Shown in pieces: positions 1 through 64,000 of a DNA stretch of 64,000 nucleotides. Numbering within the stretch: the first letter of the stretch is position 1; each line of letters opens with the position of its first letter. The notes beneath the pieces are model-generated. The model was given only the letters and a program-made list of their open reading frames with translations. It had not been told where the DNA came from and did no database searches. This stretch comes from Escherichia phage 235Ecol030PP. The stretch lies in sequence record PP355091.1, one strand, 5' to 3'. The position numbers and the translations under genes were made by a program.

Positions 1-11
1 AATTTTCCTTA

Positions 12-2189
12 TTAGGCCGCAAGGGCCTTCATAGTTTTAGCGATTTGGGAAACTTCATCATCACTTAAAGAACTGCGATATCCGATGAAGTCGGAAACAA
101 TACGGAATTTCTTGGTAAACTCAGCAACCATTTTATCACTGTTTTTTGAAGCATTATTTGATAATACATCAAAAAGATTAGTTACTGTCCAGATGTCATG
201 ACCAATGGTATCTTTTCCACCATTAAAATATACACCGCGCAATGAACTAACTATATTAGCGAGTCGTGTATATTCTTCAGAAACTTCATCTGTACTGAAG
301 TACTTCATCATAAAATCTAGTTCAGGATACTTGATAATTTTATCAATATATCGTTGAGCTGAACTTGAATAACCTACATACTTATCATAATCTACATCAT
401 CAAAAGCATCTACATATAAATCACGCAAAGCTTCAAAAATACATTGGCACTGACCGAGTTCTTTTACCTTTTTCTGCAAAAGCGGACGAATAACATAAAA
501 TTCATTAATGCCAATAAGATTAGCCATACGAATCAAAATATTCATAGATGGATGACAAAGAGATGTAGTACCATCCATAGAGAAAATATCAGAACGATGC
601 ATATACGCTACATACCCAGTAATTTCATCTGCTTCTGATGTAAGCGTAAATAATTCCTCTTTTTCCCAGCGCCCGTCTTTAATTTCAAACTTAAATGCTG
701 TAGCAGCTTTAGGACGAGGAGCTTTACTTTTAACTACCTTTGGAATATAGCTTTTAACTAAAGCTTCAATTTCTGACAAATAATGAATGTTAACTTCATC
801 ACTTTCAAACATTGCCATAATATCAGGAAGCAAATCAATCTGCGATTCTACTTCTGGGTTAATAAACAGAAGACGCTCATTGTGATGAATATTCAAAGTG
901 TTATTAAATTCACTATCATCTAACGCATGTGCTAATCCACGGACAATATTAACACGATTTTTAATATTATCAATAACGATATTAATTTTTGTTGTATTAA
1001 TACCAAACAGACGATAACTTGATGCAACGGCTGAAGTTTCATGACTTTGCTTAATGCGCTTCAGTCGAGGGTCAAGATTTACTTCATACACAACCCCTGC
1101 ATTACATAACTTACTGTCAGGTTCAAACATGCTCTGCATCTTTTTATATGACAGATTTTTAGTCGTGAATTTGACTGAATTGCTAATCATATAATCTCGA
1201 GCAGAATACCCCATCTTCATCAATTCACGATATGTGTGACGAGGAGATGTAGATTCTTTAAATCGTTTTACATCTTCATTAAATGCTTTCTCACTAAGCT
1301 CTTTAACTCGTTCAATAATATTTTTACGAGTACGATCATCCAGTGAAAGAGCTTCACGTGATGGAGCAATATCAAGTGAACCCATTGGAAACTTAATGTA
1401 ATTCACTTCATTGCGAATGCTTAGCCAGTTACGGTCTCTAATAACACCATCGATAGGATAAACAATACCGCCGTAGATAGCATATAATCCGCCACGATCA
1501 GGCCAGTATCTTTCTGGATTTACACCATAATAATCATCAAAATCCGGAAAATAATCAATTTCGCGGTCAAGACCATTAATGATAGCCAAATCTTTGAACG
1601 GTCGCATGATATAAGAAACTTCATAAGCAAAGTTTCTAAAGTCTTTTTCTTCAACTGGAACTACGATTTCAATACCAGTTTTATCATCTGGACCCATTTC
1701 TTTTACGAATGTAGGTTTAATCTGTGGACCATCACCATCCATGTAAGCTACATAACCACGAATTTCACCTTTATGATACGAAGTAATACTAAACGTATCA
1801 GTATAACTAAACGGAGATTTAGAACCTAAACCAAATCCGCCAATGAAATCGTTAGATTCAGCCTTAGATGAACTGAAGTATGAATTATACAACCCAGGAG
1901 AATTATCATCACCCTGAATATCAAAATCACTCATACCCGGACCAAAATCTCGGCAAACAAATCGTGGATCTAAACGTCCAGGAACTTGTATGATAAATTT
2001 TTCAGGATTTCCATTGAGAGCATGGGCATCAATCATGTTGGTAATTAATTCACGGACTACTGCGCGAATCTTGTTTGTATACAAATCAGATGATAGAATT
2101 TTAAATACTTTAGGAGATGCTGTGATGCTAAATGCTTTTGATTTAGAACCATTACCAAGAATTGTTTCTTTTTCAGTGGTGATAATCAT
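12..2189 (-). CDS. rIIA: rIIA-like protein, 725 aa
   Basis: 725-aa ORF with GHKL/Bergerat-like N-terminal segment ([10 protein letters not shown]); size and position next to topoisomerase gene match T-even rIIA; recalled, not searched. Confidence 0.85.
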
Positions 2190-2199
2190 AATTTCCTCA

Positions 2200-2403
2200 T
2201 TAATTCATATTGCGTTTAATAACTTCAGCAACTTCTAGTAGTTCATCTTTAGTTGCGGTGTCGGATTGAATTTTATCTCTAATATCTTTAAAGCGGTTTT
2301 TAAATTCTTCGGCTTCTCCCATATCGAAAAAGCGTTGAATGATTCTATATTCTCGATGAACTGCTTTATCAAAAAGTTCTAAATTTACTTTATATGATTT
2401 CAT
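2200..2403 (-). CDS. hypothetical protein, 67 aa (positional equivalent of rIIA.1)
   Basis: compact ORF between topoisomerase gene and rIIA, downstream of an early promoter. Confidence 0.55.
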
Positions 2404-2428
2404 TTCAATATCCTCATTTGCCCAATTA

Positions 2429-2458
2429 ATTATACCACATCCTTGTGGTAAAGTAAAC
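2429..2458 (-). promoter_or_regulatory. T4-type early promoter (GTTTAC -35, TGnTATAAT -10)
   Basis: minus strand GTTTAC-18nt-TATAAT with TGG extension. Confidence 0.7.
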
Positions 2459-4278
2459 TACTGGCTCATCCATTCTTTACGAAGGTCAGCATTATCTCCC
2501 ATGAGCATTTCAAAAAGCTCTTTCCAGTTCTCAGGAAGTTTAACAACATCATATACTGGGTTTTGAATCATCTCACGATATTCAGATTTTTCCAAAGAGC
2601 CAAGTCCCTTAATATAACGGATGCTATGTTTAGGTAGAGTATCTTTGGCACTCTCATATTCAGCGACTGTATAAAACCATTCTTGTTTTTTACCGACCTG
2701 AGCGATGATTACAGGAGTTTTGACAAAGCGAATTCGTCCTTGCTCAAACAATTCTGGCCAATTACTAAAAAATCCGAGCAGAGAAGGATAAATGCTTCCT
2801 AGACCATCATGGTCAGCATCAGTCATAATAGCGATATTATGATAATTCAAGTTTTCAGCTTTTTCACCAAGAACTAGACCAGTTATTGCGCAAATATCAA
2901 ACAGTTCTTTGTTTTTAAGCATATCTGCATAAGACATACCCCAACTGTTGAGAACTTTACCACGTAATGGATAACCACCGTGAAGTTCTTTATCACGAAC
3001 ATCAATAAGATATCCGATAGCCGAATCACCCTCAGTCAAGAAAAGAGTAGTGTCAGCATCTTTACCACAAAGATTCGCTTTAATATGTTTATGAACCTTA
3101 GCTTTAGAAGCCTTTTTAGCCGCTTTAGTTTCTGCTGCTTTTTCTGCCGCCAATTTACGAGCTAATGCTGCTTCAATAATCGGCATTAAAATTGCTTCAT
3201 TATTTAGAATAGCACGTGAAATCTTTTTAGCATCAAGTTGAATATGACTACGGATTTCACCAAATGGAGAAGTCAAACGCTCTTTAGTTTGAGAATCAAA
3301 TCGCATGTTTTTCATATCACGAACAAACATAACGATAGTCAAACATTCTTTGACACGCGCTTTAGTTACATCAATTTTGAATTTACGTTTGATTTGTGGA
3401 ATAAGGTCTTCACAAATATCATCCATAACACAGTCAATGTGATGGCCACCATTCTTAGTGTGAATGTTATTCACATAAGTTAATTGACGAAAACCATCCG
3501 GTGAACGACCAACCGCAATAGAACAATTTTCTTGTTCTTGAACGATAGCATGTTCATCATACTGTCGTGCATATTTCTTAAAATTGCCCTGAACCTTTTT
3601 ACCATTAAAGGTAAATTGAATATCAGGATAAACTACTGCAAGTGTCTGGAGACGATCCAGTGTAATGTCAAGATAAACTTGGGACAGCTCATTAGTTTCA
3701 AATGACATAAAATCTGGAATGAAAGTAACACGAGTTCCTTTCCATTTTCCAGGAATAGTTTCCCAGGATTTATTTTCCATGCCATTTGAACAACGAACTA
3801 CAATATTATTTTGACCATCGCCAGTTTCACCAACAAACATCACAGAAAAAATGTTTGTCAAACTAGAACCAACACCATTCATACCGCCAGTGACGCGTTC
3901 TTTATCATCACCGAAGTTACCACCTGCTTTTGGAATAGTCCATGCAGCAACAGGACCAGGAATTTCTTCACCGGTAGGTGTTTTAACCATCGCCTGTGGA
4001 ATACCACGACCGTTATCTTCAACTGTTACTTGATTGTTTTTAATAGTAACATTAATTTTATTTGCGAATTTAAACTTAGTACGAATACCTTCATCTACTG
4101 AGTTATCGATAATTTCATCAATAAGCTTAACAAGACCAGGTACATACTGAACACTTTCCCATTTACCAAACAGAAAGCGCTCATGCATTTCATTAGCAGA
4201 AGAGCCAATGTACATGCCGCTACGCTTTTTGATATGTTCAATATCGCTCAGAATTTTAATTTCATTCTTAATCATCAC
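2458..4278 (-). CDS. 39: DNA topoisomerase II large subunit (GyrB-like ATPase + Toprim), unsplit 606 aa
   Basis: KRSGMYIGS ATPase N-terminus, GHKL motifs, Toprim LTEGDSA and DxD (TDADHDG); continuous ORF, no internal stop or bypass gap. Confidence 0.9.
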   Translation of the reverse strand: MMIKNEIKILSDIEHIKKRSGMYIGSSANEMHERFLFGKWESVQYVPGLVKLIDEIIDNSVDEGIRTKFKFANKINVTIKNNQVTVEDNGRGIPQAMVKTPTGEEIPGPVAAWTIPKAGGNFGDDKERVTGGMNGVGSSLTNIFSVMFVGETGDGQNNIVVRCSNGMENKSWETIPGKWKGTRVTFIPDFMSFETNELSQVYLDITLDRLQTLAVVYPDIQFTFNGKKVQGNFKKYARQYDEHAIVQEQENCSIAVGRSPDGFRQLTYVNNIHTKNGGHHIDCVMDDICEDLIPQIKRKFKIDVTKARVKECLTIVMFVRDMKNMRFDSQTKERLTSPFGEIRSHIQLDAKKISRAILNNEAILMPIIEAALARKLAAEKAAETKAAKKASKAKVHKHIKANLCGKDADTTLFLTEGDSAIGYLIDVRDKELHGGYPLRGKVLNSWGMSYADMLKNKELFDICAITGLVLGEKAENLNYHNIAIMTDADHDGLGSIYPSLLGFFSNWPELFEQGRIRFVKTPVIIAQVGKKQEWFYTVAEYESAKDTLPKHSIRYIKGLGSLEKSEYREMIQNPVYDVVKLPENWKELFEMLMGDNADLRKEWMSQ

Positions 4279-4330
4279 TTATCCTCGTTTGGTTTCGGGA
4301 ATATTATACTCCGGTAATCATAAAGTTAAA

Positions 4331-4342
4331 GGCCCGAAGGCC
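4331..4342 (-). other. UUCG-tetraloop hairpin upstream of the topoisomerase gene
   Basis: GGCC-UUCG-GGCC. Confidence 0.5.
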
Positions 4343-4344
4343 TT

Positions 4345-4605
4345 TTATTTAAAACGAATAGTTGAATCCTTAAAGAACAGCCCAGAACATACTGTTCCTT
4401 CTACTTTCTGCCCGGTAGGTCCAATAGCACGAAATCCAGTATGTTGGAAATCATTTTCAGAGCAACCGAGCCAGTTATATCCAGTGATTTCAATATTAGT
4501 AAAACCACTTGAAGACAAAACTTTGGTTGCATTATCAGCATCAGTACATCCTGCTAAAGACACTGCTAATACTAATGCTGCAATAGAACGATTAACATAT
4601 TTCAT
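4345..4605 (-). CDS. putative lipoprotein, 86 aa
   Basis: N-terminal signal peptide with lipobox (LAGC). Confidence 0.6.
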   Translation of the reverse strand: MKYVNRSIAALVLAVSLAGCTDADNATKVLSSSGFTNIEITGYNWLGCSENDFQHTGFRAIGPTGQKVEGTVCSGLFFKDSTIRFK

Positions 4606-4607
4606 AA

Positions 4608-4784
4608 TTACCCTTTAAGCAAGTCGTAAAATCCGCCATTCACATGCTTAGGAGCGGAAACTAACCGAATAGCAATCCGATGACAATCAGGACATACATC
4701 AGTATCCCTTTCAGAAATTTTCTTGATTTTTTCGTATTCTTTTGCGCAGTCTTTGGATTGGCATTTATAATCATAAAGCGGCAT
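4608..4784 (-). CDS. small zinc-ribbon protein (FmdB-like CxxC...CxxC), 58 aa
   Basis: ATG start 3 nt after upstream stop; two CxxC pairs (CQSKDC, CPDC); below ORF-track length cutoff, translated by hand. Confidence 0.45.
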   Translation of the reverse strand: MPLYDYKCQSKDCAKEYEKIKKISERDTDVCPDCHRIAIRLVSAPKHVNGGFYDLLKG

Positions 4785-4786
4785 AA

Positions 4787-5206
4787 TTATTCCTTAAAGT
4801 GAGCTTTCAACATCTGATACAAGGACCATGCTTGTTCATTATTTTCAATAGTAATTTTCATGACTGGGAATTCTGTGAAATCTTCTATTTGTTCTTGCTC
4901 TTCCTGCTCTTGTTCTTCAGCTGCCTGGTATGGATTTTCAACTTCATTAAAGAACTCGGCTTCGTTGCTAGAAAGCCAGATAAAGTTTTCGTCAATGACT
5001 GTACCTCGTGATGAATATCCAACTGTGCCAGTAGATGTCACAATTTTAGTAGGACGCCCGTAATAGTCAACATCTAAAATTTTAAAAGGTTCCATACCTA
5101 AACGCCGCGCATAGATTCCGTTATCAGTATGGTCTTTAATAAAATTTTCTTGAGCTTGTTTATTTTTAAATTGATACCATTTATTAACTTCAAATTTAAT
5201 AGCCAT
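4787..5206 (-). CDS. hypothetical protein with acidic EQ-repeat, 139 aa
   Basis: ORF with [10 protein letters not shown] low-complexity segment; coupled to downstream gene. Confidence 0.6.
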
Positions 5207-5421
5207 TAATAAATTTCCTTCCAGTAAGTTGTGCCATCTTCAGTAATTTCACGAAATACACCATAAATTGGCTGTTTATCGCCGACTTTCTCATACACAT
5301 AAACAGAAGTCAAGTGAGTAAACTTGCTAGTATGTTCCTTTTGAACTACTACCAAATCTGGATCGAATAATACATCTTCAAATTCGTCATTAGTGCAGTT
5401 CTGAACAATTTTACGTTTCAT
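5206..5421 (-). CDS. hypothetical protein, 71 aa (size and position resemble T4 cef)
   Basis: SD GAGGAAA before ATG; early promoter-like element upstream at ~5539-5568. Confidence 0.55.
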
Positions 5422-5592
5422 TACAATTTCCTCATTAATTGAACATTGGAGCGATGCGTTTCAGAAGAGTATCAGCACCTTTAGCGAATTTCCATTTTAT
5501 TCTCCAAGTTGTTTTCTATATCAGTAGTTGATATTGATATAGTACCATAATCAACTACTGATGTATATAGTTTTATGAAAAAATTTTAAACT

Positions 5593-6090
5593 TTATGCAC
5601 AGCGAGCTTTGCTATAGTGTTTAATCCAACTTTCAGGAATGACTTTGTATGTTCCTAAAAATACCGCGTTGTACAGCTTAACACCATCTTCTACCCACTG
5701 ATCGGTAATGTATGCGCACATAGCACGAGTACGGTGTTTTTGAACAACCCCTTCCTCATCTTCAGTAAATTCAAACTCATAAGGAGCAATGAACTTGATA
5801 GCTTGACCAAGTTTCCACTTAAAGTCTACACCTACATGCGAAGTATCAATCGTTTCAATTCCTTTAGCGGGAACAGCTTTCAAAAACGCAGATTCAAGAA
5901 ATTTCGCGCGAACATAACCAAACTGAGGTTTAGACTTTCCATCTTTAGGAATGATACGCACTTTTACTTCAGAATCTTCATCTTTAACGCCGTGTTTAAG
6001 CTGAATGCTTACAATTTCGACCAATTTTCCTGCTGCTTTAGAACGGGATTTATCAGATACACGAGCAATTTCACCAATATTAATAATCAT
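5593..6090 (-). CDS. hypothetical protein, 165 aa (paralog of 6167..6706)
   Basis: ORF; C-terminal block TDQWVEDGVKLYNAVF shared with neighbour. Confidence 0.65.
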   Translation of the reverse strand: MIINIGEIARVSDKSRSKAAGKLVEIVSIQLKHGVKDEDSEVKVRIIPKDGKSKPQFGYVRAKFLESAFLKAVPAKGIETIDTSHVGVDFKWKLGQAIKFIAPYEFEFTEDEEGVVQKHRTRAMCAYITDQWVEDGVKLYNAVFLGTYKVIPESWIKHYSKARCA

Positions 6091-6166
6091 AGTTATCTCT
6101 CACTTGTTAAAAAGATTTTATACTCCACGGGACCATTATACTCTGGTCCCAAGAGTTTGTAAACTA

Positions 6167-6706
6167 TTAATTCAAAATAGCTACCACTGCACTACGAGGT
6201 ACTACGCTAAAATCACCTGCATGAACAACGTTCAGAAGTTCAACACCATCTTCAATCCATTGGTCTGTTACCCAACCACAGACCGAAATAAATGGAGTCT
6301 TGATAGCTACCGCATGAGTTAGAAGGTCAGTAGGATCGCATTCTTGGAAGAGAATAAGCTCTGCTTCAAAGACTATAGTTTTAATTACTTCATCATTATC
6401 TAAGCGATGTGCTCGAATCACATAAGCTTTATTCTTATCATGCCAATTACTTTTTGAAAAACTTTTAACCACAAACTCGCCTTCACCAAAAACACTGGTC
6501 AATGCTTTATAACCCAAATTTAGTTCAGTAGTTTTAATTTCAGTTTCAACCAGTTTGTAGGTTTTGCCAATTTCAATAGCGGTAGTCATAGTAGGTTCCT
6601 TAATTTCCAGTGGTTTAACAGGGCATACATAAGTGCTTACAACATCAAAATCAATCAGTTTAGCTACCGGATTTGGTATGTATTCAGGATTATAATTAAA
6701 TTTCAT
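6167..6706 (-). CDS. hypothetical protein, 179 aa (paralog of 5593..6090)
   Basis: ORF; C-terminal block TDQWIEDGVELLNVVH shared with neighbour. Confidence 0.65.
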   Translation of the reverse strand: MKFNYNPEYIPNPVAKLIDFDVVSTYVCPVKPLEIKEPTMTTAIEIGKTYKLVETEIKTTELNLGYKALTSVFGEGEFVVKSFSKSNWHDKNKAYVIRAHRLDNDEVIKTIVFEAELILFQECDPTDLLTHAVAIKTPFISVCGWVTDQWIEDGVELLNVVHAGDFSVVPRSAVVAILN

Positions 6707-6708
6707 AA

Positions 6709-7209
6709 TTATCTCATTTCAATAAAATCTACGAGTTCAGCATGGGATTTACGGAACATTACTTGGTGCCCGCCAATGATAACTTCATCTTCAGGAACTT
6801 CGTATACAGCGAGATAAAATCCTTTAGAAGATAATTCTTCCCGCTCTTCTCGTGTGAACCATCTCATCATATCATATTCGCTAGCGAAAGCAAAATGATA
6901 AAGAGCTATAAACCATCCTGGAATATGATATTCTACTCCAACATAATCTTTCTTGAACTTAGTATTAATTACTATATTAGCGTTTTTAACTAATAGTTTA
7001 TCTTCGTGTGGTAAAGGAATTCTTTTATTATTATCGCTATGATGCATAAAATTAGGTCTGTCATAACCTACGTGTAATAACCACTCTTCACTCCATGAAT
7101 CTATTATACTTCTATATGGCGTTATTTGAACACAAAGATTTCGACGTATTGTTATAGCATCTTCATAATTAAGAATACTAAAAGATGATTCAACACGATA
7201 AATTTTCAT
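6709..7209 (-). CDS. hypothetical protein, ~166 aa
   Basis: start trimmed to ATG preceded by SD GAGGA; the longer track ORF runs into the upstream promoter. Confidence 0.55.
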   Translation of the reverse strand: MKIYRVESSFSILNYEDAITIRRNLCVQITPYRSIIDSWSEEWLLHVGYDRPNFMHHSDNNKRIPLPHEDKLLVKNANIVINTKFKKDYVGVEYHIPGWFIALYHFAFASEYDMMRWFTREEREELSSKGFYLAVYEVPEDEVIIGGHQVMFRKSHAELVDFIEMR

Positions 7210-7234
7210 TTTATTATCCTCAGTAGCTATGGTG

Positions 7235-7266
7235 TTATAATACCACAACTAACCGAGGAAGTAAAC
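7235..7266 (-). promoter_or_regulatory. T4-type early promoter
   Basis: GTTTAC then ~18 nt then TATTAT on minus strand. Confidence 0.55.
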
Positions 7267-7272
7267 AACTTT

Positions 7273-7956
7273 TTATCGTTTTGTTGGAAGAGACAGAGGA
7301 TCGCACTCTTCCTCTGACGGAGCATCTTCAAGACCCATAGCGTATCGCAAAGCATACTTCATCATCAGGATGTCTTTCGCACAGTCATGAATAGAATTAT
7401 GCGCAACGAATCCATCTAAAGTTCCTTTTGGAAGAGGACATGTGGTCATATCACGAACAAGCAGAAGTGCTTCAATTCTGGTACGAATATCACGCTGATT
7501 CCAAAATTTACAAGGTTCTAACTTAAATGTATCAAGCTCATTCTCAGAAACACCATTAAGACGTTGAATATCGCGAATGAGATCGACTAAAATTGGAAAA
7601 TCAAACGACATTCCACGGCACCAGCCTTGAGATTTCCAAGGATCGATATTATGCGCATTGATGTAATCATTAAATTTTACAATACCATCGATAGTGCTTA
7701 CATCTTCATCTGATGGTGCAATATTTTTTCGAGCTTCAGGAGATTGGTTCTTCCACCATTCAATAGTGCTTTTAGTAAAAAGACGATGTCCTTTTTGGCT
7801 TTTTAAATCAAATTTGATTTTAATGCCACGTGAAACTAATTCATCGAATGTTTCAACGACTTCTGGATTAGGGTCAAAAGCAATTACAGCCAAATCAATA
7901 ACAGCTGCTTTTTCGCCGCTTCCCATTGTTTCAAAATCTATAATAAAATCAAACAT
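7273..7956 (-). CDS. dexA: exonuclease A (DnaQ-like DEDDh 3'-5' exonuclease), 227 aa
   Basis: Exo I motif IDFET near N-terminus, Exo III H-x4-D (HNSIHD); size and position match T-even dexA. Confidence 0.8.
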   Translation of the reverse strand: MFDFIIDFETMGSGEKAAVIDLAVIAFDPNPEVVETFDELVSRGIKIKFDLKSQKGHRLFTKSTIEWWKNQSPEARKNIAPSDEDVSTIDGIVKFNDYINAHNIDPWKSQGWCRGMSFDFPILVDLIRDIQRLNGVSENELDTFKLEPCKFWNQRDIRTRIEALLLVRDMTTCPLPKGTLDGFVAHNSIHDCAKDILMMKYALRYAMGLEDAPSEEECDPLSLPTKR

Positions 7957-8159
7957 TAAATTTTCCTTGCTAAATCGCGAATTTGACCTACAGTATAGTC
8001 TTGAATATAAACTTTATTAATGGGCTCATCAATAAATTTTGCCACAGATTCAATGTCTTTTTGTATCTCTTCAAGACTGTATACTATCTTTGAAGCTTTT
8101 TCGCGAATAGTAATATTTTCAGGACCTGGATTTTCTTCAATGACATCTTTAACACTTGT
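7956..8159 (-). CDS. small hypothetical protein (paralog of 8191..8451); start uncertain
   Basis: shares LEEI..D and I.DY..G.I motifs with neighbour; start set at an internal Met to avoid overlap. Confidence 0.45.
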   Translation of the reverse strand, partial: TSVKDVIEENPGPENITIREKASKIVYSLEEIQKDIESVAKFIDEPINKVYIQDYTVGQIRDLARKI

Positions 8160-8190
8160 CATAAGAGATTTAAACTGCCACCAACTTAAT

Positions 8191-8451
8191 TCAATCATTA
8201 ATAACCGCCTTATAAAGATAGCTAATTTCACCTAAAATATAATCACTGATTGTAACAGTTTTTACTTCACCACAAAAGAATTCTAACGCAATCAAATCTC
8301 GTTCAATTTCTTCCAATTGAAGCATTAACTTGCCTGATTCAGTTTTCACATTTTTGCGATTTTTGCTATAAGCTATTTCATAAATTTCGCTTACTTTATC
8401 TTGAAGAAGATAAAACTGATCTTTAGTTATTTCCACGAATAGCTTCCTCAA
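8191..8451 (-). CDS. small hypothetical protein, 86 aa
   Basis: ORF immediately downstream of dda; paralogous to adjacent small ORF. Confidence 0.55.
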   Translation of the reverse strand: MRKLFVEITKDQFYLLQDKVSEIYEIAYSKNRKNVKTESGKLMLQLEEIERDLIALEFFCGEVKTVTISDYILGEISYLYKAVIND

Positions 8452-8457
8452 ATTTAA

Positions 8458-9777
8458 TCATACATAAAATACATCATAACGACCACGGGTAACACCAACA
8501 TAAAGAAGTTGTTGGGCCAATTCAGCATCTGCATAATGAATACAAGGCGTATAAATGAAAGCACGGTCTACAGACATACCCTGAGCTTTATGGAATGTTG
8601 ATGCAGGAAGTGCTTTCACTTTACTAAACTGTGATTTAGCATCCCAAAAATCACTCCATGGAGCTTTTCCGCCTTTGTTCCAATTTTTATAAGTTTCTGC
8701 CGTTTTACCTAAAAATAGGTTAAACTTATATAACTCTTCATCAGATGAAATTATTTTAATCTTTTCACGATAATATTCATCATCGCCATAAGTTTCTACT
8801 GTTAAATCCCAATGACGAATTAGATATTCTCCAGGAACACCACGAGCTTTAACAAATGTTGATGTATATTCTGCTTCTATAATACGAACTAATTGTCCGT
8901 TATTAAAAATAATTTCTGACACAGGCTTTCCATCAATTTTATATGTTTTAATTAATGGTTCCTGCATTACAATAATTTCACCGACAATAAAATCTTTATC
9001 AGTTTCAAAAATCTTTTTACGAATAATGCTATTTAACTTATCAACAGATTTATTCGTAAATGCCATTACGCGATTTTCAAACAAATCATCTAGAGATTTG
9101 ACGATTGAAAAATAATTTACCATAAAATCGCGTAAAGCGGTATCACCAGTAAATCCACGTACTCCATGCCCGTCAACAACTTTATCATAAATCCACTTAC
9201 CGCTACGAACGTCAGTAGCTACATCAATAATAGGAGCATTACTGCGTTTAACTTCAGTGAGTTCACACTGATAAAAATCTTTATGTGTAAAGAATGGACT
9301 GATATAAGCAGTATTTTCTCCTGGGTCAACAGGTCTAATTTGCTTATTATCACCTATTCCAATTATAGTACACCACGGCGGGATAGTTGAAAGCAGAATT
9401 TTAAATAGCTTTCTATCATACATTGACACTTCGTCGCAGATTAATACCCTGCATTTAGCTAAATCTGGTACTTCCTTCTGTTCAAAAAGAACATTTTCTT
9501 CATATGTTACTGGGTTAATTTTAAGAATACTATGAATAGTACTCGCTTCTTTCCCTGATAGTTTTGAAAGAATCTTTTTAGCTGCATGTGTAGGAGCTGC
9601 TAAAATAATACCAGTTTCACCCGTAGATATTAAAGCTTCAATGATGAATTTAGTAAGAGTAGTCTTACCAGTACCAGCAGGTCCATTAATAGTTACATGA
9701 TGTTTCTTTTCTTTAATAGCCCTCATAACGATGTTAAAGGCATTTTTCTGGCCTTCGGTCAAATCATCAAATGTCAT
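8458..9777 (-). CDS. dda: Dda-like SF1B DNA helicase, 439 aa
   Basis: Walker A GPAGTGKTT, Walker B LICDEVSM, SF1 helicase motifs; size matches T4 Dda. Confidence 0.9.
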   Translation of the reverse strand: MTFDDLTEGQKNAFNIVMRAIKEKKHHVTINGPAGTGKTTLTKFIIEALISTGETGIILAAPTHAAKKILSKLSGKEASTIHSILKINPVTYEENVLFEQKEVPDLAKCRVLICDEVSMYDRKLFKILLSTIPPWCTIIGIGDNKQIRPVDPGENTAYISPFFTHKDFYQCELTEVKRSNAPIIDVATDVRSGKWIYDKVVDGHGVRGFTGDTALRDFMVNYFSIVKSLDDLFENRVMAFTNKSVDKLNSIIRKKIFETDKDFIVGEIIVMQEPLIKTYKIDGKPVSEIIFNNGQLVRIIEAEYTSTFVKARGVPGEYLIRHWDLTVETYGDDEYYREKIKIISSDEELYKFNLFLGKTAETYKNWNKGGKAPWSDFWDAKSQFSKVKALPASTFHKAQGMSVDRAFIYTPCIHYADAELAQQLLYVGVTRGRYDVFYV

Positions 9778-10085
9778 CGTAAATTCCCTGCAATTGGTAT
9801 ACTAACAATACGCCCAGTATCTAAAATTCGCTGATATAATCTTTGTGTGTCTACGTCAGGCTTAACATGTTTAACTTCTATTTTATTAAACCAAAACTTG
9901 CGTGGAGTCTCAACTAATCTTGGAATTCCCTTGCCTAAAGCTAGTTGATACTGCTCTTTAAGAGTGGTAAATACTTTGTCAGCAATATTCCATTCAAAAA
10001 ATACAGCAGGACGATGTTCATCAAGTGGAACTGGCGCCGTAAATCCGTCTTTGTCTCGGTAAACTATCGCATACACATAAACCAT
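9774..10085 (-). CDS. hypothetical protein, 103 aa
   Basis: ORF coupled to dda start. Confidence 0.6.
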   Translation of the reverse strand: MVYVYAIVYRDKDGFTAPVPLDEHRPAVFFEWNIADKVFTTLKEQYQLALGKGIPRLVETPRKFWFNKIEVKHVKPDVDTQRLYQRILDTGRIVSIPIAGNLR

Positions 10086-10086
10086 A

Positions 10087-10833
10087 TTATCCTCGGATAA
10101 GTTTAAAAATTGAACAATTTAGCGGGTATCCTCTTTTCAGTTTAAGTTTATCAATAAAAGACAAGTTTTGATACCGCTCTACACCTTGAATAATTTTATC
10201 ACACATATCATATTGCATTTCTGCTTCTGACAACTTTTTCACAATTTTCCAATCCGAGCCTTTAAGAAGAACGTTCAATTTAACAACTTCAGCGCCTTCG
10301 GCTATGCGAGAACCATCAATACGTGCTTTAAGTGCTATAATCCTTAGCTTAATGTCAGAGGTCTGTTTTGATTTAGAAAGCTGAGAAATGTGTTCAATTC
10401 GGTTTTCACGTTTTTTCTGTATAGCTTTAATTTGATTATAAGTCTTTTTGATTTTAGCCCATTTCTTTTCATCTAAATTTAGTTTATGAACTTTTTTCGC
10501 AGATGAACGACCAATTCGCAAAGCAAATAAATCACGCTTTTCAATCAACTCTTCTAAAGTATAATCAGAACGAAATGTATTATACTTTTTCTTTACTGCA
10601 ATAACATTCCCTTTAATGTATCCAACGTTATTATCAAAACGTTCTAATGATAATTTCTCTCCTTCAATACGATTATCAAAAGGTTCTCCCGAGTAAGCAC
10701 AAACTTTCTGATCTAAAATGTTCTTAATGTAATTGAAGTCTAAGTTAAAATCTTTAGAACGTCTTTTTGCAGATGCCTGAGTATGCTCTAAACGACGTTT
10801 AATTTTACGAATTTGATTATTAGACAGCTTCAT
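10087..10833 (-). CDS. hypothetical basic protein, 248 aa (position of T4 srd)
   Basis: Lys/Arg-rich ORF downstream of modA; assignment by position only. Confidence 0.55.
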   Translation of the reverse strand: MKLSNNQIRKIKRRLEHTQASAKRRSKDFNLDFNYIKNILDQKVCAYSGEPFDNRIEGEKLSLERFDNNVGYIKGNVIAVKKKYNTFRSDYTLEELIEKRDLFALRIGRSSAKKVHKLNLDEKKWAKIKKTYNQIKAIQKKRENRIEHISQLSKSKQTSDIKLRIIALKARIDGSRIAEGAEVVKLNVLLKGSDWKIVKKLSEAEMQYDMCDKIIQGVERYQNLSFIDKLKLKRGYPLNCSIFKLIRG

Positions 10834-10914
10834 ATTTTTCTCACATCTTACGGTCGGTTAACTACTTATACTATAACATTTTTACCTTAACTTGTAAACA
10901 ACTTTATGTAAAAA

Positions 10915-10939
10915 TGCTTTAAAACTTTCATGGTATAAT
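10915..10939 (+). promoter_or_regulatory. plus-strand MotA-box middle promoter candidate, antisense to modA
   Basis: plus-strand TGCTTTA-12nt-TGGTATAAT. Confidence 0.35.
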
Positions 10940-10956
10940 GAATCTAAGTCCTTCCA

Positions 10957-11559
10957 TTATAGATTAAATCCTTCAAAATCAAGAGTATAGATAGTATATG
11001 TTGAATACTTTTTGTACTCATATCTATCTGCAATTCTAAATACACTTCCAGCTGGTATCATTACTTCTTGTTCATCTGAAACTAATTCCATATTACGATA
11101 ACGATGGCTATCCGGAAACTTAAAGTTTGGATTGTATTCTTTACAGCGTAGAGCTTTTATAGCATACTCCTGGAAATTGAATACCATAGGAGCTTTGAAT
11201 TCAAAAATAACTTGTGTGTTATACTCTAAACCAGAAGCAAAATGTAGAGCTATATTTTTATCATATGAAGCTGATACTACTTTATCAAATGTAATAATAT
11301 CAATTCCTTGATTTAACACTTGCTTAGTCTCGACTGGAACACCTCTCCAAAGAGGTTTATCGTTTGGTTCCAAACGAGATTTGATTATTTCATTTAACCA
11401 AGTATGGTCATCTGGTTTGTTGGTAATACAATGAATTAAAAGTTCAATTTCAGATAAATTAAACCCTTCAGAAAGTAATTCTTCACGAATAGAAGCACGC
11501 ACCGATGCATCCATTGATTTTATTTTAAAATCTTTTAGTTGCATTACTGAGTATTTCAT
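10957..11559 (-). CDS. modA: ADP-ribosyltransferase (R-S-ExE type), 200 aa
   Basis: ART triad: LWRG, SASYD, DEQEVMIP; size 200 aa matches ModA; which of the pair is modA vs modB is by size only. Confidence 0.6.
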   Translation of the reverse strand: MKYSVMQLKDFKIKSMDASVRASIREELLSEGFNLSEIELLIHCITNKPDDHTWLNEIIKSRLEPNDKPLWRGVPVETKQVLNQGIDIITFDKVVSASYDKNIALHFASGLEYNTQVIFEFKAPMVFNFQEYAIKALRCKEYNPNFKFPDSHRYRNMELVSDEQEVMIPAGSVFRIADRYEYKKYSTYTIYTLDFEGFNL

Positions 11560-12179
11560 TCAACTACCTCAATATCATAAACTTTAAATGTTCCAAATGA
11601 ATCGTGTAATTTTTCTTTTGAAATAGAAGTTATTTTATACTTTCCAATTGGAATCATCCATTCTTGTTCACGCACAATCATCATTAAGTTATCAGTACGC
11701 TCTGAATCTAGCCCATCAGTATCTTCATACGTGTACTTAAACTCAGTATTAGGAGAAGAAAGTATAATATCGCTGATATGGTCAGAATAATTAAAAGCTT
11801 TATCAGTTTTTAAGCGAAGTATTATTTTAGTAAAATATTCAGCGTAAGAAAAAGAACATGCTGTGAGCAAACTAGTAGTAAATGAATCTACTCTATTCGT
11901 TGAAAACACTTCTCCAACTTGTAAATCTTTAATAAGTTCTTCTGTTGATTTTGATATACCACGATATAACTGATAAGGTGATTTAGTTAAATGCTTTTTA
12001 ATGATTTTATTCAATTGCCGATGAAGAGCTTCATTCTTTTTGGCTTCCATACATTGCCAAAGAACAGACTGCTCAAAATCAGTAAATTTTTCACAGACCT
12101 TTTTATACATATCATATTGAAAATCAACGCTTTCAGCTTTTATAGATAACTGTTCAACATCTGCAAGATTAATAATCAT
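11556..12179 (-). CDS. modB: ADP-ribosyltransferase paralog, 207 aa
   Basis: ART triad: LYRG, FSTNR, REQEWMIP; paralog of the adjacent gene. Confidence 0.6.
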   Translation of the reverse strand: MIINLADVEQLSIKAESVDFQYDMYKKVCEKFTDFEQSVLWQCMEAKKNEALHRQLNKIIKKHLTKSPYQLYRGISKSTEELIKDLQVGEVFSTNRVDSFTTSLLTACSFSYAEYFTKIILRLKTDKAFNYSDHISDIILSSPNTEFKYTYEDTDGLDSERTDNLMMIVREQEWMIPIGKYKITSISKEKLHDSFGTFKVYDIEVVE

Positions 12180-12205
12180 GATAGCCTCCGTATACTTCAG
12201 AAGCT

Positions 12206-12235
12206 ATCATATCATCGTTAGGAAGGAAAGTAAAC
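12206..12235 (-). promoter_or_regulatory. T4-type early promoter
   Basis: GTTTAC...TATGAT. Confidence 0.5.
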
Positions 12236-12246
12236 AACTTTTTGAA

Positions 12247-12429
12247 TTATTTTGCCCAGGGAGCCCAAGGCGGAGGGTCAAGATGGTATGAAGCTAGTTC
12301 TTCTAGAAGAGCATCTGGGGCTTCAATTCCATAATTCTGTAATACTATACGGTACTCTTTCTTATAATCACTGGAATCATTCTGGATATTCGTAGAATGA
12401 TTATCTTCTAACATCTCAAATAAATCCAT
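12247..12429 (-). CDS. hypothetical protein, 60 aa
   Basis: ORF downstream of an early promoter. Confidence 0.45.
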   Translation of the reverse strand: MDLFEMLEDNHSTNIQNDSSDYKKEYRIVLQNYGIEAPDALLEELASYHLDPPPWAPWAK

Positions 12430-12437
12430 ATTAATTC

Positions 12438-12908
12438 CTAGCGATAAAAACCAAAATGACGATTAGCTTCAGCAATCTTTCTTTCTTCTTCGGACATTCT
12501 CCAGCGTAGTCCAACATCAAAATGAGCCCAGACCATCCTAACAAATGCATTTATATCTTTAATATCTTCAATAATGAATGTTTTACTTTTAGAAGGTTGA
12601 CTCGCTAATTTAACTTTATCGTCTTCAAACATGTCAAAAAGACCATATTCATGAGCTCTTTTATAGCCTTTAATAGTTAAAGCTTCAGAAGAAGAAAATG
12701 GTGAATCTGTATTCTGCAAAATATCTTCAGTATGCTTTATAATTAGAATAATATTTTCTGGATATTTTCTTTCTTTTATATCTTTAATTAAAAAATCCGG
12801 ATTTTCTGCTAAAGGAATAATTAACGAGCAATTTTTATCAAGTGTATTTACTGATTTACCTTCTTTAGACATAAATTCTATTGAATAATGTTTTGCTACT
12901 TCAATCAT
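12438..12908 (-). CDS. hypothetical protein, 156 aa
   Basis: ORF. Confidence 0.55.
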
Positions 12909-13061
12909 GGGATTTCCTTTTGCCTACTAATGGACCATCGGGAATTTTGTTTTCCTGGATATATTTCTCATTTTCTTCCATCATTTTACTGCCAATTTTA
13001 AGAAGCAAATCCATTGCTTCATTTGCTTTAGCCTTTGCCTCTTCTAACGTCATATCTTTGC

Positions 13062-13265
13062 TCATGATTTATCACCATAGATGTCTCTCATCAATTTAAG
13101 CGCTGAGCGTTCTAATTTCTTTTCTTTCTCAGCACTAATCATTGATTTCATCCATTCTTCCGATTCGTTCTGCATTTCTTTATTTGCTTGTTCAACCCAA
13201 CCATCATCAATGTACATTGAGTTTGGTCTATTGAACCATTCAAACATTTTCTTCAGAACTTTCAT
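13062..13265 (-). CDS. hypothetical protein, 67 aa
   Basis: ORF. Confidence 0.45.
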
Positions 13266-13725
13266 TTATTTTACCTAAAACAATAGTAGGAGCATCGTCA
13301 AATTCATGAATTTTTAGCAATTTTGGATTTAAATTATTCCATACATAATAAATGAAGTATGATAAAGCATCTTCACTCGCAATTATAAATTTATTTCCTT
13401 TATCTATTTTCCAGTCATATACTGAATCGTACGAATAAAAAGATAAAGGGTTATCATTATACTGTTCTGCGCTAACATTAATGTATTCGGATTTAGTAAA
13501 TGCTTCAATTGCTCTAAACGGACTATTTGGCACAGTTTCAATAATTCCGATCTTTTTAAGTTTTATTTCAACATCTTCTGGAACTGGCATTGAAACGAAA
13601 TTTTCTACGAGATACATAGGGTTACAATAACCCTTATCAATCACTACGGCTACAGTAATTGGAACATCTTTAGCAAACGACATGCTATTACTGCTAATAT
13701 ACATTTCAAATAAAATCGCTTCCAT
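13240..13725 (-). CDS. hypothetical protein, ~161 aa (start trimmed)
   Basis: ORF; internal Met chosen to remove overlap with upstream gene. Confidence 0.5.
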
Positions 13726-13733
13726 AATTTTCC

Positions 13734-14228
13734 TCAATCGCAAGATGTAGATGAACAACCAGAATCACAAGAACTTCCACATGAATCACCAGTCCAAGAA
13801 CTAACAGCCGTGGCTGTTATAATAGGAGCGGTATCGATATAGCTTTCTGAACGTCTTGAATCTAAATGTTCTTTTAACTTTTTAGAATTCAATGGAAGCG
13901 CACCTGCACCAACATTACCAGCTTTTTCTGGTTGACGAATAATTTCTTCCATCGTATCGTCGCTCGCATAAACATTAGTATCATATGAATCAGAACTAGA
14001 CTGTGTATTAGATGATGTAGTAGGTACTGACCAGCGCCAAGGATTTTTATAATATTCTTGGGCTTCTTCATAAGTCATAGTAACTGCTTCTACTGTTCCA
14101 TCTCCCATATAAACATACTCAACTACAGTTAAAGGAAGGTAGTCATTTGAAATAGGAACTACACCTTCTCCAGGAGTTGTAGAGAAAAAATCCGTAAAGA
14201 AACTTTTAAACCAATTAAAGATAAACAT
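13734..14228 (-). CDS. hypothetical protein with Cys/Ser-rich C-terminal tail, 164 aa
   Basis: C-terminus [22 protein letters not shown]. Confidence 0.55.
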
Positions 14229-14434
14229 TACAAAAAGCCTCTCTTGAATTCGACTTGCTTTTCACCATAATCATATCGAATCTCTGCATTAAATTCAACA
14301 GAACCATCTGCGTACATCATAAATGAATGCACAACAACTTCTGTAGACCATGGTTGTAGTTCATATTTCTTCATTACATGTCGTGAAATGATAATATCTA
14401 AATCTTCATTTGGTTTAATCCAGCGATTTAACAT
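14228..14434 (-). CDS. hypothetical protein, 68 aa
   Basis: ORF downstream of early promoter at 14461-14490. Confidence 0.5.
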   Translation of the reverse strand: MLNRWIKPNEDLDIIISRHVMKKYELQPWSTEVVVHSFMMYADGSVEFNAEIRYDYGEKQVEFKRGFL

Positions 14435-14460
14435 AGTGCTCTCCTCTATAAGATAATTCT

Positions 14461-14490
14461 ATTATACCATACTCATTTTGGAAAGTAAAC
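14461..14490 (-). promoter_or_regulatory. T4-type early promoter
   Basis: GTTTAC-18nt-TATAAT. Confidence 0.7.
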
Positions 14491-14500
14491 CATTTAAATG

Positions 14501-14525
14501 AAAAAAAGGACTCCCGAAGGAGTCC
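14501..14525 (-). terminator. rho-independent terminator after soc
   Basis: GGACUCC-UUCG-GGAGUCC hairpin followed by U7 on the minus-strand RNA. Confidence 0.7.
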
Positions 14526-14533
14526 TTGAATTA

Positions 14534-14770
14534 TTAACCACCTATTGATGTAGGCGTAAACATTGCAGCATTCTTAGTTTTCCAAGTTGCTGCATCGGAA
14601 ACTACATCAGAATATGCTGCCTTTTCAGAAGGAAAGGTCTGATAATGAGAATCTGCAATACGATGCTCGTTAGAATAGATTTCAAATGGAACAGAAACTT
14701 CCATACCTTTAACTTCTTTGCCTTCACCCGCTGGATGAGTAAAGGTCTTGATGTTAACGAAACCACCCAT
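14534..14770 (-). CDS. soc: small outer capsid protein Soc (RB69-like variant), 78 aa
   Basis: MGGFVNIKTF...HYQTFPSEKAAY matches Soc family; late promoter TATAAATA upstream; terminator downstream. Confidence 0.8.
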   Translation of the reverse strand: MGGFVNIKTFTHPAGEGKEVKGMEVSVPFEIYSNEHRIADSHYQTFPSEKAAYSDVVSDAATWKTKNAAMFTPTSIGG

Positions 14771-14801
14771 AATAAACTCCTTTATTGTTTAATTACAGGT
14801 G

Positions 14802-14809
14802 TATTTATA
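14802..14809 (-). promoter_or_regulatory. late promoter (TATAAATA) for soc
   Basis: exact TATAAATA on minus strand ~35 nt upstream of soc ATG. Confidence 0.65.
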
Positions 14810-14951
14810 ACTTACAATTTAGCGGCTTTCCAGAGTTGTTCAATAATCTCTTGGTCTATTTCTTTAGTTATTTCATTACGTAATAAAGCAGTAAGGGCTT
14901 TCGCCCTTTTCTTATTCAACTTTTTGAGTTGGCGTTTATTTAAACGGGACA

Positions 14952-15470
14952 TTAATAACCTCGGTCTTGACGTGCGAAATTTTCAGCATTTTTCAGATAA
15001 TAAAGTTTAAAGATTTCTTCTGCTGTAAGACCAAGACCCTGGAACATATTCAGAACGAAATGAAGAATATCAATCATTTCGAATTTAATTTCCAACTGGT
15101 CTTGTGGAGACAAATCAGTAATCAGAGTTTCACGTCGTTCACCATGTTGTGCCTTCCACGGCTTCCATACACTGCTGGCGGCTTTTTCACCATTGCTCAT
15201 ACCACCAAGTGAAGTCAGCAGTTCACGGAATTCATCATCAATATAATCTTTCTGATTACGCAGCCAATCAACAACATCACCAGCAGTGGCCAATTCATCA
15301 GGATGTTTGTTATGTTTAGGCTTGTCATTTGCCAGACGAACCTGTAGAGATTTCTGCATGTCAAGCATTACCTGCAGCGGGTCTTTTTCATCACCGAGAA
15401 TATCCCAATATTCATTTTGAGCTTTATCAGCGCCTTCGATCAGATGACTACATTCGTTGAAATGTGGCAT
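14952..15470 (-). CDS. 56: dCTP pyrophosphatase (MazG-like), 172 aa
   Basis: size and position between soc and primase region; MazG-like helical fold assumed; recalled T4 gp56 ~171 aa. Confidence 0.7.
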   Translation of the reverse strand: MPHFNECSHLIEGADKAQNEYWDILGDEKDPLQVMLDMQKSLQVRLANDKPKHNKHPDELATAGDVVDWLRNQKDYIDDEFRELLTSLGGMSNGEKAASSVWKPWKAQHGERRETLITDLSPQDQLEIKFEMIDILHFVLNMFQGLGLTAEEIFKLYYLKNAENFARQDRGY

Positions 15471-15471
15471 G

Positions 15472-16122
15472 TTATTTTTCCTTTCTTATGAAGTTTTCTA
15501 TCATATGTCTATAGCAGATATTAGGATAACCTGCCTTGACAGCTATTTTATTAAATTTTGTGCGCTTAGGTCTATTATTATAAACCCACAACTCGTAAAG
15601 CGAATCATACGAATTCCATATCTCACCACGTCTTGGATTCGGTAAACCATATCGAGGTGAATTTTTACCGCTAAATCTTCCTTTTCGGGCTTTACTCATA
15701 TTAGCCTTGGCTTCATCGGATATAATTTTACCTTTATGAGCTAGACGCATTTTAGCCTTAGTTTCTTCAGGTGTTTTTAACCCCTTTATCCACGATGGTT
15801 TTCCAAACCTTGGATTATTTTCACCCGAGAAAAGAGCAGAGTTTTGGATTTTAAGAGTTTCTATTAATCTACTTGTTAATTTAACACCTTTATTATATCG
15901 CATTAAATTTACAGCATAATGCAATCCTCTCACATCTGGATATATTTTAGTTAATAATCTATGAGCTATAAAATGCTCACGCGCAGTTAACTCAACAAGA
16001 TTGTTTTTGCCATCTTCTCCTCCCATACATCTAGGAATTATATGATGGCGTTCTTTATATCCGCCAAGATTCCGGCATTTAGCTTTTGTAATTAAAGCCG
16101 AGTAAATTTTTTGGTAATTCAC
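15472..16122 (-). CDS. HNH (His-Me finger) homing endonuclease with NUMOD3-like repeats, 216 aa, GTG start
   Basis: motif ERHHIIP...N...EHFIAH; basic GK/KG repeats; C-terminal helix-turn-helix-like tail also seen in the other endonuclease ORFs in this window. Confidence 0.7.
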   Translation of the reverse strand: MNYQKIYSALITKAKCRNLGGYKERHHIIPRCMGGEDGKNNLVELTAREHFIAHRLLTKIYPDVRGLHYAVNLMRYNKGVKLTSRLIETLKIQNSALFSGENNPRFGKPSWIKGLKTPEETKAKMRLAHKGKIISDEAKANMSKARKGRFSGKNSPRYGLPNPRRGEIWNSYDSLYELWVYNNRPKRTKFNKIAVKAGYPNICYRHMIENFIRKEK

Positions 16123-16155
16123 ATATATCCTTTCAATTCATGGGTTAGTAGATTA

Positions 16156-16179
16156 ATTATACAATAAATATATAAAGCA
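16156..16179 (-). promoter_or_regulatory. MotA-box middle promoter candidate (TGCTTTA-11nt-TATAAT) upstream of the HNH gene and gene 56
   Basis: minus-strand TGCTTTA followed 11 nt later by TATAAT. Confidence 0.5.
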
Positions 16180-16192
16180 ATAAGGAGGATAT

Positions 16193-16393
16193 ATGGTACA
16201 AAAATTAATGGCACTTGTTAATGCCATCAAAGGTAATAAAAAGCGTATAGCTTTTACTATTTCTGCTATGGTAGGAATTTTACTCTGGAACTTTATTTTA
16301 TCACCTGTTGCTATTGCTCATGGCGTTAGTATTCCAGTAGTTACTCTTGATACATTCGTAGATTTAGCATTTGCTTTAGTTGGGTTAATTTAA
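16193..16393 (+). CDS. plus-strand small hydrophobic protein, 66 aa (putative 2-TM membrane peptide)
   Basis: strong SD AAGGAGG 4 nt before ATG; hydrophobic segments; lone plus-strand ORF in a minus-strand region. Confidence 0.4.
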   Translation: MVQKLMALVNAIKGNKKRIAFTISAMVGILLWNFILSPVAIAHGVSIPVVTLDTFVDLAFALVGLI

Positions 16394-17418
16394 ATCTTAG
16401 CATATTTAGATAGCCGCATTTTAGCCATTAACCCCTGGGCAATATTATTTTTCATATATTCCATAATTTGTTCAGGGGTTGCACCTTCCTTTCTAATCAT
16501 ATCATTAACATCTTTTGATTTCCAGGGAGATTTATCCCAAAACATAACCCTTTCTCCTGCATCAACTAATTTAGTCATTCGCTTAATAGTGTCAGGATGA
16601 CGAGGTTCATTATCTAAAACCCACACTCGTCTATCTTTAAATGGAACAACTTCTAGGTCTAATTGACCACCCGTAATAGCTATACCATTTTCAATAAAAA
16701 GTGAATCTATAGGTCCTTCTAGAACATATACATCGCCATCTTTAACTCGTTCGACTCCATAGATTTTTGTTGCTTCAGGATAAGCTTTGATGGTGATATA
16801 TTTTTGAGGAGCATCTTTCTTTAATGCACGTCCTTGAAAAGACTCAGCTTTTCCATTAGCATTATAAATTGGAATAACAAGACGAGGCTCAGAAATTTCC
16901 TTTTTATATGTTCCCGGTGCTATGCTATTAACCAATTTAGGCCATTCGGTTGTAAACCAAAGATATTTCCATTTATCCTTTGGAATACAACGAGCTTTTA
17001 CGTATTTTATAATTGGATGGTCTTCCGCCAATTTATCTAATCTAACGCATGACGGAAGAGATTTAATTATTTTCTTTTCAGGTTGTTTAGGAAGTTCTTT
17101 AGGTTTTTCTACTGGACGACTTTTACCTTTTTCTTTTCTTATTTCAAAGATATACTCACGATATAAATCAGGTTCAAACTCCTTTAAATATATTCCGATT
17201 GGTGCATGATAATTACAGTTATAACAATGAATATTTCCTTCATTATTATCACCATAATACCATCCACGGGCTTTATTTTGGTCGGTTTTTGAATCTCCAC
17301 ACACTGGGCATCTAAACCGTAATTTAAAAGTTGAACTATTATTTACTTGTGTGAATTTAGGTAAATGAGCTAATGCACGGTATGCAAACTCATTATCAAT
17401 CCAAGGTATTGATGACAT
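16390..17418 (-). CDS. 61: DNA primase (zinc ribbon + Toprim), 342 aa
   Basis: CPVCGD...CYNC zinc ribbon, Toprim acidic motifs; size matches gp61. Confidence 0.9.
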   Translation of the reverse strand: MSSIPWIDNEFAYRALAHLPKFTQVNNSSTFKLRFRCPVCGDSKTDQNKARGWYYGDNNEGNIHCYNCNYHAPIGIYLKEFEPDLYREYIFEIRKEKGKSRPVEKPKELPKQPEKKIIKSLPSCVRLDKLAEDHPIIKYVKARCIPKDKWKYLWFTTEWPKLVNSIAPGTYKKEISEPRLVIPIYNANGKAESFQGRALKKDAPQKYITIKAYPEATKIYGVERVKDGDVYVLEGPIDSLFIENGIAITGGQLDLEVVPFKDRRVWVLDNEPRHPDTIKRMTKLVDAGERVMFWDKSPWKSKDVNDMIRKEGATPEQIMEYMKNNIAQGLMAKMRLSKYAKI

Positions 17419-17583
17419 TTTTACTCTTCTTTTTCTTTAGATTCCTCTTTTTTCTTTTTAGGAATCTGTTCAGGACCTTTATTTACTACAGCGCCTGATG
17501 TTGTTCCAGTAGAGATATTTTCAGGACTACCACCTGAATCTCCAGCGACCATATCTTCTTTGATAAATTCTTTATATGTTTTC
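17419..17583 (-). CDS. small acidic/basic protein, 54 aa (position of T4 61.1)
   Basis: hand-translated ORF MKTYKEFIKEDM...; below track cutoff. Confidence 0.4.
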
Positions 17584-17586
17584 ATA

Positions 17587-18213
17587 TTAACCTCTATTCA
17601 TAAAAGCATTAAAAATTTGGTCATCAATAGAAACATTTGCTTTAGACTGTTTTTCGGATGGTAATTCATATCCACATATTACAATTTTATGATCAATATC
17701 AAAATACACAGAAGCAATATGATTAATGCTGTTTTCAGTAAAGTCTAAATCAACATCAATATCTTTTTGACCACAGCCCAAAGGATAAATAATGCGAGTA
17801 ATTCGATTATCTTTAACAAAGATTCCACCGACATACTCTGTGCTGCGTTTAAAGTCTACACGCCGACGAAATGAAAAATATTCAGGCTCTTTATGAGCTC
17901 GGCTCATAGGGCATAACGAATAACTAGAATAAGAGATGTCAAATCCTACGCCTTCAATATGAACTAAATTGTCATGATTAAACCAATTATAATCATATGC
18001 CAAGTCCATTAGATTGTCATATGTGAAAGGCACCGGATTAACATCATTGGTCACAAGCATATAATTAGCAACTGCTATAATTTCATTATTTTTAACGAAT
18101 ACAAACCGTGATTGATGCGAATGGCCTGGACCTGCGTTTTCACGATTAATGATATAACACTGGGCACCTTTATATTTGTATGTATCTTTGCACTTGTGCA
18201 TTTGATAAAGCAT
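17587..18213 (-). CDS. hypothetical protein, 208 aa (position of T4 61.2)
   Basis: ORF; its first 39 codons and 5' leader are duplicated in tandem upstream. Confidence 0.7.
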   Translation of the reverse strand: MLYQMHKCKDTYKYKGAQCYIINRENAGPGHSHQSRFVFVKNNEIIAVANYMLVTNDVNPVPFTYDNLMDLAYDYNWFNHDNLVHIEGVGFDISYSSYSLCPMSRAHKEPEYFSFRRRVDFKRSTEYVGGIFVKDNRITRIIYPLGCGQKDIDVDLDFTENSINHIASVYFDIDHKIVICGYELPSEKQSKANVSIDDQIFNAFMNRG

Positions 18214-18377
18214 TATTCACCTACCACTTCAGCGATCGAATACAAACCGTGATTGATGCGAATGGCCTGGACCTGCGTTTTCACGATTAATGATATAACA
18301 CTGGGCACCTTTATATTTGTATGTATCTTTGCACTTGTGCATTTGATAAAGCATTATTCACCTACCACTTCAGCGAT
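18096..18377. repeat. perfect tandem direct repeat, 2 x 141 bp (18096-18236 and 18237-18377)
   Basis: the two copies are identical base-for-base on inspection. Confidence 0.95.
18238..18354 (-). pseudogene. truncated duplicate of the 5' end of the 208-aa gene (41-codon reading frame)
   Basis: inside repeat copy 2; ATG overlaps the stop of the spackle-like gene; frame closes after 41 codons at the repeat junction. Confidence 0.6.
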
Positions 18378-18647
18378 GATATTTTTATTATTAAAGTTTT
18401 TATCGCAATACAGAACATAATTATACTGCATTACACCACCAGACTTAAGCTGTTTTTGCACTTCAGCTTTCATTTCAGGACGATCACGCTTAACGATATT
18501 CATAATATCTGCTTCAATTTGAGTTTCAACCTCAGTCTGATCTGCAGTCATAGACCATTCGCACAAATCTTTATCATAACCTGCCATAGCAGGCTGAGCA
18601 GCACAAGAAGCTAAAGCAAAAATTGTAGCAAAGATAAATTTTTTCAT
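18354..18647 (-). CDS. sp: periplasmic protein with signal peptide, 97 aa (spackle-like, position of T4 61.3)
   Basis: signal peptide MKKFIFATIFALASCAAQPAMA; SD GAGGAG; size 97 aa matches spackle. Confidence 0.65.
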   Translation of the reverse strand: MKKFIFATIFALASCAAQPAMAGYDKDLCEWSMTADQTEVETQIEADIMNIVKRDRPEMKAEVQKQLKSGGVMQYNYVLYCDKNFNNKNIIAEVVGE

Positions 18648-18676
18648 GATTAATCTCCTCAGTAGTTTATGTTTAT

Positions 18677-18706
18677 ATAGTATCTCAATTTCCAATAAAA
18701 GTAAAC
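18677..18706 (-). promoter_or_regulatory. T4-type early promoter
   Basis: GTTTAC-18nt-TACTAT. Confidence 0.55.
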
Positions 18707-18708
18707 AG

Positions 18709-18966
18709 TTATTTTAAAACTTTTGCGTAATCACATGTTACAAACTGTTTCTCTAGCTTAACGATCTTACGAAAATACCTTTTACACTGACGAATCTGCC
18801 GCTTCGTAGGACGTACAACAAACTTAATAAATTCCACTCGACCAGATGGAGGACTTTCTTCTGGTGGAATATCTAGCACCAATTCCCACGTATCTGCAAT
18901 AAGTGCTTTGAATTGAGTATTTTTCCTGACGTTATACGGAGTAGGTTTAAATAAAACAATATGCAT
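18709..18966 (-). CDS. hypothetical basic protein, 85 aa (position of T4 61.4)
   Basis: ORF; positional assignment only. Confidence 0.55.
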   Translation of the reverse strand: MHIVLFKPTPYNVRKNTQFKALIADTWELVLDIPPEESPPSGRVEFIKFVVRPTKRQIRQCKRYFRKIVKLEKQFVTCDYAKVLK

Positions 18967-18967
18967 A

Positions 18968-19150
18968 TTATCCTCGGCAATCTACTTCACATACTTTCTT
19001 GTCATCAATGAAAGCTTTAACTAATGCTTTATTAACTTCAGCATACTGAGTAGTAGCCCATTGAACGTCATCTTTCATCATTGTGATTTCTTTAGTAAAC
19101 ATGCTTTCATTCTTAAACCACCCCATAAAAACTACCTTTACCAATTCCAT
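18968..19150 (-). CDS. dmd: small protein, 60 aa (position and size of T4 Dmd antitoxin)
   Basis: 60-aa ORF immediately downstream of an early promoter and upstream of the 61.x cluster. Confidence 0.55.
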   Translation of the reverse strand: MELVKVVFMGWFKNESMFTKEITMMKDDVQWATTQYAEVNKALVKAFIDDKKVCEVDCRG

Positions 19151-19178
19151 AACAATCTCCTATTTAACCAACAAGACT

Positions 19179-19208
19179 ACTATACCATAGTCTTGTCAGC
19201 TTGTAAAC
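19179..19208 (-). promoter_or_regulatory. T4-type early promoter upstream of the 60-aa dmd-position gene
   Basis: GTTTAC-18nt-TATAGT with TGG. Confidence 0.65.
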
Positions 19209-20635
19209 TAAAATTTTAATTCATTTGCCAAAGCATCTAACTGAGCTCGAGTCGATTCATTTCTTTGATAGCGATTCTGTTCAGCTTGTATCTGTTGTGA
19301 ACCTGCTACTTCATTCACTTCAGTTGGAGTAGAATCTTGTTCAATTTCTACCCATTTCTGATTTCCTTTTTGAACACCCATCAAAAACTTATTCCACTTA
19401 TTCTTATCACCATATCGTGATTTGATTTGCTTAATGAGTTGTTGTTCAGCAGCTGCTAGCTCCTCGGTTTCAATGACCGCAAGCATAAAATCAGCTGTTG
19501 CTGGAAGACCAGCAGATTCTGCAATATCGCTCATGTTAACATCGGAAGAGTCCCAAGCTTGTTTACCAACCTGTGCTGCAGTCCAAAGAACAGTTTCGGT
19601 TTCAACAGCCAGAGCACGCAATTCCTCTGCAATAGCTTTAACAGTTGTGTAACTATTTTCTGAATAAACTCTAATGCGGCAAGATTTACAAATACCTAGA
19701 TAGTCGACAATAATGATTGTTGGAACAAAATTCTTCTTGAGCTTCAATTCGTTTAAAAGTGATCGAAATGTATTAGCGTCTGCTCCACCAGTAGGATACT
19801 GTTTAACGATTAAACGACCAAGAGTAGATTTCTCACGCCATTTTTCCATTTTTCCTTTATACTCAGCGTAAGAAATATGCCCATCATCAATGTCATCAAG
19901 AGAAACATCAAGCATATTAGCATCAATACGCTTAGCGCAAACTTCTTCAGCCATTTCCATGGAAATGTAAAGAACATTATGTCCGAGCTGTAAATAATCT
20001 GCTGCCAATGAACACAATCCTAATGACTTACCAACGTTAACACCAGCCATTAAAACGTTCAGTGTTCCAGTCTCAGCTCCGCCTTTAGTAATTTTGTTCA
20101 GAATTCTGAGTTTAAATGGAACCTTACGAGCTTTATTCATATAAGATAACCAACGTGCTTCGTAGTCATCCATCCAATCATGACCAACATAGCTATCAAA
20201 TGAAATTGATAATGCCTGGCGCATGATGTCAGGAATAGCACCAACATCCGGCATTTTCTTATTTCGTTTTTCCGGAGGAAGTTCAGCATTGGTTTGAATT
20301 TCGATTATTTTAGACGTAGCATTAAACATCGCCCTTTGCTGAACATATTTTTCTGTTTCTTTTATTAACCAGCTGTGGTCTTCCGGAGAATCAGCTAGTT
20401 TTGAAATAAGTGTTTTTACACCAGAATATTCTGTTTCAGTAAATGAACTATTTTCTAATGCAACATTTAACGCATTAATAGATGGAACGCTATGATACTC
20501 ATTAACATGAGATTTAATTAATTTGAATGTATTTTTAGCTGGACCACTTTCAAAATATTCTGAATCCATATATGGCCAAACTTTTGAAAAATAAGCTTGA
20601 TCAAATATGAGATGAGAAAGAATAATTTCTACCAC
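19208..20635 (-). CDS. 41: replicative DNA helicase (DnaB-like), 475 aa
   Basis: Walker A GVNVGKS, RecA-like core; size matches gp41. Confidence 0.9.
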   Translation of the reverse strand: MVEIILSHLIFDQAYFSKVWPYMDSEYFESGPAKNTFKLIKSHVNEYHSVPSINALNVALENSSFTETEYSGVKTLISKLADSPEDHSWLIKETEKYVQQRAMFNATSKIIEIQTNAELPPEKRNKKMPDVGAIPDIMRQALSISFDSYVGHDWMDDYEARWLSYMNKARKVPFKLRILNKITKGGAETGTLNVLMAGVNVGKSLGLCSLAADYLQLGHNVLYISMEMAEEVCAKRIDANMLDVSLDDIDDGHISYAEYKGKMEKWREKSTLGRLIVKQYPTGGADANTFRSLLNELKLKKNFVPTIIIVDYLGICKSCRIRVYSENSYTTVKAIAEELRALAVETETVLWTAAQVGKQAWDSSDVNMSDIAESAGLPATADFMLAVIETEELAAAEQQLIKQIKSRYGDKNKWNKFLMGVQKGNQKWVEIEQDSTPTEVNEVAGSQQIQAEQNRYQRNESTRAQLDALANELKF

Positions 20636-20644
20636 ACTTACTCC

Positions 20645-21007
20645 TTAAAAGAATTTAAATTTTTTCTTTGACCTTTTATTAAATGCATCTTGTAGTTGCA
20701 TTGTAATACATTTTTCTACATGAGGAGCTAACTCAGCTTTTCTTTCTTGGTCAAGAACAGCAAAGTCCATTACAACCTTTCCATCAACCCAATCCAGTTT
20801 TGTTACATACACTATATGTGTAGAACCATCTTCTAGTTTAATGACAATCTCCTGGATAACATTTTCCATAGCAGATTTAATTATCTTAAGAGACTCATTA
20901 AAAAGACGTTCTTTTCTTTCTTCTTCCCCCTCCGAAGAGGGGGATTCGTCGATAATTTCTAGATCTAAATCTAAATCATCTTTATTCATTAAATTCTTCC
21001 ATATCAC
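20645..21007 (-). CDS. hypothetical acidic protein, 120 aa (position of T4 gene 40)
   Basis: ORF overlapping the uvsX 3' end; contains a GC hairpin in its 5' region. Confidence 0.5.
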   Translation of the reverse strand: MIWKNLMNKDDLDLDLEIIDESPSSEGEEERKERLFNESLKIIKSAMENVIQEIVIKLEDGSTHIVYVTKLDWVDGKVVMDFAVLDQERKAELAPHVEKCITMQLQDAFNKRSKKKFKFF

Positions 21008-22157
21008 TTAACTGTTCTAGGTCAGTTTCTAAATCAGCTGCTGATTTACTTTTACTTTCTGGAGATTTAAATTTTTCAACCTTTGAGTTAATCAATTCAT
21101 CAACTTCAGCTTCAACAATTTCATTACTATCAATAGCACCTAACTGATAAGCACGTTTAATAGCATCTCGGAATGGTTGATGCTTAAATAAAGGACCCCA
21201 GAATGTAGTACAGTTGGTATCTTTTGCACGCCAAGATTTTTCTTCGCGAATCATCTCGCCGGTTTCTTCATCAAGAAATTCACGAGCATACCAGCCATTT
21301 TTAGGTTTTACTACAAATCCTAATTCTAGCGCCATATCTAACAATCCAGAATAAGGATCGATACCACCGTCAAATTTAACATCAATAAAGAATTTACTTT
21401 TTTCTTTAACGGTACGAGATTTTTCTACATTTAGAACAAATTGATACCCCTGAAGATCAGAACCATCTTTAATTTGACGTTTACCGATAATGAATACAGT
21501 ATCAGCCGAATACATCGGTCCAGTACCACCTCCCATAACTGTTTTACTAAACATTTCTTGTGTTTCGTATGTATGGTTAATAGCAATACATGGAATATTT
21601 TTAGTACTAAAATAGGGAGTTACGATACGAAATAAGCTTTTCATTGTTTTAGCTCTAGTCATATCACTAACAACTTTTTCATTTAAAGCATCTTCAGTTT
21701 CTTTCTTAGAAGCTAAGTTACCAAGTGAATCGATAAAAACGACTACCTTTTCGCCGCGTTCAATTGCATCCAATTGATTAACCATGTCAATACGTAATTG
21801 CTCAAGTGATTGAACCGGAGTATGAATTACTCGTTCTGGATCGACTCCCATAGACCGCAAATAAGCAGGAGTAATACCAAATTCACTATCATAAAACAAA
21901 CATACTGCATCAGGATATTGACGCATGTAAGATGACACCATTGTTAATCCAAAGTTTGATTTAAATGATTTTGATGGACCTGCCAAAATTAACAGACCAG
22001 ATTGCATACCACCAGTAATTTCACCAGAAAGTGCAATATTCATCATAGGAATTTTTGTTCGAACTACATCTTTTTCATTAAAGAATTTAGATGCTGTTAA
22101 TTCTGCAGTCAATTTAGAAGTAGAAGCTTTAATCAAACGAGATTTTAAATCAGACAT
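20982..22157 (-). CDS. uvsX: RecA-like recombinase UvsX, 391 aa
   Basis: RecA fold with Walker A GPSKSFKS; size matches UvsX. Confidence 0.9.
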   Translation of the reverse strand: MSDLKSRLIKASTSKLTAELTASKFFNEKDVVRTKIPMMNIALSGEITGGMQSGLLILAGPSKSFKSNFGLTMVSSYMRQYPDAVCLFYDSEFGITPAYLRSMGVDPERVIHTPVQSLEQLRIDMVNQLDAIERGEKVVVFIDSLGNLASKKETEDALNEKVVSDMTRAKTMKSLFRIVTPYFSTKNIPCIAINHTYETQEMFSKTVMGGGTGPMYSADTVFIIGKRQIKDGSDLQGYQFVLNVEKSRTVKEKSKFFIDVKFDGGIDPYSGLLDMALELGFVVKPKNGWYAREFLDEETGEMIREEKSWRAKDTNCTTFWGPLFKHQPFRDAIKRAYQLGAIDSNEIVEAEVDELINSKVEKFKSPESKSKSAADLETDLEQLSDMEEFNE

Positions 22158-22165
22158 ATAATACC

Positions 22166-22843
22166 TTATAGTAGTGTTCTTGTTCCACGAAATACTTCGA
22201 GCATTCTTGCATAAGATTTATTTGGAAATCCAGCTTCAATTGCTAATTTTTTAAGCTTAATAGCACCGGGTTTTCCAGAGTTTTCCCATATTTCTTTAAT
22301 CTTTTCAATGTTATCCCACATTATTGGGTCACGTTTATGTGATGGTTTATTTCTATTATAACCATATGGATTATTAAGCAAAGCTTCTTTTCGTTTTGCT
22401 TTAGTTTCTTCTGACTGCTTTTTGCCTAGCTGGGCTTTCCGGCAAACATCACTAAATCCAAGATGTTTTGGTTTTCCTTTTTGAGCTTTTGAAATTTTTT
22501 CTTTGGTTTCTGATGAAACTCTATAACCAATTCTTCTACCACCCTCTCCACCAATTTTTAAATTATAAGTCATAGGATCATTTACCACATCTATTGTTAC
22601 TAATTCTCTTTCAGCATCACGGGCTGATTTAAAATCTTTATAAAACCCAAGAATGCTTAAATTAAAATTTTTCTTACCATACTTTTTCTTGGCTTGTGCT
22701 AATAAAGTTCCTGACCCCATATAACCATCATTTAAATCATCGGTTGAATGAGTTCCATAGTAAATTTTATTATTAACTAAATTAGTTATAACATAAGTAT
22801 AATTATATTTCTTTTCTTTATGTCTTTTCATGTCATTAATCAA
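22166..22843 (-). CDS. GIY-YIG homing endonuclease (Seg-like), 225 aa
   Basis: N-terminal YVITN...KIYYGTH (GIY-YIG), basic NUMOD-like repeats, C-terminal DNA-binding tail. Confidence 0.75.
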   Translation of the reverse strand: MINDMKRHKEKKYNYTYVITNLVNNKIYYGTHSTDDLNDGYMGSGTLLAQAKKKYGKKNFNLSILGFYKDFKSARDAERELVTIDVVNDPMTYNLKIGGEGGRRIGYRVSSETKEKISKAQKGKPKHLGFSDVCRKAQLGKKQSEETKAKRKEALLNNPYGYNRNKPSHKRDPIMWDNIEKIKEIWENSGKPGAIKLKKLAIEAGFPNKSYARMLEVFRGTRTLL

Positions 22844-23684
22844 CTGCTATTGGATGAATAGCATTAAACTTATGAAATGCTTCTGATTTTTCTTTACGCG
22901 AAACGCACATGCGAAGAACCTTTAGTGGTTCATCTTCTTCACCCAACGATTTTCGTTTTTCAATATTAGAAGTTTTCCAACGAGCTTGCTCTGGAAACTC
23001 TCTATTGATTTGTTCAAGCGCTCTATTATGTTTAGAATTACTACGAATTGAACTACACCCACCGGGAGCGTGTGATTTTCCAGATACAACCAGATATTTG
23101 AACAAAGCCAAATGTGGATAACCTTGATTAATTAAATTGAGAAATGCATACATATCTTCACATAAATCAATTTTTCCATACCCAATTTGTTCTGTCGTAA
23201 GTTTTCCGAGGTCATACCATGTATTCGTGAATCCATATGAATTTTCACGATAATTACCCCAAGATGAAGTAATTTTAAAAATAGGTAGACGAGCATGACC
23301 GTGATAATACCCGCAATCCATGGCATCTTCAACATATTGAATCAATTCATAGAACTGTTCACGAGTTAATTGATTAATTTTATCTACGCGCCGTTTATCG
23401 TCTCTCTTTCGTATTGAACTCATACGAATAGTAGTATCATCATCAATCATCCATATTCGTTGACCTGCATACATATCAGTAATTGCTTTACGAGTACCGG
23501 AAATTCCATTAACATCATCAGGAATAGTTACAATTTTAGCTCTAGACCCATAGGCATCATAATAAGCTTTTTCTTCATGTTCACGCACTACAATATGGGG
23601 TTCATAATCAATCGGAAACATATCAAGGGCAGAAACTGCCCCTACACGTTGATAGCTCGGAATTACGAATTGAATCATTTCCAC
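22836..23684 (-). CDS. GT-A-fold glycosyltransferase, 282 aa (at the beta-gt locus)
   Basis: N-terminal VIPSYQR and DxD-like IWMIDDD; does not match my recollection of T4 beta-gt (351 aa). Confidence 0.5.
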   Translation of the reverse strand: MEMIQFVIPSYQRVGAVSALDMFPIDYEPHIVVREHEEKAYYDAYGSRAKIVTIPDDVNGISGTRKAITDMYAGQRIWMIDDDTTIRMSSIRKRDDKRRVDKINQLTREQFYELIQYVEDAMDCGYYHGHARLPIFKITSSWGNYRENSYGFTNTWYDLGKLTTEQIGYGKIDLCEDMYAFLNLINQGYPHLALFKYLVVSGKSHAPGGCSSIRSNSKHNRALEQINREFPEQARWKTSNIEKRKSLGEEDEPLKVLRMCVSRKEKSEAFHKFNAIHPIAVD

Positions 23685-24415
23685 TCACCTTTATAGTCTT
23701 TTTTCACAATATGAGTTTCGCCAGTATTCCACCAATGATCAACCAAGTAAAAATGACGAGAATATACATGAAGACTTCCAACATTCCATATAATAGAACC
23801 TACTTTATACTGACGAGTTGAATCGCCTGCATTCAAATCAGATACTAATTTATCTAATACGTATTTTTGCCATGCATAATCATTACGGAATCCGAAGACC
23901 ACGTCATTTGAGCGCATGCTTACTACTGCATTGACTTTCTTATCACGAATCAGGTACTGTACTGTATTCGTACACATGAAATCTGACATACCATCTTTAT
24001 TGTAGTCAAATTGCATGGATGGACGAGTATAAATCATGATACCACGTCGAGAATCAGGATTTTGACCAAGTTCAGCTAAACACATGTCATATTGAGCATA
24101 GTTATCTTCTGACCAGATAGCCCAACCATAATTCGAGTTAATTTCACCTTTAGAAGATGCTACTTGTTGCCAAATCTTTGGTGTTTCACCCGGAATATCT
24201 TTAACGAACAAGCTCTTAGATTTATACCATTCAAGTTCACGCTGAATGTATTCATCATTAAGAGCGCCAAAAATAAACGGTTCATCTGCTACAAATGATG
24301 CGCCAATAATTTCAATAGTTTTAACACCAGTTTTATCAATTACGAAATCTTTTTCCTTTAATGCAATTCCCAAATGAAGACGGATTTCTTCAACTGTCAA
24401 AGAGTCATTAATCAT
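23675..24415 (-). CDS. 42: dCMP hydroxymethylase (thymidylate synthase fold), 246 aa
   Basis: size 246 aa; position upstream of the glycosyltransferase. Confidence 0.8.
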   Translation of the reverse strand: MINDSLTVEEIRLHLGIALKEKDFVIDKTGVKTIEIIGASFVADEPFIFGALNDEYIQRELEWYKSKSLFVKDIPGETPKIWQQVASSKGEINSNYGWAIWSEDNYAQYDMCLAELGQNPDSRRGIMIYTRPSMQFDYNKDGMSDFMCTNTVQYLIRDKKVNAVVSMRSNDVVFGFRNDYAWQKYVLDKLVSDLNAGDSTRQYKVGSIIWNVGSLHVYSRHFYLVDHWWNTGETHIVKKDYKGEWK

Positions 24416-24568
24416 TTAAACCTCAATTGATACATTCATATTTAACTTGTAACAGTAATAAACCCCAACCTAAAATAATAGTTGGAATCATAAGAGGAAC
24501 CGTTACACTATAGTATATACTTATTATAACCATCAAGATTAAAAGCAATGCTGTTATAATTTTGCTTT

Positions 24569-24820
24569 TCATTCCTTCTCTCTGATGATAATTACCTGAT
24601 TTGGCTGCGCAGACTTTTTAGTTTCACCTGCAATTGACCAAATAAATGTAATAAACCAACCAATAATTGACCAGTTAAACAGTAAAGACGTGAAAAAGAT
24701 TCCTACTGTCGATTTTGACCCACGCATCAAGGCGATAAACCATGGAAGCATGTATATAATAATAGCCAACACGCCTGAAACTAAAACCATAAAAATTGAA
24801 CCTGCTACTAAAGTTTCCAT
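24569..24820 (-). CDS. imm: small membrane protein, 83 aa (Imm-like superinfection immunity)
   Basis: two hydrophobic helices; size and position match T4 imm. Confidence 0.7.
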   Translation of the reverse strand: METLVAGSIFMVLVSGVLAIIIYMLPWFIALMRGSKSTVGIFFTSLLFNWSIIGWFITFIWSIAGETKKSAQPNQVIIIREKE

Positions 24821-24827
24821 GTTTTCC

Positions 24828-25208
24828 TCACTTAGTCAAATTTTTTACACATGAATTATAAGAATTCACTACATACTCCATCGGAGCATTTTTACCTGTA
24901 CGCCATTGGTAATTATTAGCCCAATTTGCCCAAAGTTCTGCGCAGTAGTTTTCAATTTTTTCTTCGCGTGTAATTACATCAGAATTACGATATGCTTGAG
25001 CAGATTCATCTGGACGAATAGCTTCGTCAAAATTCGCCTGCATTTGTTCTACTGTTTGCTTTGGAGCTTCTTTATAACACTTGACATTAGGATTATAAAA
25101 TTTGTTTGAACAGTTTACAATTTTTCCTACATCAGACTGATTTACTACCGGTCCTTGAGCTACACAACCAGTAAGACCTAATGCAATAACCAAAATAGCG
25201 ATTTTCAT
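24828..25208 (-). CDS. putative lipoprotein, 126 aa
   Basis: signal peptide with lipobox LTGC. Confidence 0.6.
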   Translation of the reverse strand: MKIAILVIALGLTGCVAQGPVVNQSDVGKIVNCSNKFYNPNVKCYKEAPKQTVEQMQANFDEAIRPDESAQAYRNSDVITREEKIENYCAELWANWANNYQWRTGKNAPMEYVVNSYNSCVKNLTK

Positions 25209-25218
25209 AATAATTTCC

Positions 25219-25467
25219 TCAAATGCAAGTAGTAATTACTCCAGTAGTGCTTATGCAGGTATTACCCATTTGCACACCTAAAGATCCATTTGTATTCACA
25301 TGAAGATTATCATCAATTTTAACTGATATTTTACCATTAGTGTGAATAACGGTGCTAGATTTAATCACAGGTTGAGTATCATTTTCAACACTAACAAATG
25401 GAACTGCTGCTAATGCAACTAAACACACTGCTAAGCAACCATAAACAATTTTCATTTCATTCTCCAA
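25219..25467 (-). CDS. secreted/membrane-anchored small protein, 82 aa
   Basis: N-terminal signal-like hydrophobic segment; early promoter and conserved leader upstream. Confidence 0.55.
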   Translation of the reverse strand: MENEMKIVYGCLAVCLVALAAVPFVSVENDTQPVIKSSTVIHTNGKISVKIDDNLHVNTNGSLGVQMGNTCISTTGVITTCI

Positions 25468-25492
25468 ATCCGTATCAGTAGTTGATAGTTGT

Positions 25493-25522
25493 ATAGTACC
25501 ATAGAAGAACAGGGATGTAAAC
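25493..25522 (-). promoter_or_regulatory. T4-type early promoter with conserved leader
   Basis: GTTTAC-18nt-TGGTACTAT, followed by ACAACTATCAACTAC leader. Confidence 0.7.
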
Positions 25523-25595
25523 AGTTTTGTGAAAAAATTTTTAGGGAATCCAAAGGGTCCAGAATCATCTCTTTTTCATAAGTATAGATTTATAT

Positions 25596-25616
25596 TACTT
25601 GTATGAAAAAGGGACC
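25596..25616 (-). terminator. rho-independent terminator after gene 43
   Basis: GGGACCUCCAGGUCCC hairpin followed by U5. Confidence 0.65.
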
Positions 25617-25639
25617 TGGAGGTCCCTAGATTTATTCTA

Positions 25640-28336
25640 TCAGCCAAACAGGAAGTCTAACGAAGCTTTTTCTTCATAGTCCATGCCAGCCGATTCACAC
25701 ATACCCGCAAGCGGTTTAACAAACGATTTTTGGAACAAAGTTGAGTGGTCAATCCAAGATAGCACATCAGAACGAATTTCTTTTGGAAGTTCTGTACCCG
25801 ATGGCCAAGCAATGCACTTGTCACCAAATGGATTTCCTTCACGTAATGGAAGAACCATTACTTTATTTCCATCCAAAATTGGAGCTACACCCAGACCACT
25901 AACAGCTCGACGATAAGTTAGCACACCACGAATATGGAACGGACATTTAAATCCTGGCCAACCTTTATCATCATATTTCGCTATATCGTTCGCAGTTTTT
26001 ACTTCAGCAATAACTTTATAGTCAAGTTGACGATATTCTTTCTCGAAGTTCTTGTAATATTCTTGGACAGACTCTTCACCTTCCTGAAGAATACGACGAA
26101 TACTTTCTTCGAGAGCTTCTTGTACTGCTTTTGGTGTTGAACTCTGCTGAGTTTCCATACCCATGATTTTTAGATGCGGTTCAGCAAATCGCTTATCTTC
26201 CATATCATAAACGTTCAGAGCATAACGCTTTTTCGCTTTCCAAAATCCGCCAATGCCCTTTGAACCAAGTGGAGGGCAAGAAATAGCTTCACGGTCCATA
26301 TGCATCAGATGCTCGCGGTTATTCATATAATCACATAACTCACGATATGCAACATCAATCATAGGTTCCATCTTTTTCTTACCGAACTGATTCATAAATT
26401 CAACCAAATCGTTCTGCTCTTTGAATCGGTCAAGACCAACTTTTTCAATAACTTTATCTACACAAACATATACCGAATCAGTATCACCTGCTGCAATGAA
26501 ATCTTCGCCATTAGTTCCGCATACTTTATTCAGATATTCATTAATTTTACGAGCAATCCACTGAATACCAACTTGGCCGAAAATTGTGATAGCAGTAGCA
26601 TTTCGCAAATCATAGTAACGAAAATGAATATTACCAAGAGCACCGTAAAGACTGTTAATAAGAATTTTACGGTTCAGCTGATTTGTGTTAGCAAGTGTAG
26701 CTGCTTTTTCACATTCCTCAATCAGACTATTGAGAACAGATTCAGTATAATTCGATAGTTCATTTAAGAAATCATCACTGAACTTAACATATCGTTCAAC
26801 TTCTGGTTTAGTTGAACAAGACCCTGCGCCTTTCATAATAATCTTTTTAATAGCTTCGGCATTCATTTCTTCAGCGAACATTTTCTTTTTCCAATCTTTA
26901 CGTTGGAAAAATACTTTAGCGATTTCCTTTGGAATGATACCTTCTTGATGCTTATCATACATCCATCCATTCGGAGAACAAGAATATTCTTCACTTGGCT
27001 TAGGAGCTGTTCCTGCGATATATTCATGGATTGGATGAACTTTAAATTGTCCACGAATAGTCTCAGGACTAATGTTAACCTGACGAATAATGCTCGGATA
27101 CAGAGACGTCAAGTCAAAACTCATAATATATCGACGAGCAATTGGTTTAGGTTCAAACACAAATGCACCCGGAAAACTTTGTTTAACGTGCGAACCTTGT
27201 TGAGGAATAACCTTATGTTCACCTTTCAATGAGTTAAAAATAATAGCATCCCAAGTTTTAATAGGACTCATTACACCGGAAAAAGGCATTTTAGCGTAAT
27301 AAGACATACTTAAAACTAGATCGATAAACCCGCGAATTTTATCAATTGCTTGAACTGATTCTACGTCAATGATGTTATAACTAATGTATCGTTGATGATT
27401 AGTCTCACGAAGTTTATTAATAGGACCGTCGTATGGTAATTTACCTTTTTTGGTTTCATGCTGAGCAACTGATTCCAAAGAGAATGACGGCAAATTAGTA
27501 AATGCGAATTTCTTATACAAATCTAAATAATCAAGAATAGATACGCCATCAATAGAATAAATTTCTTTGCTACCGTACACATTTTGAATTAGTTTAGATT
27601 TTACTCGACCGATTGGAGAGAAGCGTTTCATACTGCGTTCACCGAGAACCATTTTAACGCGATTCATGATATATGGAACGTCAAACCCCTCAATATTCCA
27701 ACCAGTAAAAATAGCAGGTCGTTTCTGTTCCCAGAGATTGATATATTCCATGAGCATATCGCGCTCATTGTCGAATGGCATATAAATTACTCGGTCAAGA
27801 ATTTCTTGAGGAACTTCATCGCCACCTTCACAGTCAAGCTTAGCAGCTAACTTTGCATCCCATTTTGATACTGAACCATACATTGAATTCAAAAGGTCGA
27901 AAACATAAAAACGATCATCAATTGAATCATAATGAGTGATAGCATCAATTTCATATTCAGCTTTCATTGGGTCAGGAAATTTATCACCAGTAACCTCAAT
28001 GTCACAGTTAGCTATACGAACAAATTTTCGGTCATAAACAATTTCTGAACCATATGTATCACTGATATAAGCGAGTTTAAAATCGTTCATACCGAGAGCT
28101 TCGAGACCGATGTCTTCCATTCGTTTCATCCAATCTCGAGCATCTTTCATTGATGGAAATTTTTGAGGAGCGCAGTTTTTACCATAGATGTCTTTGTACT
28201 TTGACTCTTCCTTACAATGCCTAAACATAGTTGGAAGATATTCTACTTCACGAGTACGTTCCTTTCCGTTTTCATCAATATAACGTTCAACAATGTTATT
28301 TCCGACTGTTTCAATAGAGATATAAAATTCTTTCAT
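25640..28336 (-). CDS. 43: family B DNA polymerase, 898 aa
   Basis: exonuclease and polymerase motifs incl. YGDTDS; size matches gp43. Confidence 0.95.
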   Translation of the reverse strand: MKEFYISIETVGNNIVERYIDENGKERTREVEYLPTMFRHCKEESKYKDIYGKNCAPQKFPSMKDARDWMKRMEDIGLEALGMNDFKLAYISDTYGSEIVYDRKFVRIANCDIEVTGDKFPDPMKAEYEIDAITHYDSIDDRFYVFDLLNSMYGSVSKWDAKLAAKLDCEGGDEVPQEILDRVIYMPFDNERDMLMEYINLWEQKRPAIFTGWNIEGFDVPYIMNRVKMVLGERSMKRFSPIGRVKSKLIQNVYGSKEIYSIDGVSILDYLDLYKKFAFTNLPSFSLESVAQHETKKGKLPYDGPINKLRETNHQRYISYNIIDVESVQAIDKIRGFIDLVLSMSYYAKMPFSGVMSPIKTWDAIIFNSLKGEHKVIPQQGSHVKQSFPGAFVFEPKPIARRYIMSFDLTSLYPSIIRQVNISPETIRGQFKVHPIHEYIAGTAPKPSEEYSCSPNGWMYDKHQEGIIPKEIAKVFFQRKDWKKKMFAEEMNAEAIKKIIMKGAGSCSTKPEVERYVKFSDDFLNELSNYTESVLNSLIEECEKAATLANTNQLNRKILINSLYGALGNIHFRYYDLRNATAITIFGQVGIQWIARKINEYLNKVCGTNGEDFIAAGDTDSVYVCVDKVIEKVGLDRFKEQNDLVEFMNQFGKKKMEPMIDVAYRELCDYMNNREHLMHMDREAISCPPLGSKGIGGFWKAKKRYALNVYDMEDKRFAEPHLKIMGMETQQSSTPKAVQEALEESIRRILQEGEESVQEYYKNFEKEYRQLDYKVIAEVKTANDIAKYDDKGWPGFKCPFHIRGVLTYRRAVSGLGVAPILDGNKVMVLPLREGNPFGDKCIAWPSGTELPKEIRSDVLSWIDHSTLFQKSFVKPLAGMCESAGMDYEEKASLDFLFG

Positions 28337-28394
28337 AGATATTCCTTAGTTTATAGCCCGAGTTATTAGGCTCTTGATATATTATACTCCAAAT

Positions 28395-28412
28395 AAGGGG
28401 TCGAAGCCCCTT
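28395..28412 (-). other. GC hairpin in the gene 43 upstream region (possible operator/terminator)
   Basis: AAGGGG-loop-CCCCUU. Confidence 0.45.
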
Positions 28413-28414
28413 GC

Positions 28415-28636
28415 TTAAATTAGTACTATTTGCCGGGTGAAAATTGTCAATCCATCTGCATTAATTGACTTAACGACTGCAGTAAAATGTTTTTGTTCTG
28501 GGTGAACTAATTTTTGAAATTCTACCTGAAATTTTAGTTGGAGGTTTTCTGGTAAATCAAAAAGTGTTTCTGTTGCAGAAAGATTATATTTTTCTTTAAG
28601 AGACGCCATGTATTCTTGCGGGGTTATAGCAGTCAT
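28415..28636 (-). CDS. hypothetical protein, ~73 aa (start trimmed)
   Basis: ORF between regA and gene 43; internal Met removes overlap with regA. Confidence 0.4.
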   Translation of the reverse strand: MTAITPQEYMASLKEKYNLSATETLFDLPENLQLKFQVEFQKLVHPEQKHFTAVVKSINADGLTIFTRQIVLI

Positions 28637-28637
28637 A

Positions 28638-29006
28638 TTAATTACCAATCGTATATTTAGGAACGAGTTTCCATTCATGTTTTTGTTTAAAAGAAATAAC
28701 TCGGAAGTTATTAGTTAAATCTTTCATAAAAGTTCTTTGACCAGGAACGATTTCAATCAGTCCCCAATCTTCTAACAGCCATGCAATCGAATCACGACGA
28801 ACTTCATCTTCTTCTGTCATTTCAACTTGACGGCCATCCATACGAAGCATTTCTTTAAAATGAACGATATAGTATAGTCCTTTTTTCTGAAGAATATGAC
28901 AGGACTGATACAGAACTTTATCTTTATTATTAGCAATTCCCATACGAGTCAAAGTTTCTTTTACTTTCAGAAAATCTTCAGGTTTTTTAAGAGTAATTTC
29001 AATCAT
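28638..29006 (-). CDS. regA: translational repressor RegA, 122 aa
   Basis: size 122 aa and position between 62 and 43. Confidence 0.85.
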   Translation of the reverse strand: MIEITLKKPEDFLKVKETLTRMGIANNKDKVLYQSCHILQKKGLYYIVHFKEMLRMDGRQVEMTEEDEVRRDSIAWLLEDWGLIEIVPGQRTFMKDLTNNFRVISFKQKHEWKLVPKYTIGN

Positions 29007-29007
29007 T

Positions 29008-29571
29008 TTACCATTCCAATGCTAGTTTTTTGAGTTGTTTCTGTTCTTTTACGTTCTTAGTCACTTCTTTCAAAAAATCATCCGTGACTAAACCTTTTAG
29101 TTCTTTTAATACTAAAGGAAGTTTTCCATTTTTAGTAAGAATTGATTTATAGTTAATTGCATCATTTGTATTAACTTGATACCGCTTAGCAAGTAACTTA
29201 ATAATCAATACTTCGGTGGAATCTTCAACTAGTTTTGCCCATTTACCATATCTTTTACCACGAGGAACTGCAGCCATTAGATAATTAAAATGGGCTTCAT
29301 CACTTAAGCCTGATCCAATTAAATTCATAGCATATACAGCTGGCATGCATTCAGGAAATTGTGATAATGCATTCTCAACCATGTATTTTGAATAATCTTT
29401 TTGAACAATAGAGCATTTAGTTTTATTATTAATAGCTCCAATTATTTCAAAAAACTCATTTTCAGCTTTTTCTTTAAAAGAATCAGCAGCGGATTGGACA
29501 GCTGTCCAATCTTTTGAATACCAAGCAACTTGATGCTCGTTTAATTGAATATCATCTTCAAATAAGCTCAT
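29008..29571 (-). CDS. 62: clamp loader small subunit, ~187 aa
   Basis: start set at MSLFEDD; position between 44 and regA. Confidence 0.8.
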
Positions 29572-29572
29572 A

Positions 29573-30532
29573 TCACTTCCACTGCATTTCACATGCCAAT
29601 TGAATGAAAAGATATGCTAAATGTAATTCAGTATTAGCCGCAATTCCATGATACTGGTTATTTTCACCAACAATTTCATACATACGAATAATACTTTGCG
29701 GAGTTACGCGTGTATAGATTTCTTCGGCAAGTTTACCCACGAACCACGAATAATCAGCCGCGTATTTTGGTGCTAAAGCTCTGAGTTGTTTAACATCTTT
29801 ATTTTTGAGAGACTCAAGAACATCATCAATAGCACCACGATCGTTAGTAACCAGTGATAAAATACCAGCATCCAAAACACCTTTAGATGAATAACTATCG
29901 AGCTCGCCAATAGTTTTACGAAAATCAGGAAAATTCTTTTTAACCAAAGCTGCTACAACTTTCATATCAGCTATAGCAATTCCTTCACGCTTGCAGATTT
30001 CAGTCAATCGACGAATCATCTGCTTCATCATTTCAATTTTATCTTCATCGGTCGGTTGACCGAATGTAATAACTCGGCAGCGTGACTGAAGCGGTTTAAT
30101 AATACCATCAATATTGTTAGCAGTAATAATAATACTACAGTTTGAGCTATAAGCTTCCATAAAGGAACGAAGATGTCGCTGAGACTCTGCTAACCCTGAG
30201 CGGTCAAATTCATCAATAACGATTACTTTTTGACGACCATCAAATGAAGCGGCGCTGGCAAAATTAGTCAAAGGACCACGAACGAAATCAATTTTACAGT
30301 CTGATCCATTTACAAACATCATATCAGCATTTACATCATGACACAATGCTTTTGCTACAGTTGTTTTACCTGTTCCTGGAGAAGGAGAATGAAGAATAAT
30401 ATGTGGAATCTTACCTTTACTTGTAATAGATTTAAAGGTTTCTTTATCAAAGGCGGGAAGAATACATTCATCGATAGTAGATGGACGATATTTCTGTTCA
30501 AGAATGTGTTCTTTTTCATTTACGGTAATCAT
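29573..30532 (-). CDS. 44: clamp loader large subunit (AAA+), ~319 aa
   Basis: Walker [13 protein letters not shown] box, SRC motif. Confidence 0.9.
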
Positions 30533-30565
30533 AATTTCCTCATTCAAGTTTTAGTGTAAATTATA

Positions 30566-30583
30566 AAGGGCCGAAGCCCTTTA
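30566..30583 (-). other. intercistronic UUCG-tetraloop hairpin between genes 45 and 44
   Basis: AAAGGGC-UUCG-GCCCUUU on minus-strand RNA. Confidence 0.6.
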
Positions 30584-31270
30584 TTAAAAATCGTGGGTAG
30601 AATCAGCTTCAAGAGCTACCACATAATTCGCGTGTTCACCTTCAAATTTAGCAGCACCTTGTTTACCTTTTGCCCAGAGCAGAAGTTTATAATTTCCTGG
30701 TTGCATTTTCATATTTGCCATATTGATAATGAAATTAAATGTATTTTCACCATCATAATCACCAAGAGTCAAAGAATATTTAACACGGGTCAGAGCAGAA
30801 TCTTCTACTTTATTAAAACCGTTAATTACGATTTTACCTTCTTTTACCGTGATAGCAATTGTATCAATTTGCAGACCACGAGATACACGCAACAGTTGTT
30901 GAAGGTCTTCAGCTTTAATTTCAGTAACAACAGATGCTACCGGGAATGGAATTGGTTTATTAGGAGCAACTACTGTACTCGGATCGGCTGCTGGCCAAAA
31001 AATTGTTGAGCGGGCATCAGCAATTTTAATATTTCCATCTTCTGACTGGGAAATTTCTGCATCATCATTAACTAGCGACAGAATACCGAGAAAACCGTTC
31101 AAATCGTAAATTGCTACATCAAAATCAATAACGTCAGAAATATTTGCTTCCGCATAAGTTGTACCATTAACTGCGCGAGTCATAATAAATTGACCGGATT
31201 TAAGCATAATACCAGAGTTAATAGTAGCGAAATTTTTCAAAATATTCAGTGTATCTTTAGACAGTTTCAT
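30584..31270 (-). CDS. 45: sliding clamp, 228 aa
   Basis: size 228 aa, position upstream of 44. Confidence 0.85.
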   Translation of the reverse strand: MKLSKDTLNILKNFATINSGIMLKSGQFIMTRAVNGTTYAEANISDVIDFDVAIYDLNGFLGILSLVNDDAEISQSEDGNIKIADARSTIFWPAADPSTVVAPNKPIPFPVASVVTEIKAEDLQQLLRVSRGLQIDTIAITVKEGKIVINGFNKVEDSALTRVKYSLTLGDYDGENTFNFIINMANMKMQPGNYKLLLWAKGKQGAAKFEGEHANYVVALEADSTHDF

Positions 31271-31325
31271 GTAATTTCCTTCAATTCAAATGAGATTTAA
31301 TTTTATAACTAATTTAATAAAGCAA

Positions 31326-31715
31326 TTAACGATTAAAATCAGCTGCGATTGTTTCGGCAACAATTTGAGCAGCAACAATCAGACGTTCATCTGCATTACC
31401 GCAATAATCATCTTCAAGACGTTCACCACATGAAGTCATAATAAATTTAGCACCGGCGTTTAGGGATTCTGTAGTATGTTTGCGCATTAGTTCAATCCAT
31501 TTATTACTTACTTCACGATCGATAGCTTCATAATACGCATGACGAGCAGGTGCAGATTTAATTTTGTTCTGAATAACTTCCATTGCGTTATCAGAAAGAG
31601 ACAAAACCCATGCTCGACGAATTTTATTTTGGTTTTGTGGATTTGATTCAGAACGCACGTGTTTTGGCTGAATATCTTTTACGTCAACAGTATAATTCAC
31701 AGTAATTTTAGTCAT
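31326..31715 (-). CDS. rpbA: hypothetical protein, 129 aa (size and position of RpbA)
   Basis: positional; 129 aa between 46 and 45. Confidence 0.55.
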
Positions 31716-31724
31716 AATACACCT

Positions 31725-31925
31725 TTAGTCATAATAATCAGTAACAGTCCAAGCTTCATTTCTATTGGACATTATTTTTGTATATTCTGATTTAAATGCA
31801 TTCCTAAGCATAGATTCAGTAACTATATGCTCTTCATTAGAAAAATTATTTCTCAGAATATATCGTTTTATTTCAGGAAAAGTTAATAGATGCTGTCCAG
31901 TTGAATATTCCATTTTTTCCTCCAT
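31725..31925 (-). CDS. hypothetical protein, 66 aa
   Basis: ORF. Confidence 0.45.
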   Translation of the reverse strand: MEEKMEYSTGQHLLTFPEIKRYILRNNFSNEEHIVTESMLRNAFKSEYTKIMSNRNEAWTVTDYYD

Positions 31926-31967
31926 AGAGATTATACTCTAATAAATTAAAGCATAATCTCTTATAAA

Positions 31968-33650
31968 TTAAACCATTACAGTAAATCGACCGACTTTCTT
32001 CATTTGAAGATGCTGACCATATTCTTGCGGGTCATGGTCTTTATGCGAAATTATAAAGACATTAGTGTTTTTCATTGAATTTATAATATTAGCTACACCT
32101 TTAATACCTTCGGCATCAAATGACCCATCAAACACTTCATCGAGTATTAATGTACTAATACTAACACCAGATACGATAGAAGCAATATCACGCCAAGTAA
32201 ATAAAAGAGCAATATCGATTCGTGCCTTTTCACCTTCACTAAATGAAGCATAACTAAAATCTTCACGACCACGGGATTTAATTGTCTCATTAAATTCTTC
32301 ATCTAATGTAAACACATAATCCGCTTCCATTATTTTAAGATAATGGTTAATCTGCTTATTAAATAATGGAATGTACTTTTTAATAATAGCACCTTTAATA
32401 CCAGAATCTTTGAGCATATCAGTCAAAATTCCTCGGTGGTATTTTTCCATTACTAAATTAGTTTTTGTCTTAACAATTTTATCAAGTTCTTCTTGAAGCA
32501 GTGCTATTTCATCAGCATGGTCAATAAACTCAGAAGATGCTTTTTCTATAGCCGCTTTAACCTTTTTGGCTTTATCTACCGTCGTGATTAGAGATTGCTT
32601 TTTATTGCGAATATCATTTGCCAACGACTGCTGGGTTTTAATATTATCTCGGTATTCATCAACAAGAACTTTTAAATTATCACGATGTGTTGAAAGCTGT
32701 TCAAACGAATGCGTGCATTCAGAAACTTTATCTTTAATTTTAGAAACAACTTTATCACCGGAACTTAATTGTGACAAACAGGTTGGACATAATCCACCTT
32801 CGTGATACATATTAATGACTTTATTATACGAGTCAATTTTTGATTTAATTAAAACTGCTTCTTGACCGATTTTATTAAATGCATCAGTCGGGTCTTCATC
32901 TAAAACAATATTAACTAATCTTTCATTAGCTTCTTCTATTTCCGATTTTAGCGTTCTAGCTTCTTTTGCCAAATCATCATACATATTTTGAAGACGAGTA
33001 AGGTTGTCACCCGTTAATTTTTTCTGGCGTTCAACGTTATCATTATATATTTTAATTTGTTGGATAATACTATCTTTTTTAACATCAAGCACTTGGTTTT
33101 GTGAATTTAATTCACGTATTAGTGCTTTATTAAGCTTATCCATTTCAGCTAATGTTCCTACCTCAAGCAGGTCTTCCACAAGCTTTCTTCGCGCAGGGGT
33201 CGACAACCCCATGAAAGGGGTATACCCTGCTGTACCAAGGACAACAATCTGCTTGAAACTGGCATATGACATTCCGATAAGCTGTTCAAATTCTGCTTGG
33301 AAATCTTTACTGCTGGCAGATTCATTAAGACGTGTACCGTTAACGGTGATTTCAAAAACGTTCGGTTTTTGTCCTCTTTTGATATAGTACTTTTTCTCAT
33401 CATATTCCATCCACAGTTCAACTAAAAGTTCTTTCTTATTTGTGCTGTTTATTAATTGACCTTTCTTTACATCACGAAATGGCTTGCCAAAAAGCCCAAA
33501 TGTGATGGCTTCTAGCATAGTAGACTTACCACCGCCATTTCGTCCAGTAATAAGAGTTTTTTGAACCTTATCTAATTGAATGTCAACCCCATTTTGACCA
33601 ACTGACATTATATTTTTATATTTTACTCTATTAAGTTTAAAATTCTTCAC
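31968..33650 (-). CDS. 46: recombination nuclease ATPase subunit (Rad50/SbcC-like), 560 aa
   Basis: Walker A GRNGGGKST, central coiled coil with CPTC zinc hook, C-terminal ABC signature/D-loop. Confidence 0.9.
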   Translation of the reverse strand: MKNFKLNRVKYKNIMSVGQNGVDIQLDKVQKTLITGRNGGGKSTMLEAITFGLFGKPFRDVKKGQLINSTNKKELLVELWMEYDEKKYYIKRGQKPNVFEITVNGTRLNESASSKDFQAEFEQLIGMSYASFKQIVVLGTAGYTPFMGLSTPARRKLVEDLLEVGTLAEMDKLNKALIRELNSQNQVLDVKKDSIIQQIKIYNDNVERQKKLTGDNLTRLQNMYDDLAKEARTLKSEIEEANERLVNIVLDEDPTDAFNKIGQEAVLIKSKIDSYNKVINMYHEGGLCPTCLSQLSSGDKVVSKIKDKVSECTHSFEQLSTHRDNLKVLVDEYRDNIKTQQSLANDIRNKKQSLITTVDKAKKVKAAIEKASSEFIDHADEIALLQEELDKIVKTKTNLVMEKYHRGILTDMLKDSGIKGAIIKKYIPLFNKQINHYLKIMEADYVFTLDEEFNETIKSRGREDFSYASFSEGEKARIDIALLFTWRDIASIVSGVSISTLILDEVFDGSFDAEGIKGVANIINSMKNTNVFIISHKDHDPQEYGQHLQMKKVGRFTVMV

Positions 33651-33862
33651 AAAAGATTCCTTTTAATGTATCTTTTAGACCATTCTATCATATCATCATA
33701 ATCTAAAAAGTATTCATCAAATTCAGCCATGCAAACAACACCTTGTGCTGCTTTTGATGTGATATAAATTATTCCAACATATCTAGAATCTTCTTCGGTG
33801 TAATCAATATTTGCTATGAATTCATCGTTAATGTCAAATGTCGAAAACTTCACAGTATGCAT
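33647..33862 (-). CDS. hypothetical protein (start uncertain)
   Basis: ORF coupled to gene 46 start. Confidence 0.4.
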   Translation of the reverse strand: MHTVKFSTFDINDEFIANIDYTEEDSRYVGIIYITSKAAQGVVCMAEFDEYFLDYDDMIEWSKRYIKRNLL

Positions 33863-34097
33863 CCTTAATACAAGATACAGCCATATCTTGTAATGATTTA
33901 GGTGTGTCATTATCTAAAATGTTGAAGTTAAAAGATACGGCCCAATCAGTGCAGACAGTAACCTTTTTAATACAATTATCTTCAACCTCTAGTGGTTCAA
34001 ACCAATATTCAATAATTTCTTTATGCCCAATATCATCTTTTACTTCGCATTCAAAATGCTGACTCATCATAACATTTTTAAATTCATCAAAAGTCAT
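33834..34097 (-). CDS. hypothetical protein, 87 aa
   Basis: ORF coupled to gene 47 stop. Confidence 0.45.
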   Translation of the reverse strand: MTFDEFKNVMMSQHFECEVKDDIGHKEIIEYWFEPLEVEDNCIKKVTVCTDWAVSFNFNILDNDTPKSLQDMAVSCIKDAYCEVFDI

Positions 34098-35113
34098 TGT
34101 GTTGCCTCTACATATAACTGATTTGCATATTGAATAAGTGCTTCACGGTCAGAATCAGTGATGTCTGGAATTGCATTAATGTATTCTTCCATCAATGTCT
34201 GAAGCGATTGAACTTCAACTTCTTCACTGTCATCTGACTCAACAGAGTTATCAATCTTTGACACAACTCGTAATGAATGCACAACTTTCTCTAGTTCAGA
34301 TTCGAACTTCGTTAGATTTTTGTCTACTTCAGTTACTATAACACGTACTGATAGATTTGTAAAATCTTTATAGTCAATTTTTCCTTTAAATGGATAATGA
34401 ATTCTACGATGCCAGGTAGTGTTGTTTGGAATAAATTCCATTCGTTCTGTTTCTGTATCAAACATCCAGAACCCACGAGGGTCATTCTCGTCACCTGCAG
34501 TTAGTGTCCATGGTGTCCCAATATATCTGACGTTAGCAGCCTCAGAGATAGTATGGAAGTGACCAGACCACACTTCTTTATAAGTCTTAAGGAAATCAGG
34601 TTCAAGACCGTGAGATTTCATTCCTTTATAAAAATAAAATCCATTCAGCTCCCAGTGACCAACACAAAAAGAAGCAGATGAAGTTTTGATGTGCTCAAGA
34701 ATTTCACCAGTATTTTCTTCGCACATCCAAGGAATCAAATCAATCAAACATCCGTCAAAATCTACTGTAGTAGGCTTATCATATACTTTAACATTAGGAT
34801 ATTTAGCCAAAAGCTCAGTAGAAGCATTTGGATGCATTACATTTTTGTAGTGGAGATCGTGATTTCCTACAATAGTATGTAATGTGATTCCAGCACCATC
34901 AAGCATTTGAACTATTTCACGGGCAAACTCCATAGTTTTATGTGTGATTGCTTTTCGCACATCAAAAATATCACCATATTGAATCCATACAGTAATTCCA
35001 TTTTTCTTAGAATATTCTATCGCTTGCTTAATTCCATCAATTTGAATACCGCGAATCCACTCATCATCAGCTTTAACGCCTAAATGCCAATCACCTAAAT
35101 TTAAAATTTTCAT
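34094..35113 (-). CDS. 47: recombination nuclease (Mre11/SbcD-like phosphoesterase), 339 aa
   Basis: calcineurin-like motifs GDWHLG, GDIFD, GNHD, GHWE. Confidence 0.9.
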   Translation of the reverse strand: MKILNLGDWHLGVKADDEWIRGIQIDGIKQAIEYSKKNGITVWIQYGDIFDVRKAITHKTMEFAREIVQMLDGAGITLHTIVGNHDLHYKNVMHPNASTELLAKYPNVKVYDKPTTVDFDGCLIDLIPWMCEENTGEILEHIKTSSASFCVGHWELNGFYFYKGMKSHGLEPDFLKTYKEVWSGHFHTISEAANVRYIGTPWTLTAGDENDPRGFWMFDTETERMEFIPNNTTWHRRIHYPFKGKIDYKDFTNLSVRVIVTEVDKNLTKFESELEKVVHSLRVVSKIDNSVESDDSEEVEVQSLQTLMEEYINAIPDITDSDREALIQYANQLYVEATQ

Positions 35114-35265
35114 ATATCAAGAACCGTCATTGAAATGCAAAATAAAATTATTGAAATAAATCCATCTGGAGTGCTAAAGAACCCAATCCAACATGCTCTA
35201 GCAAATAGATAGAATGCAAGAAAAAGTATCACATATCCAAGAAATATCATTATATCAAACTCCAT
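35110..35265 (-). CDS. small hydrophobic membrane protein, 51 aa
   Basis: hand-translated; stop overlaps gene 47 start (ATGA); two hydrophobic segments. Confidence 0.4.
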   Translation of the reverse strand: MEFDIMIFLGYVILFLAFYLFARACWIGFFSTPDGFISIILFCISMTVLDI

Positions 35266-35274
35266 ATAAAGCTA

Positions 35275-35292
35275 AAGGGCCGAAGCCCTTTA
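35275..35292 (-). other. UUCG-tetraloop hairpin overlapping the a-gt stop
   Basis: same AAAGGGCUUCGGCCCUUU element as at 30566. Confidence 0.6.
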
Positions 35293-36492
35293 TTTTGTAA
35301 TAATGTCAAACTGTTCTTTAAAGCAGAAGCTTGAATCTTGATGCTGATACAAAAATTCATATGCTTTTTCTCGCTCACGGTCATAAAGAGCTCGGTCAGA
35401 TGACAGTTCTTTAATACGCTCGAATGTTGATTCCATATCATTTTCATCAAACCAAATGATACCGCTATCATGTGAGGTCAAAGGAGTATTATCAACACGG
35501 AATTTTAAATTTTCGCCAGTAGATTTCCAAAATACCGGAATTGTTCCACATGCACCAAGCTCGAGATGAGTATATTCTAAAGAACGTTGTAAGTATTTCT
35601 GGTTAAGTTTACTCAACTGATATCCAAAGCCAGATTTACTCATTCGTTCAAGCATTTCACTATTAATATAACAATCTAGGATTTGTGCCGGTTGATTCGG
35701 CGTGAGATTCATTTTATCAATCTCACGATTACCATAATATTCATACGGAATACCTTTTTCCTTAATTGCAATAAAAGCAGGGGAACGTTCAAGACCTTCC
35801 ATTACAGTGGATTTACCAGCAGGTTTTAAGAATTTTTCGTGAAAATCAAACATCTGATAAAAACCTTTCCATGTAGTCGTACGACCAATCCAACGGTTGA
35901 TGTTCATGTTAATTTCAGAAACATCTTTCCAGTAGGTTGATCGAACCTTCGCAATATCCATAGGAGGCTGAAAGTTATATACTGCCGGCGCTTCTTCAAT
36001 ATCATCAAACAAAGAAACTGTTTCAGGATACCATTCTTTCATCAGAACTTTATTAAAATCGCCATTATCAGAATGACTAAAAATAACATCAGCTCGACGA
36101 ACAGTTTCTTCTAATCCCAAATTTCGACGCAAAGAAAGAACAGAATGATCATGCTGATAAACTACAACACGAATAGAAGGTTTAATATTATCTAAAAGTT
36201 TTTTATAGTTATTAATCGTGGCTTCTTGAACGGAAGTAGCAGGAACAGAATTAATAATTAGAATATCACAATCATTTACCAGCTTAAGTGCTTTATCGTA
36301 TTCTTTAGCTAAAATAACTGGAATTGAAAATGATTTGTGGTCATGAGAACTTGTACGAGTAAATGATTTATCTTTAGCATAAACCAAAGTTACTTCATGA
36401 CCATTTTTAATAAACCAATCACGTTGCTCAAGAGAAAATTTAGTTACACCGCAACCTTCAAGACCTCGAGCCAGAAAAATGCATACTTTCAT
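35290..36492 (-). CDS. a-gt: DNA alpha-glucosyltransferase, 400 aa
   Basis: size 400 aa and sequence recalled as T4 alpha-gt; putative middle promoter upstream. Confidence 0.8.
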   Translation of the reverse strand: MKVCIFLARGLEGCGVTKFSLEQRDWFIKNGHEVTLVYAKDKSFTRTSSHDHKSFSIPVILAKEYDKALKLVNDCDILIINSVPATSVQEATINNYKKLLDNIKPSIRVVVYQHDHSVLSLRRNLGLEETVRRADVIFSHSDNGDFNKVLMKEWYPETVSLFDDIEEAPAVYNFQPPMDIAKVRSTYWKDVSEINMNINRWIGRTTTWKGFYQMFDFHEKFLKPAGKSTVMEGLERSPAFIAIKEKGIPYEYYGNREIDKMNLTPNQPAQILDCYINSEMLERMSKSGFGYQLSKLNQKYLQRSLEYTHLELGACGTIPVFWKSTGENLKFRVDNTPLTSHDSGIIWFDENDMESTFERIKELSSDRALYDREREKAYEFLYQHQDSSFCFKEQFDIITK

Positions 36493-36516
36493 TTAATATC
36501 CTCATTGTTTTGGTTT

Positions 36517-36542
36517 ATTTTACCAAAAAAATTTATAAAGCA
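36517..36542 (-). promoter_or_regulatory. MotA-box middle promoter candidate upstream of a-gt
   Basis: minus-strand TGCTTTA-13nt-TAAAAT. Confidence 0.4.
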
Positions 36543-36737
36543 ATATAGGAGCCGAAGCTCCTATCCACATAATACGTCATACAGAGGCTCGTTAGAACTT
36601 TTAAATTTTATGCGCTTATATGTTATAGTTCCTTCTGCTTTAGCTTTATCGTGAGCCTCTTTAAAGCGTCTCATCATTTCCTCTTTAGAGGAACGAATTT
36701 TATTATAATCTATTTCAGAAGTCTGGGTGTTCATCTT

Positions 36738-36944
36738 TCATAACTGCCACCATTTTTTGACTTGATAAGAATCAACCCACACTTTCATATTAGGGTCTGC
36801 TCTTACAATAGGAGGATTAACTTCTTTAATTGAACTATCATGGTATTCTTTTTCAGAAATTTTCACACAAAGATGACCATTCAAAGATTCAGTAAATCCT
36901 GCATTAATTTTAAGACGCTTGAATTTTACGTGTGTAAGCATCAA
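36738..36944 (-). CDS. hypothetical protein, 68 aa
   Basis: ORF. Confidence 0.4.
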   Translation of the reverse strand: MMLTHVKFKRLKINAGFTESLNGHLCVKISEKEYHDSSIKEVNPPIVRADPNMKVWVDSYQVKKWWQL

Positions 36945-37227
36945 TCATATCCTCAATCTGCGATCTAGTAGTCTTCCAAAGAATACTGATGAGTTCATCG
37001 TTATATGGCTGTTTTAGAATATCCCGACTTTTCTTGATAGCATATTCGTATTGAGCAAAATTATTATTTTCAGCTGCAATCTGAGCGTGCTTATAAAGAC
37101 GATTCAGTTCACGTTTGTTTTTAGACAATAACTTATTTGCTTTTCTTTCTGCTTCAAGACGGTTCTTTTCTTCAATAGAAGAAATAAGCTTTTCCACTTC
37201 ATCATTGATTTCGGGTTTATCAGTCAT
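36910..37227 (-). CDS. hypothetical helical protein, 105 aa
   Basis: ORF. Confidence 0.5.
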   Translation of the reverse strand: MTDKPEINDEVEKLISSIEEKNRLEAERKANKLLSKNKRELNRLYKHAQIAAENNNFAQYEYAIKKSRDILKQPYNDELISILWKTTRSQIEDMIDAYTRKIQAS

Positions 37228-37228
37228 A

Positions 37229-37447
37229 TTATTTCTCTAATATAAAATAAAAATCATCATCTGTTAAATGATACCGATAGTTTAATTCTACACCATTAGA
37301 TTTAAAAGCGGTATCATACGGATTTTCTGGATCAATATCAATGTCAAGAGCTAAAACTTCCCTGAGATACATTTTAAGTAAATAGGGAATAGCTTCAACT
37401 TCAGGTATTTCTTCCAAGAATCCGGAGAGGTTAATCGTTAGCCTCAT
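37229..37447 (-). CDS. hypothetical protein, 72 aa
   Basis: ORF coupled to gp55 gene. Confidence 0.5.
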
Positions 37448-37994
37448 ATAAAAAATCCAAACTAGGAGAATCGTCTACAACACTTTTCTTTTCAGCCCCC
37501 GGTGTTCTATAGGTTGATTCTTCGTAATGCGTCATTTTATCGTAGATGTCTTGAATAAAAGTTTCATCTACTAACGCAACCATATCGTCGTCACGGCTGT
37601 CATAGACATTGTGAACGAAGTAACTATATTTCTTTGCAACTTCCTTACGTTCTTTTTTAATACGTTGGACGAATGCATTAAAACAAGCTTGAGTTATATA
37701 CGCATGTGGGTTTTTATATTTCGTTTCATCAAAATTATGAAGCCCCTTAATAGAAGCTTCTATACCATCTGCAATCATTTCTTGTTTCCAAGACTGGGTG
37801 TATCCTGAAAAGTTGAAACGTTTAGATAAGCCTTCTGCAATAAGCATAATGGCTAATCCGATAGTATCATTCTGACGAACTACTTTATTTGGGTCTTTAT
37901 TATTTGCTAATTCTGTTTTCCAATCAATAATAGCTTGTAAAAGCTCTTTATTGTTTACGTAATTATATTTAGGCTTAGTTTCTGACATTTTCAC
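37431..37994 (-). CDS. 55: late-transcription sigma factor gp55, 187 aa
   Basis: size and position; recalled N-terminus of T4 gp55. Confidence 0.8.
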
Positions 37995-38066
37995 CTCTTA
38001 GCTCAATTCATAGATCTATTATATCATAACATTTGAAGATCTATCTTAAAGCATAGAGGATATCAG

Positions 38067-38336
38067 TTATCTAAGTAAGCAGTATGCTTGGAATACTTTC
38101 TCCATCATCTTTTTAAATTCATGAATATCTATATAATGACTAGTTAGATCAGCATGATATAAAAAGTCTAAAAACTTTTCATGTGTGCTAACATATTCGC
38201 TTTCATTTAATTCAGAAACATGGCTTTCCCAATATCCAACACCAGTCTTATTTGGGAAAAATGAAATTTTCATATATTGGTCAACATAGAAAATACCAAA
38301 ATTTTCAATAGCAATAGAAATATTAATAAATTTCAT
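38067..38336 (-). CDS. hypothetical protein, 89 aa
   Basis: ORF. Confidence 0.45.
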   Translation of the reverse strand: MKFINISIAIENFGIFYVDQYMKISFFPNKTGVGYWESHVSELNESEYVSTHEKFLDFLYHADLTSHYIDIHEFKKMMEKVFQAYCLLR

Positions 38337-38548
38337 ACATTCATCAACTTAGCCGCTTCAAGAGCTGCATCTAGTGAATCAAATTGGTCAACGTATTCAA
38401 TCAATTCGCCATAATTAGCGTATAACCACCATTGGCTAAATTCATACTCAAGGATGAATCCATTTCCTTCAATTTGAGTTAAACCAATGCCATTTGTATT
38501 TACTTCGTATCCGGCAAGACGCAAATCATTGATAAGAGATTCATTCAT
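38333..38548 (-). CDS. hypothetical protein, 71 aa
   Basis: ORF. Confidence 0.45.
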   Translation of the reverse strand: MNESLINDLRLAGYEVNTNGIGLTQIEGNGFILEYEFSQWWLYANYGELIEYVDQFDSLDAALEAAKLMNV

Positions 38549-38550
38549 AA

Positions 38551-38877
38551 TTATGCCTTAGTAATTTTCAGATCAGCAAATTTTTTCTTGCGTTGATTTT
38601 TCATACGACGAATAGTTTTATCGGAAATTTCATGTTTTTGATAAGCTTTAGATTCTACACCAAAAGCTTTAACATCAAATTCTGACAAGATATATTGAAC
38701 CAACAATTCACGGACAGTATTGCGTCCAATCTTCTGATCATTCTGTTTCATCATCTGATGAAGCTCTTTTTCCCATTTATCCAAAATTTGAGGAGTTACA
38801 ATATCGTCTTTTTCTAGCAAAGAAACTACTTTATCATATGCGTAAGAATTAATGACGTTTTTAATTTGAATAGTCAT
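38551..38877 (-). CDS. hypothetical protein, 108 aa
   Basis: ORF. Confidence 0.5.
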   Translation of the reverse strand: MTIQIKNVINSYAYDKVVSLLEKDDIVTPQILDKWEKELHQMMKQNDQKIGRNTVRELLVQYILSEFDVKAFGVESKAYQKHEISDKTIRRMKNQRKKKFADLKITKA

Positions 38878-38929
38878 ATATTATCCTCAATTACGTTAAA
38901 ATTTTATTATCCAAAAAGGGCCGAAGCCC

Positions 38930-39130
38930 TTAGCTAAACTTTTTGGCACCCTTCCAGCCTTCATACATCATTGCGGCTGATATTAATATTGCTCCTGAGC
39001 AACTTGAATATTTGTGATTCCAAAACCAGTTCAGAAAAACTTCGTCATCAATACCTTGGGCTATCATATTTTCAAAGAACTGACGACGAGCTTCAGCAAT
39101 TCGCTGCGATAATTTAGATTCAGGATTCAT
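38930..39130 (-). CDS. hypothetical protein, 66 aa
   Basis: ORF following UUCG hairpin. Confidence 0.45.
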   Translation of the reverse strand: MNPESKLSQRIAEARRQFFENMIAQGIDDEVFLNWFWNHKYSSCSGAILISAAMMYEGWKGAKKFS

Positions 39131-39272
39131 TTAAATTTCCCACCAATTGCCATTTTCATCAATAAATTCAATCCAGTCATTTACTGACCACTTAGTTGTA
39201 TCGCCTTTTGGAGTAACATTTAAAGTGTATAATCCTTGTTTAAAAAGCATTCGTTTGATATTCATATTTTCC

Positions 39273-39566
39273 TCAGCTATAACGATAGCACTCGTTTGAT
39301 TTACGCTTAGCAACTCGTTGAGAAGTATTGTAATCAAAATCATCGTCAATGTAAACTGATTTTTTCAACTTTCTTACTTCACCGCGTAATTGACGATTTA
39401 GCTCATCTTTAACTTCTGAATCAATGCCTTTCATTCTACGCCATTTATCTGAGCGAAAAATGTTTTCAACCATATCTTTATGACTTACCCCATCAGGAGC
39501 TTTACGCTTTCCGAAATAGTCATAATCACGCACTTTTAAGTCTTTACGACGATACGTTTTACCCAT
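39273..39566 (-). CDS. hypothetical basic protein, ~97 aa (start trimmed)
   Basis: ORF. Confidence 0.4.
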   Translation of the reverse strand: MGKTYRRKDLKVRDYDYFGKRKAPDGVSHKDMVENIFRSDKWRRMKGIDSEVKDELNRQLRGEVRKLKKSVYIDDDFDYNTSQRVAKRKSNECYRYS

Positions 39567-39741
39567 GGAGTTTAATTTCCTTAGCAACTGAACTAAATAC
39601 AGCACGGTCACAAATCATGTGTTTATGTAACTTAAGTATAAGATAATAAACATCATAACCATTTACGTAAGTAACGCGAACAGCATTACCATTAATAAGA
39701 TAATACTGTCCCTTTTTAATTTCTTTATCAACCACAACCAT
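39559..39741 (-). CDS. hypothetical protein, 60 aa
   Basis: ORF downstream of early promoter 39772-39801. Confidence 0.45.
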   Translation of the reverse strand: MVVVDKEIKKGQYYLINGNAVRVTYVNGYDVYYLILKLHKHMICDRAVFSSVAKEIKLHG

Positions 39742-39771
39742 ATCAAATCCTCAAAGGCAATTCATATGTTA

Positions 39772-39801
39772 ATAATACCACGGTTTGAACTTGTTGTAAA
39801 C
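39772..39801 (-). promoter_or_regulatory. T4-type early promoter
   Basis: GTTTAC-18nt-TGGTATTAT. Confidence 0.6.
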
Positions 39802-39899
39802 AACTTTGTGAAAATTATTTTAGGGAATGATAAGAAGGGAACGATAGCTTAGAATGGTAATATACAGAATGTAAGAAAGAAAGGCCCAGAGGGCCCATC

Positions 39900-40223
39900 T
39901 TAGTCTTCTATGATATCTCTATCATATCCAAGTGAAATGAGAGTTTCTTTGAAGTGTTTAATGTTCTTTTGTCTAGAACCATTGATGAAAATGACTGGAT
40001 AACGAATGTTAAGAGATGTGAATCCAGCACGTTTAGCAAGAGATACAATCAGTGGACGATCATACTCAATCTTACCGTTATTTGTAAGAACTTTATAGAA
40101 AGTAAAAGGAGCATTGAGCTCCTTTAGAAGTTTTGTAACTGATTGACATCCAGGACAACGACCTACTTCTTCGGGGATGCCATAGATTTCAATCTTATTC
40201 TTTAAGTTCGAGTTTTGTTCCAC
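39900..40223 (-). CDS. nrdH: glutaredoxin/NrdH-like thioredoxin-fold protein; start codon uncertain (GTG shown, no in-frame ATG nearby)
   Basis: KIEIYGIPEE...CPGC redox motif; upstream in-frame extension looks like non-coding translation. Confidence 0.6.
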   Translation of the reverse strand: MEQNSNLKNKIEIYGIPEEVGRCPGCQSVTKLLKELNAPFTFYKVLTNNGKIEYDRPLIVSLAKRAGFTSLNIRYPVIFINGSRQKNIKHFKETLISLGYDRDIIED

Positions 40224-40506
40224 GAGAAATAATTCCTTGATAAGCCCAGTATGGCGGGTTAACAGAATCCTCACCAGAGTTTTCTTCAGGAAAATAAACC
40301 TGGATAACAAATCCAGATGCATCAAAGGTAAAATAAACCGTAGGCAGTTCACCTAACAATTCGGCACGAGCATTAATTTCTTCGAGATCTCGTTCACGTC
40401 CAGCCCAAAAACTAGGATTTAGACTACATTCGTAAAAATAATAGTCATTACCGAACATATCAAAACCATTCCAACTCTCTACTACATACCGCTCAAAACT
40501 AATCAT
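40195..40506 (-). CDS. hypothetical protein, 103 aa
   Basis: ORF whose stop lies 1 nt before the conserved start of the glutaredoxin fold. Confidence 0.55.
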   Translation of the reverse strand: MISFERYVVESWNGFDMFGNDYYFYECSLNPSFWAGRERDLEEINARAELLGELPTVYFTFDASGFVIQVYFPEENSGEDSVNPPYWAYQGIISRGTKLELKE

Positions 40507-40508
40507 AA

Positions 40509-40724
40509 TTAAGCCTTTTTATCAAGAACAGCATTCAGCTTGTTAGTAATTTTATCCAGACGCTCATTAAACTCACTAGAAGATAAACCCTTTTCTGGAG
40601 AAATCAAACTAATCACGAAAAATATAGCAATAAAAGGAATAAGGAAAATAGCTCCAACTGCCATAAACAGAAAGAATGTTACAGTTGTAAGAAAATCAGC
40701 TAAACCTTTACGAAATTTATACAT
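40509..40724 (-). CDS. small membrane protein, 71 aa
   Basis: long hydrophobic stretch TVTFFLFMAVGAIFLIPFIAIFFVISLI. Confidence 0.55.
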   Translation of the reverse strand: MYKFRKGLADFLTTVTFFLFMAVGAIFLIPFIAIFFVISLISPEKGLSSSEFNERLDKITNKLNAVLDKKA

Positions 40725-40839
40725 ATTTTACCCTTAATTAATTAACCAAGCATTGATAAGCACTAAACTATACTGCGAATAAAATTCTGGACCAAAATGA
40801 AAAATCATATCATTTATAGTATCCATAATATAATTCAAT

Positions 40840-41310
40840 TTAATCATGTTTCCACACCCCATCGGTATTTGACCAAAGTCGCTGATTATCTGATCCTCGC
40901 CACAGCTTTTTAGTCGGAAGATTTTTCTCATACTTCCCATCAATAATAACATCAACATATTTAAGCATTTCTAGTTGTTTAATATCTTCAAACTTATATC
41001 CTGTCCACAACCAAATGCTTTTATTTGGATAAAGATTTTTTACTGTTTGAACAATGCAATGAATAACATCTCGATTATCAGGATAGAGAGGGTCACCTCC
41101 GGTTATAGTCAATCCTTCTATATAATCATTATTCAAACATTCAATTAATTGTTCTAGTGTTTCACCAGTGAATGGAATACCATTTCTAGCATTCCATGTT
41201 GATTTATTATAACACCCTTCGCATTTATGCAAACAACCTGTAACGAAAAGAACTGTCCTGCATCCAGGGCCATTCACAAAGCAGCACGGGTATATTCTGT
41301 CATAATTCAT
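40840..41310 (-). CDS. nrdG: anaerobic RNR activating protein (radical SAM), 156 aa
   Basis: CxxxCxxC cluster (CLHKCEGCYN), size 156 aa. Confidence 0.85.
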   Translation of the reverse strand: MNYDRIYPCCFVNGPGCRTVLFVTGCLHKCEGCYNKSTWNARNGIPFTGETLEQLIECLNNDYIEGLTITGGDPLYPDNRDVIHCIVQTVKNLYPNKSIWLWTGYKFEDIKQLEMLKYVDVIIDGKYEKNLPTKKLWRGSDNQRLWSNTDGVWKHD

Positions 41311-42139
41311 TTATATATTTCCAATTATAGCCTTCAACACTTTTACGTTCGCCATTTAAACATTTTAAAATATTTCCTTTGCTAGAAATATTAAAATATT
41401 TTGCTGCGTCTGGTATATAATTAAATGTTTTTAAAAGAACACCATCTTTATATGCGCCAAATAAATTAAGAGTATATTTTTCTCGAAGACGTTGATGTTT
41501 CCTTTTCATAACCTCAGGATTTGCATACGCCAACCTCAATGAATTTCTATGTTTTTCTTTTACTTCAGGTTTTTGCATTGCTAACTTAGTTAGCCTGGAA
41601 ATTTTATTTCTAACTTCGTCAGTTTTCATTGCATTTGACAAATTTAATAAAGTTTTATTTCTAACTTCAGGTTTTTGCATTGCTAACTTAGTTAGTTCTC
41701 TATGTCTTTTTCTAAAATCGTCATCCTTCCATATATTTTTCGATAATTTTGACATAGAGCGGTGAAATAATTCCTTTTCACCGGAATACAATTTAAGAAT
41801 TTCATCCAATTCATCTGTATTAAATCTATCGGTATTCGAGTTTATCATTCTATGAAAGGCATAACACATTTTACTATTACTTGTTTTAGCTAAATAGTAA
41901 TGAGCTAACGCGTGGTCATAATATGACAAATTAACAATATTCCATTTATCTGTTTTATATTCAGGAAATATAGATTTGGGAAGCACGTGATGTGCTTCCG
42001 TTTTTCCTTTTATTTTAGGATTATTATAATTTTTTGTTATCAAATCAACATATGACAATAGTAAATCATTATTTTCTTCAAATATTAAAGATAATTTATC
42101 ATTCACAAAATCGCAAGGATAAAATCTATCATAATTCAT
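41300..42139 (-). CDS. HNH homing endonuclease (Mob-like), 279 aa, with NUMOD3 repeats
   Basis: AHHVLP...N...DHALAH HNH motif; duplicated LTKLAMQKPEV units; first 13 codons mimic the nrdG N-terminus. Confidence 0.75.
   Translation of the reverse strand: MNYDRFYPCDFVNDKLSLIFEENNDLLLSYVDLITKNYNNPKIKGKTEAHHVLPKSIFPEYKTDKWNIVNLSYYDHALAHYYLAKTSNSKMCYAFHRMINSNTDRFNTDELDEILKLYSGEKELFHRSMSKLSKNIWKDDDFRKRHRELTKLAMQKPEVRNKTLLNLSNAMKTDEVRNKISRLTKLAMQKPEVKEKHRNSLRLAYANPEVMKRKHQRLREKYTLNLFGAYKDGVLLKTFNYIPDAAKYFNISSKGNILKCLNGERKSVEGYNWKYINEL
41566..41700. repeat. direct repeat of ~27 nt within the HNH gene (NUMOD3 repeat units)
   Basis: aggtttttgcattgctaacttagttag occurs twice about 103 nt apart. Confidence 0.8.
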
Positions 42140-43441
42140 TGGTGTTTAACCCTATGCATGATTTCTTTATTTTTACCGAGATTAAATCCGCGTTCGTTCG
42201 GGTTTCCAAGATATCCGCATGTTCTTCTTATGGTGTTCATCTTTTTAGGATCAGTTTCTCCACAAATAGAACAAACAAATCCGTTTTCAGTAGGAGTCAT
42301 TTCATGGGTACTTCCACATGTAAAACATTTATCTACTGGCATATTAACACCAAAATAATCTAAATGCTGTGCAGCATAATCCCATACGGCCTCAAGACCT
42401 TTTAGGTTATTTTTCATATCAGGAAGTTCAACATAAGAAATGTGACCACCTGTCGCAATGAAATGATATGGGGCTTCGCGAGAAATCTTTTCAAACGGAG
42501 TAATATTTTCTTCTACTGAAACATGGAAACTGTTAGTGTACCAGCCTTTATCAGTAACATCTTTTACACTTCCATATTTTTCTGTATCAAGTTTACAGAA
42601 GCGATAACAAAGGTTTTCAGCAGGAGTCGAATACAAACTAAAAGCAAACCCAGTTCTTTCAGTCCACTGTTTAAGACGAGCATTCATTTTAGTTAAAATT
42701 TCTTGTCCAATATCACGACCGACAAGAATATTCAATTCATGAATACCAATGTATCCTAAAGACACTGAACTTCTGCCATTTTTAAATAACTCAATTATAT
42801 CGTCATCAGGTTTAAGACGAACCCCGAATGCACCTTCTTGGTAAAGAATAGGAGCAACAGTCGCTTTAACTCCTTTTAAGGAACTAATTCTACACATCAA
42901 TGCTTCAAAACATAAATCCATTCGTTCATTGAACAATTCAACAAATTTCTGTTCATTGAACTGTGTTCCAATATAAGAATCTAACGCAATACGAGGAAGA
43001 TTCAATGTTACAACGCCAAGATTATTACGTCCATCAAGAATTTCATTACCAGTCGAATCTTTCCATACGCTCAAGAAACTACGGCAACCCATTGGAGAAA
43101 CAGGAATAGATGAACCGGTGATAGCTTTATTGTTCTTAGCTGAAATAATATCAGGATACATTCTTTTGCTTGCACACTTTAGAGCAAGCTGCTTAATATC
43201 ATAGTTCGGATCGTCTTTGTAAAGATTAACGCCTTCTTCGACGAACATAACAAGCTTAGGGAAAATAGGAGTTATCCCATCACGACCAAGACCTTTAATA
43301 CGATTTTTCAGAATTGCTTTCTGAATCATTCGTTCAGTCCAGTCAGTTCCCGTACCAAATGTAATTGTTACAAAAGGAGTCTGTCCGTTTGAACTGAAAA
43401 GTGTATTTACTTCATCATTATATTCAGCATGAGTCGCAAAT
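42136..43441 (-). CDS. nrdD: anaerobic ribonucleotide reductase NrdD, exon 2 (boundary approximate)
   Basis: C-terminal glycyl radical motif RRTCGYLG and CxxC zinc ribbon; 5' limit set by the upstream endonuclease stop. Confidence 0.8.
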
Positions 43442-44470
43442 TCATGCTCGTTTATATGAAACAACAAAATTTGGATAGTCCATAGATATGCAACGTTCTT
43501 TTATAGTGCTAGGATGAAAATTTAGCGCTTTAGCTGCTTCTATATAAGACGTATACTTAATACCGTCAACAACCACATATTCAGGAACTTTATGAATAGT
43601 AGTCTTAATACTCAAAACAAGAGGATGAGTTTCGACTTCACTTTCAGTGCAATTTAAATATTCCGCTGCTTTTTTAAAACTTCTAAAAGTTTTATTTTTA
43701 AGCTTTATCGATACTTGTTTTTTACTTTTTCGACTATTGATATTATTTTGCACATGTTCCTTAGATCTTCCGTTTTTAGCATAATATTCAGCTACAGAAG
43801 ATTTTATATTGTTTTTATGAGATTCGGATAACACTTTACCCTTATGAGCATCTCTTAATTTTTGAATATGTTCTTCAGTATCCGGATGCTTATAAAACTT
43901 TTTACCGCCTATGGATTTATTTAAACATTTTTTGCTATAAAAATATTTACGTATGACCTCTTCTTCATGTTTTAATGCATCTTTATAACTATCAAATGTT
44001 TTTAAAATTATCCATTTAGTAGGTGTATCAGTTTTTAAGCGTTCATTTATATACTTAGATGACGTTGTGTAAGTTTTCCAGTTTGTGGGCTTGTTTTTAA
44101 TTGTTCTAAATTTTTTATAACCGATATAAATGTCGCCATTAGAAAACTTAACTAAGTATGTAAATGCGTCTTTATCTTTTATTTTAGTACAACGTCTTTT
44201 TATCCATTTCATTGTTTCACCTCGTATTCATAAGATAATCTTATTTATACAAGATGACTGCTGCATGTCGCCATGCAGATTAGACTATATCTTCATCTTT
44301 CGATGCCGGCCGTTTCGAATAGCATTAGCTTCTATTCTACACCGCTACATTCATCACGGTTAGTCGTTAGGCATTTAGTTCAAAAGAACATTTAGCACGG
44401 GATTGTCTACTAGAGAGGTTCCCCGTTTAGACCGGTTTTACATGAGCCTGAATTAAATTAACTCATACGC
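43431..44470 (-). mobile_element. group I intron in nrdD carrying a GIY-YIG endonuclease ORF (boundaries approximate)
   Basis: nrdD frame interrupted; conserved group I core strings (AAGATATAGTC S-element-like, AAACGGGGAAC) at 44213-44452. Confidence 0.75.
43442..44212 (-). CDS. intron-encoded GIY-YIG homing endonuclease (I-TevII-like), 256 aa
   Basis: GDIYIGYKK GIY-YIG motif; located inside the nrdD intron. Confidence 0.75.
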   Translation of the reverse strand: MKWIKRRCTKIKDKDAFTYLVKFSNGDIYIGYKKFRTIKNKPTNWKTYTTSSKYINERLKTDTPTKWIILKTFDSYKDALKHEEEVIRKYFYSKKCLNKSIGGKKFYKHPDTEEHIQKLRDAHKGKVLSESHKNNIKSSVAEYYAKNGRSKEHVQNNINSRKSKKQVSIKLKNKTFRSFKKAAEYLNCTESEVETHPLVLSIKTTIHKVPEYVVVDGIKYTSYIEAAKALNFHPSTIKERCISMDYPNFVVSYKRA

Positions 44471-44998
44471 CTGAAACGCGTCATAGACATCTTTTTCTGT
44501 TTTAGATTGAGCATAATTCAACGCATCAGCGATTTGCCATTTTTCTGCATCCTCAATATGTTTTGCATAGGTGCGTTTAACATAAGGAGAAAGTACTTTA
44601 TCTACATTCGCAAAAGTCGTTCCGCCATATTGATGGGAAGCAACCTGTGCAGTAATTTGTGCCATAATTGCAGTAGCAACGCCAATTGATTTAGGAGTTT
44701 CAATCTGTGCATTACCGAGCTTAAATCCGTTCTCAAGCATTCCTTTTAAATCTACTAAACAGCAATTAGTAAATGGAAGAGCAGGGGAATAATCAATATC
44801 GTGCACGTGAATAATTCCGCTTTCATGCGCTTTCATAATAAAAGACGGGACCATATTTTTGGCAATGTGTTTAGACACAATACCAGCCATAAGGTCCCGT
44901 TGAGTTGGAAAAACACGAGAATCTTTATTAGCATTCTCGTTTAAAAGGTCTTTATTAGTTTTATGAATCAATCCTTCAATTTCTTTTTCAATTGTCAT
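44456..44998 (-). CDS. nrdD: NrdD exon 1 (3' limit approximate; in-frame stop at 44453-44455 lies inside the intron)
   Basis: N-terminal region of class III RNR; frame runs into intron sequence. Confidence 0.75.
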
Positions 44999-45468
44999 TT
45001 TAAACTCTTTCTAAGCTGCTTCTTAAATGAAGCTATTAACTGTGTTTTGGTGTCAGATTCATTATATTCAAATCCTCTTTGAAGCATCTCGGCCATCATT
45101 TCCTCTTTTCCTAAACGAGAAAATTCCTTTGATTTATCTCCAACAAAGTTAGGGTGAATATTATTTTGGGTGTAATCGGATTTTAAATAAGTAAGTAAAT
45201 TTTCTAACCATTCAAGATAATCAACACCTTGTCCCTTTAAGCCAGAACGATTAAATTTATGCTTCATTTGACCTTCTGCGGCATTGCAGAGATTACAAAG
45301 CAATCCACGCACCTTTCCTGCTTTTGGTCCATTTAATTCATGGTCATGGTCGAGGTGATTAGCTTGAACATCAGGATTTAGTTCTCGTTGGCAAATTAAG
45401 CATTTACCGTTTTGTGCATTATAAAATTTCTGTTTTTCTTCTTTATATAATTTGCCAGTCAATAACAT
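44995..45468 (-). CDS. 49: endonuclease VII (Holliday junction resolvase), 157 aa
   Basis: CxxC...HLDHDH...CNLCN zinc/His-Me motifs; size 157 aa. Confidence 0.85.
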   Translation of the reverse strand: MLLTGKLYKEEKQKFYNAQNGKCLICQRELNPDVQANHLDHDHELNGPKAGKVRGLLCNLCNAAEGQMKHKFNRSGLKGQGVDYLEWLENLLTYLKSDYTQNNIHPNFVGDKSKEFSRLGKEEMMAEMLQRGFEYNESDTKTQLIASFKKQLRKSLK

Positions 45469-45507
45469 AATAAAACCCTTACCTTAAATAGATAAGGGTA
45501 TTTATTA

Positions 45508-45684
45508 TTTTCAAGTATTGTAAAACATTCGATGCAATCGTTTATACTGTCGAATCATCTTTTTAGTAGGACGAGAATAGGTTCCTACGCAAGTGGTCAT
45601 ATGAGGGTCCGTAGAATGTCCTTTAATAAAAAGTTTCCAAACCTTACCGCCATTTAACTTTTCAGTATAAACCAATTCGGTTTT
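45508..45684 (-). CDS. small protein, 58 aa, sharing its C-terminal 15 residues with the upstream gene
   Basis: hand-translated; ends ...IRQYKRLHRMFYNT. Confidence 0.4.
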
Positions 45685-45723
45685 CATTAAAATGCCTTGT
45701 CAGAAAAAGAATTTTGAGTTTTT

Positions 45724-46227
45724 TCAAGTATTGTAAAACATTTGATGCAATCGCTTATATTGCCGAATCTTTTGGTCAGAAAAAGAAATTTGATTTTCAA
45801 GCCATTCAATGTATTCTGCGGCAGCTTGCATCAGGTTACCTTCATAGCCATCGTTATTTTCTTGTGCAGCTAATTTAGCTAATGCGTATGAAATACGTTC
45901 ACCTTGAAAATCGGCTTTAGGCTTCTGAACAACTTGATTAGTTTGCTCTACAACTTCTTCAATTTCGCCATTTTCTACTGATTCAGTATTCCACAAACAC
46001 CAATACGTAATTGGCTTATCGTAGATGTTAATAATCTTTCCATCAGAAAGTTCAATTTCAATAATTCCAGTATCAGGTTCTATATCATCTTCACATTCTT
46101 TTGCAAGTTCACGAACTTTAAAGACAGTACCTGCACTAAGTTCCGGCCAGTAATTACATAGCCCTGTATCAGCACGATTAATTCTAAACCACTTATCTAC
46201 TGTAATCATGTCCCATCTCCATATCAA
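45724..46227 (-). CDS. hypothetical protein, 167 aa
   Basis: ORF; C-terminus ...IRQYKRLHQMFYNT. Confidence 0.55.
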   Translation of the reverse strand: MIWRWDMITVDKWFRINRADTGLCNYWPELSAGTVFKVRELAKECEDDIEPDTGIIEIELSDGKIINIYDKPITYWCLWNTESVENGEIEEVVEQTNQVVQKPKADFQGERISYALAKLAAQENNDGYEGNLMQAAAEYIEWLENQISFSDQKIRQYKRLHQMFYNT

Positions 46228-46504
46228 TTAAGTCATTTATCATTGGTTCATTATACACCGTTTCTTCATCAGTGTAAACCGGTTCTTCCGGCTCTGGCTC
46301 TACAGTTTCCCATCTAGCCGCCCACCAAGGTTTAACCCCGAAGCTTATTAAGTTCTTCATAATCAATCCAGGATTCTAATCCTGATGGCAAATCAGATTC
46401 AATTTCCCAAAGAAGCTCTTCAATTTTCTGAAGACGATCTAGTTCTTCGGCTGGAATAGTAACCATTGATGGAGTTCTTGATACACTAATATCGTAAATC
46501 ATAT

Positions 46505-46720
46505 TTACCCCAGTTTGACCATACAATCGCCGTATTTCCACTTAGAAATAGACTTTTCACCGTTAGAATAATAAACTTCGAGTTTAGCACGATTATTTTT
46601 AATTTGAATAACCTTGGCTGTCATCAAAGTTCCATACCCGTAATAAACTGCAACTTCATCACCTACATATACCGCGCTTCCGCGGTAATCATGGATATAA
46701 TCAGTTCCTTCGAGAATCAT
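46505..46720 (-). CDS. hypothetical protein, 71 aa
   Basis: ORF coupled to nrdC. Confidence 0.5.
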   Translation of the reverse strand: MILEGTDYIHDYRGSAVYVGDEVAVYYGYGTLMTAKVIQIKNNRAKLEVYYSNGEKSISKWKYGDCMVKLG

Positions 46721-46980
46721 TTAAAGTATTCCCGCAATTGGTCAAATCCACCAATATGACTTCCATCAGGAGCAAATACCTGAGGCATCGTCAATCCGAT
46801 TTGAGTATCACGACCTAGTTTAGTCAGAAGCTCAGCAATTTTCTCATCATCAAAAACACCTTTTTCCGGCATAATGTTGATAAATTCAAACGGCTGTTTC
46901 TTCACAGTCAAAAGACGTTTTGCATTATCACAATACACACATTTATGAATGTTGCTATCATAACCATATACTTTAAACAT
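46717..46980 (-). CDS. nrdC: thioredoxin/glutaredoxin NrdC, 87 aa
   Basis: CVYC active site, size 87 aa. Confidence 0.85.
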   Translation of the reverse strand: MFKVYGYDSNIHKCVYCDNAKRLLTVKKQPFEFINIMPEKGVFDDEKIAELLTKLGRDTQIGLTMPQVFAPDGSHIGGFDQLREYFK

Positions 46981-47210
46981 ATTATTCCTTAATTCCTAGT
47001 ACTTGTTTAAAAGTCTCGTCGTAATCAAGACTTTGGCCCGTTTGTTCTTTATGTTTGTATATAATATCACTTACTTCTGATAGCATATTTTTATATGAAC
47101 GAGTTAAAGCAGATTTAAGCACGCTGTATCTATCAGGAAATTTACCATGTTCATTATAATAAGCTATTGCTAATTCACGGACTGCCTTTTCAGCAGTCTC
47201 CATATATTCT

Positions 47211-47525
47211 TTACGCTTGGTCATTTTCTTCTCGGTCAAATCGGTGTTTACAATGGCGACATTTATAACGAAGATTACTAGTCTGCCAATGGACCAATTG
47301 CACCTGTTCAGTTCCACATTCAGGGCAATTAGGAACGTTTTTAGAAGCACGTTCGCGACGTTCAACCATGACCATTACAGAATCCCAATTAACAGGAGGG
47401 CTATAATCATCACAACCATGAATCTTTCCACGCATTTCCAGATCGTCTTCTTCACCAGCCATAATAATTTTAATTAGACTGGAATTACTAGAAGCTGCAA
47501 TATCTTCTAATAGACGCTTTTTCAT
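47211..47525 (-). CDS. zinc-ribbon protein, 104 aa
   Basis: CPECG...CRHC. Confidence 0.5.
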
Positions 47526-48448
47526 TTCAATACCTCAATAGCATTACGTAAACCATTTGCTTTGGCGGTTAAAGCCTTAAGAACTTTAGTATGCTCTTCA
47601 ATTTGTTTTTCAACTTCAATCAAACGGGCACTGAGATATTCACGTTCTTCGCTCAAGTTATCAACCTTTTCTACTTTAGGTTCTTTTACAACTGGCTTAT
47701 ACGTATTAGGGTTCTTCAGTTTAATTAGAATGCGTGAACTGTATAACATTGAACCATTATCTTCGGTTTCATCATACATTTCCACTACGTCCATGATTTT
47801 TAACATCATGCGGAGTTTATAAGACAACGAACGAATAGTTTTGTTGTGCTTATTAATTTCTTTAGCTGTCATGGTGCCGAGATTACGTGAGTAATAATAA
47901 GGAACCTGGATATTAATTAATACTGATGAACCACCTGGCTTGTGTGTTACTTCATCAGCAATAACCCAGTCCTTAACATGAACTGTATTTGTACGGTCAT
48001 CGCCTGCGGTAAATAGTTTACGAGCATGCTTAAAAAGCATATTCACTTGGTCATTGAATTGACAAGCAAATTTATCAGCAAATTTAGTTTCAGGAATGGT
48101 AGATAACCAATCAGCCAAATGGGTCTTTTTAACATCGTTAACAATAGTAAATTCAACCAAATCGGTTATAGATGTCTCAGATTTAATGAAGCTCGGCTTC
48201 ATAAAATTTTTAATGTTATCGCGAGCTACAGTAGAAGATAACATACGAGAACGTTTAAACCATTCAAGCAAATTGCCCAACGAATGAGAATAAGCGTTTT
48301 GAGTATCTTTACAGATATGATTTTCCTGGCCAACATATTGAAGGAAATCACGAAGAATATTATTAATTACTGCTCTGTGTCCGATCTGATAATTGCGGTG
48401 TTTAGTAATAAGACTGTCAAAATAATCAATATAATGTTTACGAGTCAT
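47522..48448 (-). CDS. hypothetical protein with C-terminal coiled coil, ~308 aa
   Basis: start trimmed to ATG after SD GAGGAG; amphipathic heptad-like C-terminus. Confidence 0.65.
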   Translation of the reverse strand: MTRKHYIDYFDSLITKHRNYQIGHRAVINNILRDFLQYVGQENHICKDTQNAYSHSLGNLLEWFKRSRMLSSTVARDNIKNFMKPSFIKSETSITDLVEFTIVNDVKKTHLADWLSTIPETKFADKFACQFNDQVNMLFKHARKLFTAGDDRTNTVHVKDWVIADEVTHKPGGSSVLINIQVPYYYSRNLGTMTAKEINKHNKTIRSLSYKLRMMLKIMDVVEMYDETEDNGSMLYSSRILIKLKNPNTYKPVVKEPKVEKVDNLSEEREYLSARLIEVEKQIEEHTKVLKALTAKANGLRNAIEVLK

Positions 48449-48477
48449 ATTAATCTCCTCAGTAGAAAGTAAGAACA

Positions 48478-48506
48478 TTATACCACATCCTTGTGGCAAA
48501 GTAAAC
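48478..48506 (-). promoter_or_regulatory. T4-type early promoter
   Basis: GTTTAC...TGGTATAAT. Confidence 0.7.
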
Positions 48507-49525
48507 TAGTTCAGTGCATTTAGTGCATTGTTCAGTTTAGAACGTTGCTTTGTCAGATTTTGAACCCTTGACTGAGCTTGTTCTAACGCCTTTTCAGCTT
48601 CTAACACTTCATTGGTCGCTTTAACGAGTTCATCATCTACTGCCTTAAGAGACTTCTCAATCGCATCCGCGTGCCATTTTTCAACAGGTTTAAGACTCGG
48701 ATTTTCAATAGGAAGAAAATTCACTTTATTGAATTTCCATGCATCTTTATTACTTGAACTATACATCCAAAATTTAGGATCGTTTGATGAGTAATTAGAT
48801 AAATTTAAGTTATCTTGCACTTCTTGCTTTTTCTCTTGCGGGACTTCGTCCTTTCTCAAAAAATCGTATTTAAATGAAACGATCATATCAAGTTCATATG
48901 TTGTTGTATGTTCCCAATTTCGTTCAAAACGAGGTAAAATCTTAGATTGAACAGCAGCAACAACATCCATATACTTAAATGCTTCTGTCAACTGTGATTT
49001 AAGGCATTCACAAATTGAAAGAGAATTTTTAGTATTAGGCTTAAAGCTAATTCGTGCAGTTCTATTATTTTCTTTTAACGGTCTTACTTCCATCCGAAGA
49101 GTATAACCATCAAATTTCAGATTCTTTAAGTTAATATCAGAACCTTTTAATCGACTAGCCGTCGACAAAATTTGCTTTAATTGTTTACGGAACAGAGCAA
49201 TAAATCTCCATTCAAGACGATAATGATTTGGATTAAAAAATCCTGTTGATAAATCGACCTTACTTTGACCAACGCCTTGAACAAATAGAGGATTTTTATA
49301 ATCAATAGTTTTACAGAAATCGGTGAGCTGCTCACGAGCAGTCATTTGAGTAATATACCCTGCTTTACTAAAATTACGCACCCATTCACTGCTATTCATA
49401 TACTTAAAGTGAATGGAACTATTAACTCTATCAGGGTCTAAATTATTTTGGCACAAAAATGTCATAACATTACGAGTATAGCTGGCATTACGAACCATAT
49501 CTTCAATTTGAGAACGAGTTTTCAT
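48506..49525 (-). CDS. hypothetical protein with C-terminal coiled coil, 339 aa
   Basis: ORF; C-terminal LEAEKALEQAQSRVQNL... Confidence 0.65.
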   Translation of the reverse strand: MKTRSQIEDMVRNASYTRNVMTFLCQNNLDPDRVNSSIHFKYMNSSEWVRNFSKAGYITQMTAREQLTDFCKTIDYKNPLFVQGVGQSKVDLSTGFFNPNHYRLEWRFIALFRKQLKQILSTASRLKGSDINLKNLKFDGYTLRMEVRPLKENNRTARISFKPNTKNSLSICECLKSQLTEAFKYMDVVAAVQSKILPRFERNWEHTTTYELDMIVSFKYDFLRKDEVPQEKKQEVQDNLNLSNYSSNDPKFWMYSSSNKDAWKFNKVNFLPIENPSLKPVEKWHADAIEKSLKAVDDELVKATNEVLEAEKALEQAQSRVQNLTKQRSKLNNALNALN

Positions 49526-49533
49526 GGTGTTCC

Positions 49534-50442
49534 TTAAGATTTAAGTAAATCAACAATTTTAATTAATTTTTCACGTTCAGATTTAGCTTTACTACTCAAT
49601 CCAGATAGTCTGAAAATTTCATCATCATATTGCTGAATAGAAATATTTAGCTCTTCAATCTGCTTATTAAAATAAGCAATTTGTTCAGAATGTTTTTCAT
49701 TACTGCGAACTGGTACAGGTTTTGTAGGTAATTTAGATGAACTGGATTCATCCGGGCGATAAATTAAAATACAATTTGAACCAATCGGACATTTAGCACC
49801 AGACACATATTCTAATGTTCCGGCTTCTTTTAAAACTTCAAAAGCTAAACAGAGATGATGCCCCATATTAACATAATCTGTAGAGCGAGCTCTGATGTAA
49901 TAATCATCTCCACGAGTACTAAATTTAAAGCATTTAAGGTCTTCTGTATTATTAGTTTTAAAAATCATTTGTTTATCTAGACCTTTAGCTAATCGAGCGC
50001 CTAATGCTAATAATCGTCGTTGATTTTCCCACAAATCCGCAATCATTTGGTCAAATGATAATTTCGGCATTAGTCGACCATAAAGGTCGTATCCTTTATT
50101 ATAATTGCGAAGGATTTCACTCGCGTTAATGCGAGACAACGCTCCAATTTTATTAAGGGCTTTCATGATGCGATTAGATAAACCCATTCCAGACCCGTTT
50201 GTTCGTTGTAAATGTTTATCTAATCCAAACCCAATATCAACTTTAAATTTATCTAAAATTTCAGCATGAACATCTCTGTCAATAACATTCAAATCCAAAG
50301 TTGGGTTAAATCTATGAAAAAATTTATCTGGCTCTCCACGACGAAGTACAGTCCATTCATTCAATTTTTTATTAACTAAAGATTTAATTACTGCATTGAC
50401 ATTATTAATTACTACTGACATATTTTCCTCACTCAATTTCAA
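49534..50442 (-). CDS. hypothetical protein with C-terminal coiled coil, 302 aa
   Basis: ORF; C-terminal QIEELNISIQQYDDEIFRL... Confidence 0.65.
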   Translation of the reverse strand: MKLSEENMSVVINNVNAVIKSLVNKKLNEWTVLRRGEPDKFFHRFNPTLDLNVIDRDVHAEILDKFKVDIGFGLDKHLQRTNGSGMGLSNRIMKALNKIGALSRINASEILRNYNKGYDLYGRLMPKLSFDQMIADLWENQRRLLALGARLAKGLDKQMIFKTNNTEDLKCFKFSTRGDDYYIRARSTDYVNMGHHLCLAFEVLKEAGTLEYVSGAKCPIGSNCILIYRPDESSSSKLPTKPVPVRSNEKHSEQIAYFNKQIEELNISIQQYDDEIFRLSGLSSKAKSEREKLIKIVDLLKS

Positions 50443-50836
50443 TTTTACTAAATATACAGAATAAGATGGAACAGACTATATAAGCACCACACACAGATTG
50501 AACTAATACCATTCCAAAGAACCAAACAATATTATCAAACAATGTCTGTTTTACGTCGAAAGGACGTAAACTTACAGTAATATTATCGTCTTTTTCTATT
50601 GAAGAATACATCTCTGGGGAAATATATTCACTAAATCTATAACCGTCTTTGAGTTCATATACGGCAATAAACGATAAACTAGACCCCTTTCCTTGAGTTC
50701 CTGTAAGGGTATTAACTACAGTAACATCATAATCTTTATAATGCATATAATCATTAATTGCGTAATAACCATATGCAACTACTACACATAAACAACATAT
50801 CAATAAATTCAATCTTTTAATTATCAACTGTTTCAT
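50429..50836 (-). CDS. membrane protein, 135 aa
   Basis: N- and C-terminal hydrophobic helices. Confidence 0.55.
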   Translation of the reverse strand: MKQLIIKRLNLLICCLCVVVAYGYYAINDYMHYKDYDVTVVNTLTGTQGKGSSLSFIAVYELKDGYRFSEYISPEMYSSIEKDDNITVSLRPFDVKQTLFDNIVWFFGMVLVQSVCGAYIVCSILFCIFSKIEIE

Positions 50837-50891
50837 AATAATCTCAATTAAAAGGGCTTAGAACCATTATACCATCCTTGGTATAAAGCGG

Positions 50892-51419
50892 TTATGCGAG
50901 TACCGTCTTTAACCGTTCTTCAAACTTCCGAAGAGTATTTTGGCGTTCAGCTCTTTGCTTTTTGTAAGTTTCAATACGCTCTGAAATGAGAGTGTATCGT
51001 TCATTTACTGATTCTTTCATAAAATCAGGAATTTCACGAGAAGCTTTAATCTCGTCAAATTTATCAATAACAGCTTGCTCTTCAGCAATTAAGTTATCAT
51101 ACATCAAAATATCTTTCTTGATGAACTCAATATCTTCTTGAGTTACACGAGATAATTTAGATGCTTTATCCTTTTTGTACTGTTCGTTAGTATCACGAGA
51201 CCAGTGTAATGTACGATTTTTATTCGTATTCTTGTAAATTTCTACAATACCAATCTCATCAATAATAACGATCCAATTCCAACGGGATTTGTAAATTTGT
51301 CCTCCATCAACCGTGATTTCACCTCCGATTGAGATGTCATTAAAGAACTTGCTTTGTGCTTCAGATTTAAATTTACCATCGTTGTAATTTACCAGGTTGA
51401 AAATATCTTTAGCGTTCAT
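50892..51419 (-). CDS. hypothetical protein, ~175 aa (start trimmed)
   Basis: SD GGAGGAA before ATG; upstream track extension is a translated promoter. Confidence 0.6.
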   Translation of the reverse strand: MNAKDIFNLVNYNDGKFKSEAQSKFFNDISIGGEITVDGGQIYKSRWNWIVIIDEIGIVEIYKNTNKNRTLHWSRDTNEQYKKDKASKLSRVTQEDIEFIKKDILMYDNLIAEEQAVIDKFDEIKASREIPDFMKESVNERYTLISERIETYKKQRAERQNTLRKFEERLKTVLA

Positions 51420-51447
51420 TTTGTGTTCCTCCGTAGTTGATAGTTGT

Positions 51448-51477
51448 ATAGTACCACAGAGGAACGGTCTTGTAAAC
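51448..51477 (-). promoter_or_regulatory. T4-type early promoter with conserved leader
   Basis: GTTTAC-18nt-TGGTACTAT. Confidence 0.7.
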
Positions 51478-51479
51478 AA

Positions 51480-51794
51480 CTAAAAGAAACTTCTTTCACA
51501 ATTTTTTCCACTGAACCACGCACTCACTGCTTTCTTAGTCTCAGGAGCAGTGTTATCCATAAACCATTCAAAGGCAGCCTTTTTATGATTCTGGAGGGCT
51601 TCTCGGGCTTTAATCTGCTCACGGTCTATTAACACTAACATATGAGCCTTTCTTGTCACCAGGGGCTTCTTATGATTTTTTGAATACTCCCAATCATTTG
51701 TCCATCGCATCGTTGTTGCGAACTGAAATACTGCTTCTTTAATTTTAGTTTCGTAAATTTCACGAGCCTTTGAGTATAACATCATTACCTCCAT
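51480..51794 (-). CDS. hypothetical protein, 104 aa
   Basis: ORF. Confidence 0.5.
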   Translation of the reverse strand: MEVMMLYSKAREIYETKIKEAVFQFATTMRWTNDWEYSKNHKKPLVTRKAHMLVLIDREQIKAREALQNHKKAAFEWFMDNTAPETKKAVSAWFSGKNCERSFF

Positions 51795-51884
51795 TTACCA
51801 GTTTAATTCTAGTCATCTTTTTGATGGCAGTCCATATAATCTATTTCTGAACTGCCTTTTTGTCTTAGAAGGCCTCTTATGAAT

Positions 51885-52871
51885 TTATTTCAGAAGAGTA
51901 ACCTCAGCGATTTCTTGCCAACCGTTTTTGTCGGTCATAATAAAGTCAGCAAGATAAAGAGCAGTACGCAGTGAAACATTGCGTAAACGATTAACATTAA
52001 CTTTCATCCATGATAATGCTTTATAAGTTTCTTCATCAGAAAGACCGCGCTTTTGCATCATGTCGGTTGAAAGAATAACATCTTCAACCCTGACCATAAT
52101 TTCTTCATTAGTGTGAACACCCAAATCTAAATAAACTGAGCGGGACACTAATGCTTGTAAATGTGGAGCAAGTTTAGTACCACGGTCTAATTCGCGGTCA
52201 ATGTCAACGTTTGTGATAAAAACAATCGTTCCTTTAAATTCAAACTCACGCTCAATGCCTTTTTCTTCTAAGTAAGAAGATGCAGTGCTCCAGCAGACTT
52301 TACGGGTCTCTCCAGTGTCCAGAGCAGCTTTCAGAAGATTAAGAATGTCCATATCAGAGAAAACATCCACATCATCAATCAAAAGGACAGAATTCTCTTC
52401 ACGATTATTCCAAAGCTGTTCATAAAGACCGATACCAGAGATTTTACCATTAATGCTTTTATACTCAATGTATCCAATATCATTTGCTTTATTTAAAGCT
52501 TTATCTAAAGAATACGTTTTACCAATACCTGCTGCTCCCGAGATAATTAATGAACGAATGTTTCCGTTAATAATACCATTCGTCATCATTCCCATAACAT
52601 TAAATCTTTTATTAATGCGGGTTTTCATATCTTCATATGATTCTTTAACTTCTTCAACTTTTACACCATCATATGAAATGTCTGATTTGTAAACCCAAAC
52701 ACCGCGACGTTTACCGTCAATTTCAACAAAAACTTTACCATCTCCTTGTGCATCTACCGGAGCATTATCTGGGAACCATTCGCCTAAGAGCTCAAAAGTT
52801 CCAGAGATTTCTTTACCGAAGTAGATACCCTTATTGATAGTTACAGTTTTCATTTTATTCTCCAATTTCAC
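51885..52871 (-). CDS. AAA-like P-loop ATPase, 328 aa
   Basis: Walker A GAAGIGKT, Walker B VLLIDDVD. Confidence 0.7.
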   Translation of the reverse strand: MKLENKMKTVTINKGIYFGKEISGTFELLGEWFPDNAPVDAQGDGKVFVEIDGKRRGVWVYKSDISYDGVKVEEVKESYEDMKTRINKRFNVMGMMTNGIINGNIRSLIISGAAGIGKTYSLDKALNKANDIGYIEYKSINGKISGIGLYEQLWNNREENSVLLIDDVDVFSDMDILNLLKAALDTGETRKVCWSTASSYLEEKGIEREFEFKGTIVFITNVDIDRELDRGTKLAPHLQALVSRSVYLDLGVHTNEEIMVRVEDVILSTDMMQKRGLSDEETYKALSWMKVNVNRLRNVSLRTALYLADFIMTDKNGWQEIAEVTLLK

Positions 52872-52889
52872 ATTTGTTTTGATAGGGTA

Positions 52890-52919
52890 ATAGTATCACA
52901 CTACTACCCTTCTGTAAAC
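52890..52919 (-). promoter_or_regulatory. T4-type early promoter
   Basis: GTTTAC-18nt-TACTAT. Confidence 0.6.
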
Positions 52920-52922
52920 AAT

Positions 52923-53186
52923 TTATTTTAACATTCGCCAAATTTTTACTGCTTCGCGACGAGATACTTCTACAGCTCCAAGTTCTACAGCTTTTTGGCG
53001 TCGCCGAGCGTGTAAGTCATAATGTTTAATGCGTTTATCTTGAAACCAAGAACGTTTCATTCCTATTGCTTCTGCCATTTCATGAAGCTCTTCAATATCT
53101 CCATCAGTGAACATATGACAATTTTTAGTTGGATGACCGCGAAGTTTCCATCCATGATTCATTAAAACATCTACGTAAACTGTCAT
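52923..53186 (-). CDS. hypothetical protein, 87 aa
   Basis: ORF. Confidence 0.5.
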   Translation of the reverse strand: MTVYVDVLMNHGWKLRGHPTKNCHMFTDGDIEELHEMAEAIGMKRSWFQDKRIKHYDLHARRRQKAVELGAVEVSRREAVKIWRMLK

Positions 53187-53332
53187 TGATTCTTCTCCAA
53201 ATAAGTTTCGATAATTTTCTGGGCGAGATAAACCGCGTTATCTTCAGTTGCGTCTTCTAAGAAACTTTCAAAACACTCTGAAATTTCTTCTGTGTCAATC
53301 AATTTTTTTACTTCAATTGGTGTAATTTTCAT
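53183..53332 (-). CDS. small acidic protein, ~50 aa (start trimmed)
   Basis: ATG downstream of early promoter 53370-53399. Confidence 0.4.
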   Translation of the reverse strand: MKITPIEVKKLIDTEEISECFESFLEDATEDNAVYLAQKIIETYLEKNQ

Positions 53333-53369
53333 TTTGTTTTTCCGTTTAAGTGTTTGTTTTGATAGTTGT

Positions 53370-53399
53370 ATAGTACCATAAAGCTTTATGCTTGTAAAC
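53370..53399 (-). promoter_or_regulatory. T4-type early promoter with conserved leader
   Basis: GTTTAC-18nt-TGGTACTAT. Confidence 0.7.
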
Positions 53400-53420
53400 C
53401 ACTTTGTGAAAAAATTTTTG

Positions 53421-53448
53421 AAATAAAAAAGGGAGCCCGAAGGCTCCC
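53421..53448 (-). terminator. terminator after the nucleotidyltransferase-fold gene
   Basis: GGGAGCC-UUCG-GGCUCCC hairpin followed by U-rich tract. Confidence 0.65.
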
Positions 53449-53450
53449 TA

Positions 53451-54464
53451 TCATTTATAATAACTTCGGTGGTTTTCAAGATAGACCTTCTCAAGGAAGT
53501 CATCCCAAAAACTCATGTCTACTGTTTTAGGCATACCGTTCTTAGAAGCTTCAGTAGATGCTGCTTCTACTTGATCGACCACATCTTCCAAAAACTCTTG
53601 AACTGTTTTAAATGGATGTTTACCCAACTTCACGTCGAGAATAAATGGAGCATCTTGAAGTGGATAGACTAAGTCACCAGTTTTGTAAATTTCCAATAGT
53701 TGGAGTCCACCACGGCAAGCATGACTCAGAGCTTTCCAGTCAATGCCTTCATTGGCTTCGGCCTTACGAGCACGTTCACCGTATTCAGCATCTAATTTGT
53801 TCAGTGACTGCTTAAGCTCAATAAGAGAAAGCGTTGTCTGATATTTACGACCCAACACAGTGTAGAACATTTGTGGGCCTGTTTTCTCATGATTATGGAA
53901 CACCCATTCACAGAACTCGTTTTCAGGGAGTCTGTGTTTGATATCTTCTACCTTAGTACGACGAAGTCTATCAGGGATTCCTTCTTGATAATCAACCCAC
54001 TGATCGGGGATTTGATTAACTACTTTCAATACATCACGCAATGCGGCCAAACGAGAGCCCTTAACACCATATTTAGAAGCTTGCTTGCGAACATATCCTA
54101 AATAGGATTTCATGTTAGTTGTATAAAACCGTGAACGATTGTCTTGAATAAACTTCCATACATCAGGCAAATCAGATTTAACTACCAGTTCAGGTGGAGT
54201 ATGGAGCATATCCAATGCCACAGTTTCACCATCTGCTGCTAATTTAAAGAAATATTTAAGACTGTATAGTTCATGGTCAATATCATCTTTAGTGTTTTTA
54301 GATGATGTGTTGTTAGTGTTTTTACTCATATGCTCTTTAACATTTCCGATAAGAATATCGCGAGCAGGAGGAACAAAGATTTCTTTAAAATCTACATCAG
54401 ATTCTGGAGTAGAAGTTCCATAAAGATGACTACCAAAATAACTTTTCATTACTGTTTTCATCAT
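53451..54464 (-). CDS. nucleotidyltransferase-fold protein (Pol-beta-like GS...DxD at N-terminus), 337 aa
   Basis: YFGSHLYGTSTPESDVDF; terminator hairpin immediately downstream. Confidence 0.6.
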   Translation of the reverse strand: MMKTVMKSYFGSHLYGTSTPESDVDFKEIFVPPARDILIGNVKEHMSKNTNNTSSKNTKDDIDHELYSLKYFFKLAADGETVALDMLHTPPELVVKSDLPDVWKFIQDNRSRFYTTNMKSYLGYVRKQASKYGVKGSRLAALRDVLKVVNQIPDQWVDYQEGIPDRLRRTKVEDIKHRLPENEFCEWVFHNHEKTGPQMFYTVLGRKYQTTLSLIELKQSLNKLDAEYGERARKAEANEGIDWKALSHACRGGLQLLEIYKTGDLVYPLQDAPFILDVKLGKHPFKTVQEFLEDVVDQVEAASTEASKNGMPKTVDMSFWDDFLEKVYLENHRSYYK

Positions 54465-54946
54465 TCAGCCTTATATTCAATAACAGGACATACTTTAGCT
54501 TTACGAGCTTTTAAAAATTCAACGATAATCGATTTCTTGGGTTGAATAGGCTCAAGTCCATTTTTGATTCGTTCTTCGTTTTGTACAATGAGCTCAATTT
54601 CTTTATTGAGCTTTCGGTCGTTATATTTGTCTAACAACCAGGAAGGACCAATTACCGCCCCAACAGCAATAAGAACCATAACCGATAATGCTAAAATGCC
54701 TATACCAATTGAAGCCGGAACTAATGTCCATAGACTACTAAAGACAAAGAATTTAATTAAAATTTCTTGGCCAATTATTGCGGCACCTGCTAAAGTTGCA
54801 AATCCAACAATTGAAACAGCTAATACCGGGAGAAACGTTTTCCAAAAATAAGCACATAACGTTTTTGGACGATTCCATGTGCTATTAAATGCCGAGTAAA
54901 TTTTATAGTGCCAAGAGTTTTCATTAATAATCATAATTATAATCAT
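54461..54946 (-). CDS. membrane protein, 161 aa
   Basis: 2-3 predicted transmembrane helices. Confidence 0.55.
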   Translation of the reverse strand: MIIIMIINENSWHYKIYSAFNSTWNRPKTLCAYFWKTFLPVLAVSIVGFATLAGAAIIGQEILIKFFVFSSLWTLVPASIGIGILALSVMVLIAVGAVIGPSWLLDKYNDRKLNKEIELIVQNEERIKNGLEPIQPKKSIIVEFLKARKAKVCPVIEYKAE

Positions 54947-55464
54947 CCTTTCATTGAAGGTGTAACAGTTGTTAAATACTTAATCATAGCTTCAGCTTCT
55001 GATTTTGATAATGAAATTTCTCCATTGTTTTGACGAATAGAAATAAAATCCGGATGACGGTCACCACCAGCTTTTAAAACACACATATAAGTATCAGTTT
55101 CGCCTTCAATATTTGAAATGATTGAAGCAGTTCCACATGAATGCGGTTTTTGATAAATCAATACAGCTTTTCTTCCACCGTTTGACTGTTCATAGGCTTT
55201 TAATACATCAAGCAAATCAGTTCTTTTATCAATAGCTAAGATGTTATTTTCATCTTCAATATTAAATCCTTCGGATACTTCATAAAGAGTTACCCATAAA
55301 TCACCGATGTCAATAACAGCATTTACTTTTCCACGGCTTTCAAGAGTATGACAAATTTTCTTGATTTCATCATAACTCATTTTAATAATATCATCTCCTT
55401 GAATAAGGAAGATGTCATTTTTAAATTCAACGCGAATTAAACCACTTCCACTTGAAATAAACAT
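54943..55464 (-). CDS. hypothetical protein, 173 aa (paralog of 55471..56034)
   Basis: shared GFNIE and KSEAEAMIKYLTTVTPSM-type C-terminus. Confidence 0.6.
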   Translation of the reverse strand: MFISSGSGLIRVEFKNDIFLIQGDDIIKMSYDEIKKICHTLESRGKVNAVIDIGDLWVTLYEVSEGFNIEDENNILAIDKRTDLLDVLKAYEQSNGGRKAVLIYQKPHSCGTASIISNIEGETDTYMCVLKAGGDRHPDFISIRQNNGEISLSKSEAEAMIKYLTTVTPSMKG

Positions 55465-55470
55465 ATTTCC

Positions 55471-56034
55471 TCACTTTGAAATCATAGTTGGAATGACAGA
55501 ATCAAGATAAGTCTTTAGTGCAATAGCTTCGTCTTTGGTAAATGTGACAATATGTGCTCGAGAATCATCAATTTGACGAATAGTTAAGACATCTCCTTCT
55601 TCATAGCATTTTGATACATTTAAAACAGTTTCATCATTCTGATCGCACTGATCGCAAGCGTTAGTAATAATAGCATTGCAATTTTTAAGCCATTTTAAAC
55701 TGTGTTTTCTTTCATTAGAATAATAAAAATATTTAATGTAAGTTATAAAATTATCCCAATTATTAATTGATAAGCATATTGACTCGCTTTCAATGTTAAA
55801 TCCTGGGCATAAAGAATAGAAATGAATTTTATGCTCATCATTAATGCTTACAATTTTATCAGTGTAAGGTTTTTCAATTTGGGTTAAATGAATAATTTCG
55901 CTAGGCGTAAAATATAGCATATCGTCTTCTTGCGTCAAACGATACATATTATTTACTTTTTCTATAGCCAATTCACCAAAAAGTGAACTAACTTCTAATA
56001 CTAATCGTTTCATATTAATCCTTTTTATTGGCAC
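55471..56034 (-). CDS. hypothetical protein, 187 aa (paralog of 54943..55464)
   Basis: shared motifs with neighbour. Confidence 0.6.
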   Translation of the reverse strand: MPIKRINMKRLVLEVSSLFGELAIEKVNNMYRLTQEDDMLYFTPSEIIHLTQIEKPYTDKIVSINDEHKIHFYSLCPGFNIESESICLSINNWDNFITYIKYFYYSNERKHSLKWLKNCNAIITNACDQCDQNDETVLNVSKCYEEGDVLTIRQIDDSRAHIVTFTKDEAIALKTYLDSVIPTMISK

Positions 56035-56293
56035 GAATTTGTTCTAAAATTTTAGAATATTCCTTTGTATCAGATTTACGTACAATTGATACACTATAAG
56101 GCATACTATCGGTGTCTTTTATAAAGCGTTCCAAATGACACTCTAACAAAATTTCTGGATTATAAATCGTGTACATCAAATTACCTGTTGCTCCACGATA
56201 TTGGCAGATTTCTACTGATTGAACACCATTCCATAATTTTGTTAAAACTAAATCACCTACTTCTAATTTAGGAAAGCCCATGTTATTCACCAA
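56015..56293 (-). CDS. hypothetical protein, 92 aa
   Basis: ORF. Confidence 0.5.
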   Translation of the reverse strand: MVNNMGFPKLEVGDLVLTKLWNGVQSVEICQYRGATGNLMYTIYNPEILLECHLERFIKDTDSMPYSVSIVRKSDTKEYSKILEQIRANKKD

Positions 56294-56468
56294 TTAAAGT
56301 TTCAATATAAGAATCAAGATTTACTTTAGCTTCTTCCATAAGAGTTTTGTATTTAATCTTGTTAGCATGTCCGGAGAAAGCTGATTCATCAATAATTGTT
56401 GATGTATGAACAGCTTTACTATACGTCTCAATTAATTCTCTTAATTTAAAAGCCTGCTCACTTGTCAT
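56283..56468 (-). CDS. small helical protein, 61 aa (family member)
   Basis: N-terminal M.SEQ..KL..LI pattern shared with four other small ORFs. Confidence 0.5.
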   Translation of the reverse strand: MTSEQAFKLRELIETYSKAVHTSTIIDESAFSGHANKIKYKTLMEEAKVNLDSYIETLIGE

Positions 56469-56600
56469 TACATACTCCTTTGAATAATATCAATAATGTT
56501 GTTCACCAGATTATAAGTAAACATTGGGTAATTATATTGAATCATCACATACACAACAAACAAAACTTTCATTCTCTTCTCCTTGGCAGTTGACAAGATT

Positions 56601-56630
56601 ACTATACCATAACCTTGCCAACTTGTAAAC
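56601..56630 (-). promoter_or_regulatory. T4-type early promoter
   Basis: GTTTAC-18nt-TGGTATAGT. Confidence 0.65.
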
Positions 56631-56795
56631 CGTTAAATGTTGTTTTCAATAAAATTTTGAAGCTTTGTGTGAGCATCAACCATGATTTTCATTTCTTCTT
56701 TTGCGAAAGCTGTACCTCTTTCCCGAGCAGAATACTCATAGTCAGAAACTGCATTAGCATATTCTTCAATTAGCTTCATTAAAAACATCTGCTTT

Positions 56796-56990
56796 TCAGT
56801 TTTCATTATTCCACCTAATCATTTCAAGATATTGAACTAACTTAGCTTTAGATTTATCCAAATCCTTTTTAGCTGCTTCTATACCGTCGTATGAATATCC
56901 TTCACAATGCTCAACTGCTAATTGATATGAATCTATTTCAATATCACGTGCTAATTTAATGATTTTTTCAAACTGTTCGCGTGTTAGCAT
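56796..56990 (-). CDS. small helical protein, 64 aa (family member)
   Basis: MLTREQFEKIIKL... pattern. Confidence 0.5.
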   Translation of the reverse strand: MLTREQFEKIIKLARDIEIDSYQLAVEHCEGYSYDGIEAAKKDLDKSKAKLVQYLEMIRWNNEN

Positions 56991-56992
56991 AC

Positions 56993-57175
56993 TTAAACTC
57001 TCGTATTATGATCGATAATTTCATCAAGAAACATATCTAACGCTTCTACAGCATTATCAACTTTAGCTTCAAGTTCTTCAATACCTGATAAGGCAAAGTT
57101 AATGCGTTCCTCATCTGCTTTACGAATTAAAGATACCAATTCCTTAATTTTATCCGCTTGTTCGATACTAATCAT
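56993..57175 (-). CDS. small helical protein, ~60 aa (family member; start trimmed)
   Basis: [17 protein letters not shown]... pattern. Confidence 0.45.
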   Translation of the reverse strand: MISIEQADKIKELVSLIRKADEERINFALSGIEELEAKVDNAVEALDMFLDEIIDHNTRV

Positions 57176-57363
57176 TATTCCACCACATATGAAAGAGAGA
57201 ATATTGCACACGCCATGTGAGTTGCAACTTCATCACACATATTATAACGTTTCTTAAGAAGTTCTACAAGTTCTTCACTAGTAACTTCATCCATGTCGAC
57301 GAAAAAATCACCATTAATGATGACGTAGATATTTCCTTCTTGATTGAGTGCTTCAATTTTCAT
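57175..57363 (-). CDS. small protein, ~62 aa (start trimmed)
   Basis: SD GAGGAG before ATG; early promoter upstream. Confidence 0.5.
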
Positions 57364-57391
57364 GATGTTCTCCTCTTTATCCGATAGTTGT

Positions 57392-57421
57392 ATAGTACCA
57401 CAGCTCAAACGGAAAGTAAAC
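57392..57421 (-). promoter_or_regulatory. T4-type early promoter with conserved leader
   Basis: GTTTAC-18nt-TGGTACTAT. Confidence 0.7.
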
Positions 57422-57432
57422 CGGTAAAATGA

Positions 57433-57454
57433 AAAAAGTCTCCCGAAGGAGACT
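57433..57454 (-). terminator. terminator hairpin
   Basis: AGUCUCC-UUCG-GGAGACU followed by U5. Confidence 0.6.
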
Positions 57455-57458
57455 AATG

Positions 57459-57845
57459 TTATTCGAGGGAAAGAAGATACTTACTCTGGTAAAACATTCC
57501 AGTAATATCATCTATCGTGCTTTGGATGGCTGGAGGCATTTCTTTATAAATGCTGTTAGATTGGTCTAGTATGCGATCAATCATTTTAATTGTGTCGGTA
57601 GGAAGTTTACTGGCATCTGGAATTGAAGGTGTGTATTTTCTACCAGAATACCCCAAATATTGCTCACCAAATTTATCAATCAAATCTGGCAACTCGGAGA
57701 AAATAAAATCGTATGCTTTGTGTCTAGCATAACTTTTAGTTTCAAAATGTGCAGAATGAAAATAAGCTTGTGCAGCCATTAATAAACCTAAGTATTCATC
57801 TGCCTTTGAAGGTTTTCCACTTTGTGAAAAGTCACTGAATTTCAT
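57459..57845 (-). CDS. hypothetical protein, 128 aa
   Basis: ORF followed by terminator hairpin. Confidence 0.55.
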
Positions 57846-58135
57846 TCAGTCTCCAATTTAATGTTCATAATTCTAGCGTATGATTGTGCCATCTCCGCGC
57901 CTCGCTCTATACATTCAAAATCAGAAGAGCACGGGTCATTTTTATAGGTCGTTCTCATAAAACTATAGAATTGTTCAGACGATTCTACGCTTTTATTTTC
58001 AAAAAGCATATAAACATGCCTAATACCAGATTCCATAAATTTATCAAAATGAGGATCAACATTCGCTTCAATCGATGGAGATAAAACAAATGACAATCCT
58101 AGCATGGCAAATAGTGCCGTTGCTTTTAAGGCCAT
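57842..58135 (-). CDS. rI: lysis inhibition regulator rI (signal-anchor protein), 97 aa
   Basis: N-terminal signal-anchor MALKATALFAMLGLSFVLS; size 97 aa. Confidence 0.75.
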   Translation of the reverse strand: MALKATALFAMLGLSFVLSPSIEANVDPHFDKFMESGIRHVYMLFENKSVESSEQFYSFMRTTYKNDPCSSDFECIERGAEMAQSYARIMNIKLETE

Positions 58136-58147
58136 AAAGGCCTCCTA

Positions 58148-58360
58148 TCATTTTTGTCCTGTATTTACTTTATGCCGATGCACGGCCTTAACTTTATCAA
58201 GGTATTTTTCAAAATTTCGCAATCTAGTATAGTCTGCCGGAGATTGGTTGAGTGATACTTCTCGACGCAAAGCTGAAATGATATTTCCAACTTCCCTACG
58301 AATTTCATCTAATTGAAGCACAGTAAGATTGCGAAGTTGCTTTTCAGTTAATTGTAGCAT
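58148..58360 (-). CDS. hypothetical protein, 70 aa
   Basis: ORF. Confidence 0.45.
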
Positions 58361-58402
58361 ATATACCCCTTTAGTTAGATAAACCTATTTATAACTTTTG
58401 CA

Positions 58403-58984
58403 CTAACCGAGCTTTTTAGTTAATTCATTCCAATGTTTTCTACACAAAGAAACATAAATTTCATCACCAATACAGATTTGATTACCTTCTTTAACTGGTG
58501 TTCCATCTTCCATTAATCGAGCTGTCATAATCGCTTTTTTACCGCAATGACAAACTGCCTTTAGTTCAATAAGTTTATCTGCAATCGCTAAAAGTTCTTT
58601 AGAACCTTCAAATAATTTTCCAGCGAAATCAGTCCTTAATCCATAAGCCATAACAGGAACATTATATGTATCAACAATTCGACTTAATTGATGCACTTGT
58701 TCAGTTTTTAAAAATTGGGCTTCATCTACAAATACACAATGAATATCTTTTTGTGCTTCAGCCCATTTATAGAACTCGAAAATATCCATATCATCTGTAA
58801 TAATATTCGCTTCCTGCTTAATTCCAATGCGAGAAACGACTTCACAGACAGAATCGCGAGTATCAATAGCAGGCTTAAGAACTAATACACTCATTCCACG
58901 TTCTTTATAATTATGTGCAGCAGTCAAAAGAGAAGCAGATTTTCCAGCATTCATTGCTGCATAAGTAAAAATTAAACTCGCCAT
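58403..58984 (-). CDS. tk: thymidine kinase, 193 aa
   Basis: P-loop MNAGKSASLL, zinc-binding CHCGK...C motif; size 193 aa. Confidence 0.85.
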   Translation of the reverse strand: MASLIFTYAAMNAGKSASLLTAAHNYKERGMSVLVLKPAIDTRDSVCEVVSRIGIKQEANIITDDMDIFEFYKWAEAQKDIHCVFVDEAQFLKTEQVHQLSRIVDTYNVPVMAYGLRTDFAGKLFEGSKELLAIADKLIELKAVCHCGKKAIMTARLMEDGTPVKEGNQICIGDEIYVSLCRKHWNELTKKLG

Positions 58985-58985
58985 T

Positions 58986-59174
58986 TTAGTCCTTAGTTAA
59001 ATTTTCTAAATATGTTTCTAAATCATTTTCAGCTTTATCGATAGATTTTACTAATTCGTAATATGTTTCGGCATCTCCATATTCAGAAGATATTTCAAAA
59101 GACAAATCCTTTTCTAAACTAATAATTTCACCAACTAAAAATAATATTTCGTTCTTTTGTTCGCGAGTAATCAT
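58986..59174 (-). CDS. small helical protein, 62 aa (family member)
   Basis: MITREQKNEILFLVGEI... pattern. Confidence 0.5.
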   Translation of the reverse strand: MITREQKNEILFLVGEIISLEKDLSFEISSEYGDAETYYELVKSIDKAENDLETYLENLTKD

Positions 59175-59356
59175 AAGGAATTTATATAATCAATGAGTTC
59201 TTGTTCTTTATTATCAAATTCTTTGGAAAGTTCTTCATATTCATTTGCGCTAAAAGGACCGCATTCATTACAAACTTTTTCCAATTCACTATTTTTATCC
59301 ATAATTTCGTGGATAAGAGAAAAGAGTTTGTCTTTTTGTTCTTTGCTTAGGCTCAT
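59171..59356 (-). CDS. small helical protein, 61 aa (family member)
   Basis: MSLSKEQKDKLFSLIHEI... pattern. Confidence 0.5.
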   Translation of the reverse strand: MSLSKEQKDKLFSLIHEIMDKNSELEKVCNECGPFSANEYEELSKEFDNKEQELIDYINSL

Positions 59357-59522
59357 ATATTAATTTCCAGAAGTTTTAAAATAATTCGCTTTTGCTTAAA
59401 TATTTCCACAGTTAAATGATCAGTATCTTTTTGACCAATTCCAATGGCAAAACCTTTATTAACAGCGAGTTCAATTAAATTATCAAGTTCACGTAACACT
59501 TCATATTGTAACTCAGAACTAT

Positions 59523-59735
59523 TCATTTTGGTTTACCTTCTTTAACGAAATCAGGATAAGGATAAAATCCTGAATAAAATCCTTCACCTTTATGATTGAT
59601 GCATCCTTTATTAGAACAATAGCACCAATAATCGAAATCACAAGCCATTTCATCGTTGCATAAAGCAAAAACAACCGGCCACTTACACTTTTCACAGTGG
59701 GCATTTTTAAGAATACTAGTTTGGCTCATAACCAT
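59523..59735 (-). CDS. Cys-rich small protein, 70 aa
   Basis: multiple CxxC-like pairs. Confidence 0.45.
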   Translation of the reverse strand: MVMSQTSILKNAHCEKCKWPVVFALCNDEMACDFDYWCYCSNKGCINHKGEGFYSGFYPYPDFVKEGKPK

Positions 59736-59953
59736 GTCACCTTTAAGCAGTATTCTTCTACATGTTGTTTACGACCTTTCTTATCAATAAAGGTATATTC
59801 AACGAATGTTCCAATGTAGTCTTTATCTACATCATGTGGACTATTAATTGGACATTTAGTACGGCAAATGCGTTCCCATTGACGAATAATTACTGCTTTG
59901 TTTTTAGGATCAAACGGATGTGGATAATGTATATTCATAATAATGGTTCCCAA
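59726..59953 (-). CDS. hypothetical protein, 75 aa
   Basis: ORF. Confidence 0.45.
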   Translation of the reverse strand: MGTIIMNIHYPHPFDPKNKAVIIRQWERICRTKCPINSPHDVDKDYIGTFVEYTFIDKKGRKQHVEEYCLKVTWL

Positions 59954-60402
59954 TCAACAATCACAATTTCTAATTTAGAGGAATATGCATCTAAAATCCC
60001 CTCAATAATATCCCAGTTCCCTTTACCTATGCCTGCACCAATCCTAGGCATATAGATTGTAGGTTTAATTAGTTTATTTTCACCAAACTCATTTAATTCT
60101 AACATACAATTCATTAAAGCGGAATACTCAAAATTTGGCCCTGGCTGAAATTGAGTATAAAGGTTGAAGCAATACGCTTTATGAGTCCTAAAGTATTTTT
60201 CATAAACTGAGTAAGAACCGAGTTTAGTTACATCACCCCATTCAGTCTGTAATTTATCAGCTTCCAAAATTTTAGGGAAAGCTTTGGTTAATTGACCCGC
60301 TACGCCTGAACCCATAGTATGAAAACAATTGCATCCATGCGCAATATTTTTACCTTCAGCGAAAAGGGCGACAATATCGCCCTTGATATATTTTACAATC
60401 AT
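59935..60402 (-). CDS. macro-domain protein (ADP-ribose binding/hydrolase-like), 155 aa
   Basis: N..H...GSGVAG and GAGIGKG glycine-rich loops typical of macro domains. Confidence 0.55.
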   Translation of the reverse strand: MIVKYIKGDIVALFAEGKNIAHGCNCFHTMGSGVAGQLTKAFPKILEADKLQTEWGDVTKLGSYSVYEKYFRTHKAYCFNLYTQFQPGPNFEYSALMNCMLELNEFGENKLIKPTIYMPRIGAGIGKGNWDIIEGILDAYSSKLEIVIVDWEPLL

Positions 60403-60746
60403 CTAGTACTCAATCCTCGATTATAAGAATCTACCAAACGGTCAACCATTGAATGACAAGCGGCTTTATCTTTCTCCTCCGCAACTGAACATTCTAAAGT
60501 ATTCCACTTTTTAGCATATCGTTTTAACAATGTATAGTTTTTGTATCTGCTTGATTTATCCCTTTCTCCGTCTTTATATGCATATATTAATTTCTGTGCA
60601 AATTCAGCTTGGCATGCTTTATTTTTCCCACAATAATCTGCCGCAGTGCGGTTTACATATTCTCTAATTTCAGTATATGATGTATCTGCTGACGCAGAAG
60701 CAGAAAATGAAATTAATCCTATACATAAAACTAAAATTTTAGTCAT
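60399..60746 (-). CDS. secreted protein with signal peptide, 115 aa
   Basis: signal peptide MTKILVLCIGLISFSASASA. Confidence 0.55.
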   Translation of the reverse strand: MTKILVLCIGLISFSASASADTSYTEIREYVNRTAADYCGKNKACQAEFAQKLIYAYKDGERDKSSRYKNYTLLKRYAKKWNTLECSVAEEKDKAACHSMVDRLVDSYNRGLSTR

Positions 60747-61284
60747 TTACTATTTCCAAAAGTTTATTATTTTTAAGGTAATTAGCCTTTTCTAGGACTT
60801 CAGAAGCATATTTAGAACCAGCTTTAACATTCCATCCCGAATTATAAGAGGATATTGCTTTTCTTATATCGCCCTTATGTATATTTAACCAATAAGAAAG
60901 TTCAATGTACGCCCAGGAAGCTGAATTGGATCGTTTATTCAACATTCTTTTTATTTCAGCATCGGTCATATTATAACCAAGTTCCTTAACTCTTGCTCGC
61001 ATAGTAGGCAAATAATTTTGGAACATTCCGTAGGCGTGATGCTTTGGTTTAGATTTTAAATTAACTCCGCCAGAGCTTTCTTGCCATAAAATGGCTGCCA
61101 TTATATGACCTAATCCGCTCTTGTGGATATTTTTGTGTGTTTTATATTTTCCATCCTTAGAAAATTGTTCCCCGAATTGATACGCGTAACGCATGTTATC
61201 GAGTTGGACATTACTGAAAGTATGCTCGGAGCTATGTGCCATCATTGAAATGGCCAATAGACCAGCGAGTAGTGCTTTTCTCAT
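60739..61284 (-). CDS. secreted lytic transglycosylase-like protein, 181 aa
   Basis: signal peptide; SLT-like ...WQESSGG... and YNSG motifs. Confidence 0.55.
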   Translation of the reverse strand: MRKALLAGLLAISMMAHSSEHTFSNVQLDNMRYAYQFGEQFSKDGKYKTHKNIHKSGLGHIMAAILWQESSGGVNLKSKPKHHAYGMFQNYLPTMRARVKELGYNMTDAEIKRMLNKRSNSASWAYIELSYWLNIHKGDIRKAISSYNSGWNVKAGSKYASEVLEKANYLKNNKLLEIVND

Positions 61285-61291
61285 GCTTACC

Positions 61292-61753
61292 TCATTGAGT
61301 TTTAATTACTGCTTTAGAAGCCTTTCCTGGTAAACGACGACTGTTGATAATTGCCATCCTACATTGAAGTGACGGGTCTTTGAATTTCGCATTAGGTTTA
61401 CAAACTGTAAATCCAAGCCAAAGATTTCCATCTGTGATTTCTAAACGTCCAGGACGATATTCAACCCCATCAATAAAATCCTCGTCAATGTCAGGACGCG
61501 GAGGCATACTCAGGAATTCATTAACTTCTAAAACATGGTCTTTTATTTTATGGAATAATTCAAAAACATATGTCTCATCAATCTCCCGTTGAATTGCGCG
61601 ATCAAGAAGATGCTGAGAATATTTTAGATGAAACGATGAGACCCCTGCTGCTTTTGATGCCTCACGAATCTCATTGTTAATTTGACGAAACTCCGACTCA
61701 AAGTGACGACGAAGCTTATTTCGACGGATAAAAACTTCTGTATTGATAGTCAT
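61292..61753 (-). CDS. regB: endoribonuclease RegB, 153 aa
   Basis: size 153 aa; sequence recalled as RegB; early promoter upstream. Confidence 0.75.
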   Translation of the reverse strand: MTINTEVFIRRNKLRRHFESEFRQINNEIREASKAAGVSSFHLKYSQHLLDRAIQREIDETYVFELFHKIKDHVLEVNEFLSMPPRPDIDEDFIDGVEYRPGRLEITDGNLWLGFTVCKPNAKFKDPSLQCRMAIINSRRLPGKASKAVIKTQ

Positions 61754-61780
61754 GTTATTCTCCTCTTAACTGATAGAAAA

Positions 61781-61810
61781 ATTATACCACAGTCAAGAGG
61801 AAAAGTAAAC
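61781..61810 (-). promoter_or_regulatory. T4-type early promoter upstream of regB
   Basis: GTTTAC-18nt-TGGTATAAT. Confidence 0.7.
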
Positions 61811-61812
61811 AG

Positions 61813-62091
61813 TTATTCTTTAAATCTAATCAATTTATTCATAGACTTTGAAACTTCGGCACGAACCTCATGTAGATTTTTGAGCTGTTCAAGACGCTGC
61901 GTATAGTAAGCAATTTCATCTTCTTCGAGACAGTCCTGCGAATCTTCTTTAAGATAACGTGCATAGTCCTGGAAAGCGTTACGGACTACTTCCTGGAAGT
62001 CATCAAGACTTTGAATTTTCTTAGGAGCAACAGATACACGACGAGGGGCAGTATAATACTCATAACCAAACCCTGCGCTTAATTGAGCCAT
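61813..62091 (-). CDS. hypothetical protein (start trimmed)
   Basis: ORF. Confidence 0.4.
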
Positions 62092-62357
62092 TAGTATTTT
62101 TCCTCTGGTTGGAACACTGCACGACAAGCCCACATACTGGCTTCTTTGAGTTTCGTTTTAGCAATAGTTAACTGATCGAGGCTTTCAGCATAATTCTTCG
62201 CGAATTCACAGTCTTCACAATTATCTAGTGCTTCCCAGAATTCATCGTATAAAGCGTCAAAGATAAGTCCTAAACGAACTTCAGCGTCTTTGATAGCATT
62301 CACTTTACCGATTTTCTCTTCAGTATGTGGCTTATAACCCTTAATATCTTCAATCAT
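62091..62357 (-). CDS. hypothetical protein (start trimmed)
   Basis: ORF. Confidence 0.4.
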
Positions 62358-62571
62358 ATTTGACTTCCTCACCAGTACATAAATCATATTCAACTAAACG
62401 AATGGGTTCATGAATGCCATATCCCTGAACAGAAATTTCTGTCGTAGGATAAATTCCATCAATATCACCCATATTCCACGCTTCATTAAATTGCTGTTCG
62501 CCTGAATTACTAAACCACTCGGCGAAAGCATTTAGCACATCTTCAGAACCTTCAATAATTATCTTTGCCAT
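62350..62571 (-). CDS. hypothetical acidic protein, 73 aa
   Basis: ORF. Confidence 0.45.
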   Translation of the reverse strand: MAKIIIEGSEDVLNAFAEWFSNSGEQQFNEAWNMGDIDGIYPTTEISVQGYGIHEPIRLVEYDLCTGEEVKYD

Positions 62572-62933
62572 TACAAACTTTCGGTGAAGGTACGAGCGAT
62601 AACGTCGCGCTGCTGTTCCGGAGTCAGAGAGTTAAAGCGAACTGCATAACCGGATACACGGATGGTCAGCTGCGGATATTTTTCCGGATGCTTAACTGCA
62701 TCTTCCAGAGTTTCACGACGCAGAACGTTAACGTTCAGGTGTTGACCACCTTCAATTTTAACTGTAGGCTGTTGCTCAATTTCAATTTCACGGGCATGCA
62801 AACCATAGAAAATTTCTGGGTCTACAAAAGAGTCCTCTTTAAAGGTTTTAGAAACGATAATTCGTGCTTGAATACCATCTTCAAAATAAATAGTACCTTT
62901 GTGTGTGCCTTCAAGAATTTGATATGCTTTCAT
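62571..62933 (-). CDS. autonomous glycyl radical cofactor (GrcA/YfiD-like), 120 aa
   Basis: C-terminal half matches the PFL/GrcA glycyl radical region incl. RVSGYAV. Confidence 0.85.
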
Positions 62934-62940
62934 ATAAACC

Positions 62941-63270
62941 TCAATTAGAAAATAAATTTATCCAAGATTGTTCTTTAATTAAAAATGGCTCAGAATCATA
63001 TGCCATTAAACTCTGTGTGATTAGTCCTTTAAAAGGCCCATCAATAAATTCCATGGTAAAATATGGAATTTTATTCATTAGCCGTGCATTAGGAGCCGTG
63101 CACAAAACTCTGCATCCTTTGAATACGCCTTTTTGTAATTTGTATTGCTTAGGATAAAATTCGCTCAAAATGTTATTTTTTGCCAAAATTTCAAAATGAT
63201 TCACCAATTTATTTTTAATAGTTTTTGGTGAAAAATAAAGATATTCGAAAAGCTGAGTGTCTGTCATCAT
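62941..63270 (-). CDS. hypothetical protein, ~110 aa (start trimmed to MMTDTQ)
   Basis: ORF coupled to the upstream gene stop. Confidence 0.45.
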
Positions 63271-63806
63271 TGCATTCCGATTACGAAAAACTGTGGACGA
63301 GTAATACCACCAATGCAACATTTAATATTACAGCAGCAGTGTACAGTGTCAATATGGACACTATAAATCTTATCCATATCAGGAGATTTGACAGGCTCAT
63401 CAATTATATATAAAATTCGCGAAAGCTTTAAACCTCTGAACTTGCTTCCTTTATTACCGATAAAACTGCGCACAGAATCAGTAAATAAACGAAAACGTAT
63501 ATCATCATTAGAATAACGCGAAAATTCCTTTTTAATGTTATTTGCAGAAATTTTAGCGTAAGCTGAAGTATTAGAAAGAACAATAACTGTTCCGCCATCA
63601 TACAACCAATTAGCAGCAAAGTTAGTCACAGCAATTGATTTACCGGATTGACGCCCACCATCTAGTCGAAGTGTGCAATACTGTTTAAGTAAGTCTTCAA
63701 ATGGCGGGATATATTCGTTTTTACAAATTTCTTCTACTCTAGCATCAGAATGGTGTGTAAAAGCATTCATCAGGGATAGATAAGGACCAGTTAAAAATGT
63801 TCTCAT
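63267..63806 (-). CDS. P-loop NTPase-like protein with Cys-rich C-terminus, 179 aa
   Basis: Walker A-like DGGRQSGKS, Walker B-like ILYIIDEP. Confidence 0.55.
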   Translation of the reverse strand: MRTFLTGPYLSLMNAFTHHSDARVEEICKNEYIPPFEDLLKQYCTLRLDGGRQSGKSIAVTNFAANWLYDGGTVIVLSNTSAYAKISANNIKKEFSRYSNDDIRFRLFTDSVRSFIGNKGSKFRGLKLSRILYIIDEPVKSPDMDKIYSVHIDTVHCCCNIKCCIGGITRPQFFVIGMQ

Positions 63807-64000
63807 TTCTTCTCTCTAAATTTGGGCCATTCCGTGGCGCATGAATTGTCCATTTCTGTATTTACCCATTACCGCACTTGGGCTCGACCTTATTACAGGT
63901 TGGCGGGAATCCCTCACAGAATCATGAGGTCCAGCTTGTTCCCATTTTATTTGAATGTAAATAGATCTGAGTTAGGAATTACGGGCTGCATTAGCAACGG

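Follow-up and report, generated by a model that had tools for sequence, protein, structure and literature searches.

A sister allele of the T4 nrdD group I intron, with an I-TevII-family endonuclease gene, in Escherichia phage 235Ecol030PP

The interrupted nrdD gene and its splice borders

Within the 64,000-nt stretch of Escherichia phage 235Ecol030PP analysed here (record PP355091.1; hereafter, the window), the minus strand carries an nrdD gene in which a group I intron of 1,045 nt lies between two exons:

44998..44461, minus: nrdD exon 1; 538 nt covering codons 1-179 and base 1 of the Tyr180 codon, ending ...GCG TAT GAG T
44460..43416, minus: group I intron; 1,045 nt, 5′ end UAAUUUAAUUCAGGCUCAUG, 3′ end ...UGAAUAUAAUG, terminal G at 43416
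44453..44455, minus: in-frame stop codon TAA; intron nt 6-8, within the P1 loop
43415..42136, minus: nrdD exon 2; bases 2 and 3 of the Tyr180 codon, then 425 codons and a stop codon

The Pfam NRDD profile is matched by exon 1 over its positions 1-141 (E 1.5e-40) and by exon 2 over positions 145-562, the latter exon also containing a Gly_radical match. A preliminary description of the locus, made by eye, had divided NrdD into parts of ~180 and ~430 aa, in line with the 179 codons plus 1 nt and the 2 nt plus 425 codons found here. Direct reading of the sequence indicated that translation of exon 1 stops two codons into the intron, at the TAA. Joining the exons in silico at the predicted junction (...GCGTATGAGT followed by ATGAAGTAAAT) yields the frame ...AYE-Y-EVN... 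and an NrdD product of 605 aa, with 602/605 residues identical to T4 NrdD.

The borders were fixed by combining the homologous borders in T4, an alignment to intronless nrdD genes and the rules for group I borders. The insertion separates bases 1 and 2 of the Tyr180 codon, i.e. it occupies the same site, in the same codon phase, as the nrdD (sunY) intron of T4 (NC_000866, 44815..45847). There, the homologous borders enclose exactly 1,033 nt, the length reported for the sunY intron, and the junction is identical. Four intronless nrdD genes are colinear with the window, and shifting the border by 1 nt in either direction loses the match, so that this comparison, suggested in the preliminary description, sets the border to a single nucleotide. 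The border also fits group I rules: P1 places a U.G pair at the 5′ splice site, and the 3′ end (...AUAAUG) is closed by a terminal guanosine. The limits originally proposed for the intron, 43431-44470, thus overshot the 5′ splice site by 10 nt and stopped 15 nt before the 3′ splice site.

Ribozyme structure and a td-identical block

A 1.5-kb slice containing the intron matched the Rfam covariance model RF00028 over its full length (positions 1-253) with 72.7 bits (E 3.8e-18; gathering threshold, 50 bits). Rfam scans of the whole 64-kb window, at gathering and E-value thresholds, gave no match at all. We ascribe this null result to the speed filters, since the same model gives 72.7 bits on the slice, and reject it as evidence of absence. 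The covariance-model check proposed at the outset therefore finds the group I structure; run on the whole window, it would have produced a false negative, because only the 1.5-kb slice passed the filters. Matches to the Vg1 ribozyme and snoU61 in the slice were far under their thresholds and were set aside as chance. The elements of the ribozyme are arranged as follows:

44441..44467, minus: P1 helix; UAUGAGU plus intron U1 (44467..44460) with the internal guide GGCUCAUG (44448..44441)
44449..44452, minus: proposed P10 guide UUCA; intron nt 9-12, complementary to exon 2 +2..+5 (UGAA, 43414..43411)
44261..44440, minus: ribozyme core; J1/3, P3, P4, P5, P6/P6a, P7, P7.1, P7.2, P8, P9
44390..44431, minus: td-identical block of 42 nt; J3/4, P4, P5, start of P6
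43416..43463, minus: 3′-terminal domain; P9.1 (43463..43449), P9.2 (43448..43426) and the tail UGAAUAUAAUG

Minimal free energy folds, computed separately for the window allele and that of T4, agree in their helices, and RNAalifold recovered P1, P3-P6a, P7.1, P7.2 and P9 without guidance. In an alignment of the two alleles, 98.2% of the cells of 56 pairs are paired, with 12 compensatory changes distinguishing the window from T4 sunY. Adding a third, metagenomic allele gave 54 pairs with 98.8% of cells paired, 17 of these pairs showing compensatory changes, one of which links exon and guide in P1. Controls in which the pairing partner was slid along the sequence reached 33-38% as against the 98-99% of the real structure; the pairing is far beyond what chance provides. 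All eight pairs of P1 are kept in the three alleles, including one exon/guide change from A-U to U-A, and the last exon base, U44461, forms the splice-site wobble with G44447. P7.1 (5 bp, two compensatory changes) and P7.2 (6 bp, three to four) are likewise supported. P7 pairs GACUA (44365..44361) with UAGUC (44287..44283) over 5 bp; covariation is uninformative on P7 and on P5, as neither varies between the alleles. The P10 pairing, read from complementarity, would comprise 4 bp here and 3 bp in T4.

P2 is absent, as in T4 sunY, and both introns possess P7.1/P7.2 and P9.1/P9.2, with an ORF placed after P9 whose last codons overlap P9.1. In the window, these codons encode VSYKR, and P9.2 contains the stop codon. 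The P9.1/P9.2 hairpins recur in T4 sunY, nrdB and td and in the metagenomic intron, with different stem sequences in the T4 introns; the sunY 3′ domain was reportedly the subject of work by Michel et al. in 1992. The intron is thus of the T4 type (td/nrdB/sunY subgroup), lacking P2 and having P7.1/P7.2 and P9.1/P9.2. Differences from T4 sunY include a shorter P8 (4 vs 6 bp), a larger P7.2 loop (9 vs 4 nt) and a hairpin loop 5′ of the ORF that is 9 nt longer in the window.

The two alleles also differ in P4-P5, which is of td type in the window and of sunY type in T4, as they do in the wobble bases of the flanking exons. By blastn and direct count, the 42-nt block matches the td intron of T4, T6 and RB3 at 42/42 positions, compared with 32/42 for T4 sunY, and the metagenomic third allele is of T4-sunY type at this position. 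This identity suggests an exchange between introns. The remainder of the td intron, which harbors the I-TevI gene, is unlike the window intron: it resides in another host gene and holds its ORF within the P6a loop, not downstream of P9. The two introns differ in P1, P2 and P3, identity over the 3′ half of the core reaches only 71%, and I-TevI is unalignable with the window endonuclease outside the catalytic motif. A search of the window for other td-type cores with GATATAGTC, allowing at most one mismatch, returned a single exact site and otherwise counts at chance level. As a separate observation, many records in the database sequence search contained a second matching place.

More distant relatives were sought in metagenomes with an alignment of four sequences as the query. 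Two loci (L019/L020) carry an I-TevII-family ORF in an intron at the same nrdD codon and phase (GLE-Y-EIN); this intron scores 81.5 bits with RF00028, shares the helix set of the window intron and the position of the ORF behind P9, and includes GCGAC in the P9.2 hairpin loop, as in the window. Nevertheless, NrdD exon 2 is only 49% and the endonuclease 37% identical to the window counterparts, and P3-P5 is of T4-sunY type. A search of IMG/VR found one locus, of T4 type. The nrdD introns of Vibrio phages 1.084.O and F96 are 74-85% similar to the window core over intron nt 85-204; unlike the window intron, they occupy other insertion sites (F96 has two interruptions) and contain HNH or winged-helix ORFs in place of one from the GIY-YIG I-TevII family.

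The endonuclease gene and its predicted control

Between P9 and P9.1, the intron accommodates a 256-aa ORF preceded by putative regulatory elements:

44212..43442, minus: homing endonuclease gene; 256 aa, I-TevII family (GIY-YIG)
44216..44234, minus: homing-site-like putative operator CTTATGAATACGAGGTGAA, just 5′ of the ORF
44217..44257, minus: hairpin hiding the ribosome-binding site (RBS), GAGGUG (44223..44218), of the endonuclease gene
44249..44242, minus: late-promoter-like sequence TATAAATA, in the 5′ arm of the RBS hairpin

The product matches the Pfam family SegE_GIY-YIG (PF19835) with 26.6 bits (cut-off, 25), a NUMOD1 domain and the homing endonuclease family phrog_314 (E 3.6e-29), and is 56% identical to the 258-aa I-TevII of T4 over its full length. 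Both parts of the preliminary identification, i.e. a group I intron holding a GIY-YIG endonuclease inside nrdD and a 256-aa ORF within ~1 kb alongside a group I core, are borne out by these matches and by that to RF00028. We inspected the Tyr of 'GIY', the Tyr-x-Gly of 'YIG', the basic residue that follows, the catalytic Glu and the Asn across 14 relatives: Y19, Y29, G31 and E83 are invariant, N98 is nearly so, and most have K or R at the position of K33. An AlphaFold model (pLDDT 81.6) adopts the GIY-YIG fold; searches of the PDB gave no significant match with Foldseek and none by sequence. The dN/dS ratio of 0.245 and the assignment of the window and T4 enzymes to separate protein clusters at 90% identity (P0001 and P0002) complete the comparison. 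Judged from its sequence, the protein is a member of the I-TevII family and an enzyme distinct from I-TevII. A word-indexed protein search recovered the two alleles only, and the closest distant relative (P0003) was absent from the phage collection.

The RBS hairpin has a predicted free energy of −17.6 kcal/mol (T4 counterpart, −15.6), and transcripts predicted to begin after TATAAATA would not contain it. The same arrangement of late promoter and RBS hairpin has been described for I-TevII (PMC2988022). The putative operator matches the intronless junction (CTTATGAATATGAAGTAAA) at 16/19 positions, and TATGAATACGAGGTGAAAC is unchanged between two alleles with 66% identity elsewhere; the concept of an operator as a homing-site-like sequence comes from earlier work (PMC2988022, PMC3984707). 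Hairpin, late-promoter-like site and operator-like site are all kept between the alleles, and the T4 intron likewise has its TAA at nt 6-8.

A sister allele, its distribution and its probable history

The exons are ~98% identical to those of T4, yet the introns (1,045 vs 1,033 nt) share only 65.7% identity. T4 and U5 have in common a different allele, at 99.9% identity, and the window intron lies outside that near-identity; going by these alignments, it is a sister allele and not the T4 allele. Among sequenced Tequatrovirus and Mosigvirus genomes, ~43 carry the window allele in nearly invariant form, more than the ~25 with the T4 allele. In 620/689 related records (~90%), the nrdD junction is uninterrupted, and the earlier expectation that intron presence varies among T-even phages thus holds; Sandegren & Sjoberg are said to have studied intron distribution in 2004. 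GenBank entries of carriers annotate two nrdD CDSs and a 'homing endonuclease' or 'hypothetical protein', and no description of the window allele was found in the literature searched.

The exon 1 sequence next to the insertion contains foreign bases:

44489, 44486, 44483, 44480, 44477, 44474, 44471 and 44468, minus: eight foreign synonymous third-codon bases in the exon 1 flank (44468..44489)

All eight are missing in T4, U5 and four intronless phages, and they occur as a patchwork in other carriers. In six of these, one a Mosigvirus, intron identity is 99.2% or higher (1-8 of 1,045 nt differ), and the exon flanks hold between 0 and 6 of the eight upstream foreign states together with a different downstream tract. 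No intronless donor with all eight bases was found, the best match being 91% over 89 nt. On this sequence pattern, the foreign flanks look like co-conversion tracts from homing; ordinary recombination between phages could account for part of the patchwork.

With the anatomy, the covariation-supported structure, the enzyme fold and the population pattern established above, we estimate a probability of roughly 90% that the element is a group I intron of the T4 td/nrdB/sunY type, mobile and self-splicing, at the T4 nrdD site, a sister allele with an I-TevII-family enzyme. Conceivably, the ribozyme splices while the endonuclease is inactive, its ORF decaying or serving another role and the intron spreading by ordinary recombination only. 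Endonuclease genes do decay at this site: in 215Ecol030PP, the window allele has lost 566 nt internally, and the T4 allele of U5 lacks 2 nt. The large intronless majority would fit as well. However, the ORF in the window is intact, with conserved catalytic residues and a dN/dS of 0.245, the layout of promoter, hairpin and operator-like site is conserved, and near-identical introns in divergent backgrounds are bordered by short variable foreign tracts at the insertion site, as double-strand-break repair predicts. We regard an inactive enzyme as improbable.

The preliminary description had taken the locus for the known T4 nrdD/I-TevII arrangement and hence as not new. This is right as to the kind of element and the codon it interrupts, and the two also agree in insertion site, gene order (49 - nrdD - HEG - nrdG), placement of the ORF and layout of the regulatory elements. 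The stronger reading, that the element is simply the T4 intron with I-TevII itself and nothing beyond the T4 reference, is already refuted by the alignments to NC_000866, with intron and endonuclease far more diverged than the exons, the 99.9% identity between T4 and U5 for the other allele, and the two protein clusters all speaking against it; we give it almost no weight. That the insertion does not splice and nrdD is made as two polypeptides, like the split but functional nrdA of phage Aeh1 (cited in PMC3653736) and as the paired CDSs of GenBank carriers would have it, is highly unlikely, considering the complete covariation-supported ribozyme, the exact junction giving a 605-aa protein, a second piece that could start in frame only at a TTG within the endonuclease gene, and the T4 allele at the same site being reported as mobile and self-splicing (PMC2988022). 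The stop codons, the structure of the ribozyme and the precise junction likewise led us to reject an intein and a simple splitting of the gene.

For the mobile, self-splicing intron, we infer splicing, cleavage, target specificity and expression timing from the T4 precedent. The first ~200 nt form the ribozyme, which is completed by P9.1, P9.2 and the terminal G in the final ~48 nt; the endonuclease gene lies between P9 and this 3′-terminal domain. The 5′ exon end UAUGAGU would pair with the guide GGCUCAUG, the U.G wobble marking the splice site; an external guanosine would attack there, the terminal G would dock, and the exons would be joined, restoring the 605-aa NrdD frame. The TAA near the start of the intron would halt ribosomes ahead of the core. 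Expressed late from the TATAAATA promoter, on transcripts that avoid the RBS-hiding hairpin, the enzyme would cut intronless nrdD near the exon junction, and repair would copy the intron, with adjoining exon sequence of variable length, into the cleaved genome.

As to history, the window allele probably did not diverge from the T4 allele in place but came into T-even phages out of a more distant nrdD lineage that is unsampled, its P4-P5 hairpin having been replaced by the td-intron version at some point. More tentatively, the intron may be a natural chimera, i.e. an nrdD-type intron with td-type P4-P5, with a diverged enzyme able to invade nrdD variants that I-TevII cuts poorly. I-TevII is reported to cut 13-15 nt into exon 2. 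If the specificity of the window enzyme differs, this would explain both why its allele is the commoner of the two and the synonymous changes that accompany each allele near the site of expected cleavage (+8..+20 of exon 2).

Ribozyme folding and intron homing have textbook models in the T4 nrdD/sunY intron and I-TevII, which, to our knowledge, have been studied essentially as one sequence. The kind of element described here is ordinary; the allele is a new member. As a sister allele at a fixed site, it provides natural covariation evidence (12-17 compensatory pairs, including the exon-guide pair in P1) and a second enzyme for studying the evolution of GIY-YIG specificity when the target stays fixed. 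Its td-identical P4-P5 points to a probable natural exchange of domains between introns of the same genome. As whole-genome Rfam scans miss this intron, others like it are probably under-reported. Finally, a near-invariant intron flanked by patchwork, co-conversion-like tracts in differing backgrounds offers a population view of homing.

The nrdD locus and its splice sites

The preliminary description of this region, made by eye, had the NrdD frame split by an insert carrying a 256-aa GIY-YIG ORF. Pfam matches to both NrdD parts and to the intervening ORF bear this out, and the observation is therefore real.

Features of the nrdD region
45468..44995 and 41310..40840, minus strand: gene 49 (endonuclease VII) and nrdG, between which the nrdD intron region lies, in the same gene order as T4
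44998..44453, minus strand: nrdD 5′ ORF, Pfam NRDD profile positions 1-141
44460..43416, minus strand: group I intron of 1,045 nt, interrupting the codon for Tyr180 after base 1
44212..43442, minus strand: endonuclease ORF (256 aa) between the nrdD ORFs, SegE_GIY-YIG above cut-off plus NUMOD1
43467..42136, minus strand: nrdD 3′ ORF, Pfam NRDD positions 145-562 plus the glycyl-radical domain

Neither of two Rfam scans covering all 64 kb, at gathering and E-value thresholds, returned any hit, whereas a scan restricted to 43200-44700 matched the full RF00028 (group I intron) model at 44492..44261 with 72.7 bits (E 3.8e-18; gathering score, 50), because the speed filters are stricter on longer input. 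Negative RNA-family scans of the whole window are therefore no proof of absence, and the test first proposed against the intron, a lack of group I structure, misfires at that scale while the 1.5-kb slice recovers the ribozyme.

Visual inspection pairs UAUGAGU, the end of the 5′ exon, with GGCUCAUG (intron nt 13-20), so that the 5′ splice site follows U44461, the U of a U.G wobble. At the 3′ end, NrdD is restored by a single in-frame border that ends in G, the one after G43416; the predicted spliced gene encodes 605 aa and agrees with T4 NrdD at 602 of these. In T4 (NC_000866), the homologous borders span exactly 1,033 nt. Alignment to intronless nrdD, a check suggested at the outset, showed the junction to be colinear with four such genes (D5505, RB18 and two Mosigviruses; TATGAAT|ATGAAG), a match lost when the border is moved one base in either direction. 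Pairing, frame, T4 borders (whose 1,033 nt is the length reported for the sunY intron) and intronless junctions thus define the intron as 44460..43416, correcting the initial borders of 43431-44470 by 10 and 15 nt. The exon 1 frame ends at a TAA at intron nt 6-8 in the window and T4 alleles alike. GenBank carriers of the window allele (L012-L017) are annotated with two separate nrdD CDSs, the intron ORF being labelled either 'homing endonuclease' or 'hypothetical protein'; their deposited annotations contain no intron feature or joined nrdD CDS.

Two further observations concern nearby intervals. Between nrdD and nrdG, the mobC locus (41300-42139, minus strand) encodes a 279-aa HNH ORF (phrog_655) that is only 38% identical to T4 MobC, over 60 aa. 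The ORF opens with 13 residues (MNYDRFYPCDFVN) that repeat the N-terminus of NrdG, and the insertion is flanked by direct repeats of 41 nt (80% identical; 41271-41311 and 42100-42140). It has the appearance of a different, free-standing homing endonuclease, which brought in a copy of the nrdG start. Between gene 49 and a pin-like ORF (45724-46227), where T4 has only a 41-nt gap and phage 215Ecol030PP a small annotated hypothetical CDS, lies a 58-aa ORF (45511-45687, minus strand) with the same C-terminus as the pin-like ORF (RQYKRLHxMFYNT); a 63-nt direct repeat (84% identical; 45494-45556 and 45707-45769) underlies the common ends.

Relation to the T4 allele and a third allele

The element had been taken for the known T4 nrdD/I-TevII arrangement and hence as not new. 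While the exons differ from T4 at ~2% of positions, the intron differs at roughly one third (65.7% identical overall), and a full-length comparison of the endonuclease with I-TevII gives 56% identity, evenly spread across the catalytic (59%), linker (57%) and C-terminal (53%) parts, with a dN/dS of 0.245 at a dS near saturation. In a 5.8-billion-protein database, only two 90%-identity clusters emerged, of window type (64 members) and T4 type (38), and an exhaustive HMMER search added just three full-length relatives (E from about 1e-42 to 1e-22). In the other published carrier, phage U5, the intron is 99.9% identical to the T4 allele and its ORF has lost 2 nt. Judged by sequence, the window intron is thus a distinct allele and its enzyme a distinct protein. 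Both belong to the same families as their T4 counterparts, T4-type group I introns and I-TevII-family GIY-YIG enzymes, with every testable family feature present, save that neither the intron nor the enzyme is nearly identical to that of T4; by analogy, the element would work like the T4 nrdD intron with I-TevII. We found no published description of this allele in the searchable literature, which leaves most subscription journals out of reach; its sequences have been in GenBank for years.

Two metagenomic phage contigs (L019, 526-1630; L020, 2195-3341) carry a third allele, inserted in the same nrdD codon and in the same phase (GLE|Y|EIN). This intron scores 81.5 bits on RF00028, its core is followed by a 261-aa I-TevII-family ORF 37% identical to the window enzyme, and the host NrdD exon 2 is just 49% identical to that of the window. 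The same codon and enzyme family in so distant an NrdD indicate that the pairing of this intron site with I-TevII-family enzymes is old and reaches beyond T-even phages. Vibrio phages 1.084.O and F96 have group I introns at other nrdD positions (twice in F96), with cores 74-85% similar to window intron nt 85-204 and HNH or winged-helix ORFs.

The window core is a mosaic. Over intron nt 30-71 (44431..44390) it matches the td intron at 42/42 positions and T4 sunY at 32/42; in the 5′ half of the core, similarity is 90% to td and 71% to sunY, and in the 3′ half 81% to sunY and 71% to td. Here the metagenomic allele has the sunY version of the block, which makes the td version probably the derived one. 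The mosaic agrees with domain exchange between T4 introns, reportedly described by Bryk and Belfort in 1990.

RNA structure and predicted endonuclease control

Folded independently, the window and T4 alleles share P1, P3, P4, P5, P6/P6a, P7.1, P7.2, P8 and P9, followed in both by a hairpin that covers the ribosome-binding site of the endonuclease. Their alignment comprises 56 pairs (98.2% paired; 12 compensatory double changes); with the metagenomic allele added, 54 pairs are 98.8% paired with 17 compensatory changes, including an A-U to U-A exon/guide swap in P1, as against 33-38% paired in partner-slid controls. RNAalifold recovers the same helices without manual input. P7 (GACUA/UAGUC) and P5 are present and invariant across alleles, so that covariation is uninformative on both. 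The 3′-terminal domain, two hairpins and the tail GAAUAUAAUG, is common to T4 sunY, nrdB and td with differing stem sequences. P9.1 overlaps the final endonuclease codons (VSYKR), and the invariance of this stretch between alleles suggests dual constraint. A 4-bp P10 between UUCA and exon 2 UGAA, our own inference, is possible. The P7.2 loop (44330-44322) reads AAGC in the window, sunY and nrdB and AAGU in td, and the P9.2 loop (43441-43433) GCGA generally and ACGA in td. The two loops may touch through a G-C/C-G dinucleotide that becomes G-C/U-A in td, a weak case given one covarying position in four introns.

In the endonuclease, Y19, Y29, G31 and E83 are invariant among 14 relatives and N98 nearly so, corresponding to the GIY-YIG catalytic residues. 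Upstream of the ORF, TATAAATA is kept in both alleles, as part of the 5′ arm of a hairpin predicted to sequester GAGGUG (-17.6 kcal/mol in the window, -15.6 in T4). With TATAAATA in this arm, late transcripts would escape repression by the ribosome-binding-site hairpin; the same promoter/hairpin arrangement has been described for I-TevII (PMC2988022). Finally, CTTATGAATACGAGGTGAA (44234..44216), with a core that does not vary between the alleles, agrees with the intronless homing site at 16/19 positions. This putative operator is in line with the operator idea (PMC2988022) and would also fit the endonuclease-invasion idea (PMC3984707).

Distribution and inferred homing

Intron presence varies among T-even phages, as anticipated: the junction is uninterrupted in 620 of 689 phage records with a matching junction, and 68 records contain a full-length intron. 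About 43 of these 68 hold the window allele (≥98% identity) and the others the T4 allele (~66%), making the window allele the commoner one. Across six other carriers, one a Mosigvirus, the intron differs at just 1-8 of 1,045 positions. The flanks are patchy: the window has eight foreign wobble bases at -29..-8, of which these carriers have 0 to 6, and they in turn have in common a downstream foreign tract (+23, +26 and +29), absent from the window. T4, U5 and intronless phages have native flank bases, and an all-foreign flank occurred in no intronless record searched. Position -2 is G in both intron alleles, pairing with C of the guide, and A in intronless genes. In 215Ecol030PP (L003, 1701-2179), a 566-nt deletion inside the endonuclease gene leaves a window-type intron of 479 nt with an intact core; endonuclease decay is thus seen in both alleles, U5 being the T4-type case. 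Taken together, the near-invariant intron, patchy flanks, native bases of intronless phages and decayed ORF would be the traces of homing that has occurred repeatedly from an unsampled donor, with co-conversion varying in extent and the endonuclease decaying on occasion. Though unsurprising, the window allele offers specialists a useful natural variant and a case study in homing.

What the first reader, a model, noticed from the sequence alone, without database searches (positions are those of the whole stretch)
45501..45780. Two adjacent genes end with the same 15-residue tail and share ~55 bp of 3' sequence
The 167-aa gene ends ...QKIRQYKRLHQMFYNT and the following 58-aa ORF ends ...KMIRQYKRLHRMFYNT. 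The corresponding DNA (45721-45778 and 45510-45567) is about 90% identical and includes the stop and flanking bases. This is either a segmental duplication of a gene end or a conserved C-terminal tag/3' regulatory element reused by neighbouring genes.
Basis: seen in the sequence. Interest (0 to 1): 0.45.

Follow-up and report, generated by a model that had tools for sequence, protein, structure and literature searches.

The report
Lon-inhibitor gene borrowed its neighbour's tail
In this T4-like phage the last 15 residues of the Lon-protease inhibitor Pin are a captured copy of the C-terminal helix of the small neighbouring gene (family DUF7279), so the repeat records a gene fusion followed by a recombination; it is an ordinary kind of phage genome evolution, but it shows that the textbook T4 PinA protein is a chimera.

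Summary
The repeat is real. About 50 nt are 92% identical (45507-45556 and 45720-45769, minus-strand genes, 213 nt apart).

The window is a Tequatrovirus. The "167-aa gene" is pin (161 aa from its ATG). The 58-aa ORF is an intact, selected gene of Pfam family DUF7279 (dN/dS 0.1-0.2 across four genera).

The tail belongs to DUF7279, not to Pin. It is that family's most conserved segment and a predicted C-terminal basic helix. It lies outside Pin's Inhibitor_I24 domain, and every Pin outside Tequatrovirus lacks it.

Tequatroviruses such as HY01 keep the older layout: Pin ends ...SFSDRAF*, and its stop overlaps the DUF7279 ATG. T4 and T6 carry a 137-nt deletion that fuses pin in frame to the last 15 DUF7279 codons.

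The window (with about 113 phage records) has the fused pin, then a 34-nt fossil of the old pin end that still supplies the ribosome-binding site, then a complete DUF7279 gene.

I found no evidence for a regulatory DNA or RNA element. Whether the tail does anything on Pin is untested.

Interest is modest: a new instance of a known process.

The parts
45724..46209 (-). pin (PinA, inhibitor of host Lon protease), 161 aa plus stop. It is a chimera: residues 1-146 are Pin proper and residues 147-161 are derived from DUF7279.
   Evidence: ORF. Annotated as Pin in D5505, T4 and T6. Pfam Inhibitor_I24 PF10465, E=1.6e-48, covers residues 3-140 only.
45720..45771 (-). Repeat copy B: the captured tail of Pin (K147-T161, KIRQYKRLHQMFYNT), the stop codon at 45724-45726, and AAAA.
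   Evidence: Pin residues 146-160 match PHROG 3272 (the small-ORF family) at positions 44-58. A DUF7279 profile hits Pin's last 16 residues at E=3e-5.
45775..45801 (-). Pin's own ...WLENQISFSD codons (CTTGAAAATCAAATTTCTTTTTCTGAC). The fossil below is homologous to this stretch, and the stretch contains the CTTGAAA heptamer that is also found at the tail's stop codon.
45687..45720 (-). Fossil of the ancestral pin 3' end: AACTCAAAATTCTTTTTCTGACAAGGCATTTTAA, which reads ...TQNSFSDKAF*. Its stop overlaps the DUF7279 ATG (TAATG), and it contains the Shine-Dalgarno-like AAGG at 45695-45698. It now serves as the leader and ribosome-binding site of the 58-aa gene.
   Evidence: Alignment with the unfused Tequatroviruses HY01 and EPIMAM01. 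Pins of distant genera end ...FSDKAF* or ...KSF*, and one shows the same GATAAGGCATTCTGATG junction.
45511..45687 (-). The 58-aa DUF7279 gene (PHROG 3272; RB69ORF087c-like), intact.
   Evidence: Pfam PF23945, E=3e-17, covers the whole profile including the tail. Homologues occur in Tequatro-, Dhaka-, Gapriver- and Mosigvirus. dN/dS is 0.10-0.19. AlphaFold model: three strands plus helix 42-56, pLDDT 82.
45507..45558 (-). Repeat copy A: the native tail of DUF7279 (M44-T58), the stop codon at 45511-45513, and AAAA.
   Evidence: R39, P40, T41, K42, I45, R46, K49, R50, H52, R53 and F55 are invariant in the family.
45475..45506 (-). Late-promoter-like AATAAATA and a 10-bp hairpin just upstream of gene 49. 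This element follows copy A only and is not part of the repeat.
   Evidence: Terminator-like site. The fold has z = -4.7. The homologous site in SA35RD is annotated as a late promoter.
44995..45468 (-). Gene 49 (endonuclease VII), the downstream anchor common to all three layouts.
46250..46278 (-). Early-promoter-like site TTTACA-17-TATAAT (11/12) upstream of pin. It is a consensus match only.
18709..18966 (-). An 85-aa gp61.4-like ORF, a second full DUF7279-family gene in the window. It carries a diverged version of the tail motif (RPTKRQIRQCKRYFRK).
   Evidence: hmmsearch E=1e-6. Pfam DUF7279, E=3e-20. Named 61.4 in some phage records.

Best explanation
The 15-residue tail is the C-terminal basic helix of the small DUF7279 protein.

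In the older layout (type A), pin ends ...SFSD(R/K)AF* and its stop overlaps the ATG of the DUF7279 gene. That gene sits immediately upstream of the gene 49 hairpin.

In one Tequatrovirus lineage a 137-nt deletion removed pin's last two codons, its stop codon, and DUF7279 codons 1-43. DUF7279 lies in the +2 frame relative to pin, so the deletion joined pin in frame to DUF7279 codons 44-58. This fused layout (type F) is the 161-aa PinA of T4 and T6.

The window has a third layout (type FD). It most probably arose by an illegitimate crossover, within or next to a shared CTTGAAA/A-run, between the stop region of a fused pin and the ...WLE... codons of an unfused genome. The product is the fused pin, then a 34-nt fossil of the old pin end, then a whole DUF7279 gene. 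Both genes therefore end with the same tail.

Shown here: the homology, the deletion end points, the distribution of the three layouts, selection on DUF7279, and relaxed conservation of the fused copy. Inferred: the order of events, and that the tail on Pin is a tolerated appendage rather than a required tag.

One consequence follows. The two 50-nt direct repeats bracket a 213-nt unit that holds the complete small gene and its ribosome-binding site. Homologous recombination between the repeats can delete that unit, converting FD to F, or reinsert it.
For: 1. Domain assignment. Inhibitor_I24 ends at Pin residue 140. DUF7279 covers the small ORF through its tail. Pin residues 146-160 hit the small-ORF PHROG and my DUF7279 profile.

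2. Distribution of the tail.
- Pins of Mosigvirus end ...EYLERRLS*.
- The Gaprivervirus Pin remnant ends ...YSDEAF*.
- More distant Pins end ...FSDKAF...SSKSF or ...NAKSF. None has the tail.
- Every DUF7279 member has it, including a 45%-identical paralogue upstream of Mosigvirus pin and gp61.4.

3. The DNA alignment of the three Tequatrovirus layouts shows the exact 137-nt relation between HY01/EPIMAM01 and T4/T6. It also shows the extra tail plus fossil in the window and in EC.W14-2.

4. The fused tails share CAA TAT AAG with the HY01-type native tail. The window's own native tail has CAG TAT AAA instead. This fits a fusion in an HY01-like genome followed by later re-acquisition of a more divergent DUF7279 copy. 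The window's DUF7279 body is only 90-93% identical to the type A copies.

5. DUF7279 has dN/dS of 0.10-0.19 overall. Its tail shows no non-synonymous change among the free Tequatrovirus copies. The fused tails vary at family-invariant positions: R53Q in all, H52N in some, R46Q in T4.

6. Census. The FD junction is present in 113 phage records. The DUF7279 body is present in 185 records. Pin protein clusters are 161 aa (fused) or 148 aa (unfused, all ending SFSDRAF or SFSDRAL).

7. The same kind of event recurred. A Mosigvirus-like contig has Pin ...EYLERR|FHRDFYNVY, produced by a deletion between ACGTTT microhomologies, with the DUF7279 gene gone.

8. Among four FD genomes the 305-nt cassette is 98.4-99.7% identical, while the pin bodies are 92-96% identical.
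Against: - The order of events is inferred by parsimony, not shown. FD could instead have come from a tandem duplication of the pin-end-to-tail segment followed by an internal deletion, and F could derive from FD by recombination between the repeats.
- The FD junction is not a clean join at the heptamer. It has six A's where the parental sequences have three or four.
- No extant unfused donor carrying ...DKAF* together with the window-type DUF7279 body was identified.
- The T4-type deletion has no obvious microhomology at its ends.
- The census rests on BLAST coverage counts, and I read the sequence of only about a dozen loci.
- No truncated fused tails were seen among roughly 660 sequences of 161-aa Pin. 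Some constraint on the tail therefore cannot be excluded.
Confidence: 0.85

Rival explanations
1. The tail is a portable functional peptide, such as a Lon-binding or degron-like helix or a partner-binding helix. It has been selected on both proteins, and Pin and DUF7279 work together.
For: - Fusions between Pin and a DUF7279 gene arose at least three times: the T4-type fusion, the Mosigvirus-like P0038, and a full-length N-terminal DUF7279-Pin fusion (P0037) seen in two metagenomes.
- The two genes are adjacent, and their stop and start codons overlap, in several genera.
- The tail is strongly basic (+4 to +7), whereas Pin proper is very acidic (pI 4.2).
- The fused form is the commonest Pin, and it is the form shown to inhibit Lon in vitro (PMC8835725).
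- No truncated tails were seen.
Against: - Fused tails have replaced residues that are invariant in free DUF7279 (R53Q, H52N, R46Q), and nearly all variation among them is non-synonymous.
- Pins without the tail persist in Tequatrovirus and in all other genera.
- DUF7279 occurs without pin in Dhakavirus, and pin occurs without a downstream DUF7279.
- AlphaFold gives the tail on Pin low confidence (pLDDT 49-66).
- Adjacent genes on the same strand fuse easily whether or not they are functionally linked.
Confidence: 0.15
2. The repeat is a cis-acting DNA or RNA element (terminator, promoter, translational operator or recombination cassette like a PeSL) that is reused after neighbouring genes.
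For: - The repeat includes the stop codon and four bases beyond it.
- Copy A lies 7 nt upstream of the gene 49 late-promoter-like sequence and hairpin.
- Repeat-flanked small ORFs are typical of T4-type hyperplastic regions (PMC2839356).
Against: - Neither copy folds better than shuffled sequence (z = -0.27 and 0.01), and the two copies fold differently.
- The hairpin and the late-promoter-like sequence follow copy A only.
- No sigma-70-like promoter was found in the repeat.
- Rfam gives nothing above threshold.
- Synonymous divergence in the tail (dS 0.2-1.25) is similar to that in the rest of the gene. Conservation is therefore at the protein level.
Confidence: 0.03
3. The tail is ancestral to Pin. 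The 58-aa ORF is a degenerate partial duplicate of pin's 3' end.
For: The 58-aa ORF is short and absent from T4. A piece of pin-like sequence lies just upstream of it.
Against: - The ORF is a curated Pfam family in its own right and is intact in four genera under purifying selection.
- Its body has no similarity to Pin.
- Pins outside Tequatrovirus lack the tail.
Confidence: 0.02

Closest known systems
T4 PinA (MEROPS/Pfam Inhibitor_I24, PF10465), inhibitor of E. coli Lon
   Same: The window's 161-aa protein is about 97% identical to the pins of T4 and T6. It has the same domain and the same fused C-terminus.
   Different: Nothing differs in the protein itself. What is new is the reading that its last 15 residues are not part of the Pin family but a captured fragment of DUF7279. 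Natural 148-aa and 136-144-aa Pins lack them.
DUF7279 (PF23945) / PHROG 3272; RB69ORF087c; paralogue T4 gp61.4 (PHROG 2375)
   Same: The 58-aa ORF matches the whole profile, tail included. Family members are small basic proteins of T4-like enterobacterial phages.
   Different: No function is known and no paper mentions the family. The family is very small, with 9 representatives at 50% clustering. The only fold matches are generic sheet-plus-helix matches resembling part of a PH domain.
PeSL-mediated modular shuffling in T4-type hyperplastic regions (Arbiol et al. 2010, PMC2839356; Comeau et al. 2014, PMC4122927)
   Same: A small non-essential ORF is present in some close relatives and absent in others, and it is bracketed by direct repeats that recombination could use to excise or insert it.
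   Different: The repeats here are coding sequence (a protein tail), not promoter plus stem-loop cassettes. The first steps were a deletion and an illegitimate join, not an exchange between regulatory cassettes.
Gene fusion by deletion between adjacent same-strand genes ('Rosetta stone' fusions); microhomology-mediated deletions and duplications in T-even phages (named from my own knowledge, not from a paper read here)
   Same: There is an in-frame fusion after loss of the intergenic junction. ACGTTT microhomology lies at the independent Mosigvirus-like deletion. TCG microhomology lies at an unrelated 141-nt tandem duplication in this same window.
   Different: Only a 15-residue helix of the partner is retained, rather than a whole domain. 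A later event restored the complete partner gene, which created the visible repeat.

Membership tests
PinA / Inhibitor_I24 (PF10465) | Match to the family profile above the gathering score | tested here: met
   164.5 bits against a cut-off of 27; residues 3-140. PHROG 2167, 'inhibitor of host Lon protease', E=3e-65.
PinA / Inhibitor_I24 (PF10465) | Binds and inhibits host Lon protease | not testable with these tools
   Shown in vitro for T4 PinA (UniProt P07068), which has the same fused layout (PMC8835725). Not tested for this phage or for tail-less Pins.
PinA / Inhibitor_I24 (PF10465) | The C-terminal 15 residues belong to the family domain | tested here: not met
   The profile ends at residue 140. 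All Pins from other genera and the 148-aa Tequatrovirus Pins lack the tail.
DUF7279 (PF23945) | Match to the family profile above the gathering score, covering the RPTK...basic-helix motif | tested here: met
   58-aa ORF: 62.7 bits against 24.5, profile positions 1-53 of 53. 85-aa gp61.4-like ORF: 72.2 bits.
DUF7279 (PF23945) | Real protein-coding gene (purifying selection, conserved reading frame) | tested here: met
   dN/dS 0.10-0.19 against HY01, EPIMAM01, QL01, VR26 and SA35RD. A full-length ORF is present in 425 phage records.
PeSL regulatory cassette (T4-type phages) | The repeat unit comprises a strong sigma-70-like early promoter plus a stem-loop terminator | tested here: not met
   No promoter-like site lies in either copy. 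Neither copy has significant structure. The hairpin follows copy A only.
C-terminal degron or interaction tag | The tail is necessary or sufficient for binding to, or degradation by, a protease or partner | not testable with these tools
   There is only indirect evidence: relaxed conservation of the fused copy and a low-confidence helix on Pin.
Segmental duplication by recombination | The copies are homologous at the nucleotide level, including synonymous sites, with identifiable junctions | tested here: met
   45/49 nt identical. Junctions are defined against the unfused and fused relatives.

The most novel reading that the evidence does not exclude
The DUF7279 C-terminal basic helix is the working end of a small host-directed protein that acts with, or on the same target as, Pin (Lon or a Lon-dependent defence). 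On this reading, Pin has captured that helix repeatedly (T4-type, the Mosigvirus-like P0038, and the full-length fusion P0037) because the helix improves or alters Lon inhibition. T4 PinA would then be a two-part inhibitor, and DUF7279/gp61.4 would be a new family of anti-host factors.
Probability: 0.12. Interest if true: 0.6.

Novelty: new member of a known kind. Interest (0 to 1): 0.33.

Why it matters
T4 PinA is the reference phage inhibitor of Lon. It is used as a reagent and is cited as an anti-toxin-antitoxin defence factor (PMC8835725; PMC10286901).

Its last 15 residues turn out to be foreign to the Pin family, and nature supplies matched variants: 161-aa fused, 148-aa unfused, and fused plus the free small gene. 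These give a ready-made experiment on what the C-terminus does.

The finding also warns against treating the tail as part of the inhibitor fold. It gives the uncharacterised DUF7279/gp61.4 family its first contextual link.

The locus is also a clean, fully traceable example of how T-even phages make and unmake small genes by deletion, illegitimate joining and repeat-mediated exchange.

Tried and rejected
- IMG/VR scans, one with Pin and one with a degenerate pin DNA pattern, gave only six loci each. That was too few for a census, so the census relies on BLAST counts in the phage collection.
- I could not count type F directly. The tool joins nearby pieces, so coverage counts do not separate F from A or FD. 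My estimate is about 260-340 of roughly 514 Tequatrovirus-level records.
- A profile search of 1.8 billion representative proteins found only 9 DUF7279 relatives and no annotated ones.
- No solved structure exists for either family.
- The primary PinA papers (Hilliard 1998, Skorupski 1988) and the T4 genome review were not held. I therefore make no claim about published C-terminal truncations.
- Rfam gave one sub-threshold chance hit, ohsC at 25.5 bits against a gathering score of 50.
- I considered and rejected four ideas: convergence (the nucleotide identity includes synonymous sites), assembly artefact (113 independent records), a PeSL cassette, and a pin paralogue remnant.

Full report
**What the window is.** The region is from a Tequatrovirus (a T4-like phage). 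A 1.5-kb stretch around the finding is 99% identical to Escherichia phage D5505 and 95-99% identical to several hundred T-even genomes. All genes here are on the minus strand. In order of transcription they are nrdC, three small ORFs, pin (45724-46209), a 58-aa ORF (45511-45687), gene 49 / endonuclease VII (44995-45468), and nrdD. The annotated Pin starts at the ATG at 46209 and has 161 residues.

**The observation.** The two proteins end QKIRQYKRLHQMFYNT and KMIRQYKRLHRMFYNT. The DNA copies are 213 nt apart. The core, from ATTCG through the stop plus AAAA, is 45/49 identical. Three of the four differences are synonymous. About 1e-11 such pairs are expected by chance in the window. Only these two close copies exist in the window.

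**Which gene owns the tail.**
- Pfam places the Inhibitor_I24 (PinA) domain at Pin residues 3-140.
- The 58-aa ORF matches DUF7279 (PF23945) over the whole profile, tail included.
- Pin residues 146-160 hit the small-ORF family PHROG 3272 at positions 44-58. They also hit a DUF7279 profile that I built (E=3e-5).
- In an alignment of DUF7279 proteins the segment RPTKK-IR--KR-HR-F is the most conserved part.
- AlphaFold models the protein as three strands followed by helix 42-56. The best model has pLDDT 82, but the other four are poor.
- On Pin the tail is modelled as a low-confidence continuation of the last helix (pLDDT 49-66).

**Relatives.**
- In Mosigvirus SA35RD, Pin ends ...EYIEYLERRLS* with no tail. 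The downstream 59-aa ORF ends RPTKRMIRQYKRFHRDFYNVY. A second paralogue upstream of pin ends RPTKRQLRKAKRSHRNFYREY.
- In Gaprivervirus VR26 a Pin remnant ends ...WLEAQLRYSDEAF*, and the small ORF keeps the tail.
- Dhakavirus QL01 has the small ORF but no pin.
- More distant Pins end ...FSSKSF...FNAKSF or ...FSDKAF. They are followed by other small genes or directly by gene 49.
- The tail is therefore native to DUF7279 and derived in Pin.

**Three layouts in Tequatrovirus (alignment).**
- *Type A (HY01, EPIMAM01).* Pin has 148 aa and ends ...WLETQISFSDRAF*. Its stop overlaps the DUF7279 ATG (TAATG).
- *Type F (T4, T6).* The sequence runs ...TCTGACCGA|ATGATT.... A 137-nt deletion has removed pin's last two codons (A, F), its stop, and DUF7279 codons 1-43. 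DUF7279 is in the +2 frame relative to pin and 137 = 3x45+2, so pin now reads into DUF7279 codons 44-58. This gives the 161-aa PinA. The stop, the late-promoter-like AATAAATA and the gene 49 hairpin are unchanged.
- *Type FD (window, D5505, EC.W14-2, one IMG/VR contig).* The fused pin with its tail and stop is followed by AACTCAAAATTCTTTTTCTGACAAGGCATTTTAATG. This string is 32/36 identical to the type A pin end and reads ...TQNSFSDKAF*. A complete DUF7279 gene follows.
- The fossil keeps the AAGG Shine-Dalgarno-like sequence 7 nt before the ATG. A very distant Pin has the same context (GATAAGGCATTCTGATG).

**Order of events (inferred).** One deletion converts A to F, and that is the simplest route to the fused pin. 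The fused tails share the synonymous variants CAA TAT AAG with the HY01-type native tail. The window's native tail has CAG TAT AAA instead. The window-type DUF7279 body is only 90-93% identical to the type A copies. This suggests that FD arose when a fused genome recombined with a more divergent unfused genome.

The join lies at a heptamer, CTTGAAA, that is present both at the tail's stop (AATA**CTTGAAA**A) and in pin's WLE codons (GG**CTTGAAA**CTC). It is not a clean join, because the product has six A's. The alternative route is a tandem duplication of the pin-end-to-tail segment, then an internal deletion, with F arising from FD by repeat recombination. I cannot exclude it, and I give the proposed order about 0.6.

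**Census.**
- The FD-specific junction (92 nt) is fully covered in 113 phage records.
- The DUF7279 body is present in 185 records:
  - 115 at 95% identity or more, which are essentially the FD genomes;
  - 58 at 90-95% (type A);
  - 12 Dhakavirus.
- The rest of the roughly 514 Tequatrovirus-level records must be type F. This is an approximate figure of 260-340.
- In the protein collection, Pin clusters are 161 aa (about 660 member sequences) or 148 aa (about 44 members, all ending SFSDRAF or SFSDRAL). Pins from other genera are 136-144 aa.
- Among four FD genomes the 305-nt cassette is 98.4-99.7% identical while the pin bodies are 92-96% identical. This suggests a single origin followed by spread through recombination.

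**Is the small ORF a gene?** Yes. dN/dS against five relatives is 0.10-0.19. Within Tequatrovirus the native tail shows two synonymous changes and no non-synonymous change. The remnant is the 34-nt fossil of pin.

**Is the tail on Pin functional?** This is unknown. Fused tails have Q at the family-invariant R53 in all cases, N at H52 in some, and Q at R46 in T4. Almost all variation among them is non-synonymous. That argues the helix is no longer doing its DUF7279 job. On the other hand, no truncated versions were seen, and the fused form is the Lon inhibitor characterised in vitro (PMC8835725). The tail is basic (+4) on a very acidic protein (pI 4.2 without it).

**Recurrent fusions.** A Mosigvirus-like contig encodes Pin ...EYLERR|FHRDFYNVY. 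It arose by a deletion between ACGTTT microhomologies that removed DUF7279. Two independent metagenome contigs carry a 1-nt deletion that fuses the upstream DUF7279 paralogue, at full length, to the N-terminus of Pin. This could reflect a functional link. It could equally reflect how easily adjacent genes on the same strand fuse.

**Regulatory-element rival.** Neither tail copy folds better than shuffled sequence (z = -0.27 and 0.01), and the two copies fold differently. The strong hairpin (z = -4.7) lies downstream of copy A only. No promoter-like site falls in the repeat. Rfam gives nothing above threshold. Synonymous divergence in the tail equals that of the rest of the gene. I reject this reading.

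**Consequence of the repeat.** The two 50-nt direct repeats (longest exact run 21 nt) bracket a 213-nt unit containing the fossil leader, the DUF7279 body and one tail. Recombination between them would give exactly the T6-type layout. A circular product could reinsert into any fused pin. This resembles the PeSL-bracketed modules of T4-type phages (PMC2839356), but with coding repeats instead of promoter-terminator cassettes. It is inferred, not shown.

**Further copies.** A profile search of all ORFs in the window finds one more family member, the 85-aa gp61.4-like ORF at 18709-18966. It carries RPTKRQIRQCKRYFRK. T4 itself therefore has a DUF7279 paralogue even though it lost the one next to pin.

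**Verdict.** The explanation is a gene-end capture (a fusion by deletion) followed by re-acquisition of the donor gene. The process is well known in phage genomes. The specific point that T4-type PinA is a Pin-DUF7279 chimera did not appear in anything I could search: no paper mentions DUF7279, and the primary PinA papers were not available to me.

Noticed in passing
window 18096-18377: A perfect tandem duplication of 141 nt x 2 (100% identical) spans the stop of spackle (sp) and the first 39 codons of gene 61.2. It is bounded by TCG microhomology. T4 and all 12 best-matching phages have a single copy (430 nt in the record against 571 nt in the query). It is either a very recent private duplication or an assembly artefact. 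It is the same kind of event proposed for the pin locus.
   Followed up: partly
window 18709-18966 (-): The 85-aa gp61.4-like ORF is a DUF7279 family member (Pfam E=3e-20). The uncharacterised T4 gene 61.4, next to sp and dmd, therefore belongs to the same small-protein family as the ORF next to pin.
   Followed up: yes
L018 2001-2576; L019 1510-2085: Two independent metagenome contigs encode a 191-aa protein in which the upstream DUF7279 paralogue is fused at full length to the N-terminus of a Mosigvirus-type Pin. The cause is a 1-nt deletion that removes the stop (TATTGATATG becomes TATGATATG).
   Followed up: partly
L017 2501-2926: A Mosigvirus-like contig has an independent C-terminal Pin/DUF7279 fusion (...EYLERRFHRDFYNVY). 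It was made by a deletion between ACGTTT repeats. The downstream DUF7279 gene is lost and the upstream paralogue is kept.
   Followed up: yes
L026 1946-2230; L028 1926-2030 and 2071-3150; L007 1232-1501: The slot between pin and gene 49 is variable across T4-like phages. It holds a 94-aa or 89-aa acidic protein, a 34-aa hydrophobic peptide plus a SegE-like GIY-YIG endonuclease, or nothing.
   Followed up: partly
window 5519-5587, 18657-18725, 25460-25541, 51415-51485, 53350-53418, 57359-57429: Families of roughly 70-nt dispersed repeats (61-80% identical) share GTTGATAGTTGTATAGTACCA...TGTAAAC. They look like T4 early-promoter regions read on the opposite strand.
   Followed up: no
window 41552-41593 and 41654-41695: A 42-nt direct repeat, 90% identical, with a spacing of 102 nt.
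   Followed up: no
window 43442-44212 (-): A 256-aa GIY-YIG ORF corresponds to I-TevII as annotated in T4, and it lies inside nrdD. The closest relative, D5505, is annotated with an uninterrupted nrdD, so the presence of the intron and endonuclease appears to differ between near-identical phages.
   Followed up: no
phage collection: The DUF7279 body matched 186 places in 185 records, so one record carries two copies. It could be a tandem-duplication intermediate or terminal redundancy. I did not identify the record.
   Followed up: no

Follow-up and report, generated by a model that had tools for sequence, protein, structure and literature searches.

The window, i.e. the whole 64,000-nt stretch analysed, carries on its minus strand three adjacent genes that, judged by sequence and synteny, are orthologues of T4 nrdC.3, nrdC.5 and nrdC.6. 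Together with nrdC.4, their products are best described, on profile evidence, as an ancient family of tandem paralogues of extreme divergence, and not as a product of domain shuffling. The reading we favour, with a probability of roughly 60%, is that of an early counter-defence paralogue array in which the heads vary and bind targets, and the tails stay constant and self-associate. The genes themselves are known, and the family relationship among NrdC.3, NrdC.4, NrdC.5 and NrdC.6 appears not to have been described previously. Databases list NrdC.3, NrdC.4 and NrdC.6 as separate families (PF26897, PF26899; PHROGs 1435, 2257), and the superfamily is unrecorded.

Gene calls and genomic position

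Three adjacent ORFs were confirmed on the minus strand at 47522-50442; all features given below lie on this strand. The lengths of 308 and 339 aa in the preliminary description are correct, while the third ORF, given there as 302 aa, comes to 295 aa. The 302-aa reading of 49534-50442 begins at a TTG within the final part of the upstream gene. Instead, nrdC.6 almost certainly begins with the ATG at 50421, since a GAGGAAA Shine-Dalgarno sequence is found 5 nt upstream and the same ATG position is used in T4 and other relatives.

Megablast and annotation place the region in Tequatrovirus. Gene order is as in T4 (AF158101.6) and NR1, minus nrdC.4, with nrdC.5 directly downstream of nrdC.6. The array is located between nrdC and nrdC.10, in an early part of T4-like genomes that is non-essential. 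Many GenBank records name the products thioredoxin or glutaredoxin. Neither a thioredoxin-fold domain nor a CxxC active site was detected, Pfam and NCBIfam giving no thioredoxin-family match, and the label is a name propagated from the adjoining nrdC.

The nrdC.3 orthologue (308 aa, 47522..48448) matches phrog_1435 over residues 1-308 (E 2e-117), and precomputed annotation assigns PF26897 to 34 of the 36 proteins returned as its homologues. Its identity is 97% to NrdC.3 as annotated in phage NR1 and only 62.7% to T4 NrdC.3. The nrdC.5 orthologue (339 aa, 48506..49525) aligns through residues 1-339 with positions 1-307 of the 307 in the Pfam profile DUF7235 (PF23882; E 1.4e-124, 416 bits, cut-off 30). 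Its T4 counterpart is the published anti-Dsr1 gene, whose product is 93.8% identical, of equal length and in the equivalent position. The nrdC.6 orthologue (295 aa, 49534..50421) matches phrog_2257 with E 6.6e-152, and precomputed PF26899 is present on all 105 homologues returned.

A site resembling a T4 early promoter is located upstream of nrdC.3 at 48477..48505 (TTTACT, 17 nt, TATAAT, extended -10 TG). It scores 10 of 12 matches plus TG in the promoter scan, and fits the PST/T4 PeSL promoter consensus TTTACW-N17-TAYWAT (PMC4122927). The Shine-Dalgarno sequence of nrdC.3 is GAGGAG at 48455-48460. The three proteins would be made early, at least nrdC.3 from its own predicted early promoter.

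Heads, linkers and tails

The plan of head, linker and C-terminal coil proposed for all three proteins was confirmed. The NrdC.3 head (aa 1-244, 47717..48448) is hypervariable between phages in its centre, from about aa 75 to 260 and into the linker. In the NrdC.6 head (aa 1-226, 49744..50421), AF2 places a beta-beta-alpha-beta-beta unit after a helical N-part (mean pLDDT 79.5, pTM 0.66 for the model). For the NrdC.5 head (aa 1-221, 48863..49525), the AF2 model of the protein has low confidence (mean pLDDT 49), and orders the elements as N-terminal helices, three strands, helix 168-184, and two strands. The order of elements matches between the NrdC.5 and NrdC.6 models, of which the former is poor. 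Invariant motifs, YNKGYDLYGR and NQRRLLALGARLAxGxDKQMxFKTN, occur in the NrdC.6 head; their polar residues could form a catalytic or ligand site instead of a variable binding surface.

Linkers of all three proteins contain proline and are predicted to be disordered. They had been described as Pro/Lys-rich throughout, which applies to NrdC.3 only. Its linker (aa 245-264, KNPNTYKPVVKEPKVEKVDN, 47657..47716; Pro/Lys-rich PNTYKPVVKEPKVEKV), read from the sequence, is the least conserved NrdC.3 segment, with 39% identity among distant family pairs. The NrdC.6 linker (aa 227-241, 49699..49743; SSSSKLPTKPVPVRS) is Ser/Pro-rich, with pLDDT <50 over 227-241. In NrdC.5 the linker is polar and acidic, about 58 residues long (aa 222-279, 48689..48862, ending in ...NPSLKPVEKW), with pLDDT <50 over 222-275. 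A K-P-V motif immediately before the helix is common to NrdC.3, NrdC.5 and NrdC.6, and the family-wide linker end is a [K/E]-P-[V/I] motif.

Coils were evaluated by a home-made heptad a/d score with 500 shuffles, and not by Marcoil or DeepCoil. The best 35-residue window is at the extreme C-terminus in each protein: 262-296 in NrdC.3 (span 258-308, score 0.70, reached by 3/500 shuffles), 293-327 in NrdC.5 (span 281-339, score 0.78, 0/500) and 239-273 in NrdC.6 (span 238-288, score 0.70, 0/500). The neighbours NrdC.2 and NrdC.7 score no higher than their own shuffles. The tails were delimited at aa 265-308 in NrdC.3 (47525..47656), aa 280-339 in NrdC.5 (48509..48688) and aa 242-295 in NrdC.6 (49537..49698). 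AF2 models the NrdC.5 tail as a single helix, 280-338, with a block-mean pLDDT of 62 at 281-290 and 74-94 from residue 291, and the NrdC.6 tail as two helices, 242-271 and 277-294, with a break at SGLSS. Heptad spans combined with the AF2 helices of NrdC.5 and NrdC.6 therefore give coils of about 45-59 residues; the C-terminal heptad segments noticed initially stand, and their estimated length of ~35 residues does not.

In each of the four families the tail is better conserved than the head. Among distant pairs, identity is 83% in the tail vs 60% in the head of NrdC.3, and 65% vs 44% in NrdC.6. Within each paralogue, no segment is conserved better than the heptad helix of 45-59 residues. Tails of different paralogues show no likeness beyond the heptad pattern in tails-only hhalign (probability <=44%), and no DNA repeats were found between the genes; on these two grounds, a reused common tail module is not indicated.

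The N-terminal domains had been considered dissimilar. This is true for pairwise BLASTP, which gives 0 matches among the three, but not for profiles, by which they are distant homologues. BLASTP does match NrdC.3 to the fourth family member, NrdC.4, with E 4e-7. In heads-only hhalign, NrdC.3 matches NrdC.4 with P 98% and E 5.7e-14, NrdC.3+4 matches NrdC.5 with P 91.5% and E 8.5e-7, and the NrdC.6 clade matches NrdC.3+4+5 with P 91% and E 9.9e-7; reversed-profile controls reach E 0.51 and 0.035. The last of these matches depends on adding three intermediates to the profiles and on merging NrdC.3+4+5 into one alignment, and comparisons of the NrdC.6 head with single families are non-significant. 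By these profiles, the link of NrdC.6 to NrdC.3/4/5 is the weakest in the superfamily. When head HMMs were run against 620 local ORFs, the best out-of-family matches were almost all sibling families. Furthermore, colinearity of the proteins extends from their opening codons (M-[K]-T-R...) through to the tail, and head motifs are colinear as well, with LSRxNAxxILxNY aligning with LSSxVAxDNIKNF and a common ..RLxxG.. element.

Foldseek with the NrdC.6 model retrieved proteins of 304-346 aa from distant T4-like phages of other genera (prob 1.0, E 2e-7 to 7e-4). Three of these matches were located; all are encoded in the corresponding early region close to nrdC.10, two in the interval from nrdC.10 to nrdC, and all have a C-terminal heptad segment. 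Significant matches to this model included 0 Tequatrovirus NrdC.3, NrdC.4 or NrdC.5 entries, and a Dhakavirus NrdC.5-like protein was matched with only E 0.46.

Because heads match in heads-only profiles and the controls fail, we read the proteins as ancient paralogues and not as unrelated heads on a common tail. The preliminary description, which proposed a family defined by its tail alone, had named homologous N-terminal domains beforehand as evidence against that idea, and such homology was found at the profile level. The head, of about 220-250 residues with a helical N-part and a beta-beta-alpha-beta-beta unit, would have diverged almost past sequence recognition.

Turnover of the array

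Comparison of the locus across T-even phages, suggested as a check in the preliminary description, confirmed gain, loss and exchange of cassettes. Array size varies from one to four genes, in addition to chimeras, remnants and a replaced head allele. The numbers of phage records found by tblastn are 741 for NrdC.6, the most widely kept member, 653 for NrdC.3, 582 for NrdC.5 and 554 for NrdC.4. A fourth member, nrdC.4, is present in T4 and in ~93% of close relatives. Compared with T4, the window is without nrdC.4, has a different class of NrdC.3 head allele, and retains an intact NrdC.6 coil, which is frameshifted in the T4 reference.

The spacer between NrdC.5 and NrdC.3 in the window, extended by ATGACTCGTAA, is identical to the T4 spacer between NrdC.5 and NrdC.4 together with the nrdC.4 start. 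Beyond the junction ACTCGTAA (48438..48445), placed in T-R codons common to nrdC.4 and nrdC.3, the sequence continues as nrdC.3 (AACATTAT...). As read from this alignment, nrdC.4 was lost here by recombination in the common 5' codons.

Identity of NrdC.3 to T4 in 30-aa windows is 80-87% at aa 1-75, 23-73% at aa 76-270 and 93% in the tail. The corresponding dS values are 1.05 (aa 1-70), 1.32 (aa 71-260) and 0.11 (tail, aa 261-308), and flanking genes differ from T4 by dS 0.06-0.11. By this pattern the head allele comes from another lineage and has been joined to the local tail, and dS locates the breakpoint close to where head and tail meet. In the phage collection, 260 records match the window NrdC.3 at 95-99%, and 279 at 60-80%. 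Under the favoured reading, both excision of nrdC.4 and the swap of the NrdC.3 head allele would be instances of recombination altering the array.

In phage Manna, an NrdC.6 head is positioned on the NrdC.4 linker and tail. Array remnants were found in ACG-C40 and Pinarejo, the latter with NrdC.6 reduced to a remnant. In a metagenome contig of 803 bp, which is possibly an artefact of assembly, an NrdC.5 tail upstream of nrdC.4 bears an unmatched 115-aa head. Whole-gene comparison of T4 with the window gives dN/dS of 0.08-0.33, with the value of 0.08 for NrdC.6, so that positive selection is not directly evident.

Variation of this kind resembles the hyperplastic regions of T4-like phages, shuffled by PeSLs (Comeau, Arbiol and Krisch 2014; PMC4122927), in that the array is likewise in a variable early region where close relatives differ by gain, loss or exchange of genes, and in that the spacer before nrdC.3 combines the promoter consensus with a stem-loop. 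In contrast to that system, deletion of nrdC.4 used the coding microhomology ACTCGTAA between paralogues and not two PeSLs, and the CCACA/TGTGG stem-loop of the window is situated inside the spacer of the nrdC.3 promoter-like site.

Proposed role in counter-defence

The suggestion that these genes encode host-takeover or exclusion factors comes close in spirit for NrdC.5, given its published anti-Dsr1 role (PMC9391042). Srikant, Guegler and Laub (eLife 2022) reported that T4 nrdC.5 overcomes the Dsr1 sirtuin defence, and that plating of the deletion phage on MG1655 with ECOR17 dsr1 is rescued when nrdC.5 is provided in trans (PMC9391042). This activity was published for the T4 allele and against ECOR17 Dsr1 only, and the allele in the window is 93.8% identical to it. 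Binding or biochemical data for NrdC.5 were not encountered in the literature searched. Enzyme, defence or solved-structure matches were not obtained for any member in Pfam, NCBIfam, PADLOC, and PDB or fold searches: PADLOC models matched 0 families for the four proteins tested, the NrdC.5 profile produced only two chance matches among all PDB chains (E 0.049 or worse), and the NrdC.6 head had no solved structural relative in model and profile searches.

In the proposed mechanism, the C-terminal tails, as predicted from sequence and models, would make NrdC.3, NrdC.5 and NrdC.6 dimers or higher oligomers, and each variable head would bind and neutralise a host immune protein. For NrdC.5, the published genetics on the T4 allele show that the outcome is escape from Dsr1, a SIR2 NADase from E. 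coli ECOR17, and we infer that Dsr1 is bound directly. Family membership, locus behaviour and the lack of an enzyme signature suggest an analogous role with a different target for NrdC.3 and NrdC.6.

For NrdC.5 and Dsr1, a functional analogy may be drawn with DSAD1, a phage protein that counters the SIR2 NADase DSR2, reportedly by binding it (PMC10973363, PMC10981675, PMC11087589). Its target, DSR2, is different from the Dsr1 of NrdC.5. No homology to DSAD1 was detected with NrdC.5, NrdC.3 and NrdC.6 profiles against all PDB sequences or in the fold search with the NrdC.6 model. The T4 internal proteins IPI, IPII and IPIII are likewise non-essential and variable in T-even phages, with members directed against specific host defences; IPI counters GmrSD and IPIII acts in ECOR17 (PMC9391042). 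They are, however, packaged into the virion via a targeting sequence and injected, whereas NrdC.3-6 are expressed early, are cytoplasmic and end in a coiled coil; the two groups have no sequence relationship.

An alternative accepts the paralogy and regards NrdC.3 and NrdC.6 as early host-takeover or housekeeping modulators, binding for instance host or phage machinery of replication, transcription or nucleotide metabolism, with NrdC.5-Dsr1 as a special case. The early region adjoins the nucleotide-metabolism genes nrdC, nrdD and tk, and NrdC.6 is kept in essentially all relatives, its invariant head motifs and low dN/dS resembling a conserved function more than an arms-race surface. On the other hand, the Pinarejo remnant and the coil frameshift in the T4 reference indicate that NrdC.6 is dispensable, every member varies in presence or absence, and T4 loses the array-bearing region without cost on laboratory hosts (PMC9391042). 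We consider this alternative rather unlikely.

Alternatively, the tail could be a docking helix, not or not only for self-association, for a partner that is constant in each paralogue, such as a membrane complex or a protein of the host or the phage; the head would then be the effector. Conservation of the tail above all other segments within each family would fit, as would its invariant exposed polar residues (e.g. DDEIF, and K280/E282/R283 in NrdC.6) and the helix-break-helix model of the NrdC.6 tail, which is not one rod. A regular a/d hydrophobic seam of 6-8 heptads per tail is, however, typical of self-associating coils, and no partner is known, which leaves docking doubtful. It would be compatible with the counter-defence array. 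The least probable possibility, that unrelated globular heads were each fused as cassettes to a common oligomerisation module, could draw on the absent BLASTP matches, the Manna chimera, the metagenome contig and the exchanged NrdC.3 head, but is opposed by the significant and colinear heads-only profiles with failing reversed controls, by the shared MTR/MKTR first codons, by tails alike only in heptad pattern without intergenic repeats, and by the chimeras being single genomes made by deletions and the contig a possible artefact.

A more specific version of the counter-defence array can be put forward only tentatively. Recognition of major capsid proteins by Dsr1 reportedly takes place via a TPR sensor (PMC12803255). 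The array might supply oligomeric decoy inhibitors, each paralogue for a different host immune sensor, in which an early-made head would block the ligand-binding domain of the sensor (for NrdC.5, the TPR sensor of Dsr1) before the late trigger protein appears, the coil would add multivalency towards a multimeric sensor, and exchange of head alleles between phages, at the linker, would follow changes of host. If so, NrdC.3, NrdC.4 and NrdC.6 would lead to three further sensor-inhibitor pairs in E. coli.

To our knowledge, most accessory genes of T4, the best-studied phage, are without a function, and few counter-defence genes are known in it. If the four proteins form one family, the one published phenotype, that of NrdC.5 against Dsr1, gives a first clue to the other three genes, nrdC.3, nrdC.4 and nrdC.6, and to related genes in T4-like phages that infect Acinetobacter, Yersinia, Enterobacter and other hosts. 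Such a family would offer a testable model in which the variable head chooses the target and the conserved coil oligomerises. The locus also illustrates how such arrays may evolve, by deletion through paralogue microhomology, replacement of head alleles and in-frame chimeras. Finally, the host range of a therapeutic T4-like phage may be partly predictable from the paralogues and head alleles present in it.

Gene content and shared architecture of the array

The window represents the early region of a Tequatrovirus (T4-like), with genes on the minus strand ordered as endonuclease VII, pin, nrdC, nrdC.1, nrdC.2, nrdC.3, nrdC.5, nrdC.6, and then nrdC.7 to nrdC.10. The identical three-gene arrangement of nrdC.3, nrdC.5 and nrdC.6 occurs in phage 215Ecol030PP. 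Their products are orthologues of T4 NrdC.3 (47522-48448, minus strand, 308 aa), NrdC.5 (48506-49525, minus strand, 339 aa; Pfam DUF7235 match, E 1.4e-124) and NrdC.6 (minus strand). For the last, 302 aa had been described, corresponding to the mechanical ORF opened by TTG at 50442, within the end of nrdC.7. It is almost certainly 295 aa long, because the ATG at 50421, preceded by GAGGAAA, is the start in T4 and relatives. Except for this start codon and the length of the coil, the preliminary description was correct as an observation.

Heptad segments were scored as hydrophobic occupancy of positions a and d multiplied by polar occupancy elsewhere, with Pro and Gly penalised. The best 35-residue window lies at the extreme C-terminus of NrdC.3, NrdC.5 and NrdC.6, with scores reached by 3/500, 0/500 and 0/500 shuffles, respectively; neighbouring NrdC.2 and NrdC.7 do not exceed their own shuffles. 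AlphaFold2 presents the tail of NrdC.5 as a single confident helix (residues 280-338) and that of NrdC.6 as two helices (242-271 and 277-294), each tail preceded by a stretch with pLDDT below 50 (222-275 and 227-241, respectively). The head of NrdC.5, modelled with a shallow alignment, had a pLDDT of 49 and was unusable. Judged by the heptad score and these two models, the shared head-linker-coil architecture is real. The C-terminal coil, initially estimated at ~35 residues, extends over about 45-59 residues. All three linkers contain proline and a common K-P-V motif directly before the helix, while the Pro/Lys richness ascribed to all of them applies to NrdC.3 and not to NrdC.5 and NrdC.6. 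NrdC.4 (333 aa) follows the identical plan. Different paralogues do not resemble one another in their tails; within each of the four paralogues, tail identity in distant pairs exceeds head identity (83 vs 60%, 69 vs 44%, 36 vs 26% and 65 vs 44%).

Among neighbouring genes, NrdC.8 (175 aa, 50892-51419, minus strand), two genes upstream, has a significant C-terminal heptad segment (aa 132-175; score reached by 0/500 shuffles), and an early-promoter-like TTTACA-17-TACTAT is located by it at 51476-51448. NrdC.2 (104 aa, 47211-47525, minus strand), with its stop overlapping the nrdC.3 end of the array, carries a C-terminal CPxC...CxxC zinc-ribbon signature and several weak Pfam zinc-ribbon matches; some relatives (NR1 and the related locus L003) have a different 129-aa version, extended at the C-terminus. 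NrdC.10 (51885-52853, minus strand) is AAA-type ATPase-like. It reaches 99% identity or more in 446 phage records and can be detected in 1,311, some of them from Vibrio, Aeromonas and jumbo phages, in sharp contrast with the hypervariable array 2 kb away. Between endonuclease VII and pin, a 58-aa ORF (45511-45687, minus strand), annotated as a hypothetical protein also in 215Ecol030PP, ends in ...IRQYKRLHRMFYNT, and Pin (45724-46209, minus strand) in ...IRQYKRLHQMFYNT. With the last 14 residues nearly the same, the ORF appears to have arisen by duplication of the end of pin (3' part). In addition, hundreds of GenBank phage records (e.g. Salmonella phage Manna) label NrdC.2 to NrdC.10, the three array genes included, as "thioredoxin". 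This identity was rejected, as the products so labelled contain no thioredoxin domain; the label is propagated from the gene-name prefix nrdC.

Relationship of the heads and distribution of the family

Pairwise BLASTP among NrdC.3, NrdC.5 and NrdC.6 gave no matches, and pairs only NrdC.3 with NrdC.4 (25% identity, E 4e-7). BLASTP alone would thus suggest unrelated heads, as also proposed in the preliminary description, but profile methods overturned this reading. Profiles of heads, with tails cut off, were compared by hhalign. NrdC.3 and NrdC.4 were linked with P 98% and E 5.7e-14, and NrdC.4 and NrdC.5 with P 56% and E 1e-4. With profiles enriched with divergent relatives of other genera, NrdC.3+4 matched NrdC.5 (P 91.5%, E 8.5e-7), and the NrdC.6 clade matched merged NrdC.3+4+5 over more than 200 colinear columns (P 91.2%, E 9.9e-7); reversed target profiles, as a control, gave E 0.51 and 0.035. 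Each head HMM was run against 620 ORFs, taken from all loci fetched; its best matches outside its own family were almost exclusively sibling families.

Common motifs could also be seen by eye. NrdC.3, NrdC.4 and NrdC.5 share the N-terminus M-(K)-T-R-x-(E/H)-Y-I; a head helix has the motif LSRxNAxxILxNY / LSSxVAxDNIKNF, and a long head helix ends in ..RLxxG.. ahead of the first strand. In the good model of NrdC.6 and the poor one of NrdC.5 alike, N-terminal helices are followed in turn by strands, one helix, two strands, linker and tail helix. On these sequence comparisons, heads of NrdC.3, NrdC.4, NrdC.5 and NrdC.6 appear to be related. The tie of NrdC.6 to the others is the weakest link, because it required enriched and merged profiles, and hhalign of its head with each sibling family singly was non-significant; single-sequence intermediates against family profiles reached only E about 1e-3.

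The family predates T-even phages. In a Foldseek search of BFVD, the NrdC.6 model had full-length matches (prob 1.0, E 2e-7 to 7e-4) to uncharacterised proteins of 304-346 aa from other T4-like phages, namely Kanagawavirus IME523, Tegunavirus fHe-Yen9-01, Pectobacterium PM2, Acinetobacter Acj9, Acj61 and fHyAci03, and Klebsiella Mineola, with weaker matches in Citrobacter Merlin (prob 0.98) and Serratia CBH8 (prob 0.89). Genome position was checked for three of them. The relatives in IME523 and Acj61 (in the latter a tandem pair, 304 and 330 aa) sit between nrdC.10 and nrdC, and that of fHe-Yen9-01 directly upstream of nrdC.10. All have a significant C-terminal heptad segment, which similarly sized unrelated neighbours lack. 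In Dhakavirus-type and other relatives, NrdC.6 is accompanied by a divergent NrdC.5-like gene and by one resembling NrdC.4, and Mosigvirus SF carries NrdC.6-, NrdC.5- and NrdC.3-like genes.

Among 1.84 billion representatives, an NrdC.5 profile retrieved 13 proteins, none of which ties the NrdC.5 head to any cellular family. Eleven were family members or fragments, one of them having the NrdC.5 tail with a different head; of the remaining two, one had the NrdC.5 tail behind an unrelated N-terminal part, and the other was a low-complexity repeat protein. Sequence searches of the PDB found no relatives for any member, nor did a fold search for NrdC.6. The family seems to be absent outside T4-like phages.

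Rearrangements of the array

The array is unusually plastic. Its members were detected by tblastn in 741 (NrdC.6), 653 (NrdC.3), 582 (NrdC.5) and 554 (NrdC.4) phage records, and the full set of four consecutive genes, nrdC.6,.5,.4 and.3, is present in T4 and most relatives. Downstream of nrdC.5, the window matches T4 exactly through the nrdC.5-nrdC.4 spacer and the nrdC.4 start up to ATGACTCGTAA, from where it continues as nrdC.3. Thus nrdC.4 was excised via recombination inside the 8-nt ACTCGTAA, common to both paralogues at codons 2-4. The nrdC.5-nrdC.3 spacer contains a T4 early-promoter-like TTTACT-17-TGnTATAAT with a stem-loop inside, fitting the PST/T4 PeSL promoter consensus (PMC4122927).

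Flanking proteins of the window share 97-100% identity with their T4 counterparts, NrdC.3 only 62.7%. Head dS of NrdC.3 is 1.05-1.32, while its tail (0.11) is as in the flanks (0.06-0.11), so the head allele stems from another lineage, with the downstream breakpoint near the linker. NrdC.3 alleles fall into two classes that are about equally frequent. The only DNA repeats shared by the three array genes are short chance matches, hence no recent duplication or gene conversion among them.

In Salmonella phage Manna (3215-4252 of its locus), residues 1 to about 268 of NrdC.6 are fused in frame to the NrdC.4 linker and coil at a shared D-E-I, the second part matching NrdC.4 residues 251-333 at 94% identity; nrdC.5 has been lost, together with most of nrdC.4. 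ACG-C40 retains NrdC.6 with remnants of NrdC.5 and NrdC.3, in Pinarejo the last 46 codons alone remain of nrdC.6, and one IMG/VR genome has a split nrdC.4, while the nrdC.4 match in phage T2 is in two pieces. In the T4 reference (AF158101.6, locus L023 4690-4900; window 49537-49640), nrdC.6 is annotated as 275 aa, with the coil frameshifted after ...FNKQIEEL; the +1 frame continues as ISIQQYDDEIFRLSGLSSKAKSEREKLIKIVDLLKS up to a stop, identical to the window and to most relatives. The frameshift is either a real laboratory-strain lesion or a sequencing error.

Metagenome contig k141_89665 (ENA, 803 bp) encodes at 120-641 a 173-aa protein, in which a 115-aa head leads through ...PLIPRPNQQ into a tail nearly identical to that of NrdC.5; the leader and start of nrdC.4 come next. 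By tblastn, this head matched none of 50,697 phage records, and the protein may represent either a genuine head replacement or a chimera created in assembly. A second apparent chimera, the 299-aa metagenome protein P0033, combines NrdC.5 residues about 145-265 with NrdC.3 residues about 135-308 at a KFNKVN / QFNDQVN microhomology, as a candidate deletion product or assembly artefact.

Function and novelty

Experimental evidence for the family is limited to T4 nrdC.5 (PMC9391042). After loss of an accessory-gene block, a T4 clone does not plate on ECOR17; plating is restored by deletion of dsr1, plasmid-borne ECOR17 dsr1 protects MG1655 from this clone, and expression of the early gene nrdC.5 restores infection (PMC9391042). 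Dsr1 is a SIR2 NADase, and its TPR sensor is reported to recognise phage major capsid proteins (2026 preprint, PMC12803255). Literature searched on nrdC.3/.4/.6, DUF7235 and anti-Dsr1 yielded the eLife paper on nrdC.5 (PMC9391042) and passing mentions only.

NrdC.3, NrdC.5 and NrdC.6 of the window matched no enzyme family, defence model or known anti-defence structure, and no functional domain emerged from Pfam, NCBIfam or PADLOC. Weak matches of NrdC.3 to PHL (below cut-off) and to a phage-integrase SAM-like domain, a tyrosine-recombinase match (17.6 bits vs cut-off 279) and a SEC10/PgrA match of the NrdC.5 tail were rejected as chance or coiled-coil noise. From the nrdC.5/Dsr1 evidence and these null results, we infer that array proteins may act by binding: NrdC.5 would block Dsr1 before capsid protein appears, the coil would supply oligomeric valency, and sibling paralogues would address other host factors. 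Against a family-wide arms race, NrdC.6 is nearly universal, its head has long invariant polar motifs and its dN/dS is 0.08; whole-gene dN/dS of 0.08-0.33 does not indicate positive selection. The preliminary interpretation, a modular family of host-takeover or exclusion factors, stands for architecture, cassette behaviour and, broadly, function, but not for unrelated heads.

The array genes are long-annotated T4 ORFs, and the phenotype of nrdC.5 is published. Their relationship as a family, the pattern of conserved tails and variable heads, and the mapped rearrangements appear undescribed in the databases and literature searched.
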